Position numbers and translations under genes: made by a program
From: Podarcis liolepis
Taxonomy: Eukaryota
Reading direction: 5' to 3' (one strand)
NCBI GenBank assembly: GCA_965112155.1
Contig: OZ218100.1
Length of the DNA stretch: 64,000 nucleotides
The notes under the pieces: model-generated
Database searches by the model: none
Told to the model about the DNA's origin: nothing
What the model saw: the letters and a program-made list of their open reading frames with translations, nothing else
In this document: positions 1-64,000 of the stretch, piece after piece
How the letters are laid out: each line of letters starts with the position of its first letter
Position numbering within the stretch: position 1 is the stretch's first letter

Positions 1-102
1 GGGACTACAACTCCCATGATCCCTAGCTAACAGGACCAGTGGTCAGGGATGATGGGAACTGTAGTCCCAAAACATCTGGAGAGCCGAGTTTGCCTACGCT
101 TG
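1..102. mobile_element. hAT-type palindromic MITE (truncated by window edge)
   Basis: GGGACTACAACTCCCAT...ATGGGAACTGTAGTCCC hairpin, same core as 39416-39553. Confidence 0.75.
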
Positions 103-770
103 AACTAGAGCACCCAGTAAGGAAAGGAAGATCCTCACTGATGTCTTATCAAAGGTCCATTGAGCAGAGCCCCAGACCCAGGTCAGTTCTTAGCCATTCT
201 GCTCTCCCAGTTCAAAGAAAGAGATTAAGGATCACACAAGTAATAGCATATTCTTACTGGGCAGGGAGACGGGAGAGGCACTAGAGACCTCTACAGACTG
301 CTTCTGTCCTTGAACCCAGATGTGTAGTGAAATACTGCGATAAGTCACAAATGCACTTGGGGGATTTTGGTATTGGTATAGTTTCTGCCGCCCTAGAATG
401 GCCACATCCACATAATATATTTTAAGGCACATTTAAAACACATGGCTTCACCCAAAGAATCTTGAGACCTCTAGTTTAGCCCTTACAGAGCTACTTTCCA
501 GCACCCTTAGCAAACTACAGATCCCAGGGTTATTTGAGGGAAGTCGTGTCTTTTAATGTATGGTCTGAAGGTGACCAATGTTTAACCAATGTTTTTTTGC
601 TTAAAATAATAGAATCCAATAGTATCATGGAACTTTTGAACTGTTTTAATATTGTATTTTTAAACTGTTGTAACCTGCCCTGGGACCTTATCATGAAGGA
701 CATGTAAGAAACGGAATACATAAAAAACAACACCACGCACACACACACTTCTGCAAACACAATCAAGTTG

Positions 771-908
771 CAGCATTTCTCAACCTGTGGGTCCCCAGAT
801 GTTGTTGAACTACAACTTCCATCACCCCTAGCTAGCAAGGCCAGAGCTCAGGGATGATGGGAGTTGTAGTCCAACAACATCTGGGGACCCACAGGTTGAG
901 AACTGCTG
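771..908. mobile_element. hAT-type palindromic MITE
   Basis: Long TIRs CAGCATTTCTCAACCTGTGGGTCCCCAGATGTTG / CAACATCTGGGGACCCACAGGTTGAGAACTGCTG. Confidence 0.85.
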
Positions 909-1212
909 AAAGCTGCATATAAATCTATGCCACCTCTGAATGATTCACATGTTAATCTGGTTCTTGGTATTTTGGCTATTCTCAATCAGTTTCTAAAAGG
1001 CAGGAATGATGTTTTTGTGGTTTACATTATGAATAGAGACAAAGCAGATGATTATTTAGTTCCATATAGAATTTAATGTGTGTGAGATTCTGTCATTCTT
1101 CAAAAGCTGTTCTTTCATATACTAAATAAGCAGGATACAAGAGGATAAATGCAGTGTACAGAGAAGGTATGTAAAAAGTCATAAGACTACAGCAACATCT
1201 TTTGCATATTAC

Positions 1213-1317
1213 CATTCGTGTTCCACAGTCTGTGAAGTTGGTCTTAATGCTGAATATGTAGAGGTTTCCTACTTGAGTACCATGACATGCTGGGTCATTA
1301 AGGTGTAAATCAGAGAC
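1213..1317 (-). CDS. ZP-domain protein (uromodulin/GP2/tectorin-like), ZP-N exon VSDLHLNDPACHGTQVGNLYIFSIKTNFTDCGTRM
   Basis: LHLNDPxC...F.I.....CGT signature; acceptor TTTTCCTTTGCAG|, donor ATG|GTAAT; in frame with the 2624-2718 exon. Confidence 0.85.
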
Positions 1318-2038
1318 CTGCAAAGGAAAAACCTTTCTTTTTCCTTTTAATTTTACAATATAATTCTCAACACAATTTTAGATTATGTTTACAATTGCAC
1401 TAGCTAATCAGCATATCCTTGGCCCTGACACCTGTCATTTCACTTGGCAGCATGGCATTATTGCATGAAAAATGCCTCATTTGCCTTCTGGGACTCACAG
1501 TCATCAAGATACAATCTTACCAAGTGCCAACCTGCCTTCTATCGACAGGTACATTCTATCATGTGATAGTAACAATTTTGGGGGGAGTGAAAATCCATTC
1601 ATGTGATGTAGCCTATGATCCCATTAGGAGCTGGACACAGAGAAAGCAGCAGCGTGAGAAAAATCTACCCCTCTTTCAAAAGGCACTTCCCCTGAATTTT
1701 CTGAGTACAGCTAAAATATTTCATGGTTGAAGGCACTAAGAAAGGCCTGGCATTTCCCTAATATTTTGATGTGGTGTAGTCTGCAATGTACCAGCTCACA
1801 TTTTATCATCGTCTGGCTGGCATCTCCCAGAAATTAGAATATAAAGCATATGACGATGAAGATAGCGGAAGAGCTCTACAGATAAGATCTGGATAAATAA
1901 TGTTCCCTTATGCTACAGTTCTAGAAACTAGAGGCAACAAAATGGGCTATTAGCCACAATTCTTTATGAGCTCCTCTGGGTTATTGAATTGTAATAAGAA
2001 AAAGGAAAGCATCCAGAAAACCCCCCAAATGAGATATA

Positions 2039-2280
2039 CAGTGGTACCTCAGGTTAAGTACTTAATTTGTTCCGGAGGTCTGTTCTTAACCTGAAACTGT
2101 TCTTAACCTGAAGCACCACTTTAGCTAATGGGGCCTCCTGCTGCTGCTGCGCTGCCGGAGCACGATTTCTGTTCTCAACCTGAAGCAAAGTTCTTAACCT
2201 GAAGCAATATTTCTGGGTTGGCGGAGTCTGTAACCTGAAGCATATGAAACCTGAAGCGTATGTAACCCGAGGTACCACTG
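2039..2280. mobile_element. Tc1/mariner (Tigger-like) non-autonomous element
   Basis: TIRs CAGTGGTACCTC(A/G)GGTTA, flanked by TA on both sides. Confidence 0.85.
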
Positions 2281-2623
2281 TACAACAAAATGTTGCACTG
2301 TGGAGTATTCCTGTTCAGGGGGCCAGCCATGCACTTCCATTCTCACCTCCTCACCACCACACACAACAGTCAGCATTCATGGGAACTCAGTCCTCCTTGG
2401 GCTGTCTTTGGGTCCCCCCCCCCCCACTCCTTGTTGGGTCCCCCCCCATTTTTTTTGTTTGCAATTCTACAGACTTCAGGGTCCCTCCCGTGTGTGTGTG
2501 TGTGTGCAGTGGTTGCTAAATATGCATTGGCACTCACACATCCAAAATAAAGGGGATTACCTCATGTTAAAGTGACTGAATGGATTTTTTTTAAAATTAA
2601 AATTTTAAAATCACAGTACTTAC

Positions 2624-2718
2624 TAATATTGGAGGGTTCTTTGACAGGAAGAATGCACTCGGAATTTCTACTTCAATCAGGTCCTTAGTACATATGATGG
2701 TCTCGTTGATTTCTGTGT
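2624..2718 (-). CDS. ZP-domain protein, exon encoding ZP-N start (TEINETIICTKDLIEVEIPSAFFLSKNPPIL)
   Basis: Acceptor TTTTACATACAG|, donor TTA|GTAAGT, phase 1 to 0; C-x4-hydrophobic-E-V-x-I pattern typical of the first ZP-N strands. Confidence 0.8.
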
Positions 2719-2779
2719 CTGTATGTAAAAACACTGCTTGTTAAAGGGGAAAGAATGGGAGGAAAAGTCCCAGCTTTCT

Positions 2780-2780
<1 letters not shown>

Positions 2781-2810
<30 letters not shown>
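2781..2810. repeat. (GT)n microsatellite
   Basis: Direct reading; others at ~2490-2506 and (TC)n at ~23339-23360. Confidence 0.9.
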
Positions 2811-2813
<3 letters not shown>

Positions 2814-2954
2814 CTGCATGTGTGTATGTACAGAGTTTGAATCTGGATCGCTGAAAAGCAAAGGTGAAATTCCAAAGGAAATATTATTCTTGGGATACAT
2901 TCTAGAATACAGGTTAGTGAATATCAGTGAATTCTGTGACTTCCCAGAACACTT

Positions 2955-3200
2955 GAAGAAGAGGAAGAGTTTGGATTTGATATCCCGCTTTATTACTACC
3001 CTAAGGAGTCTCAAAGCGGCTAACATTCTCCTTTCCCTTCCTCCCCCACAACAAACACTTTGTGAGGTGAGTGAGGCTGAGAGACTTCAGAGAAGTGTGA
3101 CTGGCCCACGTTCACCCAGCAGCTGCATGTGGAGGAGCGGAGAAGCGAACCCGGTTCACCAGATTACGAGTCCACCGCTCTTAACCACTACACCACACTG
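2955..3200 (-). mobile_element. tRNA-derived CORE-type SINE (Squam3-like)
   Basis: Minus strand starts CCAGTGTGGTGTAGTGGTTAAG (A box), B box GGTTCGCTT, (CTT)n tail; near-identical copy at 11878-12125. Confidence 0.85.
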
Positions 3201-3709
3201 GCTCTCTTTGGGATTCTTACCAAAGTTAAAGCCCAAATCAGATGCACTGGCTGCAGTTCAGAACTCACGTGTGCATGACCAGTTTTTCCCTAGCAGAGTA
3301 CCGGTTTCTTAGCAATTTCAAAAAATGGCATAGCCCTACTTGTAATGTGGGGCCTTATTACCCAGTTGCAAACATTGTCAGTCACTCATGTCCAATTCTT
3401 ACAATAATTACTACTATTCTGGGAAAGCAAACACTTCTGTATAGCCCAGTCTTATGACCCACTGCAATAAAGATATCGCCTCGTGTCTTCAGTTTTATTG
3501 TGTATTCTTCAGTATAGCTGAAATGCTAAACTAGTTTAATGGTATCTAGGATTAGACCAGATTGTCCCAGCTGTGGAACAGCTACAGTGCCTGTTTCTTC
3601 ACTGAGGATACCAGTTGTTGCTGCTTATCCAAGCTTGGTTTTTTTTGGCAGGTGTAGTGACAGAATTCTTGCCTTGCTATAAGATACAGGAATATTGTGG
3701 GTGAAATAT

Positions 3710-3792
3710 CTGATGGTGTTTCCTGCTTGGCAGGGGGTTGGACTCGATGGCCCTTGTGGTCTTTTCCAACTCTATGATTCTATGATTCTATG
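3710..3792 (+). mobile_element. CR1 LINE 3' terminus
   Basis: GGGGGTTGGACTCGATGGCC...(ATTCTATG)n tail; same as end of 55022-55356. Confidence 0.85.
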
Positions 3793-4494
3793 AAAGCTAT
3801 TCCATCTGCAGGAGCAGTTCAATAGGTTTTGATGTCTATGATGGGAAATCATATTCCTGCTTGTGATGGAGGCAAACTGGAGTTTCCCCAGACTTGGATC
3901 CTTCCACATTTGAGCCTGACTTATATTGTAGGACAGCCTGCCAGAGCTGTCAGTCAGTCTTCCCTCCCTTCTTACCATTCCTTTCCTTCCCCCAAACTCA
4001 CTTGGCAGTAGTTTGACCCCAGCAAGAGCTCGTGATGGATCTGAGTAAGGCTTGCCTCTCTCCCTGGCACATACAGTGCTCCAACAGCTGAGTAAAAAAC
4101 ACAAGAGAGCTTGTAAACCAGAGTCCTCCAGGGTGTGGACTCAAGATACTTGGGGTAATTACATTTCACAGCTCCCCTGATGTCTAGAACTCAACAGCAG
4201 CCTCAATGATGCAAGAGCTGCTGGAAAACATGGCTTCCCAAACTCTCTTTCACAGGTGGGTTGAGGGATCTGAAGAGAGTGGTTTTAAAGGAGGTGTTTT
4301 GACCTGTTGCGTTCCTGATTATGAGGATCATTACAGAGTTTACAAATGTGAGGGGGAGTAAGCTATTTTCTAGTTTTATTGGGCTTTTTGAAGATAGCTA
4401 GTTTTGTTGAGTCCCATTCTATTGATTTTCTGGTCAATCTCTTGTAGATATGAGTCAATATGGGGCGAGGTCTTCCACATCTCCAATAAGTGGC

Positions 4495-5352
4495 AACATC
4501 AGATTAAATCCAACTCAATGGTGTAATGTTGGAAAGTGTTGATCACTTCTCCTACCTGGGCAGTTATCTTTCCACAAGGACTGACATTGATGCCAAAATC
4601 CAGCATTGCCTGAGCAGTGTGAGCTTTCTCCCAGTTGAAGTGCAGAGTGTTTGAGGACTGGGACATTTGCAGGGAAAACAAAATGCTTGTTTACAAAGCT
4701 ATTATACTACCAACCTTACTGTAGGTTTGTGAAACATGGACCACTTATAAACGCCACCTCCAACTCCTCGAAAGATTCCATCAGTGATGTCTCCGGAAAA
4801 AATTACACATCATTTGGGAAGACAGGTGAACTAATACCAGTGTACTGGAAGAAGCAAAGATCACCAGTGTTGAAGCAATGATTCTTCAACAACAACTTCG
4901 TTGGACTGGTCATGTTGTGCGGATGCCTGATGATCATCTTCCAAAGCAACTACTCTATTCCAAACTTAAAAATGGAAAGCGTAATGCTGCTGGTCAACAA
5001 AAGAAGTTTAAAGACTGCCTCAAGGCAAATCTAAGAAAATGTAGTATAAACACCAACAATTGGGAAACTTGCCTGCGACTGCTCCAATTGGAGATCAGCT
5101 TTTACCAAAGGTGTCATGGGCTTTGAAGGCACTCAAACTCAGGACGCAAGGGAGAAACATGCTAAGAAGAAGGCACACTTGGCAAATCCACATCGTGATC
5201 AGCTCCCACCCAGAAACCAATGTCCCCACTGTGGAAGGATGTGTGGATCCAGAATTGGGCTCCACAGTCACTTAGGGACTCATTGTTAAAACTGTGTTTA
5301 TAGAAGACAATCTTACTCAGCTACGAGTGATCGCCAAAGAAGATGAAGAAGA
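4495..5352 (+). mobile_element. RTE-clade LINE, 5'-truncated ORF2 3' end (degenerate)
   Basis: FSYLGS, QLRWTGHVVRMPD..LPKQLLY..L..GKR..G.Q.K.FKD.LK, terminal CPHCGRMC...HSH..TH and (GAA)n-like tail. Confidence 0.9.
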
Positions 5353-6149
5353 TAATGGGAGACTAGTGTTTCCTCAATAATTTGCTGTATGAGTCACTGC
5401 CTTAAGTGTTTAGGTCACTATAGAGTCGAGAGTCTACTTGTGTTGGGCTATCTTGATAGCAAATCCTGTTTCTGTATTCCAGGTCAAATCAGCTGCAGGG
5501 CTTTTCATAAAACACATTTGTTTTTGGATGCAATGGAAGTATCTTCAGAACACTAATTAACTTTGGCCTTTCAGAAATTGTATATTTATTAGACTCAAAT
5601 AATGTTAACAGAGCTTTTGGCTGATTGATTCTTGAAGCATCACAGAGCAGGTTCCATTGAAGGTCCTTACTTACTAATGGTCTGCTGAAATGTCACAGAG
5701 GTTATTGGCTTGAAAGAAATATAATTTACATTCAGGAAAGAATTGCTAGCCTTTGGGTGGCTAAAATGGAAGGTGAATTAGCACATTGCTTTCAGTGGTT
5801 GATCAGTGTGTATTGAAAGCCTAATCTTAGCACAAAATTGTTTTCAGAGATGAATGATTAATCTAGATTGTCAGATTTCTATCAGCTGGAAGATGAGGTT
5901 AGCAAATGAGGCCTCAGAGGGAGGGGAAGGGATGGAAAATACCCCCTGCCCAAACCCCTAAACTATTATTACTGTCTCAGGTTTTGTTTGTTTGTTTTTT
6001 GAATCCTGAAAATAAATTTGAGCTGTAGTCTAGAACTGATGTCACAATGGAAGAACACTGAACTGATCTATCCCTGAATTAGTAAGTGGTCTACAATGCA
6101 GTTTATAGAGTGGTTTACAATATACTGCTGCTGCTGCTACTACTACTAA

Positions 6150-6765
6150 TTTTATTATTTATACCCTGCCAATCTGGCTGTGTTCCCCAAGCCACTCTGG
6201 GCAGCTTATAGCATATCTAAAAACATAATAAAAACATCAAGCATAAAAAACCTCCTGAAACAGGGCTGCCTTTAGATGTCTTCTAAAAGTTGTGTAATTC
6301 TTTATCTCCTTGACATCTGAAGGGAGGATATTCCACAGGGAGGGCACCACTACTGAGAAGGCCCTCTGTCTAATGGTTCCCTATAACTTCACTTTTCACA
6401 GTGAGGGAACCAGCAGAAGACCCTCAGAGGAGGACCTCAGTGTCTGGACCGAGACCGTTTAGGGCTTTAAAGGTCAGCACCAACACTTTGAATTGTGCTC
6501 GGAAACATAGTGGGGGCCACTGAAGATCCTTTAGGACTGGTGTTATATAGTCTTGGTGGCCACTCCCAGTCACCAGTCTAGCTGCTGCATTCTGGATTAG
6601 TTGTAGTTTGAGAGTCACCTTCAAAGGCAGCCCCTTGTAGAGCACATTGCAGTAGTCCAAGCGAGAGATAACTAGAGCATGCACCACTCTGGTGAGACAG
6701 TCTGTGGGCAGATAGGGTCTTAGCCTGCATACCAGATGGAGCTGGTAGACAGCTGCCCTGGACAT
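6150..6765 (-). mobile_element. L2 LINE 3' fragment
   Basis: ALVISRLDYCNVLY.GLP...LQLIQNAAARLV motif; AT-rich simple tail at ~6130-6160. Confidence 0.9.
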
Positions 6766-9700
6766 AGAAAGGGTTTCAGTCTTAGATGTATAATGCAAAA
6801 TAAAAAGTTGAACAAATGGAACAAACATATGAAAAATCTGATTAAATAATAACTATTCTACGAAAATATTCTAATAAAAATATTTCTAAAACATTTATAG
6901 TGTTTTTTAATGTAAAATGTAGAACAGAGTGGGCTATTTTATGGATTCAGCAGAAACTGTAGATTTTTTAAATGGAGTGACACCTGTGTTATTCTAAAAT
7001 CAGTAATAAAGAAGCCCTATGAATTATAAGAAAAATATGTTGTTGTGTATCCAAGGATCAGGGAAAATATTGTTGTGTCTCTTTATTCACTATCAAACTT
7101 TATCTGGAGGACTTATGCCCAAAGGCTGGTGGGCCAGCTTTCAAGAATTTACCCTACTTGTCCACATGTAAAATGATGGGATCAGAATTACTCCTGTTAT
7201 CATGTTCCCAGAGTTTTCTTGAAAGAAGCTAGAGCTTTGCAGCTGTCAGTCTGTCTGTAAAGCTGCCAAGAAGCAGCAGTTAATTTACGGGAAGGGAAGA
7301 GAGTGCCAGCAAAAATCCTGAACAACAGCATGTGCAGAATTATTCTGAACATGACCGTGCTGTACTGATGGAAAGTGACTAGGCACAATTCATCTTAGGA
7401 TTCATGTACCTTTAACAGTTGTGTGATAGCATGGATGTCAATAGATGTAGCCTCTCTCACCCTTGAAGCATTGGAGCACAGGGGTTCCAACAGAATTTTC
7501 TGTACCCAGTCCACTGTGTGGAGTTTAGGCCCTTTGTCCTACTTGCAAAAGAGGAGAGAGATTTGCATAACATTTACAGATGCATTGTGTCATATGCAAA
7601 TTTGTAACCTCTTTTGCAGGTGGATTGGAGGGTCCAAAAATAAATCTTCTGCCACACACAACAAAAAATGTCTGACAGAGAATGTCAGCAGGTGAAGCTT
7701 TCCCCAATTGTATGTCCATACTAAAAAATGCTTAACCTGTTGATTTTTAGCTGCCATTCAGCTCTTAAAGGCACAAGAACCCTGCGTTCCCCCAATGCCA
7801 ACCCTAAACCTACACTGCGACCCTGTACTCTCTTACCTGGGAATAAACCCTATTAAACAGCAAAGACTCAATAGTAGACATGTATAAAATTCAGCTGCAA
7901 TAGTGAATTCTTGATGCATGTCTGGTCTTTAGCTTTAAATGTGCTTTGCAAAGTTTTCCCATTTGTTATTTTGCAGTGGGCGGGATTCTATAGCATCCAC
8001 CTGCACTTCTTGTGTGGCAGGATTTGCAGAAAATAACTTCTAGAGTACTATACTAAAATTAACCCATCACCAGGAAACGTGCATCTCTAGTTTCTAGGCA
8101 AAAAAGGAAGGGCACACTATAGAAATTTCAAGGAGTACAAAATGAGACAGAAGCAGGAAAAGTGCATTAAGGACAAAGTGAAAAGAGTGGATCCTAAGGA
8201 CCCAGGGATTTCTATCACCTGGCGTTCAAACTCCTTAATAACCTTTCTGACCTCACTTATTGTCTAAAACACTGAAAGATGGGAGCAGCCAAGTTGGCTC
8301 ATCTCACATAAATTGCTTAGAAGGGAGCCTGCAGAATTTGCTTCATAACTTTCCAGGAGGGATCAATTCTACATCCCCCCCCCCCCAAAGACAACTCAGA
8401 CTAACTTGTGTTCCCTCTTCTGAACTTTCACAAATGTTAATGGCCTAGGAGTCCTCTCCTTGAATGCAAGACTAGAGAATCATTTTTTGTCTGTCACGGT
8501 CACATTCCCACAAAGGTAATCTTTGTGATGGTGAGAGGCACCAAAGCCAGTGCTGGAAAGTTTGCAGCATTATAGAGTGCTGTGTGTTTGTTTTCGCCCT
8601 AATCCCTCCATCTCATTTTCTCCCTTGCCACAAGTCTGAGCTGATTACTTGCAGAGGATTTCCCCTCCTCCTTTCTTCCCTCCATTTTTATTTGTGCCCC
8701 TCCTCCCACTTTTTGCTCCCTCACTCTTTCCCCCAGCTTACATGAAGGAGGGCTGGCATTTGTGTTTCTTAGGGTTCATCCTTGCTCCTCAAGAAAGCTT
8801 GCATTCCTTAGACCAGGAAAATTGGATTTTAAAATGTCACCCAGATACTTTTTCTCTCAGTTTAGACTATTATTAAAACTGGGGACATCAGTAGTAGCCT
8901 AAAATCACAAGCCTTACATGGTAGTTTATTATAACCAGCAAATTTATATTAACCTTTTAAAGAACGTATTTCAATAAGTGATACTTACCCATTGAGGCAA
9001 GCAGTTTCAGGAATTTCCGACCAGGTACTTTAACAGTGTATTATTTATTCTAACATCTATTAACTGTCACAAAGCTGGTGTGCAAATCCAGGCCAATTCT
9101 TATTACTAACATTGATTCAATAGAAAAGGTGACTTTGTAATTTTTAAAAAACCTGTTAAGATAGATACTGAACCTTTGCCATAACGCATAGAAACATCAA
9201 AGTGTGCTGCAAGCTATGTTTTCAAAGCTACATTTTGATAAATGCATTTAAAGTGCAGGTATAAGACAAAGGTAAATTTATAATTGGACCAATAATATCA
9301 CAGAAGATCTAGTCACTGTTTCAAAGTAGATTCCTCCTGAGAGAACTCACCCTCCCCAGTGTTGGTCCCGCTTGAAGACATCAGCAGAGAAGCCACCAAG
9401 AGGGCAGAGAAGGGCATTTTGCAAGGTCCCATCACAACCGAAATTTCCTCAAAGAGCACCAGCCAGGAACTTGAACAGAGACTTCCCGCCCTTTCAACTT
9501 GGTCTCTTGGATGAGGGTTTGGATGAGGGTGTGGTGGTAAATGGTTCCTCACGGCTTTTACCCTGTGGTGTTTCTCCCCTCCCTTTCTAAACTTGAATGC
9601 CTCCTGCCTGAAGACGCAAGGGTGTTCTGGGTCCAACAATAGGATTCCACAGAGATAGCCACTGGAGACCATGATTACTCTTGCCAAAGTCACCACCTAT

Positions 9701-11877
9701 TTTAGAGCTGAATTCTCCCCAAGAAGAAAACCCTTCCCCCCCCACCTCACATTTTTGTCTTTACTATGGCAGCCGCTTAGCACACCCTTTATCTGGGAGG
9801 AGGAGGACCTCCCTCGACTCCCTTTGGGATTCTCCCTCTGAGTGTTTTATATGCTTCCATTCTGCTCTGCAGAAGGGCAGTAAATGATTTACAGCTCCTT
9901 GTTTATTTATGCATTCATTTAGGTTGTTGTTGTTTCTTGGGAATAAAGGCACAAAATAACAGAAGACACTAACACCATCCCCACAGAAGACAAAGCATGA
10001 ATTGGAAATAATGTCCTAATTTTCTTGATGGGCAATGTAAATAAATAAATGCCTTTCTAAAAGAGGCGAGAGTTTTCTCAAAGGAAAAAAGCAGCATCAC
10101 TTTCAAAATGATGCTATTAACCTGAAAGAATGTGTACTTCTCTCAAGTCACTGTCTTCCGTTATTTTCAGGCAATGACCCCAACCATTTCTATGGAAAGA
10201 ATTTCAGCGGGAAATACAGCGGCTATAGCTGCCTGTAGAATATGAGGGAGACAAACCTAAAGTTTTAACGGGCCCAATATAATGTTGGATTGTCAAGAGT
10301 TGCCAAGCCGCTTTTTGAATTGTCTGTTGCAGCCCATGGAATTGTATTGGACCTAACAACTGTTTGGAGTTTTATGTTAATGAGTTTTAGAGGGCAGGTG
10401 TTCACCCACAGCAGTAGTATGAGGTAAAAGGATTTTGGAAGATTATCAGTAGAGAATGATGCCAAAATATCATTCAGAATCCAAATGACAGTAAAACAAG
10501 TTCCGAGAGACCCTAGATTCTCACACCCAATTCTGCAAATCAAACTGCTTTGGAATCTGAGTTTTCAGAAGATGCTTGCAATCTAATGTTTGGAAAGGAG
10601 GTGACCAGTTGTTCAAAAGAGGGGAGGGGAATCCAAAGTTAGTGCAAAGTTAGTGTTAAAAAAAAATCAATGTCAGTTGGACCACTCAAGGGCAAGTAGT
10701 ACAATAATAATTTTATTTAGTATATAGTTATGTGTAATGCTTTAGCGCTGAATGATGTAGGAATAGCAATAAAGGTTGCAATCCCATAAACACTTATTTT
10801 GGACTAAGCTCCCTTGACCTCAGTGACGCTTACTTCTGAGTGAACATGAAGATTAGGGTTTAAAGCAAATAAAGAAGATTTAGGAAGAAAATCCACTACC
10901 ATTAGTTGATCAAATTTTGGACTAATTCAGTGGGAACATTCCTCCTGATACAAATAGCAGCATTGGAAGGTGGAGAATCATGGTGAGATCATAGCGGAAG
11001 GGTGATTGTGAGAGTGTGTAATTAATGCATTTGTATTTAATGTCACATTGATAGTTTGGCCCCTTTACTGCTAGTCTTGGGTCCAAGACTAAACATGTAC
11101 AGTTAACAATTTATTGCACTCCCTGCATCTCATTGGTACTCAAACACGGCAAATGATTAGCTTTCTCTGACTGTAGTCTTTACTTGTAGGCACAACAAAC
11201 TCTTAATTCAACTGGGAAAAGGAAGAATTAAAAGCCTTGCTTGTGTTTTAATCTAGGCAAACTTCCTCCTTTTGTCAGCAGGAGGAATCCCTCAGTTAAC
11301 CTAGCCAGGAATGACAACTCTAGACATTACGATCACAGTAACTAGGTTACAAAGTTAGTAACAGAAAGGCTATTCCCAGGAGCAATGGTTCCAAACTGAA
11401 CTCTGGAACCACTTTCATTATAGAACTCTAAGGAATGTAAATCTTCAAACTTTTAAACCCTCTCCTTTCTTCAGTGTACTATATAATTTAAACTCAGCAA
11501 TAGACCAAATTAAATATGATGCTTTGGATGCTCCAAACAAAAGAGCTAGCATTCAGCGTGGGTCCATTAGTGGTTTATAAGATAAGCCACCTCTTTCTTG
11601 ATTATATTGACTGATGGGAAAGATGAGGCATCTTCACAGTCAACAGTCTGCCTGACACTTTAATGTGAACACATATGTTTAGGTTTATTCGATTTCTTAG
11701 GCACCCTTTTTTGAAAAAAAGGGGAAAAGATGTTACAGTAAATAAAATACATGAAAGTAAAAACAAGAGCAGTACAACACCCAGAACGTACGAAAACCAC
11801 ACTCCCCATCCCCAAGTGAGAAATTACCGGGAATAATCCAGTCAGAGTTCTGGATTGCTGCCTAAAACATTTTAAAA

Positions 11878-12125
11878 AGAAGAAGAGAAGAGTTTGGATT
11901 TGATATCCCGCCTTTCACTCCCCTTCAGGAGTCTCAAAGCGGCTAACAATCTCCTTTCCCTTCCTCCCCCACAACAAACACTCTGTGAGGTGAGTGGGGC
12001 TGAGAGACTTCAAAGAAGTGTGACTGGCCCAAGGTCACCCAGCAGCTGCATGTGGAGGAGCGGAGACGCGAACCCGGTTACCCAGATTACGTGACTACCG
12101 CTCTTAACCACTACACCACACTGGC
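11878..12125 (-). mobile_element. tRNA-derived CORE-type SINE (Squam3-like)
   Basis: Near-identical to 2955-3200; contains GGGTGACCTTGGGCCAGTCAC core. Confidence 0.85.
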
Positions 12126-12337
12126 TTGCTATGGTTCAAGGAGGATAAAAATAACTTACTTAGATTGTCACTTGTCTGAAGTATGACCTTGCCTACAAAG
12201 GTAGGCAGGTCCCAATGAAAGACTGAACAGAAATCAGTGGTGTTTCCATCTTACAGCAGTGGACAAAATTGTGACCCACAACAATTTATTCCAAATCCTC
12301 AACAAATCACGCATGAAGAAGCCATTTCAGGTTCATG

Positions 12338-13062
12338 AGGACCAGGTGTGCAACCTGGGGGTCATTTTGGATTCACAGCTGCCCATGGAGACACAGGTTA
12401 ATTCTGCATCCAGGGCAGCTGTCTACCAGCTCTACCTGTTACATAGGCTGAGACCCTACCTGCCTGCGCACTGTCATGCCAGAGTGGTGCATACTCAGGT
12501 TATCTCCCGCTTGGACTACTGCAATGTGCTCTATGTGGGGCTATCTTTGAAGGTGACTTGGAAACTACAACTAATCCAGAATATGGCAGCTAGACTGGTG
12601 ACTGGGAGCAGCCACTAGGACCATATAACACCAGTCCTAAAGGATCTACGCTGGCTCCCGGCACATTTCCAAGCACAATTCAAAGTGTTGGCACTGACCT
12701 TTAAAGCCCCAAATGACCTTGGTTATGTATACCCAAATGAGCATGCTCACCCCCATCATTCAGCCCGGACACTGAGGTCCAGCTTCAAGGGCCTTCTGGC
12801 AGTTTCCTCATTGCAAGAAGTGAGGTTACAGGGAACTGGCCAGCGGGCCCCTGGTAGTGGGGCTCATACTGTGGAACACCTTCTCATCAAATGTTTAGAT
12901 AAATAACTATACAACTTGTAGAAGACACCTGAAGGCAGCCCTGTATAGGGAAGCTTTTTATGTTTGATGTATCTGTTTTTATATCTGTTGGAAGCTGCCC
13001 AGAGTGGCTGGGGCAACTCAGTCAAATGGGTACAGTACAAATAATAAAATTATCATTATTAT
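12338..13062 (+). mobile_element. L2 LINE 3' fragment
   Basis: NLGVILDS.L....QVN...RAA.YQL...SRLDYCN...QNMAARLV; AATAAT/ATT tail. Confidence 0.9.
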
Positions 13063-14881
13063 TAGGGAAACCTCTATTGACCGTTGAAAGCACAAGTTCT
13101 GTTAGAGTATAATTTCTACAGTACATACTCCGATTGTGAATTTCTAAAACAAGCAGTTTTGTTACTAATCTTCCTGCTTGATAAGCAGTATCATTATTTT
13201 GGAAACAACACTCTTATTAAAGCACAAAAGGGGGTATGAAATTGTTTTCTGAAATGGTTGTGCTTGCTCCTTAATTCACTGTGGGTATCATCTGCTGTAT
13301 CACACAAGTATTTTTAAAAGATGGATACAGTATTCAACTGAAAGGCTCTTTGACCCAGTGAAGCTTTTTAGCAGAACAGGGATCATAGGGATTTCTTCTT
13401 CCCCTGCCTGCCCCTTCAGAACAGCATGAGGAGCTGCAGGAGAGAGCGGGAAATCACCAATCATTGCCTGCATACTTGCTCCACTGAATCAATAGCCTCT
13501 TATCAGAGGATCCCCAAATCGATATATTCAGATCCCTTTCCCCCTTATAAGCATGTGACTTGCTTTCTTGTGATGTATGCAATTCCAGCTGTGATGCTGT
13601 GAAACATGGTACCTTCATTTTGAGAGGCAGGTTTTGTTCAAGTCACCACTTCAACAATGGAATTTCTTGTTTTAATGAGAAACAAATGCAATTACCATGG
13701 TTAATTACCCATGGTTTAATTTGGGAAGCCGCAGGCAAGTAAATTATTATATTTAAAATTCCAATTCTCATTCAAACTGCGGGTTCCTGTTTCATGGGGC
13801 TGCAGAACTTGTGAAGCAGTGTGGATGGGTATTATAGGTGTGATAAACAGGAACATTTTCCATGCGCCTAGGCCAACGAGAGTAGCCAGTTGGCATTTTT
13901 CACCATACTGAAGCTCGGTCAGCTTTTAAAAGGACAGAAATTCCCAGAATAGTGTTGCTGAGTGAATAACTTCTCAAAAGTGGCTTGGCTTTCCTACAAT
14001 GTTAGTTCTAAAACACACTTTTCATTGCAGCCAATTTATAGATTGTGACTCATCTGCCCTAATGTCACTGACCAGACACAATCTTTGTCAGACTGAGCAA
14101 ACGAGGGGGGTTGGGAGCAAGCAAGTAATTTCCTTGGCTTCCTTTTTCTCCCAGCGTGGGATCTTTTTTTCAAGCCTACGTTTATAGTACATGACCATTC
14201 TCGTAAACAACTTTTATGTTCCAGGCAACCAAAAAAGGAAGAAAAAGGCTGGTTGTACCAGCGGATGCGTTGCAGGCCAAGTCCAGCTCCTTGAAACGGT
14301 CAAAACTCTTGTTGTGACTGAACCAGCAGCTTAGAGCTTAGACAAACACACACATATATTGCTTATTTGTACTAAGTTTTAGCTCAGATATTCTTTGCCT
14401 TATGCATAACGATGTTAGAAAAAGATGCTTAAACAGAAATAAACATGATCTTAAAAATCTGTAAAGAAGTCTAAAGCAGCTTAAAGATAGCTACATCCAT
14501 CACCCCAATAAAGTGAGGCATCCATGTTTACATGCCATCCATGCACAAGCTTTAGCTCTAGCAACCAAAGGGAAACTGCCAAGCCTCTGAGCCTCAGGGA
14601 GGACTAACACTAAATCAAGGGCAACAATCATAAAACAACTCAGAATATGTCCCCAAAGTCTGCTTTGGAAAGATTAAGTGGCATGGGGTGGCATGGGATC
14701 TGCCAAATGGATTTATAATCCAGCGTTTTCTTCACAGAAAACCCATGCGTTACAGCACAATCCTTTACTTGTGTACTCAGAAGCCATTGAGTTCAATGGG
14801 GCTTTCTCTTAGATAGGTATATGATTACATCCTTAAGTAACTTATCCCCATTTTACAAAGGAAGAATCACAATCTGCAATC

Positions 14882-16151
14882 TTTAATAAAATAATAAGAT
14901 ACTAAATACAGATAGTAAAATAACATCTGTATATTTAAAAGAGCAGATCAATCACCAGAATCTATTCTACAGGGGTGGCCAACGTAAGAATAACCAAGAT
15001 TCCTAAGCCTAACAGCTCCATACAAAAACAAACAAAGCCGTATGGCTGATAAACACAGGACACACCTCAATTATGTCTGTTCTGGGACCCTGCTCTCAAT
15101 CGTTGGGCATTCCCAATAATCCCTGCTAACACTGTTTCTAGAGAATGGGCATGGCTAAATGATTCATCTCCACTTTCCTAACAAACTCCAGTTCTGTGGA
15201 ACCAATGTAAAGAATTTCCAGGGTAGGTTCATATGCTATCACAGTATTCTGCGATGGTATGCAAGTCTCTAGGCTCCAATATGTTGATTTTGGTTAGGTT
15301 AGGGGTGGGGAACCTTTTTTGGTTCAAGGACCACAATCACTTTAGGGTGGGGGAAAGGATATGAGTGTGATGAATGGGGCCAAATGCAAAAGTAGGTGGA
15401 GCAATGCATGCAAATTTTAACTTTGTGCAGTACACATACTCACACACCTCTTTCTATCCTTCATCCACCGCAAGCAAAAGGCACTACTGCAGCTCAAAGA
15501 TATGCATACCAGCAAGTGAAAACACTCAAGGGGTGTGGCCAGAATGTACTTGTGTGGTGTGGAGAGACCTTGAAGAGCCAGACAATGAGACTTGGAGAGC
15601 TGTATTTAGTCCCCAGGACTGAAGTTAAGTGCTATTTGCAGGGAAATGAAGTTGGAACTGAGCCCTGTGTAAAAATATTATTCCTTCCACATGTGGGTTC
15701 CACTTCAACCATCTTTCTGCTTAATAAGAGACCTCCAAGGCAGCAAACAATAAGTAAAGATTAAGGACATACAAACACCTCCCACACACTCCAAAAGACA
15801 GTTGTGATTGATGAAAGCTCAGATGCTGCAGGAAGATAAGTATGCAAAATACCTGTTTGAGAGGTGTACTTGAAAGTGATGGCCCAAGCAAGCCACGTGG
15901 ATGTTACTTCTAATATGCAGTCCCATGTGAAGACATACTATGAAAAATCCCCTCTTAACAGGAGTATTCCATACAAGTATTTGTCTTATTGTCTTATTGA
16001 ATCTCAGTTTGAGTTTGACAATTTGATTTTTCAGTGTTGAAAACACATCTGTTAGCATTAACATTTGCCCTGTGATGTAATTCTGTTAGGCTGCTAAATT
16101 GATTAACAGATATCAAGTGAGCTACACAAGAGGAAGCTTTACCAGTTTAAT
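14882..16151 (-). terminator. Candidate SHPRH polyadenylation signals (ATTAAA at 16151-16146 and 14887-14882)
   Basis: Variant hexamers followed on the minus strand by U/GU-rich sequence, 0.9 and 2.2 kb past the stop codon. Confidence 0.4.
15300..15625. mobile_element. Degenerate hAT (Charlie-like) non-autonomous element
   Basis: Begins AGGGGTGGGGAACCTTTTT, typical hAT TIR; decayed opposite end. Confidence 0.45.
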
Positions 16152-17052
16152 AGGATACAAGAATCCAAAATTTAAACAAGAATGTTTAAAAATCTATCAA
16201 ACAGATGTTTTCAGCTATTATTTCAAGACAAAAGATCATACAAAAGACATAATTTATCAAGAGAAGAGCAGACATTAACAGCAAACGTTTAAATATAAAC
16301 AAGCAAATTATTTTCAGATTTCTATAACATAATATCACAGCATAAATAACTAGAAAATGATTACAAATGCCAAAGTGGTGTCTAAAAATTAGTAGCTAGG
16401 ATTAACTGGTAAAACCTGCATGATAATATGTCAGCACCGCTAGAAGCCCTTTCTGAAAAAAGATTTGCTTACTGACTAACTTATTTTAGTAATTAATTCT
16501 AGGAATATAATGAAGGCAAAAGAATTGCTTCATGATTTTCACACTCTTTTCTGCCATGCAAAGCTTTCTTTCCTCAATGTCTTGTCAAACACCTTGAGCA
16601 AACAAGTCTCATGTCGGTTTAGGAATGTCAGGGATAACTCAGATGTACATCTGAGTATGGATACTATCTACCCATACTCCTTGCTTTCAGTGGCATGTGA
16701 ATCCCCATCCATTTTCTGGCACAACTAGTCATACATTTTAAAAAAAATAATCACAAAACAAAAGCTGTACTGGGGTGTTCATGTTCTTTGGAAGTGCAAA
16801 GCTATACTTAATGTAGTGCTTGTGTAAAGTGCAAGTTTTCTTCTTAACAGAAATGTGCTGGAGAAATCCACAACCACATAACTTAGTGGAAACTGTTAAA
16901 AAGACTTATCAGTTCATGGAAGCCTAATAAGGGTGGGTGTTTAGTGACATCTACAGGAACCTCTGAACAGTTAGCTATTTCTGTTGTGTTGCTTTGAAAA
17001 CAAGTGGGTTATGGCCCTCTTCTGGTCTCAAAAGAGCATGAAATCCATTGCT

Positions 17053-17149
17053 TCATTCAAGTTCTTCAGTTTCTGCTGAGAAAAGGTCTGCGAGATCAGC
17101 TACTGTTAACACAGAGGCCTCCGACTGCTTCATGGAAGAACTAGAGTGG
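17053..17149 (-). CDS. SHPRH: SHPRH exon 30 (last coding, TGA at 17055-17053)
   Basis: [32 protein letters not shown]. Confidence 0.93.
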
Positions 17150-20100
17150 CTTTGGGGGATGAGGGAACATCGGAGGAGAGAAAGGAAAAATACATTTTAA
17201 AATATGAGAAATGTAGCTCACATCTACATTCATTAAATATAAGAGGCAGCTCTACTAAAGAGGTTGCAATGATCATGGTTGAAAAGGAGAGTCTCAAAAG
17301 CACAGCACTGGGTTTTAAAGGTGGACTAAGCTGTCTATTTACCTGAAGAAAATAGTCAAAAGTAGGTTTGCAAGGACAAGCTGCTTGTGAGCTGTTTTCT
17401 TTCTAAGCCAGTGTTTTGCTTTAGTCATTTTTGTATTATCAAGGTTCACAAAATTAAGTTGTGAAAGTTGCTAGAATTTTATATGCAAAAAAAAAGAATT
17501 TTATATTTTTATTGAAACAGCTTTTGTGTATTTAAATAATCTTATGAGAGTTGTTATCGACATGCTATGTTACCTACAAAAGATGGTAAAAAACCAACTT
17601 AGATTGCTCTATTATTGTAAAAGCAGACTTACAGAAAAGGCCGATTTGTGCTTGTGAATGGTAAACAGGTATATAGTTCTCCACCTGTAACAACCTGCGT
17701 TGATTTTTGTGCACACTGCTTTGCATGTTACCTGACAATCTGGGCTCGTTATGAATATCAGACAGTACAAAATTTCAAAGTAAATTCACTCTGTCTTAAT
17801 TTTGTTTGGAAAAATGTCCCCAAGCTCTTCAGTTCCAGTAGCCTGAAAATAATGCCAATGAGGAGTAAAGTTTGAACGTATGTGATGGCAAACCGCCTCA
17901 CTAGTTTAGATTATAGGGCTTTCTACATACATGAAAGATCTGGAAATACATACAAATCAAAAGGACAAAGAGAACCATTACCATAGGATGAGTTTATATC
18001 TAAGTGTGCATGCAGTTACTTACTGCCTAGGATTCAAATGTTTGATCCTTAGGGGAACTCTTCTGCTGTAGGGGTTTGATTTCCACAATACTTCAAAGGG
18101 CTTTATTTTGCTTGGGGAAAGCAATATTTTTTGGGCAACAAGCCCACTTGTTGCATTTGTGAGTACTGTGTAGAAATTCATTATCATTTGTGACTGCAGA
18201 AATATCACTTGCATAATGCCTCCCCTTGCACCATAATACATTTTTCTTAACATTTTTTTCTGGCTTCTAACACCATGCATATCTATTCAGAAGTAAGTCC
18301 TACTGAGTTCACTAGGACTTACTTACATAGCAGTAAGTGTCTAGGATTTCAGTTTCTATGTCTGGGGTAGCTGCCCTTGCAAATTTGAATACAAATTTGA
18401 AAAATGAAATATTGTATAGACAGGCTTTACTTACCTCCTTTCTACAGTTTTCAGCATTGTCTGCATTCTTTCTTCAATTGTTGCTTTGATTAAGAATCTA
18501 TGAACAATTGTGGGCCTGATTTTTTTTTCGGGAAAGAAAAGACTATTCAGCACACGTTGTTACACTTACAGGGATATCCCTTACAAGTTTACGCAGTAGA
18601 TCACTTTGTTCAATGGGCTTACTCCCTAGAAAGGGAGTTTAGGATTACAGCCTTCATAGTCTTTATTGTTTATAATAGCTCCAACAACAAGCATGTGATG
18701 TGTATTATAAACCACTTATGTTTCAGAAAATGCTAGAATTATAATGTAGCTTTAGGACAATACTGGCTACAGAAATTTTGACAGGTGTTGACCAGCCAAT
18801 GTCATTATGAGATCAGGTTATTGGCAAGTGGTTGGTTCTGCTGGTACTTCCTGTTTCTACTGACCTGCCACTTACTCTCAATTTATTGCTGTAAGCTATG
18901 TGAAATCCTAATGCTGCATTTATTTAGTTAATTTATCTCATAGAATTTATATACCACTTAACTGTAGAAAACCTCAGAGTGGTTATACATACACTGCATT
19001 CAGTGGCAGTTAGGTGAGCCCAAAACAGTTTTGATCCTTACTTAGTTTGCCCAATGCGGTGCACTCTGCCAATGGCCTGTAGCTCATGTGCTGGATTCAA
19101 GATAGGTTCTACTAGGAGGACATGTGTTGCCTCAATAATATTCAATCCATTCGAGCCAGTATGGAGAGGCAATAACAATATGTTGATCTTGGGATCATAC
19201 TTAAATGCAGATAGATTTTCCTGAAAGGCAAAATAAAGAATAATATTCAAAACTTCACCAGCTCCCTGTATATTTAAGAACAAATTCAGTTGCTATAAAG
19301 TGTGACAGACCAGTGACACTTGAATCCTAAATTCTTTACAGAGTGGACCTGAGAGGTAATGGTGCACATACATCAATAACTCTCTCCTGTTAACAATGAC
19401 TATAACTATTCCTTCCCTTGCAGCTCTGGAAGAATAATTTTCCCTCCTCACTTCCCTGCGGTTAAGCAGCTCATCACCACTGCAGCAAAGGACCTGAAGC
19501 TAGTCAGAAGGGGTTTCAAAGCTTGCATGAAATGGAACCCTTAGCCACTGTTAACTTCACAGCAGCGATGAACATGAACAATGGGTGATTAAATTTTAAT
19601 CCCACGTTATAAACCAAAATTGGCTCCCTAAGCAGACACATGACTAATTAAAATCACTGTAAATAATTAAAGCACAATAAACAGTTTTAGGCTAGATGTG
19701 ATGTGAGAGTGTTGAGACAGAGAGAGCAGGTGTGCACTACACCTGAGCACAGGTATGCGGGAAGGGTGCCTGGGCATGAAGTACAGCTGCAGATGTATTC
19801 AGGCATGATAGAGGGTTGCCTGGCTGCTGCCTCCTTTCTTTCTGATGACCTCAGAGATTAAATGTGCTAGGTGGGAATGAGGGGGCTTTTCAGATGGAGC
19901 TTGGTCCAGACACAATTTGGGGGGAGGGTGTTTACATGCACATTCCCGAGTTATTTTGACTTGCTTAGCTGCAGTTAACAGGGAGTGGGCATTCTCTTTC
20001 TAGTAGCTCTGAAATTAGCCTAGCTCTCTGACAGTTTAATTCTTTTTATTTTTGCGCCAAGCAAGTGCTAGGTGCTATCAGCTCAAATACAATGTCACAG

Positions 20101-23100
20101 TCTTCTGATTATTCCTTCAGCACAAGCATTTCAGCTTGCCAGATGGAACAATCTTCCCTGTTCTCCCTACCTCCTAGTTCTGGGAATTTGCCTGCCCCCC
20201 CCCCCCAATTTTGGGGGCATAGGAGGAAGCTCCGTTGTGCAAGCAGAAACCCTTGAACAGGGCTTCTGCTAATGGGACTTGTTAGGTGAATCCTGTCTCA
20301 ATATATTCCGGCAGACGTCTGTCCTCTGAAATCCTCATAATGATACTCTCAAGACAAAGCAAAGGATTAGATTACAATCAGTGAGCAGTTGAAGAAACAT
20401 ACCTGAAATTTGTTAATTCCATTGATTTGAGCAAACTCCATGCTATTATCATATAGCGCTTTTGCAATGATATCGAGCACATCTTGCCACTATAAAATAA
20501 AAAGAAGATATTTCCATATTACAAACAAGATGGTACTTATCAGAGCACCCAGCATCTAAAATAGGTGGGAAGAAAACTAGAAGATACACTTTCCCATGTA
20601 TCCTAATTTCATCTTAACTTAAAATTATCTTCATTAGCTATACCATCACCCAATCCAAACAGCTTTGAGGTGTGTGTGTGTGCATTTACAATCGAGCAGT
20701 AAACAAAATGTATGAAATAAACAATCTAGCTATATACCACCTTTTGAATAATGTATGTTTTAATTATTAAAACTTTTAGATATACCGTTGAGAAAACTAG
20801 GGATTTGGCTCCTGGATCTTTGAACTGGATTTTCTTTAGAGTCCTGACCACAGCTTCCACTTTGGTGGAATGACTTCCCTTTGAAAAAGAAGAAATTGAA
20901 GATTATCTTTCCTTTATATAGTTCACATCTGATTAAAGTCATTCAGTAACACTGTGTGTTGATATGTTTGTTTACATAAATATATACAGTGAAATTTGCC
21001 ATAAATGATTTCCATAAAGAAATCTATCCTATTTTTAAAAGTTATGCATAAACATTGTAAGCATTTCGCAAAAATGTTATTCAAATAGAAGTTCCTCCAT
21101 GTGATTTTTTTTTTAATTAAAAGTAATTAGTTGCAGACTGAGGTGCAGTGGAGCACAAGGTGTGAGTGGAGTGGGCACACGTAAAGTAACACAAAATAAG
21201 ACACAGGACAGCAGTACTGGGATTAAATGAGACCACAACTTTTAATGACTACAGATGTAAGAAGGTTTTGGTGTAGGAATTGGGTGTGTATATTGAAATC
21301 CAATCAGCCCAATGGCTGGTTGATGGTTGGAGGCACTATAAATATCAACAGATTAATCAGTATGTTCTGCTATCTAAAGAACTATAAACTTCACAAAATC
21401 AAATTCAACTACCAGCAAGTTCCAACTGCCCATAAATAAAATCTCAGTGATTAAAATGGTTTTTTTTTTAAACGGACTGCTGCCATTTATTTATTCAGAA
21501 CATTTGTTGAATGTTTGAAGTTCTTGGGTGGTTTACAGAAAACTCAGTTCAAACATAAACATACTAAAACATTAAAAATCAGTCATTTGGTTTCCCTCCT
21601 AAAAATCTAGGTTTGTTGCCAGTCAGCATGCCATCTAAACTTTCTTCCAAGTAAGAAAAATGTAAATACTCTTACAGGATGATTAGAAACTTGTATCAAT
21701 ATAAAAAGTTTCCATCTGTATGACAGTTTACCTTCACAGGTATATCATCTTCTTGGTTTGCTGCCTCTGCAGTGAAGACATAGGAGATTTCTTTATGTGA
21801 TGTTGTTTGTCTGCAGATGGCACACTTGATTGAACTTCTGCGGGTGCCAACACTGTACTGTTCTATAATAATAGCTATACACTCATTGCAGAAGCAATGT
21901 CCACATGTCAACACTGCCCACTAGAGGGAGAAATAACAGCAAGTAAGTGCAAAGACATATGAGATGTTGGAGTTCACATGCAAACATGACAATACATTAG
22001 AACTAAGTAGAAATTTGTAATTTTTAAACATTCGAATTTAAGTTCCCAGAAGAAATCCATCTACAATGCTGGTTGCAATTAATATGTACACATTATTTAA
22101 GGATACTAAAGGCATGAATCAGGGAAGAAGCCATTAGTGATGTTGCTACCCCATACTGTACACTGATCTCTGGAATAATCAGAAAAATCTCTCATATCTC
22201 TCTATCTATCTCTATAAATCTATATACAGTTGTACTTTGGTTGTCAAACGGCTTGGCTACCGAACAAATCAGCTCCCGAATGCCACAAACCCGGAAGTGA
22301 GTGTTCCGGTTTGCAAACGTTTTTTTGGAAGCCAAACATCCAACGCAGCTTCCGCGGCTTTTGATTGAGTGCAGGAAGCTCCTGCAGCCAATTGGAAGCC
22401 ACGCCTTAGTTTCTGAACCATTCTGGGAGTCAAACAGACTCCTGGAATGGATTAAGTACCACTGTATCTATATCTATAATCTATCTATCTAGCTATAAGG
22501 TACCACTGTATCTATATCTATAATCTATCTAACTATCTAGCTAGCTAGCTAGTTAGCTAGCTATTTACACACAAGGAGCTTTTGATTATAAAGTCAAAAG
22601 AAAGGTAAAAAACAAGGAGTTAGTAAAATGGATATAATTACAAATAGAGCATAAAAACACAACTTAAACCAATCTGGACCCTGTCATCAACATCAAGGGC
22701 CCTTCAGGTGTCTCTTCCGAAAGAAGTCCAGAGGGTGGCAACACAAGAAGGGGCCTTTTCTGTGGTGGTTCTCTGTGGAATGCTCTCCCCAGGGAAGTTT
22801 GGTTGGCACTAACTTTAAAAATATGAAATCTTAAGATCCTCTACAGAAAAATCCATAGGTGAATGTCTTACCTGTTTTCCCAGTTGCCGTGCACAAATTG
22901 GACATGGCTCTGGATTCACTCCTCCAGTTGTTTTATCCTGAGACTATGGAAGTATTAAAGAAAAACATTTTGGGTGAGGGAGTAAAAGTAAATTAATACT
23001 TAAAGTAATCTTACAAATCATTTGAAGCCGGAACAACTTTAAAGTGTGGTAAGTTTGGCAATTCATTATATAGGACCTGTTTGTAAGTATGTTAAAAATA

Positions 23101-26100
23101 AATCAATACCTGGAAAAATAAAAGCAATAGCTTGGATTCAAAGACTCATGTGTGTGTTAGTGCTATCCAAGTGTTCTTGTGCAAGCTTGTGGAAGACATC
23201 TTACAGTGCAGTGCCATAATGTACTTGGGATTACATTATTACAGTATGAGAACCACACAATAGCATACAAACTCCATTAATAAACTTGTGGAAAAAGAAA
23301 AATCTTTTCTGAATTGGGGTTACTTTCTCATGCTATGCTCTCTCTCTCTCTCTCTCTCTCGGTCAACAGCCCTTCTGTAACCAGAAGGGCATATTTGGAT
23401 TCCAGCCAGTATTTTTCAGGAGTTATAAAACTAAAAGAGAAAATGCTGTCTGAGATTCAGTGATCCACTTTAGGATTTCTATGAGAGATATTGTTTAAAA
23501 AGAATTGTTTAAAGCACTATGGTTGATGAATGCAAACAACTCCATGGAAAACTATTAAAACTTCCAAGGGGCAACGGGGGGGGGGGGCGCAGGGGGTTAA
23601 TTCTGAGTCATGATTTTAAAATACAATCCAGACAATTTTAGGTGTGTCCAAGAGCTTGTACAAGCCCAGTGGGACTTCTGTCTTTTTTATCATTTAGGCA
23701 ACAGCCTGCTTCAGTATTTCAAACTGGTTTTGAAACTTCCCTGAGAATTAGCCAGCTATGTAGTATGGTAAGTTCATGTATATAAGAGAGGGAGAGAATG
23801 AATTCATTTTGTGCAAAAAATGGCTTGCATAGTTCTCATAACTATGATCTAAAAATTACAAAGCTGGCATTAAAGGAAGAATGAGATTTTTCCTTTTGTT
23901 TAATTAGAGCAGTTTGCAGTGACAAATCAGCAGAAAGTCCCAATTATGTGAAGGTTAGCAATTTGTATACAGTGGACGCTTGGGTTATGTTACCTTCGGG
24001 TAACATAACTTTCGGGTTGTGAACACGGCAAACCCGGAAGCGCTCTACGCACCTTGCGCATGCATAGAAGCACTCTGCGTGCCTCACACATGCACAGAAG
24101 CGCTCAACTGCGCCGTGCGCATGCACAGAAATGCTACATCTACTTAAGTAATTTTCGGGGTGCGAACAGACACCCGGAACGAATTAAGTTCGTGTCCGGA
24201 GGGTCCACTGTATTATTTAGAGCTATGAAGCACAGTCTGGAAGGTATCCTGCTTCTTGACATAGGTATACAAACATCTGCAATAGGTATCTACAGCTGTT
24301 TAAGGAGTCATAGTTTTGAGTCTATCCTGTACGCTTTAAATCCATACTGGACATACTTGAAAGAATAAGGTAAAATCTGCAGAACCTCAGCACAGCTTTT
24401 CTTGCCTTGGCTCCAAGAATCTCTTTGAGGATAATGCCAATGCAAAGTAGGAATCCCTGTTCCCTCATTTCTTTCTTTTAGATATTCAAACAATGCGAGG
24501 GAAGATTAAAGAGAAAATCGTATCTACAAGGTAATAGAGGGTTCCGCGTGAATGTAATTTGGAAATGGTGCAAGTCAACCTTACCTTTTCCAAATTAGTG
24601 AGGTAGAGGAGCTGGCCCAGTTTCTTCTGAAGCTGTGATTTGGCAACTGCTTTGTCGTTCAGGAGTTTCACTCGATTTTGTTCTACCTAGAAAAGAAATG
24701 GAACCATTCAGTGATCATTAAGGCAATCTCTAGATATAATACAATAAACACATAATCCTGGTGTGCAAGTTATATCTAGTCCCAAAACAATGAAGAGATG
24801 CTACAAAAAGAACATTCAACAAACAGCAGGACTGAGGTTTTAAAGTCCTGTTTAGTGGCAAGCAGCAGTCCCAAATGGTGGCTTAATCAGCACTACTGTT
24901 TTTCAGATACAATGCAATCTTGTCACCTCATGCGGCTCAATTATGTGAAGAACAGGGTGGTTGGGTTTTGGCTCTTCCGGATGACGCACTCTAAACCGTT
25001 CTGTAGCCATGGCAAGCTCATCAATGGCAGACACGTGATCTCGGAGGACCATCCAATATTCATGAAGCAGCTGAAGGGAAGATAAAAAGATAATCAGCAG
25101 CAGCACAGTAAGCTGTGGTTAACAAATAATTCTGTGTCCCAGCACTCAGGATTTCAAAATAACACCAACAGAAAAAAATCTAATGGAAAATTACAGCTTT
25201 GCACTGTAAAATTACTGTACTTTGTAGTGCAAAACATATGCATACCCACCCACACAGGTACACAGAAGAAAGTTACAGTAAACTAGAAATTCTGTGTTAG
25301 CTATGAATGGGAAAACCATCTATTTTCGCAAAACTAAGCACACTTCAGTATGCACAATTCCTGGTTGTTATTGCTTTTAAAGGGTCCAAAGACAGAATAA
25401 AAAGCCTGCTTTCACAAAATAACTTGAAACATAGCCAAACTAGAGAAAATATAAGTCAATATTTTAAAGGTACAGTACTCTTAGCACATATATCATGTAT
25501 ATATCATTACAATGACCTAGGGAAGCCTGTATTATTATCATCCCCAAACTGCAGCTATGGATCCAATGCTGTGACACTACCTCTTGCCTAAAGACTACTT
25601 AATTTCTGCCTAAAATGAGACTTAACCTACAGCTTCCTAGTTTACAATTCATTCTCTTAGCCAACAGCTATAGTTTGAGGAATAGAGAACTATATCAACC
25701 TAAAAATGCCTTCACAGGAATCAATTTTCAGTTTTTAAATGCTGCTACCATGCATCACAGAACATGAGGCCTTGGTAGAGTTACCAGGTACAGTACAGCA
25801 AAGACTACATAGCCAATTGAAAGTTTACTAGTACTGGACAGATGGAAGATACAAATGCACAGCCTTTTCTGTCACTGGTAACACGTCTCCATATGTGTCC
25901 TCAAAGCAACCGTATGCGAAGAGACAATTTGTTCCCCACTTGCAACACTAGAAGGACATTAATGTCATAAATGGCTGATTAGCACCAGTAATTTGACTGC
26001 CTGTATGACAAAGCCTCCATCCTGCACTTAAGGGTTGAGACATGAGCAATGAAGAGCTGGGAATGGCATTTCAAAACGAGCCCTTTAGTTTAGAGAAAAC

Positions 26101-29100
26101 TGCTTTGGGAACATCTATAACAAAGAGCTCTGTGGTACATTAACCATTTTGTTGTGGCATACCCTTTCATTATTCAGAGCAGAACCTTTTGAGTATATGT
26201 TACCCAACATATTTGGTTACGTATTTGCGCACTGAGACCATTTACATTATGTGCATCTCCACCCACCCAAAAGAAAACAACTGTGAACAGTGAAATCAAA
26301 AGATTATGAAATGCAAGGGGTCATGGTGGCCTGTGACAATTGCCTAACACAGAAATAAGAATGTACATACTGATCACACATATGAAATGTTGTGGTTGTA
26401 TGTGCTATGTATTATTACCATCCTTATTCTTTATTGAATGAATTATCATTGTATGAAATGATTATCTGTTAGGTAAAAGGTAAAGGTAAAGGACCCCTGG
26501 ATGGTATGCTTTGGAACTGCTAGGTTGGGAGAAGCTGGGACAGAGCAATGGGAGCTCACCCCGTCGCACAGATTCGAACCGCCAACCTTCTAATCAGCCA
26601 GCCCAAGAGGCTCAGTGGTTTAGACTACAGCGCCACCATTATATATTGCTGTTTTATGACTCTTGTCATTATAATTTTTGTAAGCAGCAAGTTTTTGTGG
26701 AAAGGAGGTTTACAAATAAATCAATCACTATGACTGTTACGCATGAGTTGTCTATATGCCTATCAACCAACCAACTCAAAATGCTCCTTATGTTCTGAAC
26801 TTTTCACCATGATTTCTCCTTGCTGTTGTACCTTATATTCCTTTTTCCATGCTTCAAAAAGTTCCAAGAAGATGTTGCCCTCTTCAATTGCCTTGGCATC
26901 TATTCGATGAGCTTTGGCAAAAGACAGTATAGCTTTCAAAGAGCGCTCAGTTTCACTTGCTGCCCAGAGACCTCTGCTTGTGGTAGGTAAGCGGTCATCA
27001 ACCAGACCGTCTTCATCTTCTATCATTTCTTCAAAGATTGCCATCTGTCCCTTTACACTTAAATAATGTAGAAGAATTAGAGTAGTCATCATATCTGAAG
27101 TCTGTATGAATCTTAATAAAATCAAAGATAACAGGCAAACAAACACTACAGTGCTTGATATAGTGACCTTATTTAAAAACTTATACCAATTCTCCTTACA
27201 AAAACACAGTGAAAGAGAACATAATTCACCTGAGTTTCACACTCCCAAGAGGTAGAGCAGCTCTCAAAGAGAAGGAACCTTGTTTCTATCCAGAAAGGAT
27301 ATAGAAGGTCACAGCAGAAACTGCTTTCTGATTAATGAAATAAGTTTGCTTTCATCACAAGTGCACAAAAAGGGGAAAAAATCACTTACGTATGGGAGAA
27401 GAGCTTTGACTCATATTCTGTGAACAATTCATCGGCCTTACAGAAGACACAGCTGGAATACAAGATATTACAAAGAGAAAGATTTAGAAGATCAATAAAC
27501 AATTAAATTTTCCAAAGTTTGGTATCAGTATTCTTTCAATTAATAAAAAGATTTGGAAACTAACCCCACTGAGATGCCTAATAAGAAATATAACATGAGA
27601 ATCAGAAAAATATATTTAGGTTTTTAAAAACTCAACAGGATCCATGCACACACTTGATTGCTTCACTTCAGTTGTGGGATATGTGTCTCATTATTAAAAG
27701 AAATGCTAATTGGAATCGCAGTGACAGAGGTCTAGGTGTTTTCACACCTACTTGTTTAGGGGCAACCTCACAGGACGCAGATGGCAGATAGTGGCAGCCT
27801 CGATAACCTCTTTGGAAGGAGGGCCCTCCAGTTTTTTCACAGCCTCTCTCACACGTTTCTGGAATTTCTTCACTTCTTCCATTTGAGTTGTGAGCAGGTA
27901 CTGAAGGCCTCTGCAGTCACGGAATCTAGCAAAAACAGGAAAAGTCAAAACCTTATTTTGAAATCACTGGATTGACTCACGGCCCATATACTGTATGCAA
28001 CTTCTTCTGGCTGAATGGCATGAGGATGCATCTCTTACTTCAAATTTTTATCAGGGGAACAATCAGAACTGGCTATGTGGCTAACAGCTTGCAAACCGTT
28101 TCTGCTTTTGACTTTTGGCAGAATACAGAGCTTCTCTGTGAGTAGCCTATAAGTGAGGTAATGTGCCTATACAAGACAAATGCAGTTTTCTGAAAGGGCA
28201 AGTCAATGCAGAGCATACACCAATATATACTTTTAAGCAATCTGACACTCCCAAAGTGGAGGAACAATTGCCAGTGACCAAGCTGATATTTTAAAATATA
28301 CATACAATTCTACTTATTCCTAGAAAATAGTGCTTTAAGAGCGAAATGATGTAAATTTTTTTAAAAAAGTTATGCTCCAGAGCAAAAATAATTGCTAAAG
28401 AGATGAATGAATCCATAGACTATTATCTCAAACATAAAAATACACCTAATGCACAACTAAGATTTAAATCAACATAAAAGGGAACAGAAGACTTACATTT
28501 CTGAAAACCAATGCTGTATTTGGACACATCATTTGAAGCATTTTCAAATGTTAAATGATAGCCCAGAAGTTTGCAAGCAAGCAGTGCCTGGGGCATGGTG
28601 TATAAGCTGTCACAAACTGAGTAAAACTTGAGAACTATGATAAGGAACATTGCTTTGTAGCTGCTGACTTACTTGTCTGCCATAGAGAGTTTATTAGTTT
28701 GTTGTTTGTAGTTGCTAGTAAGATCATTTTGCACCCGTTGAACAAGCTCCTCATCAATAGCATATTGTATTGCTGACTGGATCACATCCAACCACCAAGG
28801 TGAATTGGAGCGCATCTAGGTGTAGGACAGAAAATAGGCCCATAAATACATGTGCCCCATCTTGTGTGATAAAAAGACATGCCTGAGAAACACACACTTC
28901 CTTGTGAATACAAGACCAGCAGCTTTCCCCCAGGTAAATTTTGACACACTGCAGTCATCTTAGATAACTTCAAAACTGATTTTAAAATATAAACAATTGT
29001 TTAAGTATTTTCTGTTACTCTGTTTACTTATTTTTGGTAGCATTTAAGACAGCGAGAGACAAATCAGTAGCTAGATTTAACAATGAAAAATAAATGAGGA

Positions 29101-32100
29101 ATATTTGAAACTGTGGAAACAGTGCAATTAGGTGAGCATATCTCTTTAATGACATGAGTACTTCCCCCCCTTTCTTCATATGTTACACCCCAAAATGAGG
29201 CTTAAAAGAGAAAGGCCTATTGTAGTGAATTATTTCCTAAGATCTTTCTTGAGGAGCTACATGTTAAAAACTGACATATTCTTACCTTAAAGTTATTTTG
29301 CTTCTTAGAAAGAAAAGCAAGTCTCATCTGGAGAACTGCTTTTTATTAGTTTTAGAGAAACAAAGCATCTCCAAGTGAAACACCATTTGTTTAAGGATTA
29401 CAGAAATGACACTACCCTTGATCTTGCTGTTCCAAACCTGGTATAAGCGACTGCTCAACTTACATTTGAAGAAACGAATGCAAATGTGATTCATTGAGGA
29501 AGTCACAGTGGATGCATTTGAATGTTAAAATAAACCTTGGTTTAGAGTGTTGTGAATGAGCATACGTAAGCCTCAGAAACTCGTACTCTCGCCTCCAATG
29601 CAAAGAGGAGGAAAGAGCTGGCTTCTTTTAAACTAGCAACTTGTCAGTTTGAATTAAACAAGATGCCAGGGATAAGCAAAAAGGGAAGTGAAACCTTCTG
29701 AATTCCTTGTGGCCATGCCAAGGCAGAAGGGGGATTGTGTGCAAGCCCCAGGCTCATTCACATCACAGTGTTATGCCTGAACATAGCCATCAGTGTTCAT
29801 TATCATCCCAGCGCACAATGTGTCTCGTAGAGTGCAGCAGCAGAGTGTCAGACTAGACTCAGAAGGATCAGCCATGAGCTTCAGCCAATCATGCTCTTTT
29901 GTCCATTGTCAAGTGTGAGGTAAATTAGCCTAAGATGGAATGAGCTCCTTGGAGGAACAGAAAAAATCTGTGATAAAGAAAATTTGCTTTATCTATTTTA
30001 TTTGGCAAGTTCTAAAGTTTTATAACATTTGCACGTATTGAAGTTGTTAACTTGTATAATCACAGGTCAATTTATGCATCTTAAATGTTTACGGACAGGA
30101 GTGAGGCAGAGAAACGTGAACATACATTATTCTGTAGAAACTATGTGGAAGAACAGTGCATTAGTTGTATCTAAAACTGGCATGCACATTTTAATTCACA
30201 TAACAAGACTTTGCCTTCCTCTCCTCCCTCCCTCCCTGCACCCACAAAAATCTGCTCTGCAGCAGACTTTTGAAGGCACGAGTGGGGCTGCAGGGAGCAG
30301 GAGAACCACAGAGAGTCCTGTTGTACGGGTAGAAATTCACCTGCACTGTGGCAGGCTGTTGCATTAATGGAACTACAGCATTGGATATAACCCACTGAAG
30401 GCCAATTTTCTAGAACTCCACTTCTAATCCAGCTTGTTGCAGTAGGGAATCTTTTCATGGACACATTTTTAGAGATTTATAAGCTCCCACATATCATCAA
30501 AAGGCAAGTCAAAAATATTACAAAATCTTACTTTCTTCTGGAGTTCATGGATTGTCTGTAGCACTGGTTGCAAAGCCTGGTGGGCTTCAGAAACTTCTGC
30601 ATTTGATTTGCTCATATAATGTTGACGGAGTTGCTCACACTGTTTTTTAAATGATAAAGACAGAAAGACACCAAACACTGAAATACTTACAACATTGTTA
30701 GTTAATAGTTGATACATTATTACCAGTGAATGTAGATGAAATAGAATCCTATGTTTTTTAGAAGAGTGTTAGGCCATTTTTAATTACTTTCACTCTCCAG
30801 AAAGGCCACAACATAAATTGCTATACCAAGCTAGAATCACATATGAACACAGCTGCTACCTAAAACAAAATCTACAGAAGGACTCAAGAGACATTTGTGT
30901 TGAGATTCCTGCATCACAGGGGGGTTGGACTAGATGACCCTCGGGGTACCTTCCAACTCTATGATTCTATGGGCAACCCATAGTAAGTAAGACCAACCAA
31001 CCATACGGAATATTTTCTTTGATAGCTATATTTCAGTAAGGACTGCCCTTATCCCTAGAACACAGCAAAACTTACACAGCTTTTCTAAATAGAAAGGATA
31101 TTCAAGTTTATCTGGAATATCGCAAGTTTATTTGAATATCATCAACAACAGACGTAACTTACCAGTTCTGGACAACAATGAAATATTACTTTATCCATAA
31201 CACTTATCTGGATAATTACCTTTAACATTGTGAATTTCTACTCTGGGCAGAGATCCTGTCTATCACCTTATTAGTGCTAGCATATATTAAGCATTAGATG
31301 TTTTAATGGCATTAGCAAAATAAACTGATATTAAGGTATATAAAACTCTTAATTCCTTAGGACCAGTTTATTTAAGAAATTCACCTTGCCCCACATGTGC
31401 CTATTCAATCACTTTGATCTGCAGAACTACAACTTTTGCAGTCCCATAAGCTGCCTGTTGTGCATTTGTGATCGAGTTTTTCCATGTGTGGCATGTGCCC
31501 TGGAATTTCCTGGCTACTGACATTAAGAAGGCACCTTTACTACATTGTTTAAAACATATGCTGAAAACTCTCCCATTTTAGCAAGCCTATCAAGTTTTGT
31601 TGGTTTTATTTTTTAAAAAAAATATCTTACGCATATTTATTTTTTATTGGGTTTTTTGCCACATTTTATCTGTACATTGCTTGGAGATATAAGCCATTTA
31701 TGAATTTTCCAAATAAAGTTAATACATAATGCTCCTTTGTACAACCTGAAACATTACTCAGGTACTTGTAAAGGTACCCCTGCCCGTACAGGCCAGTCTT
31801 GACAGACTCTAGGGTTGTGCGCTCATCTCACTCTAGAGGCCGGGAGCCAGCGCTGTCCGCAGACACTTCCGGGTCACGTGGCCAGCGTGACGAAGCTGCT
31901 CTGACGAACCGGCACCAGAGCAGCACATGGAAACATCGTTTAGCTTCCTGCTATAAAGCGGTACCTATTTATCTACTTGCACTTAGGGGTGCTTTCGAAC
32001 TGCTAGGTGGGCAGGAGCTGGGACCGAACAACGGGAGCTCACCCCGCCATGGGGATTCGAACCGCCGACCATGCGATCAGCAAGTCCTAGGCGCTGAGGT

Positions 32101-35100
32101 TTTACCCACAGCGCCACCCGCGTCCCTCAGGCACTTGTAGTAGCTAGCAAAGGATGATAAAAGAAAGAACTTGTCAGGGTTTGAGGGTGTGCCTAGCTGG
32201 CTCTTGCCTATAAGCAATCAACTGAAGGTAGAACAGCCTCACCTAAGCAAGACGAAAACTTACCAGCCTCCTAAGTGGATGCCATCATTTTTAGTGTGCA
32301 TTTTCATGCAATCTTGCCTTCAAATCATTGTTCCTATCCAAATGGACTTGGTTATCCCTCTTAATTCTTATTCAAATATAACGCTACAACTATTGCCACT
32401 AATTCCCACTCTGTTCTCCAATTCTACAGATTGTTCTTCATTAAATGTCACATCCTTGTTTTCATCATCTGTGAAAAGTTACTTGGTCAGCTTCAAAACA
32501 TCTGATCTATTGGTATTCATTCTTGCCTTGCTAGTTTTTCAGCTTCAGCTATCCCAGCCAAACTTTTATCCAGGCCCTAATAAACCTTAGGTCCTAACTG
32601 TGCAGTGACTGGCCCTGTCTTGACCTGTTCTGTCCCTCTTACCTAAAGGCAGTCCTTTAAAAGTACTGATCAATTCAATTACCTTCAACTTCACAACCAT
32701 AAACTCTTTCTATTATTATTAACAGCCCAGTATGGTTAGTGGAGGTTTGAGAAGAACTGCATTAACTCTACAACAATAGCCAGGATAAGGTTATGAAGAA
32801 GTTAAGCACAGCAGTCTCCATAAGGAAACTATTCATTTGTTCTTTCAGCTTGTTACTGACAGTTGTGACCTTGAAAGTACACTACAGCTGCATCTGGAAA
32901 GATATGGCAAACATGGAATTTCCTTACATTTGACCTTAGGATTGTAAGCATTTCTGTAAGATGCCTCGGAGCTATCCTGTAACAAATTATATTATTTTAT
33001 AAATTCTTTTGCAGGAAGCATTTCTAAATACACTGAAGTGCACACAGTGTACAATCACCTCTTCTTGAAGCCTGCTATCGCGCAAAGTGGGTGATATCCC
33101 AGGATGCTTTCCTGCCAGAAGCTCCATCAAGTTGTGCGTAGAATGAAGTCTCTGCGTTTGTCAATAAAAAAGGCAGCAGTGATTAAGTTTGACGTATGGT
33201 GACAATTACGAACAATAAGCAGTTTAAATCGGCAGTAAAATCCCCACAGAAACATGAACACATTACCACATAGAACTACCGTATATACTCGTGTATATAA
33301 GCTGAAAAAAACATCTCGGCTTATACTCAAGTGAGGGTCCCACCCGAGCGCATTTATGACAGCGGCAAAGGTGGTGGAGGAGGAACGAGCAGCCTGAAAA
33401 CAGCTCTTTCAGGCTGCTCCTTCCTCCTCCTCCGCTGCCGCCCCCAGCCTCTGCCTCTTGGCAGCAACCTAGGTAGGCAGGGGGACGGGAGGAGCTGGGG
33501 GGGAGAGTTTGTGGTGTAGTGAACCAACTTATACTCGAGTCAATAAGTTTCCCCAGTTTTTTGAGGTAAAATAAGGTGCCTCGGCTTATATTCGGGTCAG
33601 CTTATACTCGTGTATATACGGTAAATAATCTTCTACCCACATCTCAAAGTTATGGCAGTATACATTTATTCATGTTATACAAAAAAGAACAGTACAGGTG
33701 ACTCCCCATTTATGCGGGGGTTACATTCCGAACCCCAGTGCACATACGTGAAATTGTGTAAGCAGCCTTCAAAGATTCAAAAAACAGCTGAGTGTCATGT
33801 CGTGTACAGTACTTTGAAAAGCTCTCTGCAAAATCTATGTGGGCAAGTAGGGTCAAAAACATTCTGAAATTAGGTGTTTGGCTGGTGGGCATCTCTGTCC
33901 CACTGTTAAACTTGGTCCACTGGCCAGATCCTGTTCTCTACTCCTGTAATAGTGTAATAAACTGACTCCTGTACATTATAGAACGATAGGTGCCCACAGG
34001 TATTCCATAGTGATGCTATAAAAAAAACCACTATCACCAGCTGAAAGGCCTAGCTCACTGTTTACATTGTTCATCTGGTACAATAGATTGAGTATTACTG
34101 TTCAAAATATTTATATCCTGGTCTTCCATACTTCCAGGGTGCTAAATAATTATGAGATCCTTGTGAAGAAATCATAGTTTTTACTGGCAGTATACGCACT
34201 AGTTGCAACCCAATGCTTGCCTAGCACCTGCCTATTCATGTGAAGTTGGATGTAACACTATTTCAAACAGAGGAATTAGTTTTCCTCTTATGGATAGATT
34301 GAACTAAACTGATACAAAATGTAAGCTGGTTCCTAAATATCAGAATATATGCCTGGTGACAATGATGATTTTTGAAAGTTGAAAACATTACCAGGTCTCT
34401 CTTCGCAAAAGAGGTTGGTATTTGATGGCTGATCAGGTGATCAATCTTTTAGCTCATGAATAGACATAAAAGCCAAGAAAAAGGCAAAAAAAAGTTCCAC
34501 AAAATTTCTGTACTAGTTTAAAGAGTGCCTTCAGAGATTATGCACATACTTGCAATGAATCTGTTTTGAGCTTCTCTTTGTGCTCTTCAGAGGAACGCAG
34601 CACCTCTCGATACATATCTGCTGCCAATGCATATTCACCTGAAAAATTAGCATATTTCAGACTGGAGTATTGGGATTTCTGTCTTTCAAATGTCTAATTA
34701 TCTACAACTGTACACACAGTGCCATCAGGATTTCTTAGTAAGCACTTTAATTAGAGACATCTATGCTGCATAAACAAATTATAACTGAAAAGGAGTTGGA
34801 GAATAAATTTCCAACTGTGAAAACAAAGCTAAAACACAGCATTCTACTACTACCACTGTGATTTTTCATTCCAGGGAAGTAGAAGCAATGGGAACCCTCT
34901 CCCCACCCTGGATATGGAAGATACAGACACTTTCTATGTCTGTTCCCAAACAGAAATAATTCCCTATTTCCAACACTTAGAAACATCACTGTAAAGTATT
35001 ATATTAAATTGTTTGGCTATTTACATATGGAAGCTTGACAGAGACAGACCGGCAAACCTATTGTAGCATTAAGATCAAAACAGTAAAATTGTGTATGCAG

Positions 35101-38100
35101 CCACTGATAAAGTTAACATATTTTTAAAATGTTGTAAAAATATTTTTTGAGATAAGAGATATAAAATAAAACTGTACATAGTCACTATTCCCTGTTGGAT
35201 TCAAGTACTTCTTATGCTGATGCAGAGTTGTGTGCTGGGTCACCAGACTTTTGAGTGGGCCTGTAAAACTGCCCTCCTCTTTGCTGACTGCTTTAAAAAG
35301 GCATGCAAGTATTTCCCCAAGTGCCATCTTAATTTCTGATTAAATTTCTCTTCCTGCATCTTGGTGTACCAAGTCTATCTTGAAGTAATATTTCAGCAAC
35401 TTACACCTCCTAACCTTCCACAGACTTACAATTCTGCAGCTTTGCTTGCAGCTAGTACAAATGTCATTTCTTGAGTATCCTGAACATACACATTTTCCTT
35501 TAGGATTTACCAGTAACTCTACTAAAGAAATGCCTAAACACCTGGGATGGTATTTAACTATTTAAGAAACAACCAACAGATTCCACAGGTAGTCCAATTT
35601 AGTTTGGTGCTCAGAGCCAAGGGATATTCGTAGTTAGTAAGTGGCTCGATACAGAGGCTTATATTTTGCGTAGAGGAATCCGAGGCAAAACAAATCAGCC
35701 CTTTGCATTTAGTCTGAATTAACCAAATAGTAAAGAACTCTCTCAATATAAATAAAATATATGAGTGCTACTGCAGTCATAAGAACCACACCAAACTATT
35801 ATGAGCCAATTTTACCTTTAATAATATGAATACCAGCTAATCCATTCAAAGCACACACCAGTTGCCTGTGGACTTCCTCACATTCTGTTCGACATTTTTT
35901 CTGTAGTGATGTTAGAAGCTCCTCCATTGTCATTGTGCTGCAACAGAGACCCAAAGCATGAAGTGCCGGCATTCAATATGCATTAGAGGTCATAAATCCA
36001 CCTTTTCAAGAATGTACTTTTTATAACAATAATAAACTGAAAGGGATAGCAACTGGTATAATTCAAAAATGATGCTGTTCTACTGCTATTATTTAATATT
36101 TTTACTAAATATATTCCATTTAATATACAGAAAAAATGATACAATCCTTGCCTAGATGCCTTGTAATCCACATTATATGCAAAAGTGTGGTGAGAGACTA
36201 TAATGACTGACTTGACATGACCAAGTAACATGACCTTAGTGACACAACAAATAGTGGAATGGCACTCCTAGCCTACAGGAGAGGGGGACAAGAAACTGCA
36301 GTTGGGATTGTTACCCTGAAGAAGGGTCTCCTCCTTTTCCCCCAGTCCATGCTGCTCAAGGTCTCATGATGCCATTGGCCAAGCCAAATAATCTTCATTA
36401 TTTGACACACAGCCCCAAACTCTCCACTGGACCTGCTATGCCAGCCCATGGAAAAGGGAGAAACACTTTAAAAACATTCCAGTCTGGGCTTGTTTATGGT
36501 GACAATGTTCAACTCAGCTGCTTGCTTTTTTAAAAAATTAAATGGTGTGGACAGTACGCTGCTATCTCATAATCTGATGAAAAGTGGAATGAGAAGGAAC
36601 AGAAACCTGCAGAAGGCTTCCAGGTGGAAGCACCCTAACAGAGAAGCAGATTGTTCTAAGAATATAAGAGGAGCCCATCTGGACCAGAGCAAAGGCTATC
36701 TAGTCTCGCATTCTGTTCTCACCGAGCCAGCCAGATTATCTATGAAGTCCACAAGCAGGATATGAGCGTAACAGTACTCTCATGTTCACATTCCCCAGGC
36801 ACAATACAGGACCAGAGTGGGAGAAACAGAGAAAGTAGGCATTGTTCACTGTCAGGTTCAAATTGTAAAAATAAAAAATAAATGCTGATTTCTAAAAGAC
36901 ATGCTATGAGGAAAAGGATATATATTTAACAACAGGCAAAGAAACCTGATGTGATTCTATATCTAAACCAAGAGACTGGTCCAGGCTATTATGTGGATAA
37001 AAGACAACCTGGGACCCCCAGCTTCACAGAGGGCAGGATAGCAAAGCAACAGTGAACTAGCTTGCTAACCTGATAGAGACGATGGGTTCATTGTTTCTAT
37101 TATTCAGAAGCTCTAGCACTGTGTCATGGACACAGAAGTAAAAGGATACCCACAAGTAATTTCAACCATTTGTTGTAAAAATGGACTATTGCTCTCAGAC
37201 AAAAAGAGCTTAGAAACAAATCCTTTTTCTGCAGTCCTTTTTATGGGAGCTACTTTTTTGTTACTGTACTCCTCCTTTACTGAAGTGGCTATGTTGCTGC
37301 TACCCATGAACATTCCACTGAATATAGGTTGCTAGGACAGATAAAACCCTTCAGTTAAAATTAAAGCTGCTTTATTTCACTGACACATTTCCTGAACTTG
37401 CTGCGTCAACTTAAACACTAAACAGTTAGTTCCAATATTCTGCTCCCAATAAAAGCTAGTATTTCTAGGCTGTGATAGTATGAATAGTCAACATCAGTTG
37501 CCATACTGTTATGCTATTTCTTCTCACAGCAGAGTATAGAAACATGTAATCTGCAGAGTTGAAAAGGATTAATCAATCAGTACTATTACTTGTTGGTTGC
37601 AGATGAAAATGTGAATTTCAATTGGTGGTGTGTGCAGTAAAAGATTCTTCAGCACTGTTCGATTTATGGTAAACAAATAGTCTTGAGTCAAGAGCAAAGA
37701 CCAAACAAATCAATGGATCCCAACCACAGTTAGGCTAAACCTATCTGCATGGTTTAGATCTATTTATTTCTTTGCTCAGTTAGTTGTCTCAGAATACTAT
37801 AAGTTAAAGATAATTAAAATTAAAAGATCTGATATCTTTTCATTCATAGCCTTGGATCAAAAGCTGCTCTTTTGCAAGCAAAGGGCACCTCTGCTTCCTT
37901 CCTCACTTTCCACTAATTTCCCCTTCCTACTACAACCTCACTTGCACTTTGTTGATGCAAGTCACAATGATTAAAAACATGGAGTGGGATCTTAGTTTTG
38001 CATATTATCTGACATTGAACCTCAACAACTATCTTTAATGTTCCATCAGGTGAGGTAACAAGACTGCAGCAGGTTGCACAGATGTATGTATGTCTTGCTT

Positions 38101-41100
38101 TGTATGCAGAATATACAGGGTATTTTCAAACGCTGTCTTGTAAGTATAAATTCAACTTCACAAGTACTCTGCTATTTCTAGAGTCACTGCCTGGAATATG
38201 AAGTCGAAATGAATAACAAATAGCTTTCTCTTTCATATACCAAACTGGTGAATTTCACTCACCAACTGACTTTAGAGTAACTACAGAAAAAGCCCAACCT
38301 TTACATTTCAATATTGTAAGTCTACCCAGAAATAAGCCCCACTGAGCCATGTCCATCAGTATAAGAGTCCTGTAATTATGAGAGGTCTAGAGTCACTTTT
38401 AGAATAAATGTAATTAACCTTTTCTGCAGTGGGAGGAATTCTCCACGTACAGCTTGCGGGTGACAGCAGGCCTGCCTCAAGCGCAACAAAGGGTACAGAA
38501 TGGAAGCAACAGTCCTCCGATCCAAGCTGCTAAGTTTGAGGGACCAATCAGAAATCTTCCTGAGTTTTGCCAGAGCATCCTGGCAGCAGACCTCATGTTG
38601 GCGATGATAAAAGTGTCTCTCCACAGGAGAAAAATAGAGCCAGTGTGTATCTTCTGTCTGAGCAGGGATCTGAATCTAATAATAAAATGAAACGACAAAT
38701 GAGTAACTCAAGTATTGGGTGAAAAATGTTGTCTATGAACATATTCTTAGAACTTGTGTGTTTACTTGGTCAATCACGTCCTTCTTTGCTGACCTCCACA
38801 TTATCTTGGCTATGAAGTTGTAGAGAGGCTGTGTGTTTTTCCTGCAGTATGGTCGATACAGAAGCTGATCCCACCAATATTTGACCCAGTAAGGATCAGC
38901 TCCAAGGAACAGTACTAATCCATATAAATCTATGACAAAGGAACAGCACATTTTACTGCAAGCAAGATTTTTTTTAAAAAAAGCTTATACACAATGCAAC
39001 TTAGCTAAGCCTGACAAGTAAAATTACTTCACGCTTGCTTTCTTTGGGCAGGAGAGATGGAACTTGGGTGCTGCGTATACAACCAAATCTTTGTGAAAGC
39101 TTAAAATAAGCAGTACATTCCCTTATAAGTATCACACAGAGTCCACCAGCAATTTCAAAGCTCTTACATTTTTCAAAATCTAGGCTTCAATCACAAATGT
39201 AAATTTTATATGGAAGTTCATGGAAGGACGGTTTCCAGTTTCCTCCTAATTCTTAGGAGGCTTTCCTGAACAAGGATTACTGCATGGTGGCAATGATAGA
39301 GGGTAGAAAATTTCCCAGTGCTTAAAAAAATATTTTTGTTGTTGCCGTTTCTTAAGTTTATTACTAAAAACGAATAGATGCCAATTGTAAATGCAATTAT
39401 TAGGTTGTCATAATCCAGTGTTGGCCAAACTTGGGTCTCCAGCTGTTTTTTTGGACTACAACTCCCATCATCCCTAGCTAACAGGACCAGTGGTCAGGGA
39501 TGATGGGAATTGTAGTCCCAAAACAGCTGGAGACCCAAGTTTGGCCAACACTGTCATAATCTATAATACTGCAGATCAAAAAGTTGTAGTTCATCCTGTT
39601 TTAGAGAAGGTCCCACTTCCCTTGATCAATGAAGTTCACACTTTGTGAGTAATCCTGGAAACTGGATACACAGGCAACAGGTTGTTGCTGGAACTATGTT
39701 TGCATAGCTTTGGCTAGTATGTCAACTACATCCTTTACTTGAGGTACGAATTTGTCCATGGCAACACATGTCCTAGTTAGTAGAACCTGGTGCCATGCAA
39801 TGAAGCTGAATGTCAGAAGATTCATGAGAAACAAAAGGTAGCATTTCTTCATACAGCACCCAACTTAACTCTGGAATTTACTACCACAAGATGGAGTCTT
39901 AAAAACAGGGTTAAACCCATGAAATATAAGGCTATAAATGACTACCTGCCATGTACCTCTAGTACTGGAGGCAGTATGCCTCTGAGTAACAGTTTCTAGG
40001 GAACACAAGTGGAGAAACTGCTGATGTGCTCATGTCCTGCTTGTGGGCATCCCATAGGCATCTGGTTGGCTACTGTGAAAATAGGATGCTGGGCTCTACG
40101 TACATTTGGACTATTGCATTTGGGGCAAAATGCTGCAGCCAGACTGCTAACTGGAGTAGCTGATGAGGAGCGTGTGATTCTGATCACAACAAATGAACTG
40201 ATTTCAAATTAGTTTCCAAGCCCAAATCAAAGTAGGGCTGCTTTTGACCATTAAAGTCCTAAATATCTTGGCATCAGTGTACCTGAAGGACTGCCTGCTC
40301 CAATATAAACTTGCCTGGGCATTAAAATCTGCAAATGAGGTCACTGTCTGTATCAATGTCATAGGTACATTTGGTGGGAACATAAGAGAAGACCTACTTG
40401 TAGGTACAGTTAGTACTGTTTTTGGTTTTTTGTGCTGCTTTTTTCTTTGGTATGTGATTTTTAAGGTGTATTTTAAATATGCTTTAGTTTGCACTTGATG
40501 GATTCTCTTTTATTATTAACTGTCTCGAACAATATGCTGTTGGATAGCCAGGACACAAATATTCTGGATTTTAAAAAAAGAATTGCTTTCTAGAAGGGAG
40601 TTTGGACCAAAATACCCTTGCCATTACTGCATGCTTGTTGATATAGACAGAAGATTAGCTATACTATTCACCTTCCAATCCTCGTTGCACTGGTGTGCCA
40701 CTGACACACCAGCGATTGATTCCACTCAAACGGAGAGCCATTTCTGCAGCCTAATAAAATATTATAGAAAATATAATTAAAGCCCATGACTACTAGGAAC
40801 AACCTCATGCTTAGCCCAAGAATATTAAGCAATACTAAGGGTCCACCTGCCACCACGCTTTCTAAATGTACTTCCTACATCACTTGAATGGCAAGGATGA
40901 ATACCACAATGGTAAGTGAAGAATAACTGCTTTAGGAAATTGACGAGATGGTAGTTCCCCACCTTTCTATTTCATCCCCCTATAGAGACCAACCAGTAGA
41001 AAGAGTCCTAGTGAAAAATGCTCAGCTGGAATATCCCAACAACCTGCACTGTCCACACTGCTATGGCTCAGTTTTGTGAACAGGGAAGAGGTGAAAAAGG

Positions 41101-41553
41101 CTGAACATTTGAGCAATGTAAACTGAAGTATTGAGACAGCATTCCATTTCTATTTTCCTACTCAGTTGAGTTCCTGGCCTGCCATCATTACTGCATCTTG
41201 CCATCAGAACAAAGCCCCTTATACTCACAGACACGGTGTGACTACTTTTCCATAGCTTCTCATTTCTTCAAACTGGAATACTTTTACACATTGTTCCAAT
41301 TTCCTACACTCCATATCACTGCAATTCAGCCTCCCCTTCCTTTCTTCAGCAAGCCTGCTTCTGGAACCCATTCCCCTCATTCCCACTGTCGTCTGGGTTC
41401 TTTCCTTCACTCTACTTTACAGATGCCTATTCATTTGTACACATGGCGGTCCTCAGTAAAACTGAACAGCTATCTGATCTGAATGAGGATACACCCATTG
41501 TGGGTGTGTTCCAACATCTCTCTCTCTCATTCCAATCCATACACAACACACAC

Positions 41554-41605
<52 letters not shown>

Positions 41606-44600
41606 TATCATGTTGTTACTGTTCAAAAGATTAGCTGTTCAAATATGCAATGTCATCCACCAAGAAATTCCTTTACTGGAGGTGAGCAGGTATTCACAGC
41701 AGTATCGCTTTGCAAACAGCTGAAATGGTCCTGCTTAATATTTCTTAATGTCAATAAAGACCGTTTTACAGCTTCTAGACCCAAGGGCAGACCCTCTGCC
41801 TGTTTAGATAGGCACTGAAACAGACTAACATCTTGCTTTCAACTATCAAGCAGTGTAATATACATGATGACCTAGTTCTTTAATCTGTCATAATACATTG
41901 TGTTAAGAGATTAAATTATAAAAAAGTACTAAGCTTCATAGCAAGTCAAACCTCCGGCAGATAAAACATTTAGTAACACCTCCAAGGGAAACTATATTAG
42001 TCACTTCAGAAGAATAAATGTTAAGGTCAAATTTATATGCCCGCGTGTTAAAAGGGTATACAAGTAGGCTCTTTCATTTGCTTTTATGTTGTACATGTTC
42101 AACAGGGTCATACCCAAGCAACTCAAGTTCATTCTCACCTTTGCAGTGGTGCATTCTACCATCTGTGCTTCATCCAGGCAAATTCTCCACCACTCCACAG
42201 CTACCAAGGGACTTGGGATAGCCATATAACGCTTCTGGTTCCTGAAACGGCGTCCATCTTCACTATTACTGTGAGGAATGTCCACATAGTTCAGTTCACT
42301 ACGAAGGACATCATATGTGGTGATCACTACTTCCTGCTCTGCCAAGATGTGAGGCTGCAAGAAACCATGCTTCTTCACTCCTTGATAAACCTGCATAAAT
42401 TTGGGCACAATGCACATGAGAGAAAGCATTGACAATTAAATTGAGGGAGGGGGAGAGACACAGAACACTGAGAAGCTGAAAATTTCCTGCCTTGTAGGAT
42501 TTTAACACTATGATGATGATAATATAAATCAATCTATCCTGCAAAAAAATCTTAAGGATTACTACCATTATCAAAATGTACTGAAATGCTGGGCATTTAT
42601 TTTAACAACTACCCAGGAGTGAAAATATTTTCATTCTACTCACTTAATAACTGCATTTGCTACACTCTACCTCAACATAGTATACTTCCCCTATTGGCTG
42701 CTGTGAAACAACACCTTTTCTTACCAACACTCGAAGAGAAGATGATCTCACGTGCCTGTTAATCTCATCAACCCACTGGTGGCAGATAGAACTTGGAGAG
42801 ATTATCAGAGTAGCTCCTGTTGGAACTGGTTTCATTGCTACAAGGCAATGGGGACAGTAAAAGGGCTTGATCTTTAGATTTTCTTCTTTGTAGTTCACAC
42901 ACTCAGCATGCTGCCACAGGTGGCAGTTCAGGCACTGCACACGGGCCTTATAGTCAACCAAGCCAAGCTCACCACATATGCATTCAAAGCGATAATCAGA
43001 GGTATTGAATGGAAAAATAGAACCAGGATGTGGTACAAAAATGCTAGTGTGTTCTTGAGAGGCTGGAGACTGGCCTTCTGAGTTGTCTTGCTGCTCTTCA
43101 GCTTCATCATCTTTTTTAGAAATGTCAGTAGAATACGTTTTGTTTTTTGAAATAGGCCTATTTTCTTGCAAGTCAGAAGTTCTATGCAGAGAATCTTCTT
43201 GCATTATCCAGCCCTTAGGATCCATTTCTGATTTTGTATTATCTTTGCTTCTTGTACAGTAATCATGCTCTTCTGCTGTGATGTCTACTGCCTGAGATAG
43301 TTTAAGACCATTTGGATAGCATGTGCCCTCATCTCCCAATTCTTTGGTTTCATTCTTATTTTCTGGTGAATTTTTCTTCTGAACCCTAGCTGAAGTTTTT
43401 ATTTTCTAAAACAAACAAATAAAATAAAATAAATTTATTTTGCTTTTTCAGCTTCATAAAAACACTCTGGATTAAATCAAACACTTAATTAGGAGGCACA
43501 AGGGAAGGGGAGCTGGAAAAGTCCCAATGTGCATGCTGCATTCTGTGCATGTTCGGAACAAAATACACTTTCAGGATACTAAGTAGACTTTTACAAGACT
43601 TTTTAAAGGGAGTTCCAAACAAAGAAACACACACTCTTACTAGGGGTTGCCATCCCTGCTCTGTTCACCAACCCCTTTGCCCTTCCCACACACCTAACCA
43701 ACCCCACCGCCCTTTTATATCTCAACCCTTACCTGCCCAACTACTGTGTGAAGGGCTTTCCCCATTAAACTCTGCTACAGCATCCCACCCCTTCCAATAA
43801 ACAGCTCACTGATAGGTTGCCTATCAGTGGCCATGCAAATTGCAGAGTGTTGACATCTTACATTTTAATGCATATAGGAATATATATATATAAATATGTG
43901 TGCGTGTGTATACACTGTTATACATTTTCAGTTCTTTTTTGTCCTCTAATTCAGCACGGCAGTTTAACACTGAGAAACTACACCCAAAACTACAATGCAA
44001 CACATCTGTTATTCATTAAACAGTGTAATAGCATTACACCCAAGAGATCTACTGCACATTATAAGTTCATTCATTCTCATTATCAGCCATTGGGGTTCAA
44101 ACCCAGTTCTCCCTGGCCTAAATTGCATGCAATTATTTCAACCCATTAAAATGTTCAGGGATTGATATGAAGATATCTCACAACAACTTTTGAGACTACA
44201 GTCATTAAAGCAGATGGTGGAAAATATCCAATGGCAAATCCAGATAAGATTTCCTACACAGCGATTACTCCCTGAATTCTATCAGCTCTTGTTCAATTGA
44301 CTTAGCTGCTCTGTTCTCATTTGCTCCCATTCCCAAAATTACTATAATGGACATGTATCAAAACACTTAAATAGAAATTATTCCCTCCATGGATTAAAAA
44401 AAACTCCCAGGTTACCTCTTTTTTTAATTTATTACAAAATTTCTGTTCCTTGTAGTTTCTGCCCAGCTTGAAAGAACCAGCAAGACCATGACCTTTGACC
44501 TGTTCCACTACCTTCTCTGCAATTAATTTTTCCAGAGTCCTTTTAAGAATGCGACGGTTTCTGTGTGTGTCATACTTGTATATGGCATGGACATACTTAA

Positions 44601-47600
44601 AAATTGCCACAATAGATGCTCCCTTCTTCACATTCATTTCTTTTATAGCTGTTAAGAGCATCACTCGCAAACCTATTGTGAAGGCATAAATATCTACGAT
44701 AAGGAGTTGTGCAAAAAGAGGTCACAATATAATGTTAAGATTTTAACAGTATTTATGTATTTATTTAGGAATCACTTTCCATGAAAACATCTCAAAGTGA
44801 TGAACAATTTCAAATCCAATACAATACTAATGCAGCGCCGACTATTCTTTTTAAAAATTGATGTAACGTTAATTTTCATCTATAATCAATTCTGCAAAAC
44901 TAGTTAATAGGAAAAGTTAACAAAATTAAAGGAACCTATTGCAGTATTTCAAATAATTGGGGGGGGGAAACCCTTAAACATAATTATTCAATTGCATGCA
45001 ATCAATTTAGGACCTGCCCTGATGTGAAAAGCATCATTATCATATACTAAAACCTCAATAAATAAAGATAAATTTGGGGGGCTTGGTAGTAAATGCTTTA
45101 TTCATTTCATATATGCTACAAATGACTTTCATGTTAAAAGTATTATTATTTTTTGAAAGACCACAACCCATTTTACCTTCGACCTCAACAGCTTCTCAAA
45201 GAATATACTCAACAGTGTTCCCTAATGTCTGCTTGAGACATCTGAATGAGTCCCCCCACTAATATGGGAACCATGTCTGCATCTTTGTATCAAAGTAAAA
45301 CGTGCAATGCTAATACATAGACTTTAGCTCTTCTGTAATATACAGAAATCCGAAATATATCCTGCAGTACTGATCTGTCAGTTATTTTATATTATCAATC
45401 TCTGCAATCATTTTTATGCAGCAATAAATGTATCTGCAAATATGTCACACCAAATTGGTACAAATAATAGTAGGAAACAGGCAGAATGTATATACACATA
45501 GAGTATAATGGCAAATAAATATTGGTCTGGCTGTGCTGTAAGGCTTTTAAATATTTTGTTTTCAACAGCAATCCTACCACTCTTTGCCCACAAATTCAAA
45601 GTAGTCTAGTTAGATGTTTCTGCAGGAAGGAGCCTTTAGACCCAGTACCAAAGCTACTGTGAATGGTACATATTTCTTATTATTGCTTCTGGCAAATTAA
45701 ACCTACTGAAGAACACTTACTAGGATAGTGCACTTTTTCCTTCAATTTAAGTTCCATTTTCTTTATGCTTTTCTTTTTGCTTCCTTCACTAGGTTGAGGC
45801 GGAACAAAGAAGTTTACCAAAAAACCCTAAGAGATAATTTTAACAATATCAGATTTATGTTCAGCTACCATGCTGACCTGCTTCACAAAATTAACATTTG
45901 CATCACTGAGTCCTACGCACAATTAATGTATCTTAAACAAGCATGCCAAGAATATTTGAATATTATCTACTGACTCAACATAGAAAAACTAAGGCTGGGG
46001 ATGTAATGCTTGCTGTGACAATGCAATGGCAAACAGTAACAATTCACTAACAATATGGTTAAGATTGGTGATATCAAACAGATATCCCAGCTGAAGTGAA
46101 AAACTAATATTTAAAGTTATTTAAAAATTTGGTGGCGTGCAGGAGGAGAGAAGAGGGGAAATTCCACCAGACAAGCCAAAGTCTTTGTACAAAAGGAACG
46201 ACATCATGGGACAACATGAGAGTTTGATAATGACCAACATAAAATAGTAAAAGAAAAAGTTAGTAATAAATAGATTGGGCACAGAGAAAATATTAATTTG
46301 CTATTACCAGATTGGTCCTAATATATAGAATATGGACTATAGCAATGCACAGGTATGAGGCAAGGTCTTCAAAACATAGAAAAAAACACACAAGGTTGTA
46401 TGTTGACCTAAAATTTGTTATTCTAGTAATTTACAAATAAAGATAATCTCTCAATAAGCTTAGCCTAGTGAATGCTGTATATTTTGCTTGGCCCTGGGAG
46501 AAGTACACAAATTTTGTCAACAAAAACAATTTTCCTGACTTTCATGAACCCTATTCTGTGAAACTTGGTGCTTCTGGTATCTTCTAAAATTGTCTAATAC
46601 TAAATTTATTATGATCAACCAGATTATGTAGGTTGTAGATCAATTTGTTCAATTCAGGAGGTTCAATTCTGGACCAATTTGGCATTTGGTTCTAGATGGT
46701 AACCTGTAATCTATTGTATAATAGTAAGAACTTCAGTAGAAAAAAATCAGGCATGTCGAAAAATAAGCATACAATCTGGTCCAACATAAATCTGAGACTG
46801 AGTGGTAAACTCTTGCTCAATTTATACAGATTTTAAAGTTGTATTTATTAATGCTGAAGATACACAGTTAAGCAACCAGTCCCATGTTTGTTTTTGTATA
46901 CATATGCTTAAACATCATAAAACTTCCCCCCATTTTTAATAAAATGGGATTTGATTATGGATGGACATGAAACTTAAGACTTGTGGAAATGAAAAAAATG
47001 AATAATTTATTATGAATATAAACCCCTAATAAACCCCTAGCTCAATGTTCTGCTACCAAGAATGGTCTCTTCTCCCCTCACCACCTACCCCGGCAAGGAC
47101 CAAATCACTTCTCGAGTATTGGAACCATTTGCTTCATTCTCATACCTACTACAAATTTCTCACCTCAGGTAACATCAGAGCATCCTGTTTAACATCCTTT
47201 CGAGTGTGTGTCAGGATAAGGGACAATACTTCTACTGTTTTTCCAAGGCCCATCTCATCTGCCAATATTCCTCCAGGCCACTGAGGCCCAGCAACTGGGC
47301 GTTCACGAATAATGCTGAAGACCAAAGATTCATCCTAGTTAAGAACATGTTATGTGTATGTATAATTTCTGATCACAAATTTAACAGAAGCAAATGACTA
47401 CATTGGCATTTTCTGAAGTAGGTAACATTCTAGAAATACATGCATTTGGAGAAGGATCGTGGACAACCCAATCTCTAATATTTAAGATATACACATAACA
47501 AAATCCATCATAAGAGTTGCTTTAATCCTAGTACCTACACATTTTTTAAGAACAGAAAGGAAACGATATATATTTCATTATCAATCAAGCACAGAATTAA

Positions 47601-50600
47601 ATAAAACTGCTCATTTGCAAAACGAAGCAGGATCCAATATGCTTTCAAATTGGATGGGGAACCAGGTGTTGAGATTTCTGTGTTGCAGGGGGTTGGTCTA
47701 CATGACCCTCAGGGTCCCTTTCAAGTTACAATTCTATGGGTCTATGAAATCAGACTAACAGATTTAATTCCTTTCCCAATCTCTGTCATATTTTCCTTCC
47801 TCATCTTCAGAAGTATTCAAAAGATATTTATATAATTTCTTATTGTTTAAATCTAGGAAATAGTCACATTAAGGCATTTTCATAAAACAAGTGCTGGAGT
47901 GATATTTATAGCATTAAACACATTTACTTAAATTGTATGCACTTTGGCTGTAATAATAAGACCAATAATCCTTACCAGCCAGTAAAAGGATTATAGTACA
48001 GTTTTAGTCCATCTAAAGTAATAAACTCTCTCCATAAGAAGTGGAGTGCATTTTCTACTGAGAGAAAGAAGAAAACAATGAGATTCATACAAATTCTACT
48101 CATATGATTTAAATTTATTTTGACTGCTTCTTCGCTTATCTTCAAAGTTGAAAGTACAGAAACTGAAGCTCTGAGGAATCTTATTTGATCATTCCACAAT
48201 CCCTCGAGCCCTATGTTCTGTTACAGACCAATGCCCCTTCAGCTTCTATAAGATTAAATGAACCCAGTACAAATAGTTACAAGACCCTTAAATGACCAGA
48301 TTGTAAATCTGGATAACACCACCTCTTAGTACTTTATAGTGTTTTACATACACAAATCCTTACAGTAATCCCATAAAGTAAACCAGCATTATTAAGCCAA
48401 GTTTTACAGATCAAGAAGCTTGAAAGACAACTTGTCCAAGTACATGCCTAAGTCCAACTAGTGGGTTTATGATCATGATTAGATATGAACCAGAGACTTT
48501 CTGACCCACAGCTTACTCTCTTAGCTAGTGTGCTATGGCAGGTCTATTTTATTCCTTCTCAAGATAATTGTGTAAATTAAATAAGAACTATGAATCACAG
48601 GTAATCTACAGAAACTAATTCTCAGAGCTCATAATGTTTCCAGCATTTAAGCCATCCCCAGATCCCAGTTGCCCTAAATGGAAATTTACATGGAGTACCT
48701 ACTATATTCCAAACGGAATAATCTAAGATTCAGGTTACATACATTTCCTGCCAACAGCATCAAGGAAATAAGCAATAACTAGGAAGGAAATTGCTAGGAA
48801 AATAAAAATATGGGAGAGGGGGAATAAAATTTCCCTAAAGGGGGTTCTATTCGTAATTAGCCACTTCTGAACCAAGTGATGCACATTAATGCCACACCTG
48901 TGATGTTAGAAACACAAACAACCCTTATGTTGTGTATAAACTAAGTGCTGATGTATGCAATATGAGCATGTCTCAGATCAGCAATTCAGGATGCACAGTG
49001 GGTTGTATTCAATGGCAACTTTGCCTTAGCAGAAAGCAGTTCTATTCACACAAGCAGGGCATCGAATTTTTGCTACTTGAGGTGGGGGAATGATGTGCGA
49101 CTTTCTTATAACTAATACATCATCATGAATTTCTATCAGTATCAATGTAATCAAGATATATATTTATGTTGCCTTTTTCGAGATACTTGCCATTGGTTGG
49201 TACATTTTTGAAGTTCTCACGTTGAAGCATCCAGTTTACAGCCTCAGTTTGATATGGCCTCAGTACAGGAATCAGTGCAGAGTGCTGTACGTTCTCCTTC
49301 AAAAACTGAATTTCTTTTTGGTGTGTATGCCTCACATAGTCATAAAGCTCTTCAATATTTTGCCGCTCTATATCTCTATCGGATTCCTCCTCATCTTCCT
49401 CCAGAATATCTAAAAGAACCGTATGGCACTGATTCACAGTCACTAATGTTTGCAATACCTTAAACGTACTGCAATGAAGTAACAAAACAAATGGGTAAAA
49501 ATAGTATCCCTGTACTAAGAAATATTAATCCAGTACCATATTGTTCCCAATCTTAGGTATAATACCAAATAGTTCTTGGAGGGGAAGAAGAGAACTTGGC
49601 TCTCTTTTAAGATAAAAAACATGACCAATAAATAATACTAGGAACTGGCTAGAATACAATTTTTAAAGTACTGAGTTTGTTTTAAGAAATTATAATTTAT
49701 TTCCATTATTTAAAAAGCTTTCAGTACCAACATCAGTTCGCAATTTTTAAAAACAAAATCTTGATTTCATTCACAACACTTTCCTTGTACTTGGTGAACA
49801 GTGAAGGTGATGATATTATAATTAATGTGTTGATTAAATTTGCTACTGATGAACAAATCCTCTTGCAGCAGCTGTGATGCAGAAAACCAGATGCTATCCT
49901 TTAATAGCCAACCACTACCCACCCTCACTGTATAAAGTAAGAAAAATAAGTGGAGTGACTATGAACAGGGATAGGTTGAACAGAAGGAAGAGGAACATGT
50001 AAGGGCTTGAGGAGATGATGAAGGGAGAGAATGAATAATCAAAAGATATTTAAAAATGCAAGGCCAAGTTATTTTTCTTCCACTCTCCTCTGCCATTCTG
50101 TGTGGGTCTCCACTGGTAATAATGTGCAACTTATGCATCGATTCACTATACTCAATCATCACTTTTTTCAATTTTACAAGTGAATTGTGACTATTTTATA
50201 CATTATGTGCACTTTACACACTATGAGCCAAGACTACAAATGCACAAAACAGAGTTGTTACTCAGCACATTTTCACCAATTTCAAAAGAAATCATGCCAA
50301 TTTACATGACACATCTCTAGCAATATTGTGCAACCATTGACCATTTGGGTACAGTAATTCAGACTGATGTTCTCTACAGAGCCTGGAGGTCAAAACATTA
50401 TCTTTATAATAAAGTTATTGCTTATTTTCATATGAATAAATATTAGAATAGATTTGACCAACACAGCACAGGTATTGCCCAGAGTCCTAAGCCAACAATT
50501 GAATGATAGTGCAGGACATATAGGGATATATTTCTACATGATTCTGAATCATACATATTCTGCTCTTTATATAAAGGCACACCCACTCTAGGCCACGTTT

Positions 50601-52869
50601 CCATATACCTTTATGTCATTTGGCAGGCATTTCATTTCTTGATTATCTCCAGAATCCTCACCCCTGAGCTGAATGAAGTATGTCCTGTTACTTTGCTGTA
50701 CCAGAGAATGTTCTGTGTATGTGTGCAGTTTACTCAAGTTAAAAGTATCAAAAGTCACCGACAAATGTGACAGAGTTTAAATAATTTATGCTCTGCTTTC
50801 CACACATTAAGAGAAGCTAAAACCTTCTTTACTCCAGAAACAGTATTTAGAAGATTAATTAAGGCCACCTAAATGTAACACCAAGATAAGAACATTTCCC
50901 TCAAAACTCATATATATGTTTTAATGGTATAACCAATATGTGTCAATATTATCAAATAAGATTACCTGGAATTATGAAGTGGTAGAATTTTTCCATCAGT
51001 TTTTGAATAAGTTGATTAGCTTTTTTTATTCTGCCACCACCATCACTAAGGAATTCTAGCTTGCTTAAGCCAACTTCAAGAAGATACATTCCAACCTGTG
51101 AATGTAGTTTTTAGATGAATTTTGGAACGTGCAAGAAAAGGAGAAAAAATGTGAGAAAAAGATCATAAGCTTACTGGTGACTAAACTGGAATTCTAAACT
51201 TGCTTACCCGTGAGCAACCCCCACTGAATTTAATAGGACTTACTTCCAAGTAAACATGGCTAGAATTGCAGAGTTCATAGGTGACCACCCTTGGCAACTT
51301 GTGGCTGAAGGACCAAATTATATGGTTGTGGGAGATCCATTATAATTATTTTCCCGTAAGCACAGCCATGGATCAAAGCAACAACACTCAAGGAAAAACA
51401 GTCTATGCCATCCCCAGATGCCTTATTTTATTTTTTGCTTGCTTGCTTGCTTGCTTTTATATCCCACCTTTCCTCCTTTCAGGTTCTCCATCTCTCCATT
51501 TTATCCTTATAACAACCCTGTGAGGTAGGCTAGGCTGAGAGACATTGACTGGCCCAAGGTCCCCTAGTGAGCTTCATGGCTAGAACCCTGGTCTCCCAGC
51601 TCTTAGTCAAAAACTGTAACCAATACATCCTTCAGCCAACTGCTGTTTGAATTATGCCCAGAAACTAGATAGAAGACAGTGCAAATAAGTGACATTTAGC
51701 ACTCTGAAAATAATCCTACTTCCCTAATAACATAAACCTTCAGGTGTGAAATGTCAATGCTCTCTGGGGGAGTCCAAAGTCCATCAGATATAAGCCTTAG
51801 TCAAGCATAAATTGTGGATTCTACATGTAATCCTGATTATAATGTTATATTTGACCCCAAGTGGCTCAAATAACATTCCATGGTATGAGTAAACTACAGC
51901 TTCCTGGATCCTAGGATATGCTAAACTAAATCTTACCAAAAAAACTACCTATAATGTTCATGTTGCAGGCAAGCATTTGGCTAACTTTTAATATTCATTG
52001 GACCAATCTTACATTGAAATCCTACACATATTTAGGATTATGTGCATAATGAACTCAATGGAATTTAATTCTGAATAAATATGCATGACAATATTGTTAA
52101 TGTAAATAGAGACAATTCTCTGAAAATCAAACAGAAAGGGTACCAGATGTTCACGTAATATGTTCAAGTACGAAATAAATGGCTTATTCTTAACAATTAG
52201 GAAGTCTTATTAATTACGTAAATCAAGTACCTTTAAGCACTGGCCATCTCCGGTTCTTTGACAAAGTACAATTACTCTCTTCTTTTGCAGCCACATCAAG
52301 TCTTCTAACGTTTCATTACTTAAAGATGATTCAACTAACACGTCTTCTTGATAAGTGTTCTGTAATGATTCTTCCCTCTCATCCACCTTCTCAACGTTCG
52401 TTGCATGAATACAGATACGCAAATGATCACTAGGTTCTGCTCTCATCAATGTAAAACTCTTTTTATGGACATTCTCACTTAGTTGTTGACCAGGAAGAGG
52501 TTGCAGAATAAACTCTCCAAGCAAGGTTTTCCAGTTAGAATCAGAAATATAAGGAAATATCACAATATTTAGCTGTATGGATATGGAAGTCAAGAGATGG
52601 CAGGAATCTTCTGCTTCATCCAAAATGGTTGAGAAGCTCAATGATTTTAGGTTGTTTACTTTGAGCGTCGAAACTTCATCAGTGCTATCATCATTTCTAA
52701 CAACATGTGCTGTAGAAGATGAGCTTGTACCTGCAAGAGGTTGGTCTTCGTCCACTGCATCCAAATCTATCACTTCATTTTTACGGTCATCATGCATATT
52801 CCAGCAGAGCTGCTTCTTTTTCTCATCATTCATCCTCGATGGAGGAGCACGCTTTCGACGGCCACTCAT
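17053..52869 (-). CDS. SHPRH: E3 ubiquitin-protein ligase SHPRH (SNF2 histone-linker PHD RING helicase), full multi-exon CDS, 29 coding exons, 5076 nt / 1691 aa
   Basis: Starts [10 protein letters not shown]. Contains SNF2 motif [15 protein letters not shown]15 domain, PHD finger (CICG...[13 protein letters not shown]...CPHC), motif II CLDEAQ, motif III SGTP, RING (CPIC...CGHCFCNEC...CAIC) and motif [13 protein letters not shown]; ends ...[13 protein letters not shown]. All exon junctions are phase-compatible, with GT-AG sites except one GC-AG. Confidence 0.98.
18435..18515 (-). CDS. SHPRH: SHPRH exon 29
   Basis: [27 protein letters not shown]. Confidence 0.95.
19042..19220 (-). CDS. SHPRH: SHPRH exon 28 (helicase motifs V-VI)
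   Basis: ENLSAFK...[13 protein letters not shown]...[12 protein letters not shown]. Confidence 0.96.
20403..20489 (-). CDS. SHPRH: SHPRH exon 27
   Basis: [29 protein letters not shown]. Confidence 0.95.
20786..20878 (-). CDS. SHPRH: SHPRH exon 26
   Basis: [31 protein letters not shown]. Confidence 0.95.
21732..21920 (-). CDS. SHPRH: SHPRH exon 25 (RING)
   Basis: [14 protein letters not shown]...CAICRQTT...DIPVK. Confidence 0.96.
22227..22464. mobile_element. Tigger-like MITE
   Basis: TA-CAGTTGTACT...GTACCACTG-TA; related to 2039-2280. Confidence 0.75.
22872..22943 (-). CDS. SHPRH: SHPRH exon 24 (RING start)
   Basis: [24 protein letters not shown]. Confidence 0.95.
23970..24210. mobile_element. 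Tigger-like MITE with internal ~30-bp repeats
   Basis: TA-CAGTGGAC...GTCCACTG-TA; internal repeats of GCGCATGCACAGAAGCGCTC. Confidence 0.8.
24585..24686 (-). CDS. SHPRH: SHPRH exon 23
   Basis: [12 protein letters not shown]...LLYLTNLEK. Confidence 0.94.
24927..25070 (-). CDS. SHPRH: SHPRH exon 22
   Basis: [11 protein letters not shown]...HIIEPHE. Confidence 0.94.
26472..26637 (-). mobile_element. Sauria SINE, internally deleted
   Basis: (GGTAAA)n tail joined almost directly to the 5' half; compare full copy at 31771-32126. Confidence 0.75.
26832..27057 (-). CDS. SHPRH: SHPRH exon 21
   Basis: [14 protein letters not shown]...FEAWKKEYK. Confidence 0.94.
27390..27452 (-). CDS. SHPRH: SHPRH exon 20
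   Basis: [20 protein letters not shown]. Confidence 0.93.
27752..27925 (-). CDS. SHPRH: SHPRH exon 19
   Basis: [11 protein letters not shown]...[11 protein letters not shown]. Confidence 0.94.
28673..28815 (-). CDS. SHPRH: SHPRH exon 18
   Basis: [13 protein letters not shown]...KLSMAD. Confidence 0.93.
30532..30639 (-). CDS. SHPRH: SHPRH exon 17
   Basis: [11 protein letters not shown]...IHELQKK. Confidence 0.93.
30897..30970 (+). mobile_element. CR1 LINE 3' terminus
   Basis: GGGGGTTGGACTAGATGACC...CTCTATGATTCTATG. Confidence 0.8.
31771..32126 (-). mobile_element. Sauria SINE, full length
   Basis: 5' GGGACGCGGGTGGCGCTGTGG, B box GGTTCGAATCC; 13-bp TSD TCAGG(T/C)ACTTGTA at 31758-31770 and 32127-32139. 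Confidence 0.92.
33059..33151 (-). CDS. SHPRH: SHPRH exon 16
   Basis: [12 protein letters not shown]...[11 protein letters not shown]. Confidence 0.94.
33279..33621. mobile_element. Tc1/mariner (Tc2/pogo-like) non-autonomous element
   Basis: TIRs CCGTATATAC(T/A)CG.GTAT..., TA target duplication, internal repeats of CTTATACTCG. Confidence 0.85.
33694..33775. mobile_element. Tigger-like fragment
   Basis: TA-CAGGTGACTCCCCATTTATGCGGGGGTTACATTCC start. Confidence 0.45.
34550..34638 (-). CDS. SHPRH: SHPRH exon 15
   Basis: [30 protein letters not shown]. Confidence 0.94.
35816..35937 (-). CDS. SHPRH: SHPRH exon 14
   Basis: STMTMEELL...[12 protein letters not shown]. Confidence 0.94.
36657..36800 (-). 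mobile_element. Squamate retroposon 3' end (CR1-related tail)
   Basis: AAGAATATAAGAGGAGCC..CTGGACCAG..CAAAGG...CTAGTC; related copies at ~39985-40100 (+) and 63918-64000 (-). Confidence 0.55.
38419..38675 (-). CDS. SHPRH: SHPRH exon 13
   Basis: IQIPAQTE...[22 protein letters not shown]. Confidence 0.95.
38766..38929 (-). CDS. SHPRH: SHPRH exon 12
   Basis: [10 protein letters not shown]...[11 protein letters not shown]. Confidence 0.95.
39416..39553. mobile_element. hAT MITE with perfect 8-bp TSD
   Basis: Perfect TIRs CAGTGTTGGCCAAACTTGGGTCTCCAGCTGTTTT; TSD TCATAATC at 39408-15 and 39554-61. Confidence 0.95.
40105..40390 (+). mobile_element. Degenerate L2 LINE fragment
   Basis: [10 protein letters not shown] motif and downstream L2-like sequence. 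Confidence 0.6.
40672..40750 (-). CDS. SHPRH: SHPRH exon 11 (motif III)
   Basis: [26 protein letters not shown]. Confidence 0.95.
41557..41602. repeat. (AG)n microsatellite
   Basis: Direct reading. Confidence 0.95.
42139..42390 (-). CDS. SHPRH: SHPRH exon 10 (motif II)
   Basis: VYQGVKKHG...[18 protein letters not shown]. Confidence 0.96.
42725..43405 (-). CDS. SHPRH: SHPRH exon 9 (PHD finger)
   Basis: FECICGE...[10 protein letters not shown]...CPHC...[14 protein letters not shown]; 681 nt. Confidence 0.95.
44416..44672 (-). CDS. SHPRH: SHPRH exon 8 (H15 linker-histone domain)
   Basis: [19 protein letters not shown]...[11 protein letters not shown]. Confidence 0.95.
45721..45826 (-). CDS. 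SHPRH: SHPRH exon 7
   Basis: [10 protein letters not shown]...KEKVHYP; TAG| acceptor, |GTAAGT donor; phases fit neighbours. Confidence 0.88.
47164..47314 (-). CDS. SHPRH: SHPRH exon 6 (SNF2 motif I)
   Basis: CIIRERP...[17 protein letters not shown]...LMLPE. Confidence 0.95.
47666..47727 (+). mobile_element. CR1 3' terminus (degenerate)
   Basis: GCAGGGGGTTGGTCTACATGACC...ATTCTATG. Confidence 0.65.
47976..48054 (-). CDS. SHPRH: SHPRH exon 5
   Basis: [11 protein letters not shown]...YNPFTG; acceptor CAGTAG|, donor CTG|GTAAG. Confidence 0.92.
49191..49409 (-). CDS. SHPRH: SHPRH exon 4 (GC donor)
   Basis: DILEEDEEE...[13 protein letters not shown]...PTN; donor ATG|GCAAGT; 219 nt. Confidence 0.9.
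50966..51095 (-). CDS. SHPRH: SHPRH exon 3
   Basis: CAG|GTTGGAATG (VGMYLLEVG...FIIP), donor CAG|GTAAT, 130 nt. Confidence 0.92.
51455..51630 (-). mobile_element. Older MIR/Ther1-like CORE SINE
   Basis: ACAACCCTGTGAGGTAGG...GACTGGCCCAAGGTC.C..AGTGAG core; similar decayed copy at ~48320-48540. Confidence 0.65.
52231..52869 (-). CDS. SHPRH: SHPRH exon 2 (first coding; exon starts 52898)
   Basis: [10 protein letters not shown]...GQCLK, donor AAG|GTACTT, phase 0. Confidence 0.95.
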
Positions 52870-53467
52870 TTTTATGTTTCACTAGCAGTGTTTAATCTCT
52901 GTAATACAGATTGACATCCATTTACATTTCTGCATGGATTAGTATACTTTGGTTTGTTAACAATAAAGGCCTGATTCAAATGTATAGGTAACAACCCATA
53001 GTTTACTGAACAGAGAATGAGTGCTGTGTCCCATCTCCTCTCTCTGTCTCTCACCCACCCACGAAAGAATATTCTGGGGTTTGATCAGAAACTGTTGTTT
53101 AATCTCTAACTGCAAATGGTTTCAAGGCAAGAATGATAAATAGTAGCATGTGAAGGAGCCACAACACTTGTCGAAATTATATAGACACATCTAAAATGTA
53201 AGTCCTGATTAAAAAGTAAATATATCTTAATCAGTTTATGCTTACAACAACAATATTTTTTACAAGTTAAATATTCCTCCCTCCAAATTTGTTTTCTAAC
53301 TCTAAATATAATTCAAAACATTACCATCTCTAAAGGGTGAATTCACCAGTGGATCTGTACCCTTCATCTCGAAACATAAGACTATTTAATTATGAAATGG
53401 TGTTATTTAAAAATAGGCATGTGATTACAAATGGATGGAGACCATGCACCCAAGATATAGTCTAAAT

Positions 53468-54944
53468 CCCAAGAGGTACTCATTTATGGTTCCTCGTCAT
53501 CCTGGAAAAAAGTGACAAGTGGGGTGACGCAGGGTTCTGTTCTGGGCCCGTTGTTGTTCAACATCTTTATAAATGACTTGGATGAAGGAATTGAGGGGAT
53601 GCTCATCAAATTTGCAGATGACATCAAACTCGGAGGGGTAGCTAATTCCGCAGAATCTGAATTCAAAATGACTTTAACAGATTGGAGAACTGGGCACAAG
53701 CTAACAAAATGAATTTCAATAGGCAGGAACAAATATAACTGCACTTAGGCAGGAAGAACCAGATGCACAAATATAGGACGGGGGGCACCTGGCTTACTAG
53801 CAGTGCATGAGAAAAGGACCTAGGGGTCTTGGTGGACCACAAGCTAAACATGAGTAAACAGTGTGATGCAGCAGCAGCGCAAAAAGAAAAAGAAAAAAGA
53901 AGAAGCAGCTAATGCCATTCTAGGCTGCATCAACAGAAATATGCGTGGTGTCCAGATCAAGGGAAGCAATAGTACCACTCTATTCTGCCTTTCTCAGACC
54001 ATACTTGGCATACTATGTCCAATTCTGGGCACTACAATTTAGGATGGATGTTGACAAGCTGGAACATGTGCAGAGGGGGGCAACCAAGATGATCAAGGGT
54101 CTGGAAACTAAACCTTATGAGGAGCGCTTGAAGGACCTGGGTATATTTAGCCTGTAAAAAAGGAGACTGAGAGGAGATATGATAGTTATCTTCAAATATC
54201 TTAAGGGCTTGTCAGCTTCGTCTTTGAGCCAGTACCAATGACTGGGCTCAACCTTTTCAGCCCCGACTGGGCCAGGCAAGCTGGGAAAGCACTTCCAGAG
54301 ACCTTCCACTGCAGGGAGCAGGTCTAAGTGCTGTGGACTCACAACTTAGAGCTGTGAGCACCAAACTCAGTTCCAAAAGTCAACGGAGCACAGCAGAGTA
54401 TGAACCACATGAATGACAGCTCTGAAGTATAACTTCTTTTATTCTCTACAGCTACTGCATAAACTAACTAAAGACTAATTGGAGGCGCTGGACTGCATGA
54501 GTGTTACAGTTGCTTGAGAAGTCACCTTATCTATATACAGATATCACTCAGACTCCTACAGGCTGTAGCAGAAGAAGAGATAAGCAAAATCCGCCCCATC
54601 CTTCCTGAAACATTGTCAGCAGATTCTTGCAATGGGAGGGGTGAAACATCTTCAGGGCTGTCACATGGAGAAGTGAGCATGCTTGTTTTCTCCTGCTCTG
54701 GAGGGTAGGACTTGAACCAATGGCTTCAGGTTACAAGGAAGGAGATTCCAAATAAACATTTGGAAAAGCTTTCTGACAGTAAGAGCTGTTCAGCAGTGGA
54801 GAGATGGTGGACTCTCCTTCCTTGGAAGTTTTTAAACAGAGGCTGGATGGCCATCTGTCATGGATGCTTTAGCTGAGAGTCCAGCGCTGCAAGGGGTTGG
54901 ACTAGATGACCCTTGGGATCCCCTCCAACTCTAAGATTCTATGA
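53468..54944 (+). mobile_element. CR1 LINE 3' part (RT region to tail), interrupted by a solo LTR
   Basis: [23 protein letters not shown]...KFADD RT motifs; CR1 resumes at 54655; ends GATTCTATGA. Confidence 0.92.
54210..54654 (-). mobile_element. Solo LTR (445 bp) inserted in CR1
   Basis: TG...CA termini; 5-bp TSD GGGCT (54205-09, 54655-59); minus-strand TATATA (54537-32) and AATAAA (54443-38). Confidence 0.8.
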
Positions 54945-55021
54945 ACATGAGAGACTTGCTTTAATCACTAAGTTAATATGATAACAAAGACCAGGCACAT
55001 GAATACCTGCTGATTAACAAC

Positions 55022-55356
55022 TGATTAGCCATGTTCAAATATATAAAAGGATGTCACATAGAGGAGGGAGAAAGGTTGTTTTCTGCTGCTCCAGAGAAGC
55101 GGACACGGAGCAATGGATCCAAACTACAAGAAAGAAGATTCCACGTAAACATTAGGAAGAACTTCCTGACAGTAAGAGCTGTTCAACAGTGGAATTTGCT
55201 GCCAAGGAGTGTGGTGGAGTCTCCTTCTTTGGAGGTCTTTAAGCAGAGGCTTGACAACCATATGTCAGGAGTGCTCTGATGGTGTTTCCTGCTTGGCAGG
55301 GGGTTGGACTCGATGGCCCTTGTGGTCTCTTCCAACTCTATGATTCTATGATTCTA
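55022..55356 (+). mobile_element. CR1 LINE 3' fragment (second subfamily)
   Basis: FKYIKG...RTRSNG.KL...F...IRKNFLTVRAV.QWN.LP..VV.SPSLE.FKQRLD; (ATTCTATG)n tail. Confidence 0.92.
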
Positions 55357-56519
55357 ACTTAAAAACCCACAACCCTGTTCCTCAGAAAGCTTCTATCTGG
55401 GCATTCATTCAGAATTTGCCTTATGCCACCTTATACTACAACACACCCTCATTGCCTTAAAGCTAAAATATTTGGACAGATGAGGGATGGAGGCAGAAAT
55501 GAGGGATACAGGCAGTATTTTTAACTCTTCATGAAAGGACTATTAATGTTGGTAGCACCACATGACATTTTGTCTCAAGGAGGAAATCAGCCACACAATC
55601 AAACTTATTTCAAAGGGGTAGTTGTGTTACTCTTGGAGCAAAACACACCAAAAGCCTTATGGCATCTTAAAAGATTAACAAATTAATTACAGCATAAACA
55701 TTTATAGACTACAATTATGCAGCCAAAGAACTTGACTCTAGTCCACTGTAATAAATTTGACGGTCTTTAAGATGCCACAAGACTCTTTGTTGCATATACT
55801 ATCAACCATGTTTGCACTTAACAAACAAAAGTCATGATTAATACATGTACATCAAATAAAGAAGTTATGCCACAGATACAAACTAAACTTGATACATATT
55901 TATTTGCATTATATTATCTACAGGTGACCGAGAACTCTGGGACCCATCTGTTACTCAGGACATTTAATCCACATCAGCTGACAGGAAGTGAAATGGGCAA
56001 AGAATCCATATGCGCACATTCAAAACCATGTAATCTGGATTCCTTACTAAACTGTGTAAATTATGCTACCATATTTCAAAGTGGAGTAGACACTGGGCAA
56101 AGACAGTGGGGTATTCCCCTACTTCCACCTCACTGTATGCTTATAAACAAAGATGCTACGAATATTCTACGATTGTTTCCAACAGATAAATCACGAATAT
56201 AATAAGCTCTGGCTGTACATGCACATGACATACCAGAAAATGATTTTTTGTTTTTTGAAGGAGAGAGAAGATTAGCGTGCTCCTCCCAACAACTTATAAG
56301 AGGGGCTGTTGGGGGGGAGGGGAGTGAGATACAAAACCGCAAGAGAATTATTCATTATATTGTGCATATTATAAGAATATGCAGATAATAGGGATACCAA
56401 CAAGGCCAAGGCGCCGGTAACAACCCCCCTCCATTAAGGCCTATTGCACGTCATAGACCAACGAAGAAGCTGTCTCTCCCTCTATATATAAAACTATAAA
56501 CACACACACATGTGTGTGT

Positions 56520-56990
56520 AAGTGTGTAAGCGACAGGTGGGGGCGAAGCCACTAACTGCAGCCTCCCACCCGCTGCTTCTTCTCAGCCTGACTTACCTGA
56601 GAGGATTGGAATCAGCTCCTTGGGGCTCCTCCCCGGCTTCCCCTTCTGGGCCCGACGACGGCGGCGGCGAGGCTGGCAGAAGAAACAAGCTCCTGAGCAG
56701 CTCCAAGGAGCGCAGCGACCATCCTTGAATCAGGAAGAGGAAGACGAAGCGAAGGGAGGGTGGGGGGAGGGGAAAGCCAAACAACAACAAGATTCTCCCC
56801 TCAAAGTTCACCCGCCGGACGGAGGAAGGAGGCGGAAGCCGAGAGTGACGTGAAGGCCCCGCCCACTGCCCCTCTCGCGCTAGCACGCGCCTCCCCCCCC
56901 CACGACAGGGAAGCGGCGAATGTGCGCGTGCGCGGTGCCTTCGGGGAGGACAAACGGAGACGGTTGTGGAACAGCTGCTGTAAGACCCGT
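56520..56990 (-). promoter_or_regulatory. SHPRH CpG-island promoter
   Basis: Only markedly CpG/GC-rich non-repeat stretch in the window. Motifs: ETS CGGAAG 56833-38, CRE-like TGACGTG 56846-52, GC box GGCCCCGCCC 56855-64, TCTCGCG 56873-79, NRF1-type TGCGCGTGCGC 56923-33. Confidence 0.85.
56597..56840 (-). other. SHPRH: SHPRH non-coding exon 1 (5' end approximate)
   Basis: Consensus donor CAG|GTAAGT at 56597/56596 at the edge of the CpG island; next acceptor TACAG| at 52899 lies 29 nt before the ATG. TSS not directly visible. Confidence 0.75.
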
Positions 56991-59139
56991 TACATCCCAG
57001 ATTAGGTTGCTGTGATGGGTTTACCCAGGATTAGTTTGGGGCGTGTTGGTTGGTCTTGAGGTTCTGCGACGGTCTTGAGTCTTATTTTAAAATTATTATT
57101 TTTACAAAAACCCAACCCCTGTCTTTTCGACTTAAGTTAGATGCAACTTTTTAAAGATCTTGTAGTGTGGCGAACACTTTGGAACTCCTTGCCTATTGAA
57201 ACCAGGCAGGTGCCTTCACTGTACTTCACTGGCACCTTCTGCTAAAGACATTTTTGTTTAGGCGAGTCTGCCCATGCATCCAGACTGCTTGTGTGCTTTT
57301 ATATTATTAGTGGCTTTAATTGTCTTAATTATTCTTACCAATAATGTTATTTTTTAAAAAAATTGGTTTGGAAAATGTTTAGGATTTTTTTAAAAAAAAC
57401 AACAACAGCAATGAAGCTATATAGAAATTTTATGAAACATGTAAATAAATAAATAAAATTGGGGTTCCACAGCAAAATGGATCCAACAAGCCAGAAGTTT
57501 GCCCACCTTTGTTCATAAGAGGAAGAGAAAGCAGGTCAGCTGGCAGAAATAGCTCTTCCTTTTGCCTGTTTCTGGCTCCCTGCTGCTGAGCCAAATCCTT
57601 GCTGCTGCACCACCCAAAGAGAAAGGCCAAGCAAATAAAGGGAAGCAGCAGAAACCATCCCTGGCTGAGCGATCCTAAGGAGGCAATGGCTGCTGCTGCC
57701 ACCCTGAACCTAGAAAGGAGGGGGAGTGGAAGTTTGAGGACGGCAGGGAAGCATGCAGGCAGGCTCCTGCCTCTTCTCTCTTGCCCATCCTTGCTGGTGC
57801 CCACCTGTCAGTCATGTGATATCATCACAACAAGCTGAATAATGTTTTTGCAGAACTGAAACTGCAGTGGAACGGAAGCAGTGCCGCATGCACTGGATAC
57901 AGAGCAAAATGGAAGATGATGGATTATCACAAGTAGACGCAGATCTAGGAGAAGTTCCAGTAGTAAAGTGTCTGTGCAAATGCAACCTTGGTAGAACATC
58001 AAGGGAACATTGCAGGAATATTACGGTGGGGTTGCAGGTGGACATGATGTCACAAGTACTATGACCACCTTGCTGCATTCAGTAAGTTTCACTAGTTAGG
58101 AACATAGCCTTATACTGAGTCAAACCATTGGTCCATCTCGCTCAGTATTGTCTGCATCATCCCTGGCCATTGGCCATGCTGGCTGGGGCTGATGGAGTCC
58201 AACAATATCTGAAGGGCCAGAGGTTAACCCCCTCTGATCTGCACTTACTGGCAGTAACTGTCCAGAGGTTCAGACAGGGAATATTCCCAGTTTTACTTGG
58301 AAATGGTAGGGAATCTTGGGTTTCTGGCATACAAACCAGAAGCTCTGTAGCTAAGCTACAACCCTTTCTGCAGTTACTGAATAGGAACCATTAATTTTAC
58401 AAGTTGTATTCAACTTTTAATAATTTCTTTTTTAAAACTACAACACCTTAATGAAAGATTAGAAGACAAATACAGCTAGTTAATGTTGACACTACATAAC
58501 TGCAGTGATCCAACACACTCAGTTTTTTTCCAAAGAAGGCGTTTAATAACGTCTACCTGTCTGCTTCAGTAGAACAGCTTTGACACCTTTCAAGGCTCAC
58601 AGGGATATGGCGATAATTATTTAATTAAAGTGTGCAAAAGCTTGTGAAGATTTGCCGACAAGAACATAGCCCAGCATAAATGAGATGTTTTACTACAACA
58701 GACTATAAAACTATTCAAGAATAAAGTTGCTGTACTTAAGTTTCAGATCAGTGAAGAGATCAACTTTATATAACCCAGTGGGAAAATTACCTCCAGAGGA
58801 TTTTACACCTTCGTTTCCTTCCTCCAGTTTAATTGCTTATGTTGCATACTAACACGCCAGACATCGCAGAGGATTTCTGGCAATGTTCATAATGTTCTTT
58901 TACACTAAGTAATGATCCTATATGGCTGGTCTGAGAGTGAAAGATCCAGATTATTTGGGGCAATGTTACTTAGCGGGACACTTAAGGCTTTTCAAAATGA
59001 CGCTAAAGGTGGGTGTATTGCTGTGATAACACAGAGGGTAATATACGCTGATGGAGCTAAACTCGGTAGGGTAATAGGGCATGTCTGCTTTGTGGCTTTT
59101 CAGTACCCATCTCATTATAAATAAATATTTCAAAGTATA

Positions 59140-59277
59140 CAGGGGTGAGGAACCTGTCACCATCCAGATGTTATTGGACTCCAACTCACATCAGCCCCAG
59201 ACAATATGGCCAGTGGTCAGGGATGATGTGAATTGTAGTACAGCAACATCTAGAAGACCATAAATTTCCTATCCCTG
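59140..59277. mobile_element. Diverged hAT palindromic MITE
   Basis: CAGGGGTGAGGAA...TTCCTATCCCTG with the same GGATGATG..AATTGTAGT core as the other copies. Confidence 0.7.
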
Positions 59278-61510
59278 GTATAGAGGATTTCACTGGCAGT
59301 TGACTCTCTGATGAACAGAGGCCAAAATTCTTTCAGATACCCAGACAATCAACACATGCGCCCATGCTACACTGAATTTCTATCCCTTATTTGAAATGTC
59401 TTTGCATAATGTTATTAATACAGAATTTCACTGTGGTGGCTGCTGTCAGGCAATAGCTCTGTCTTACAATGCTACTAATTTGTCTTTTAATGCTGGTGAA
59501 ATGCCATATGCTATGACAATAGGGGAGTTCAGATAAACATTAAAAGAACATGTGAGGAGCTTGTGGACAAGATAGCCCTGATGTCAACACACCCAGTGGC
59601 TCCATCCTTACCACCCACATGTCCTACATGTGTGAGAAGAAGCTCTCTGTGTGCAACCAGTATATGCATGCAGAGAGCCTACACACATGGCGATCCAAAT
59701 TGGCCCAGGATTTTACTCCCAGATTATCCTTAATTAACTGCATGGCTGACATCCGCTATCGTGGGATCCGCTGTTCACCATGGCGGCAGCACCGGAAGTG
59801 ATTTCTATGAAGATTTGAACCCCATAATGGTGCTATTACGATTAGGAGAATAATTCCATCCTTCGGTCTGAAAAGTTATGGTTTAAAAATTAATTCACTT
59901 CGAACTAAGTGAAAAAGAAAGAGTACTTTAAAGGAAGGCCTTCTATCTAATTAAGTGGTCCTATTTCATTTCTGAAACAGCAATCATGATTTCATTAGGT
60001 GAAGAGTTAACTATCTCTTGAGTAGTGTGTGTGTTTTATGCTCAAGAGCATTTTGGCTTTAGATAACTGAAATACTAAGCCAGCCCATAAAGTGCCGCTG
60101 GAAAGCATTTTATACCCCTGAAAATGTGGCTGCAAAGCCAATTTAAATTCTCTGGAGTCTGTGGCTGCTCAGTATACATGTCACTGTTGTGAAGGGAGCA
60201 ATACATTATTCCAGTAGCTGCCAATTTGGAACACCCTAAGGAGGGTATAGTATATTATTCTGCTAGCTGTCGGTTGGGAATACCCCAGAGACAGAGAGGG
60301 TCTGCTTCAGATTGCGAATGAAGATACCATTTTTAAATGTTCCTTTACATTTTAAAAAAATTGATACCTTCACCTGCATTTTGAAGTGGTACAGTCCATT
60401 CTATTACCCCAGAATTTTACCACTGAATTCTGCTGCATAAACCAGGCTAGATAATTGTCCCTTAATGGTGGTTTCTCTGGACAATGATCAATTTCCTCCT
60501 CACCTCCACCTATCCCTGAATGCTAAAACAAAATTCTTCAACTTCCTAAACTTACTCGCTAAATGTTATGGTGTCATGTGACTCAGGGTTTCTCAGGGAC
60601 TGAGGCTGTGGATACAGAGGATACCTTCGACTTTGAGGAGGATTTCCCCTCAGAACCAGTCTTGGTTTTCCCTGTCTCCTCAGGTGTGACATCACCAGAG
60701 GAGCAGGTGATGCCTGCACTTCTCCAACCCTAAGAGGTTGCACTGCCTTTCTCAGACTCTAAGGGTGACAGCTCAGAGATCATAGAGAATCCTGGGCTGC
60801 TCTGAGCTGCCAGAGTCAATGGCTCCCAAACAAGATTCCAACCACCAGGGGTGAGGTTGGCTACTCAGTGGAAGCTGCAGTCCACTTAAGGCTAGATCTG
60901 ACTTTGCTGGTTGTTGGAGCAGCATTCAAGACCGTCTTGTCAAACTTCCAATCTATGTGATGTGGAGCTGTCCAAGGTCCTAACTGCCTTTGCCTTGACC
61001 CCTTATCTGCTTTTGCCTGATATTGCTTATCTGTACTTAACTGTCTCTGCTTTGTCTGACTTTGAATTGGCAGATTTCTGCTTGACCTCAGTGAAGGACC
61101 CTCAGTGAGAAACAGTGTGAACATCTCCCAGGGTGAGAAACTGGGAGAGAAAAGGAAAGCTCCCAGGCGAAAGCTCAGAGTGTCTGTCGTTTTCTGTGTG
61201 GGGCTGGGATTAAGAGCTACTTTGGACAGAGAGACAATTGTGAATTTGTGCACTATTTTTGTATTTTAGATACCTGGCTGATGATGTTCTCCTTCCTTTT
61301 CGTTTGTGCTGTTGCTGTTATGAGTATCTGTATTTTATCTTTTTTAAAAAAATCTATATTCCATTACATATTTTTTACGACAATTGTAACCATTTTGATT
61401 TTTATATTGTACAGATATTATGTTATGTATTGACATTTGTGTTCTGTGTTTTAAACTACCTTGTGCTCTTTCATCGAAGGGTGGTATATAAAATACACAT
61501 AATAACGGCG

Positions 61511-61511
<1 letters not shown>

Positions 61512-61540
<29 letters not shown>
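61512..61540. repeat. (TG)n microsatellite
   Basis: Direct reading. Confidence 0.9.
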
Positions 61541-61543
<3 letters not shown>

Positions 61544-62859
61544 AAACAATACTAATAATATCAACATCAATAGCAAAATAACAATAATATAGTATATATT
61601 TGAACTGGCTTCTCCCATCCTAGCATGACACCACACCACACTGATGCTATGTATGGGTTGTGCCCATAATCAATCTTAAATGCATAAAAACATTGTGTGA
61701 GTTAGCTAAGCTCATATTTTTCCATCTCCACTGTGGTACTAAATCCGTTTTCTCTCAAAAAAAAATCTCTTCGGCTCTGTACAGGCACCACACAGGTGTC
61801 TTAACATATTTTCCATGTATAATAAAAATGTGAACAGACTGAGTTTCTCTTCTGCTGTCAACACAGCACTGTGCATTCTGTGTTAATGTCCAAAACACTT
61901 CCTCCGCAGCACCACCCCGTGATTCTCTTTCAGGAACATGACATGAAAACATCATGTCTGCATGACATGAAAACATCACAAGTCTGTACATACTCCCTGG
62001 ATGGGATTGAAAGGATTTATTTAGCTATGTTTTAAAGCTTCCGTTTGGTGCTTCAGACAATTGTAGATGGAAGATTATATTCAGTGTAAGAGGCACCAAA
62101 GGCCACTGGGAGGCTCCTAGGAAGAACCTTGTGGCAAGGGGGTGGCCAGCCTGGCCCCATCCGCTGGCCACAGAAGGAGCTTGCTTTCTCCTCCATGCCA
62201 GAAAGAACACTCCGCTCCAACTTCCAGTCTGCTTTAGTATTGCAGAAGCAAAATGAGAGGACGTTCTGGCCCCATCCATTGAGAGCCATCAACTGCTATT
62301 CAAGCAAGAACACTGGCCAGCGAAGATCAACTATAAATTGATGACTATAAACAGGTGACTATAAATGCCTGGTTATGGCCCACTGCTTCAGTCTGGCCTT
62401 AAGGAGTCGATGTTCCATTTCTCTGCTTTTCCATCCACTTCTTTTCCCTTGTGGGTCTTTGTGTGCCTGATGGCAGTGCTCCTCTACTCTTTTAAATTGA
62501 TGCAAGCTGCTTTGGGAGAGAATAATTGCCTGAAAAAGAGGTGGGTAGGTTAAAAATATGGTTAAATAAATAAGCAAACTGTTTTGAATGCCACTGAATC
62601 AGCGAGTCTATGAGTGAACGTCAAACAATAGAGATTAAATGTGATATGAGAGGATACTATTTTGTTGAATTGCTGCTGGGAAGAAAACGACCTAAACTGC
62701 TATAGTTAATGCAAGAAATGTATGGTCTAATGAAGCCCCAGTATAAAGTATACATTAATATTCCTTTTAGGTAGTCAAATGTCATGAGGGCCAATGTCAG
62801 TGAGTAAAACAGGATACTGCCTCATAGCAGATCAGCCGCAAGGGAAAAAAGTGGGGGGT

Positions 62860-63070
62860 GATCATAAAACTATACATGAATTTTTCATGTACAGTTAGAT
62901 AGTTTGTTATTTTAAGTTCTTCTAGCTTTCTTTGTATTCCCATAATATCTGATTTAATCTTAACAGGTAAATTTTAAAAGCTAGGGTTCAATTTCTCAAA
63001 TAGTCATGAAGAGAGGTAACAGCCCTGCAAAATACCAAGAGAAAGATGAAATTACTAAAAACAAAACCCC
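62860..63070 (-). mobile_element. Highly decayed L1/Tx1-like RT fragment
   Basis: Minus strand reads roughly GILQGCYLSS*LF..IEPL (frameshifted), resembling RGxRQGCPLSPLLFxxxIEPL. Confidence 0.4.
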
Positions 63071-64000
63071 ACTATTTCTTTAAATATTGGCTTAAAAAAT
63101 AAATAAAACCTCTCCAAAAATACTGGAGAATTCTCAAAAACAAACAAACATAGGTACAGTACATTTTCCTCAGTGCATGGAAATGACACACAGTTTTCTC
63201 CAATAATAAGTGATTTGCAATTTGAAAAGTGTAGCTATTTCAGTTGTATTCATGAGGCAATTAACGTATTAATGACCACTAAACAAAATGAACCAAGGAA
63301 GCACAGGGTTCTCTCCCGCTTTTTCATACTGTGAACTTTCTGAAGGCTCATATTTTAAATGCATATCTAAAACACATTGATTTAATCAAAACTTTAATTT
63401 ATTTTCCAAACTGGGCTACCAGGTTACAAATAGAGCAGCTCTGCTTTATTTGTTAGGCTGCTCAAGATTGAATGAGGCGCCTTAGACTTTCGCAACCTCA
63501 TTTTTCAAAAATAATGGGAGTACTGGATGGTCTGCACTTGAATGTCTGATATAATTTACTGTCACGGCCTTGGAAAGGGGATCTTAACAGAGCAGCCCCT
63601 GGGTGGCAACATGTGGACAGATGTGTCACCCACCAACACAAACCCACGAGCCTGTCTTGATTGTGATGACTGCAGATTACCAAGAATTTATTTAGCAAGA
63701 TTAGTTAAAGAAAGGAATATGACTTTGATTTCTCAGCAGATGGGATATATCATTTAGGAAATGCTGGATCCTTGCTTTCTTTAGCGGACTTGCTTTGTGC
63801 TGTGTGATAGGATACAGGGAGGACAGAAGTATCTCTGCACTAGTAGTGGCAGGCCATTAGTGGCCTGTTTTGGCTTTGACTTGGGGAGACTGATCTCCTT
63901 TGCTGAGTTGGTCAGGTTAAGAGTATAAAAAGAGTCCTGCTGGATCAGACCAGTGTCTCATTTAGTTTGGCCAACCAGATGCCTATGGGAATCCCACAAT

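Follow-up and report, generated by a model that had tools for sequence, protein, structure and literature searches.

A deeply conserved vertebrate ZP-module gene beside SHPRH in the lizard Podarcis liolepis: predicted filament-forming protein, probable repeated loss and zebrafish spinal cord expression

Gene structure and genomic context

The window analysed here is a 64,000-nt stretch of the Podarcis liolepis genome (G000:C3:65782001-65846000), which was read together with its left flank (L001, G000:C3:65772001-65782000). Across both, a ZP-module gene with nine coding exons was identified on the minus strand, with eight introns that are all GT-AG. Translation of the nine exons, combined with tblastn, gave a stop-free frame of 377 aa, and the predicted protein is identical at 373/377 positions to the Podarcis RefSeq model XP_028579438.1, automatically named "GP2-like". 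Coding exon 1 (9351..9432) carries the ATG, a signal-peptide-like N-terminus and a GT donor in phase 1; it was located by tblastn with XP_028579438 (93% over aa 1-27) and shows a hydropathy peak of 2.15 at aa 8-18. Exon 2 (2718-2624, 95 nt) has an AG acceptor and a GT donor, is entered in phase 1 and left in phase 0, and was supported by splice sites, tblastn and translation. It encodes aa 28-59, with the start of ZP-N, Cys37 and the sequon at N32. Exon 3 (1317-1213, 105 nt, AG/GT ends, phase 0-0) encodes aa 60-94, comprising the ZP-N core with Cys70, Cys90 and the sequon at N86. Intron 3 fills positions 1..1212 and continues beyond the left end of the window. The remaining exons, all on the minus strand, were placed in the left flank by tblastn: exon 4 (L001 9819-9659), exon 5 (8400-8265), exon 6 (7139-7045), exon 7 (6255-6087), exon 8 (3215-3098), which contains the furin site and the external hydrophobic patch (EHP), and exon 9 (2343-2171), which encodes the transmembrane (TM) helix, the tail and the stop.

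A first-pass annotation, made from the letters of the window, had described exons 2 and 3 as two minus-strand exons with good splice sites that join in frame. Its coordinates were right, and the peptide that it quoted was reproduced letter for letter, with its three Cys and both sequons, NET and NFT. It had also remarked that exon 2 is invisible in the ORF track; this exon lies within a 47-codon stop-to-stop frame, so such a track would miss it. Leftward extension into L001 recovered the further ZP exons, furin site and TM tail expected of such a gene, with no stop in frame.

The neighbouring gene, SHPRH, ends on the same strand with its last coding exon and stop at 17053..17097 (motif scan), with SNF2 and PHD Pfam matches at 42647-43405. 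This end lies ~7.6 kb upstream of the ATG of the ZP gene. The FBXO30 coding exon and the first exon of EPM2A were found 23 kb and 33 kb left of the window, respectively, which gives the gene order EPM2A-FBXO30-[ZP gene]-SHPRH. Thus, the proposal of a uromodulin/tectorin-type ZP-module gene just downstream of SHPRH holds in the Podarcis liolepis genome. Nine of the 12 matches from a protein search of this genome are the exons themselves; the other three are pieces of distant paralogues, the nearest of which is 42% identical over 57 aa. Additionally, 35 matches came from a ZP-C family search of the genome, and one of these lies 4 kb beyond the left end of the window.

Transcript evidence and isoforms

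Four sequencing runs (X2, X5, X19 and X21) were compared with exons 4-9. Contigs from run X2 join exons 7-8-9 and exons 4-5 at the predicted sites, and a contig from run X5, which belongs to a different study, also joins exons 4-5 (both putative RNA runs, depth 2-6). Overall, the spliced contigs link five of the downstream exons. Exon junctions were not found over exons 4-9 in the raw RNA runs X19 and X21, of which 6% and 12% were read. The 2624>1317 junction is present in the RefSeq isoform X1 models; it was not seen in the reads, which were compared over exons 4-9. A pseudogene is ruled out by the stop-free frame together with the spliced contigs. The gene is intact, present in a single copy, and encodes a ZP-module membrane protein of 377 aa.

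RefSeq isoform X2 models of 342 aa (P0135, P0137 and P0142, from two Podarcis annotations) omit the exon 3 cassette in frame. The skip takes out Cys70 and Cys90, the inner cysteine pair of ZP-N, and the resulting isoform probably would not polymerise normally.

Domain architecture and conservation

The ZP-N pattern recognised in exons 2 and 3 was borne out by profile searches. Exon 3 alone matches the Pfam ZP-N model with E 9.5e-5 and 23.1 bits, slightly below the 24.7 cut-off, and the full-length orthologue passes the cut-offs for both ZP-N (PF23344, 55.9 bits against 24.7, aa 37-129) and ZP-C (PF00100, 100.3 bits, aa 156-283). These are its only Pfam domains, and ZP-N begins ~10 aa past the signal peptide. 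Downstream of ZP-C, a furin consensus RTKR is located at aa 290-293 and the EHP at aa 301-308, followed by a TM helix at about aa 326-350 (hydropathy peak 2.59), a basic stop-transfer stretch and a tail of ~25 aa. The signal peptide and the TM helix were both called by hydropathy.

In an alignment of 29 orthologues, all 10 cysteines were found in every sequence, including C37, C70, C90 and C126 of ZP-N and the six of ZP-C. The R-x-[KR]-R furin consensus, the FxF motif and the EHP core (a GPI triplet) are likewise present in 29/29, and five N-glycan sequons are retained in 27-28 of the 29. Conservation is highest in the interdomain linker (mean 85%). The cytoplasmic tail has a mean conservation of 61%, with a motif shared by 25/29 orthologues from chimaera to lizard. 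Such a conserved tail (exon 9, L001:2343-2171) is unusual in a shed ZP precursor; the lamprey tail is longer and different.

The passages of PMC7737619 covered here define the cleavage site, EHP, internal hydrophobic patch (IHP) and FxF of polymerising ZP proteins. All four elements align to those of GP2 and uromodulin (UMOD), and the lizard protein has the sequence features of a polymerising ZP protein. The filament formers GP2, uromodulin and ZPD lead its 8 PDB sequence matches (E 6e-30 to 5e-24), in agreement with Foldseek, and both sequence and fold matches place these three above endoglin and betaglycan. Among the PDB sequence matches, similarity to ZP2, choriogenin H and ZPD is only weak. 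The AlphaFold model, with a mean pLDDT of 53.6, is poor and served the fold search only. In the ESM Atlas, generic ZP clusters alone were recovered, the nearest automatically named ZPLD1 (score 0.97).

These data also bear on a different kind of function, that of a non-polymerising membrane co-receptor comparable to betaglycan or endoglin, which would bind a ligand in the cerebrospinal fluid (CSF) and signal or traffic through its conserved tail. The true TM helix, the tail motif and the isoform that lacks two ZP-N cysteines would suit such a role. However, the invariant furin consensus, EHP and FxF, and the ranking of uromodulin, GP2 and ZPD above both co-receptors, argue against it, and we consider it very unlikely.

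Phylogenetic analysis and family assignment

A tree was built from 171 sequences, of which 146 were kept for coverage of the ZP module and 25 dropped, in quick mode with SH-aLRT support only; its rows contain no named ZPLD1, TECTB or egg-coat proteins. The 25 family rows form one clade (SH-aLRT 100, stem 0.68) with lamprey basal, short internal branches and species-tree order where resolved. Uromodulin-type rows with EGF and D8C modules (P0269, P0217 and P0298; Pfam on 24 rows) and the TECTA-type row P0215 fall outside it. The si:dkeyp-110a12.4 orthogroup appears as a single-copy clade that includes Latimeria H3A0M4 and gar, both so named. This zebrafish placeholder name is borne by coelacanth, gar, cichlid, seahorse and Trematomus members, and the zebrafish gene ENSDARG00000087784 is the orthologue by the name projected onto these clade members. 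On this sequence evidence, the gene is a member of its own ancient, slow-evolving, unnamed vertebrate-wide ZP subfamily.

Orthology with GP2 or UMOD was rejected, as the lizard protein has no EGF or D8C modules, belongs to the separate clade and carries a TM helix rather than a GPI signal. The resemblance is nevertheless extensive: ZP-N and ZP-C, the 4+6 cysteine pattern, a linker of similar length, IHP, FxF, the cleavage site and EHP are common to both, UMOD and GP2 are the best PDB matches, and the polymerisation mechanism is likely shared. Against this, UMOD and GP2 possess EGF and D8C/D10C decoy modules plus a GPI signal, whereas the lizard protein has a TM helix and a conserved tail in their place; identity is ~30%, and clade, locus and tissue all differ. 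The database name "GP2-like" is a best-hit label. TECTA orthology was also discarded, since the NIDO, VWD, C8 and TIL repeats are absent (Pfam) and the TECTA-type row lies outside the clade.

ZPLD1 (cupulin) and beta-tectorin are inner-ear matrix proteins retained in mammals, and consist of little more than a signal peptide, a ZP module, a furin site and a membrane anchor. This minimal architecture is like that of the lizard protein, and ZPLD1 is the automatic name on the nearest ESM Atlas clusters, although the zebrafish orthologue of the lizard gene marks spinal cord cells. No ZPLD1- or TECTB-named proteins occur among the homologue matches listed. A further relative, ZPD (PDB 28yj), is an avian and amphibian egg-coat homopolymer with a uromodulin-like, homopolymerising ZP module that matches the lizard protein with E 5e-24. 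It is 24-32% identical to it in structural alignments and, in contrast, is an egg-coat protein present in birds; the zebrafish gene is not an ovary marker in one shallow atlas. The passages of PMC6262864 covered here classify egg-coat ZP genes and do not mention SHPRH.

The first-pass annotation had called the gene unnamed. It does carry only placeholder or automatic names, but a RefSeq model already exists. Published main texts gave no mention of si:dkeyp-110a12.4 or of the gene accessions, within a coverage that leaves most subscription literature outside. Automatic annotation has already modelled the gene with a wrong name, and the subfamily has apparently been left unstudied. Recognising it corrects the names "GP2", "uromodulin" and "alpha-tectorin", which mislead on more than 100 database entries.

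Distribution across vertebrates

A full-length protein search returned 168 proteins, 120 of them listed. The listed matches cover lizards, an amphisbaenian, turtles, crocodilians, frogs, salamanders, lungfish, coelacanth, bichir, sturgeon, gar, bowfin, teleosts, chimaera and skate; other searches added sharks and lampreys. Identity to the lizard protein is 49% in lamprey and 62% in chimaera, and ~60% from sharks to lizards. Bit scores reach 655 in turtle and 601 in alligator, and the lowest of the 120 listed is 466. The first-pass annotation had left a choice between loss in mammals and gain in reptiles. A reptile-specific gain is ruled out by the lamprey, cartilaginous fish, bony fish and amphibian orthologues, while the mammalian side stands in that no mammalian member occurs among the matches listed; the apparent loss also extends to birds and snakes.

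Birds, mammals, snakes and caecilians account for none of the 120 full-length matches listed (of 168), none of the 67 named among 74 exon-4 matches (7 are unnamed) and none of the 9 named among 29 short matches. The sole named snake match, from Candoia, is 31% identical and falls in a VWD/TECTA-like clade as a paralogue. The unnamed sequences compared are mostly teleost- or salamander-like, with five amniote-type fragments (P0247, P0330, P0331, P0332 and P0344). Independent loss of the gene in mammals, birds, snakes and perhaps caecilians is therefore probable from these protein comparisons; with five unassigned fragments and 48 unlisted matches, it falls short of proof. The opposite reading is that the absences are an artefact of annotation or search and that the gene persists in these groups. 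The partial listing, the five fragments lacking a species assignment and the fact that absence was judged from protein matches rather than from the DNA of other genomes all leave room for it. Yet the absent groups contributed nothing to the three sets of matches just described, and snakes are represented in the collection, where their named match is a distant paralogue; we regard persistence as improbable. P0247, an unnamed amniote-type copy of exon 7 on a Logan contig, would weaken the case for loss if its source proved to be a bird, mammal or snake.

Two possible causes of loss were considered. Limblessness does not fit, as the amphisbaenian Rhineura and the skink Lerista retain the gene. 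Astrocyte-dominated glia were rejected as the cause in snakes; in the passages of PMC7457009 covered here, astrocytes predominate in birds and mammals, and no systematic difference between snakes and lizards is reported, so glial type cannot account for all losses. The locus terms are absent from the main text of PMC13005343, on squamate gene loss.

Truncation, frameshifts or fragmentation affect several Antarctic notothenioid models (Dissostichus, Trematomus and Chaenocephalus; P0185, P0190, P0181, P0201 and P0321), which also depart from the linker sequence that is invariant elsewhere. These possibly represent a further loss under way, or poor assemblies.

Expression of the zebrafish orthologue

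The expression data are zebrafish mRNA marker tables from published supplements, and the link from the lizard gene to ENSDARG00000087784 rests on the projected name si:dkeyp-110a12.4 rather than on Danio sequence. In the supplement of PMC8517238, the gene is the first-listed marker of cluster 13 at 24 hpf (logFC 1.94). This cluster is labelled neuroblast; its co-markers include cdx4, shha, enkur, urp1, nkx2.9 and foxa2, which we interpret as a mark of posterior neural tube with floor plate. A tail somite/presomitic cluster also has the gene among its markers, at a lower level (logFC 0.61), and in two whole-landscape clusters the gene is non-significant. It appears in only one of the 17 marker sheets of this supplement (24 hpf) and is absent from the other 16. 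A row in the supplement of PMC10665197 places it in the top-marker table for "posterior spinal cord progenitors", with a fraction expressing of 0.17. Furthermore, in the supplementary tables of PMC10387610, it occupies row 8 of the spinal ependymo-radial glia (ERG) sheet, with expression in 79.8% of cells in the cluster vs 12.4% elsewhere (log2FC 3.48, adjusted p 4e-159) and gfap, foxj1a and hox13 genes as neighbours; it is also found in lateral floor plate. The available expression thus points to the spinal neural tube and the lining of the central canal, not to an egg coat, gland or inner ear, the settings that the first-pass annotation had named as possible.

ZP proteins commonly build apical matrices of the egg-coat, gland, skin and inner-ear type, and one of these could be the main site in lizards, with spinal expression secondary. 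The lizard spliced contigs come from runs that bear no tissue label, and the ear table of PMC9851615 (12 of 16 supplement files searched) records 69 expressing cells. That entry is, however, non-significant (q 0.42), and 11 of the 14 supplement files of PMC6363392 on the lateral line gave 0 matches, by which a lateral-line or ear marker was rejected. In the sheets of PMC8517238, from a shallow atlas in which adult spinal cord is not among the tissues, no sheet out of the 15 for adult tissues has the gene as a marker; ovary, kidney, skin and intestine/pancreas are among these tissues, and the gene is not a liver marker either. It also lies outside the grouping of the 30%-identical uromodulin- and TECTA-type rows. 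A main site outside the spinal cord accordingly seems unlikely to us.

Proposed function

The reading that we favour, with a probability of about 0.55, is that the subfamily protein is made by cells lining the spinal central canal, cut by furin and polymerised there into an apical filament matrix. In uromodulin, as described in the passages of PMC7737619 covered here, cleavage frees the EHP, the linker swaps into the next subunit and the filament grows at the membrane. Since every element of this switch is conserved, we infer the same route for the lizard protein: cleavage at RTKR would release the EHP, the interdomain linker would swap into a neighbouring subunit and filaments would extend at the apical membrane. 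Because N-terminal branch domains are absent, the filaments may form a bare glycosylated scaffold that lines and supports the narrow lumen of the canal. A functional precedent, though not an orthologue, is the luminal ZP matrix of C. elegans LET-653, which has PAN and mucin domains; the abstract of PMC4970718 describes a nematode ZP protein whose apical matrix keeps a narrow tube open.

Several observations weigh against canal filaments. The tissue evidence consists of zebrafish mRNA tables with an orthologue linked by name, and the weaker tail somite/presomitic signal and the ear-table cells lie outside the canal. In addition, raw runs X19 and X21 lack exon junctions, and a shed filament leaves the conserved cytoplasmic tail unexplained. 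A central canal is found in birds and mammals, and a Reissner fibre in most of them; as these groups apparently lack the gene, it cannot be universally required.

Tectorins in the ear couple matrix to sensory cells. By analogy, the filaments might more specifically tie the Reissner fibre, as a tectorin-like tether or coupling layer, to floor-plate or ependymal cells, or to CSF-contacting neurons. Expression in floor-plate and foxj1a-positive ERG cells agrees with this, but the fibre persists in birds and mammals, groups apparently without the gene. The available passages of PMC12485901 show fibrils that anchor the fibre to floor-plate cells and leave the nature of the attachments open; on the other hand, these fibrils are visible as Sspo-GFP, and "zona" occurs 0 times there. 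A tether is in our judgement a long shot. A broader and rather doubtful extension of the canal-filament reading, to which we would give somewhat more credence, is a "spinal tectorin". This would be a 500-million-year-old ZP filament that lines the canal lumen and links ERG with the Reissner fibre and the flow of CSF, retained in vertebrates whose tail spinal cord is dominated by radial glia and often regenerates, with separate losses in mammals, birds and snakes.

ZP matrices have been described in egg coats, urine, gut and inner ear. If canal filaments are correct, the spinal central canal would be added to these sites, and the subfamily becomes a candidate component both of the canal's apical matrix and of the attachments that hold the Reissner fibre at floor-plate cells. 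If the mammal, bird and snake losses hold, they would make a clear example of a matrix gene of the central nervous system that was lost several times despite its deep conservation.

Additional observations at the locus

At least four genes with a ZP-C domain stand in tandem on another contig (G000:C5:48651187-48839688). Within the lizard gene, intron 2 (window 2035-2285) and intron 3 (L001:9383-9630) contain copies of one abundant short interspersed repeat, with at least 40 genome copies elsewhere at 92-97%. The acceptor at window position 2718 starts Podarcis exon 2 two residues earlier than in the Lacerta and Zootoca models (377 vs 375 aa). At the 3' end, a contig of run X2 covering L001:1823-2170 carries 3' UTR beyond the first polyadenylation-like hexamer at 2080, and further hexamers of this kind are located at L001 1365, 634 and 433.
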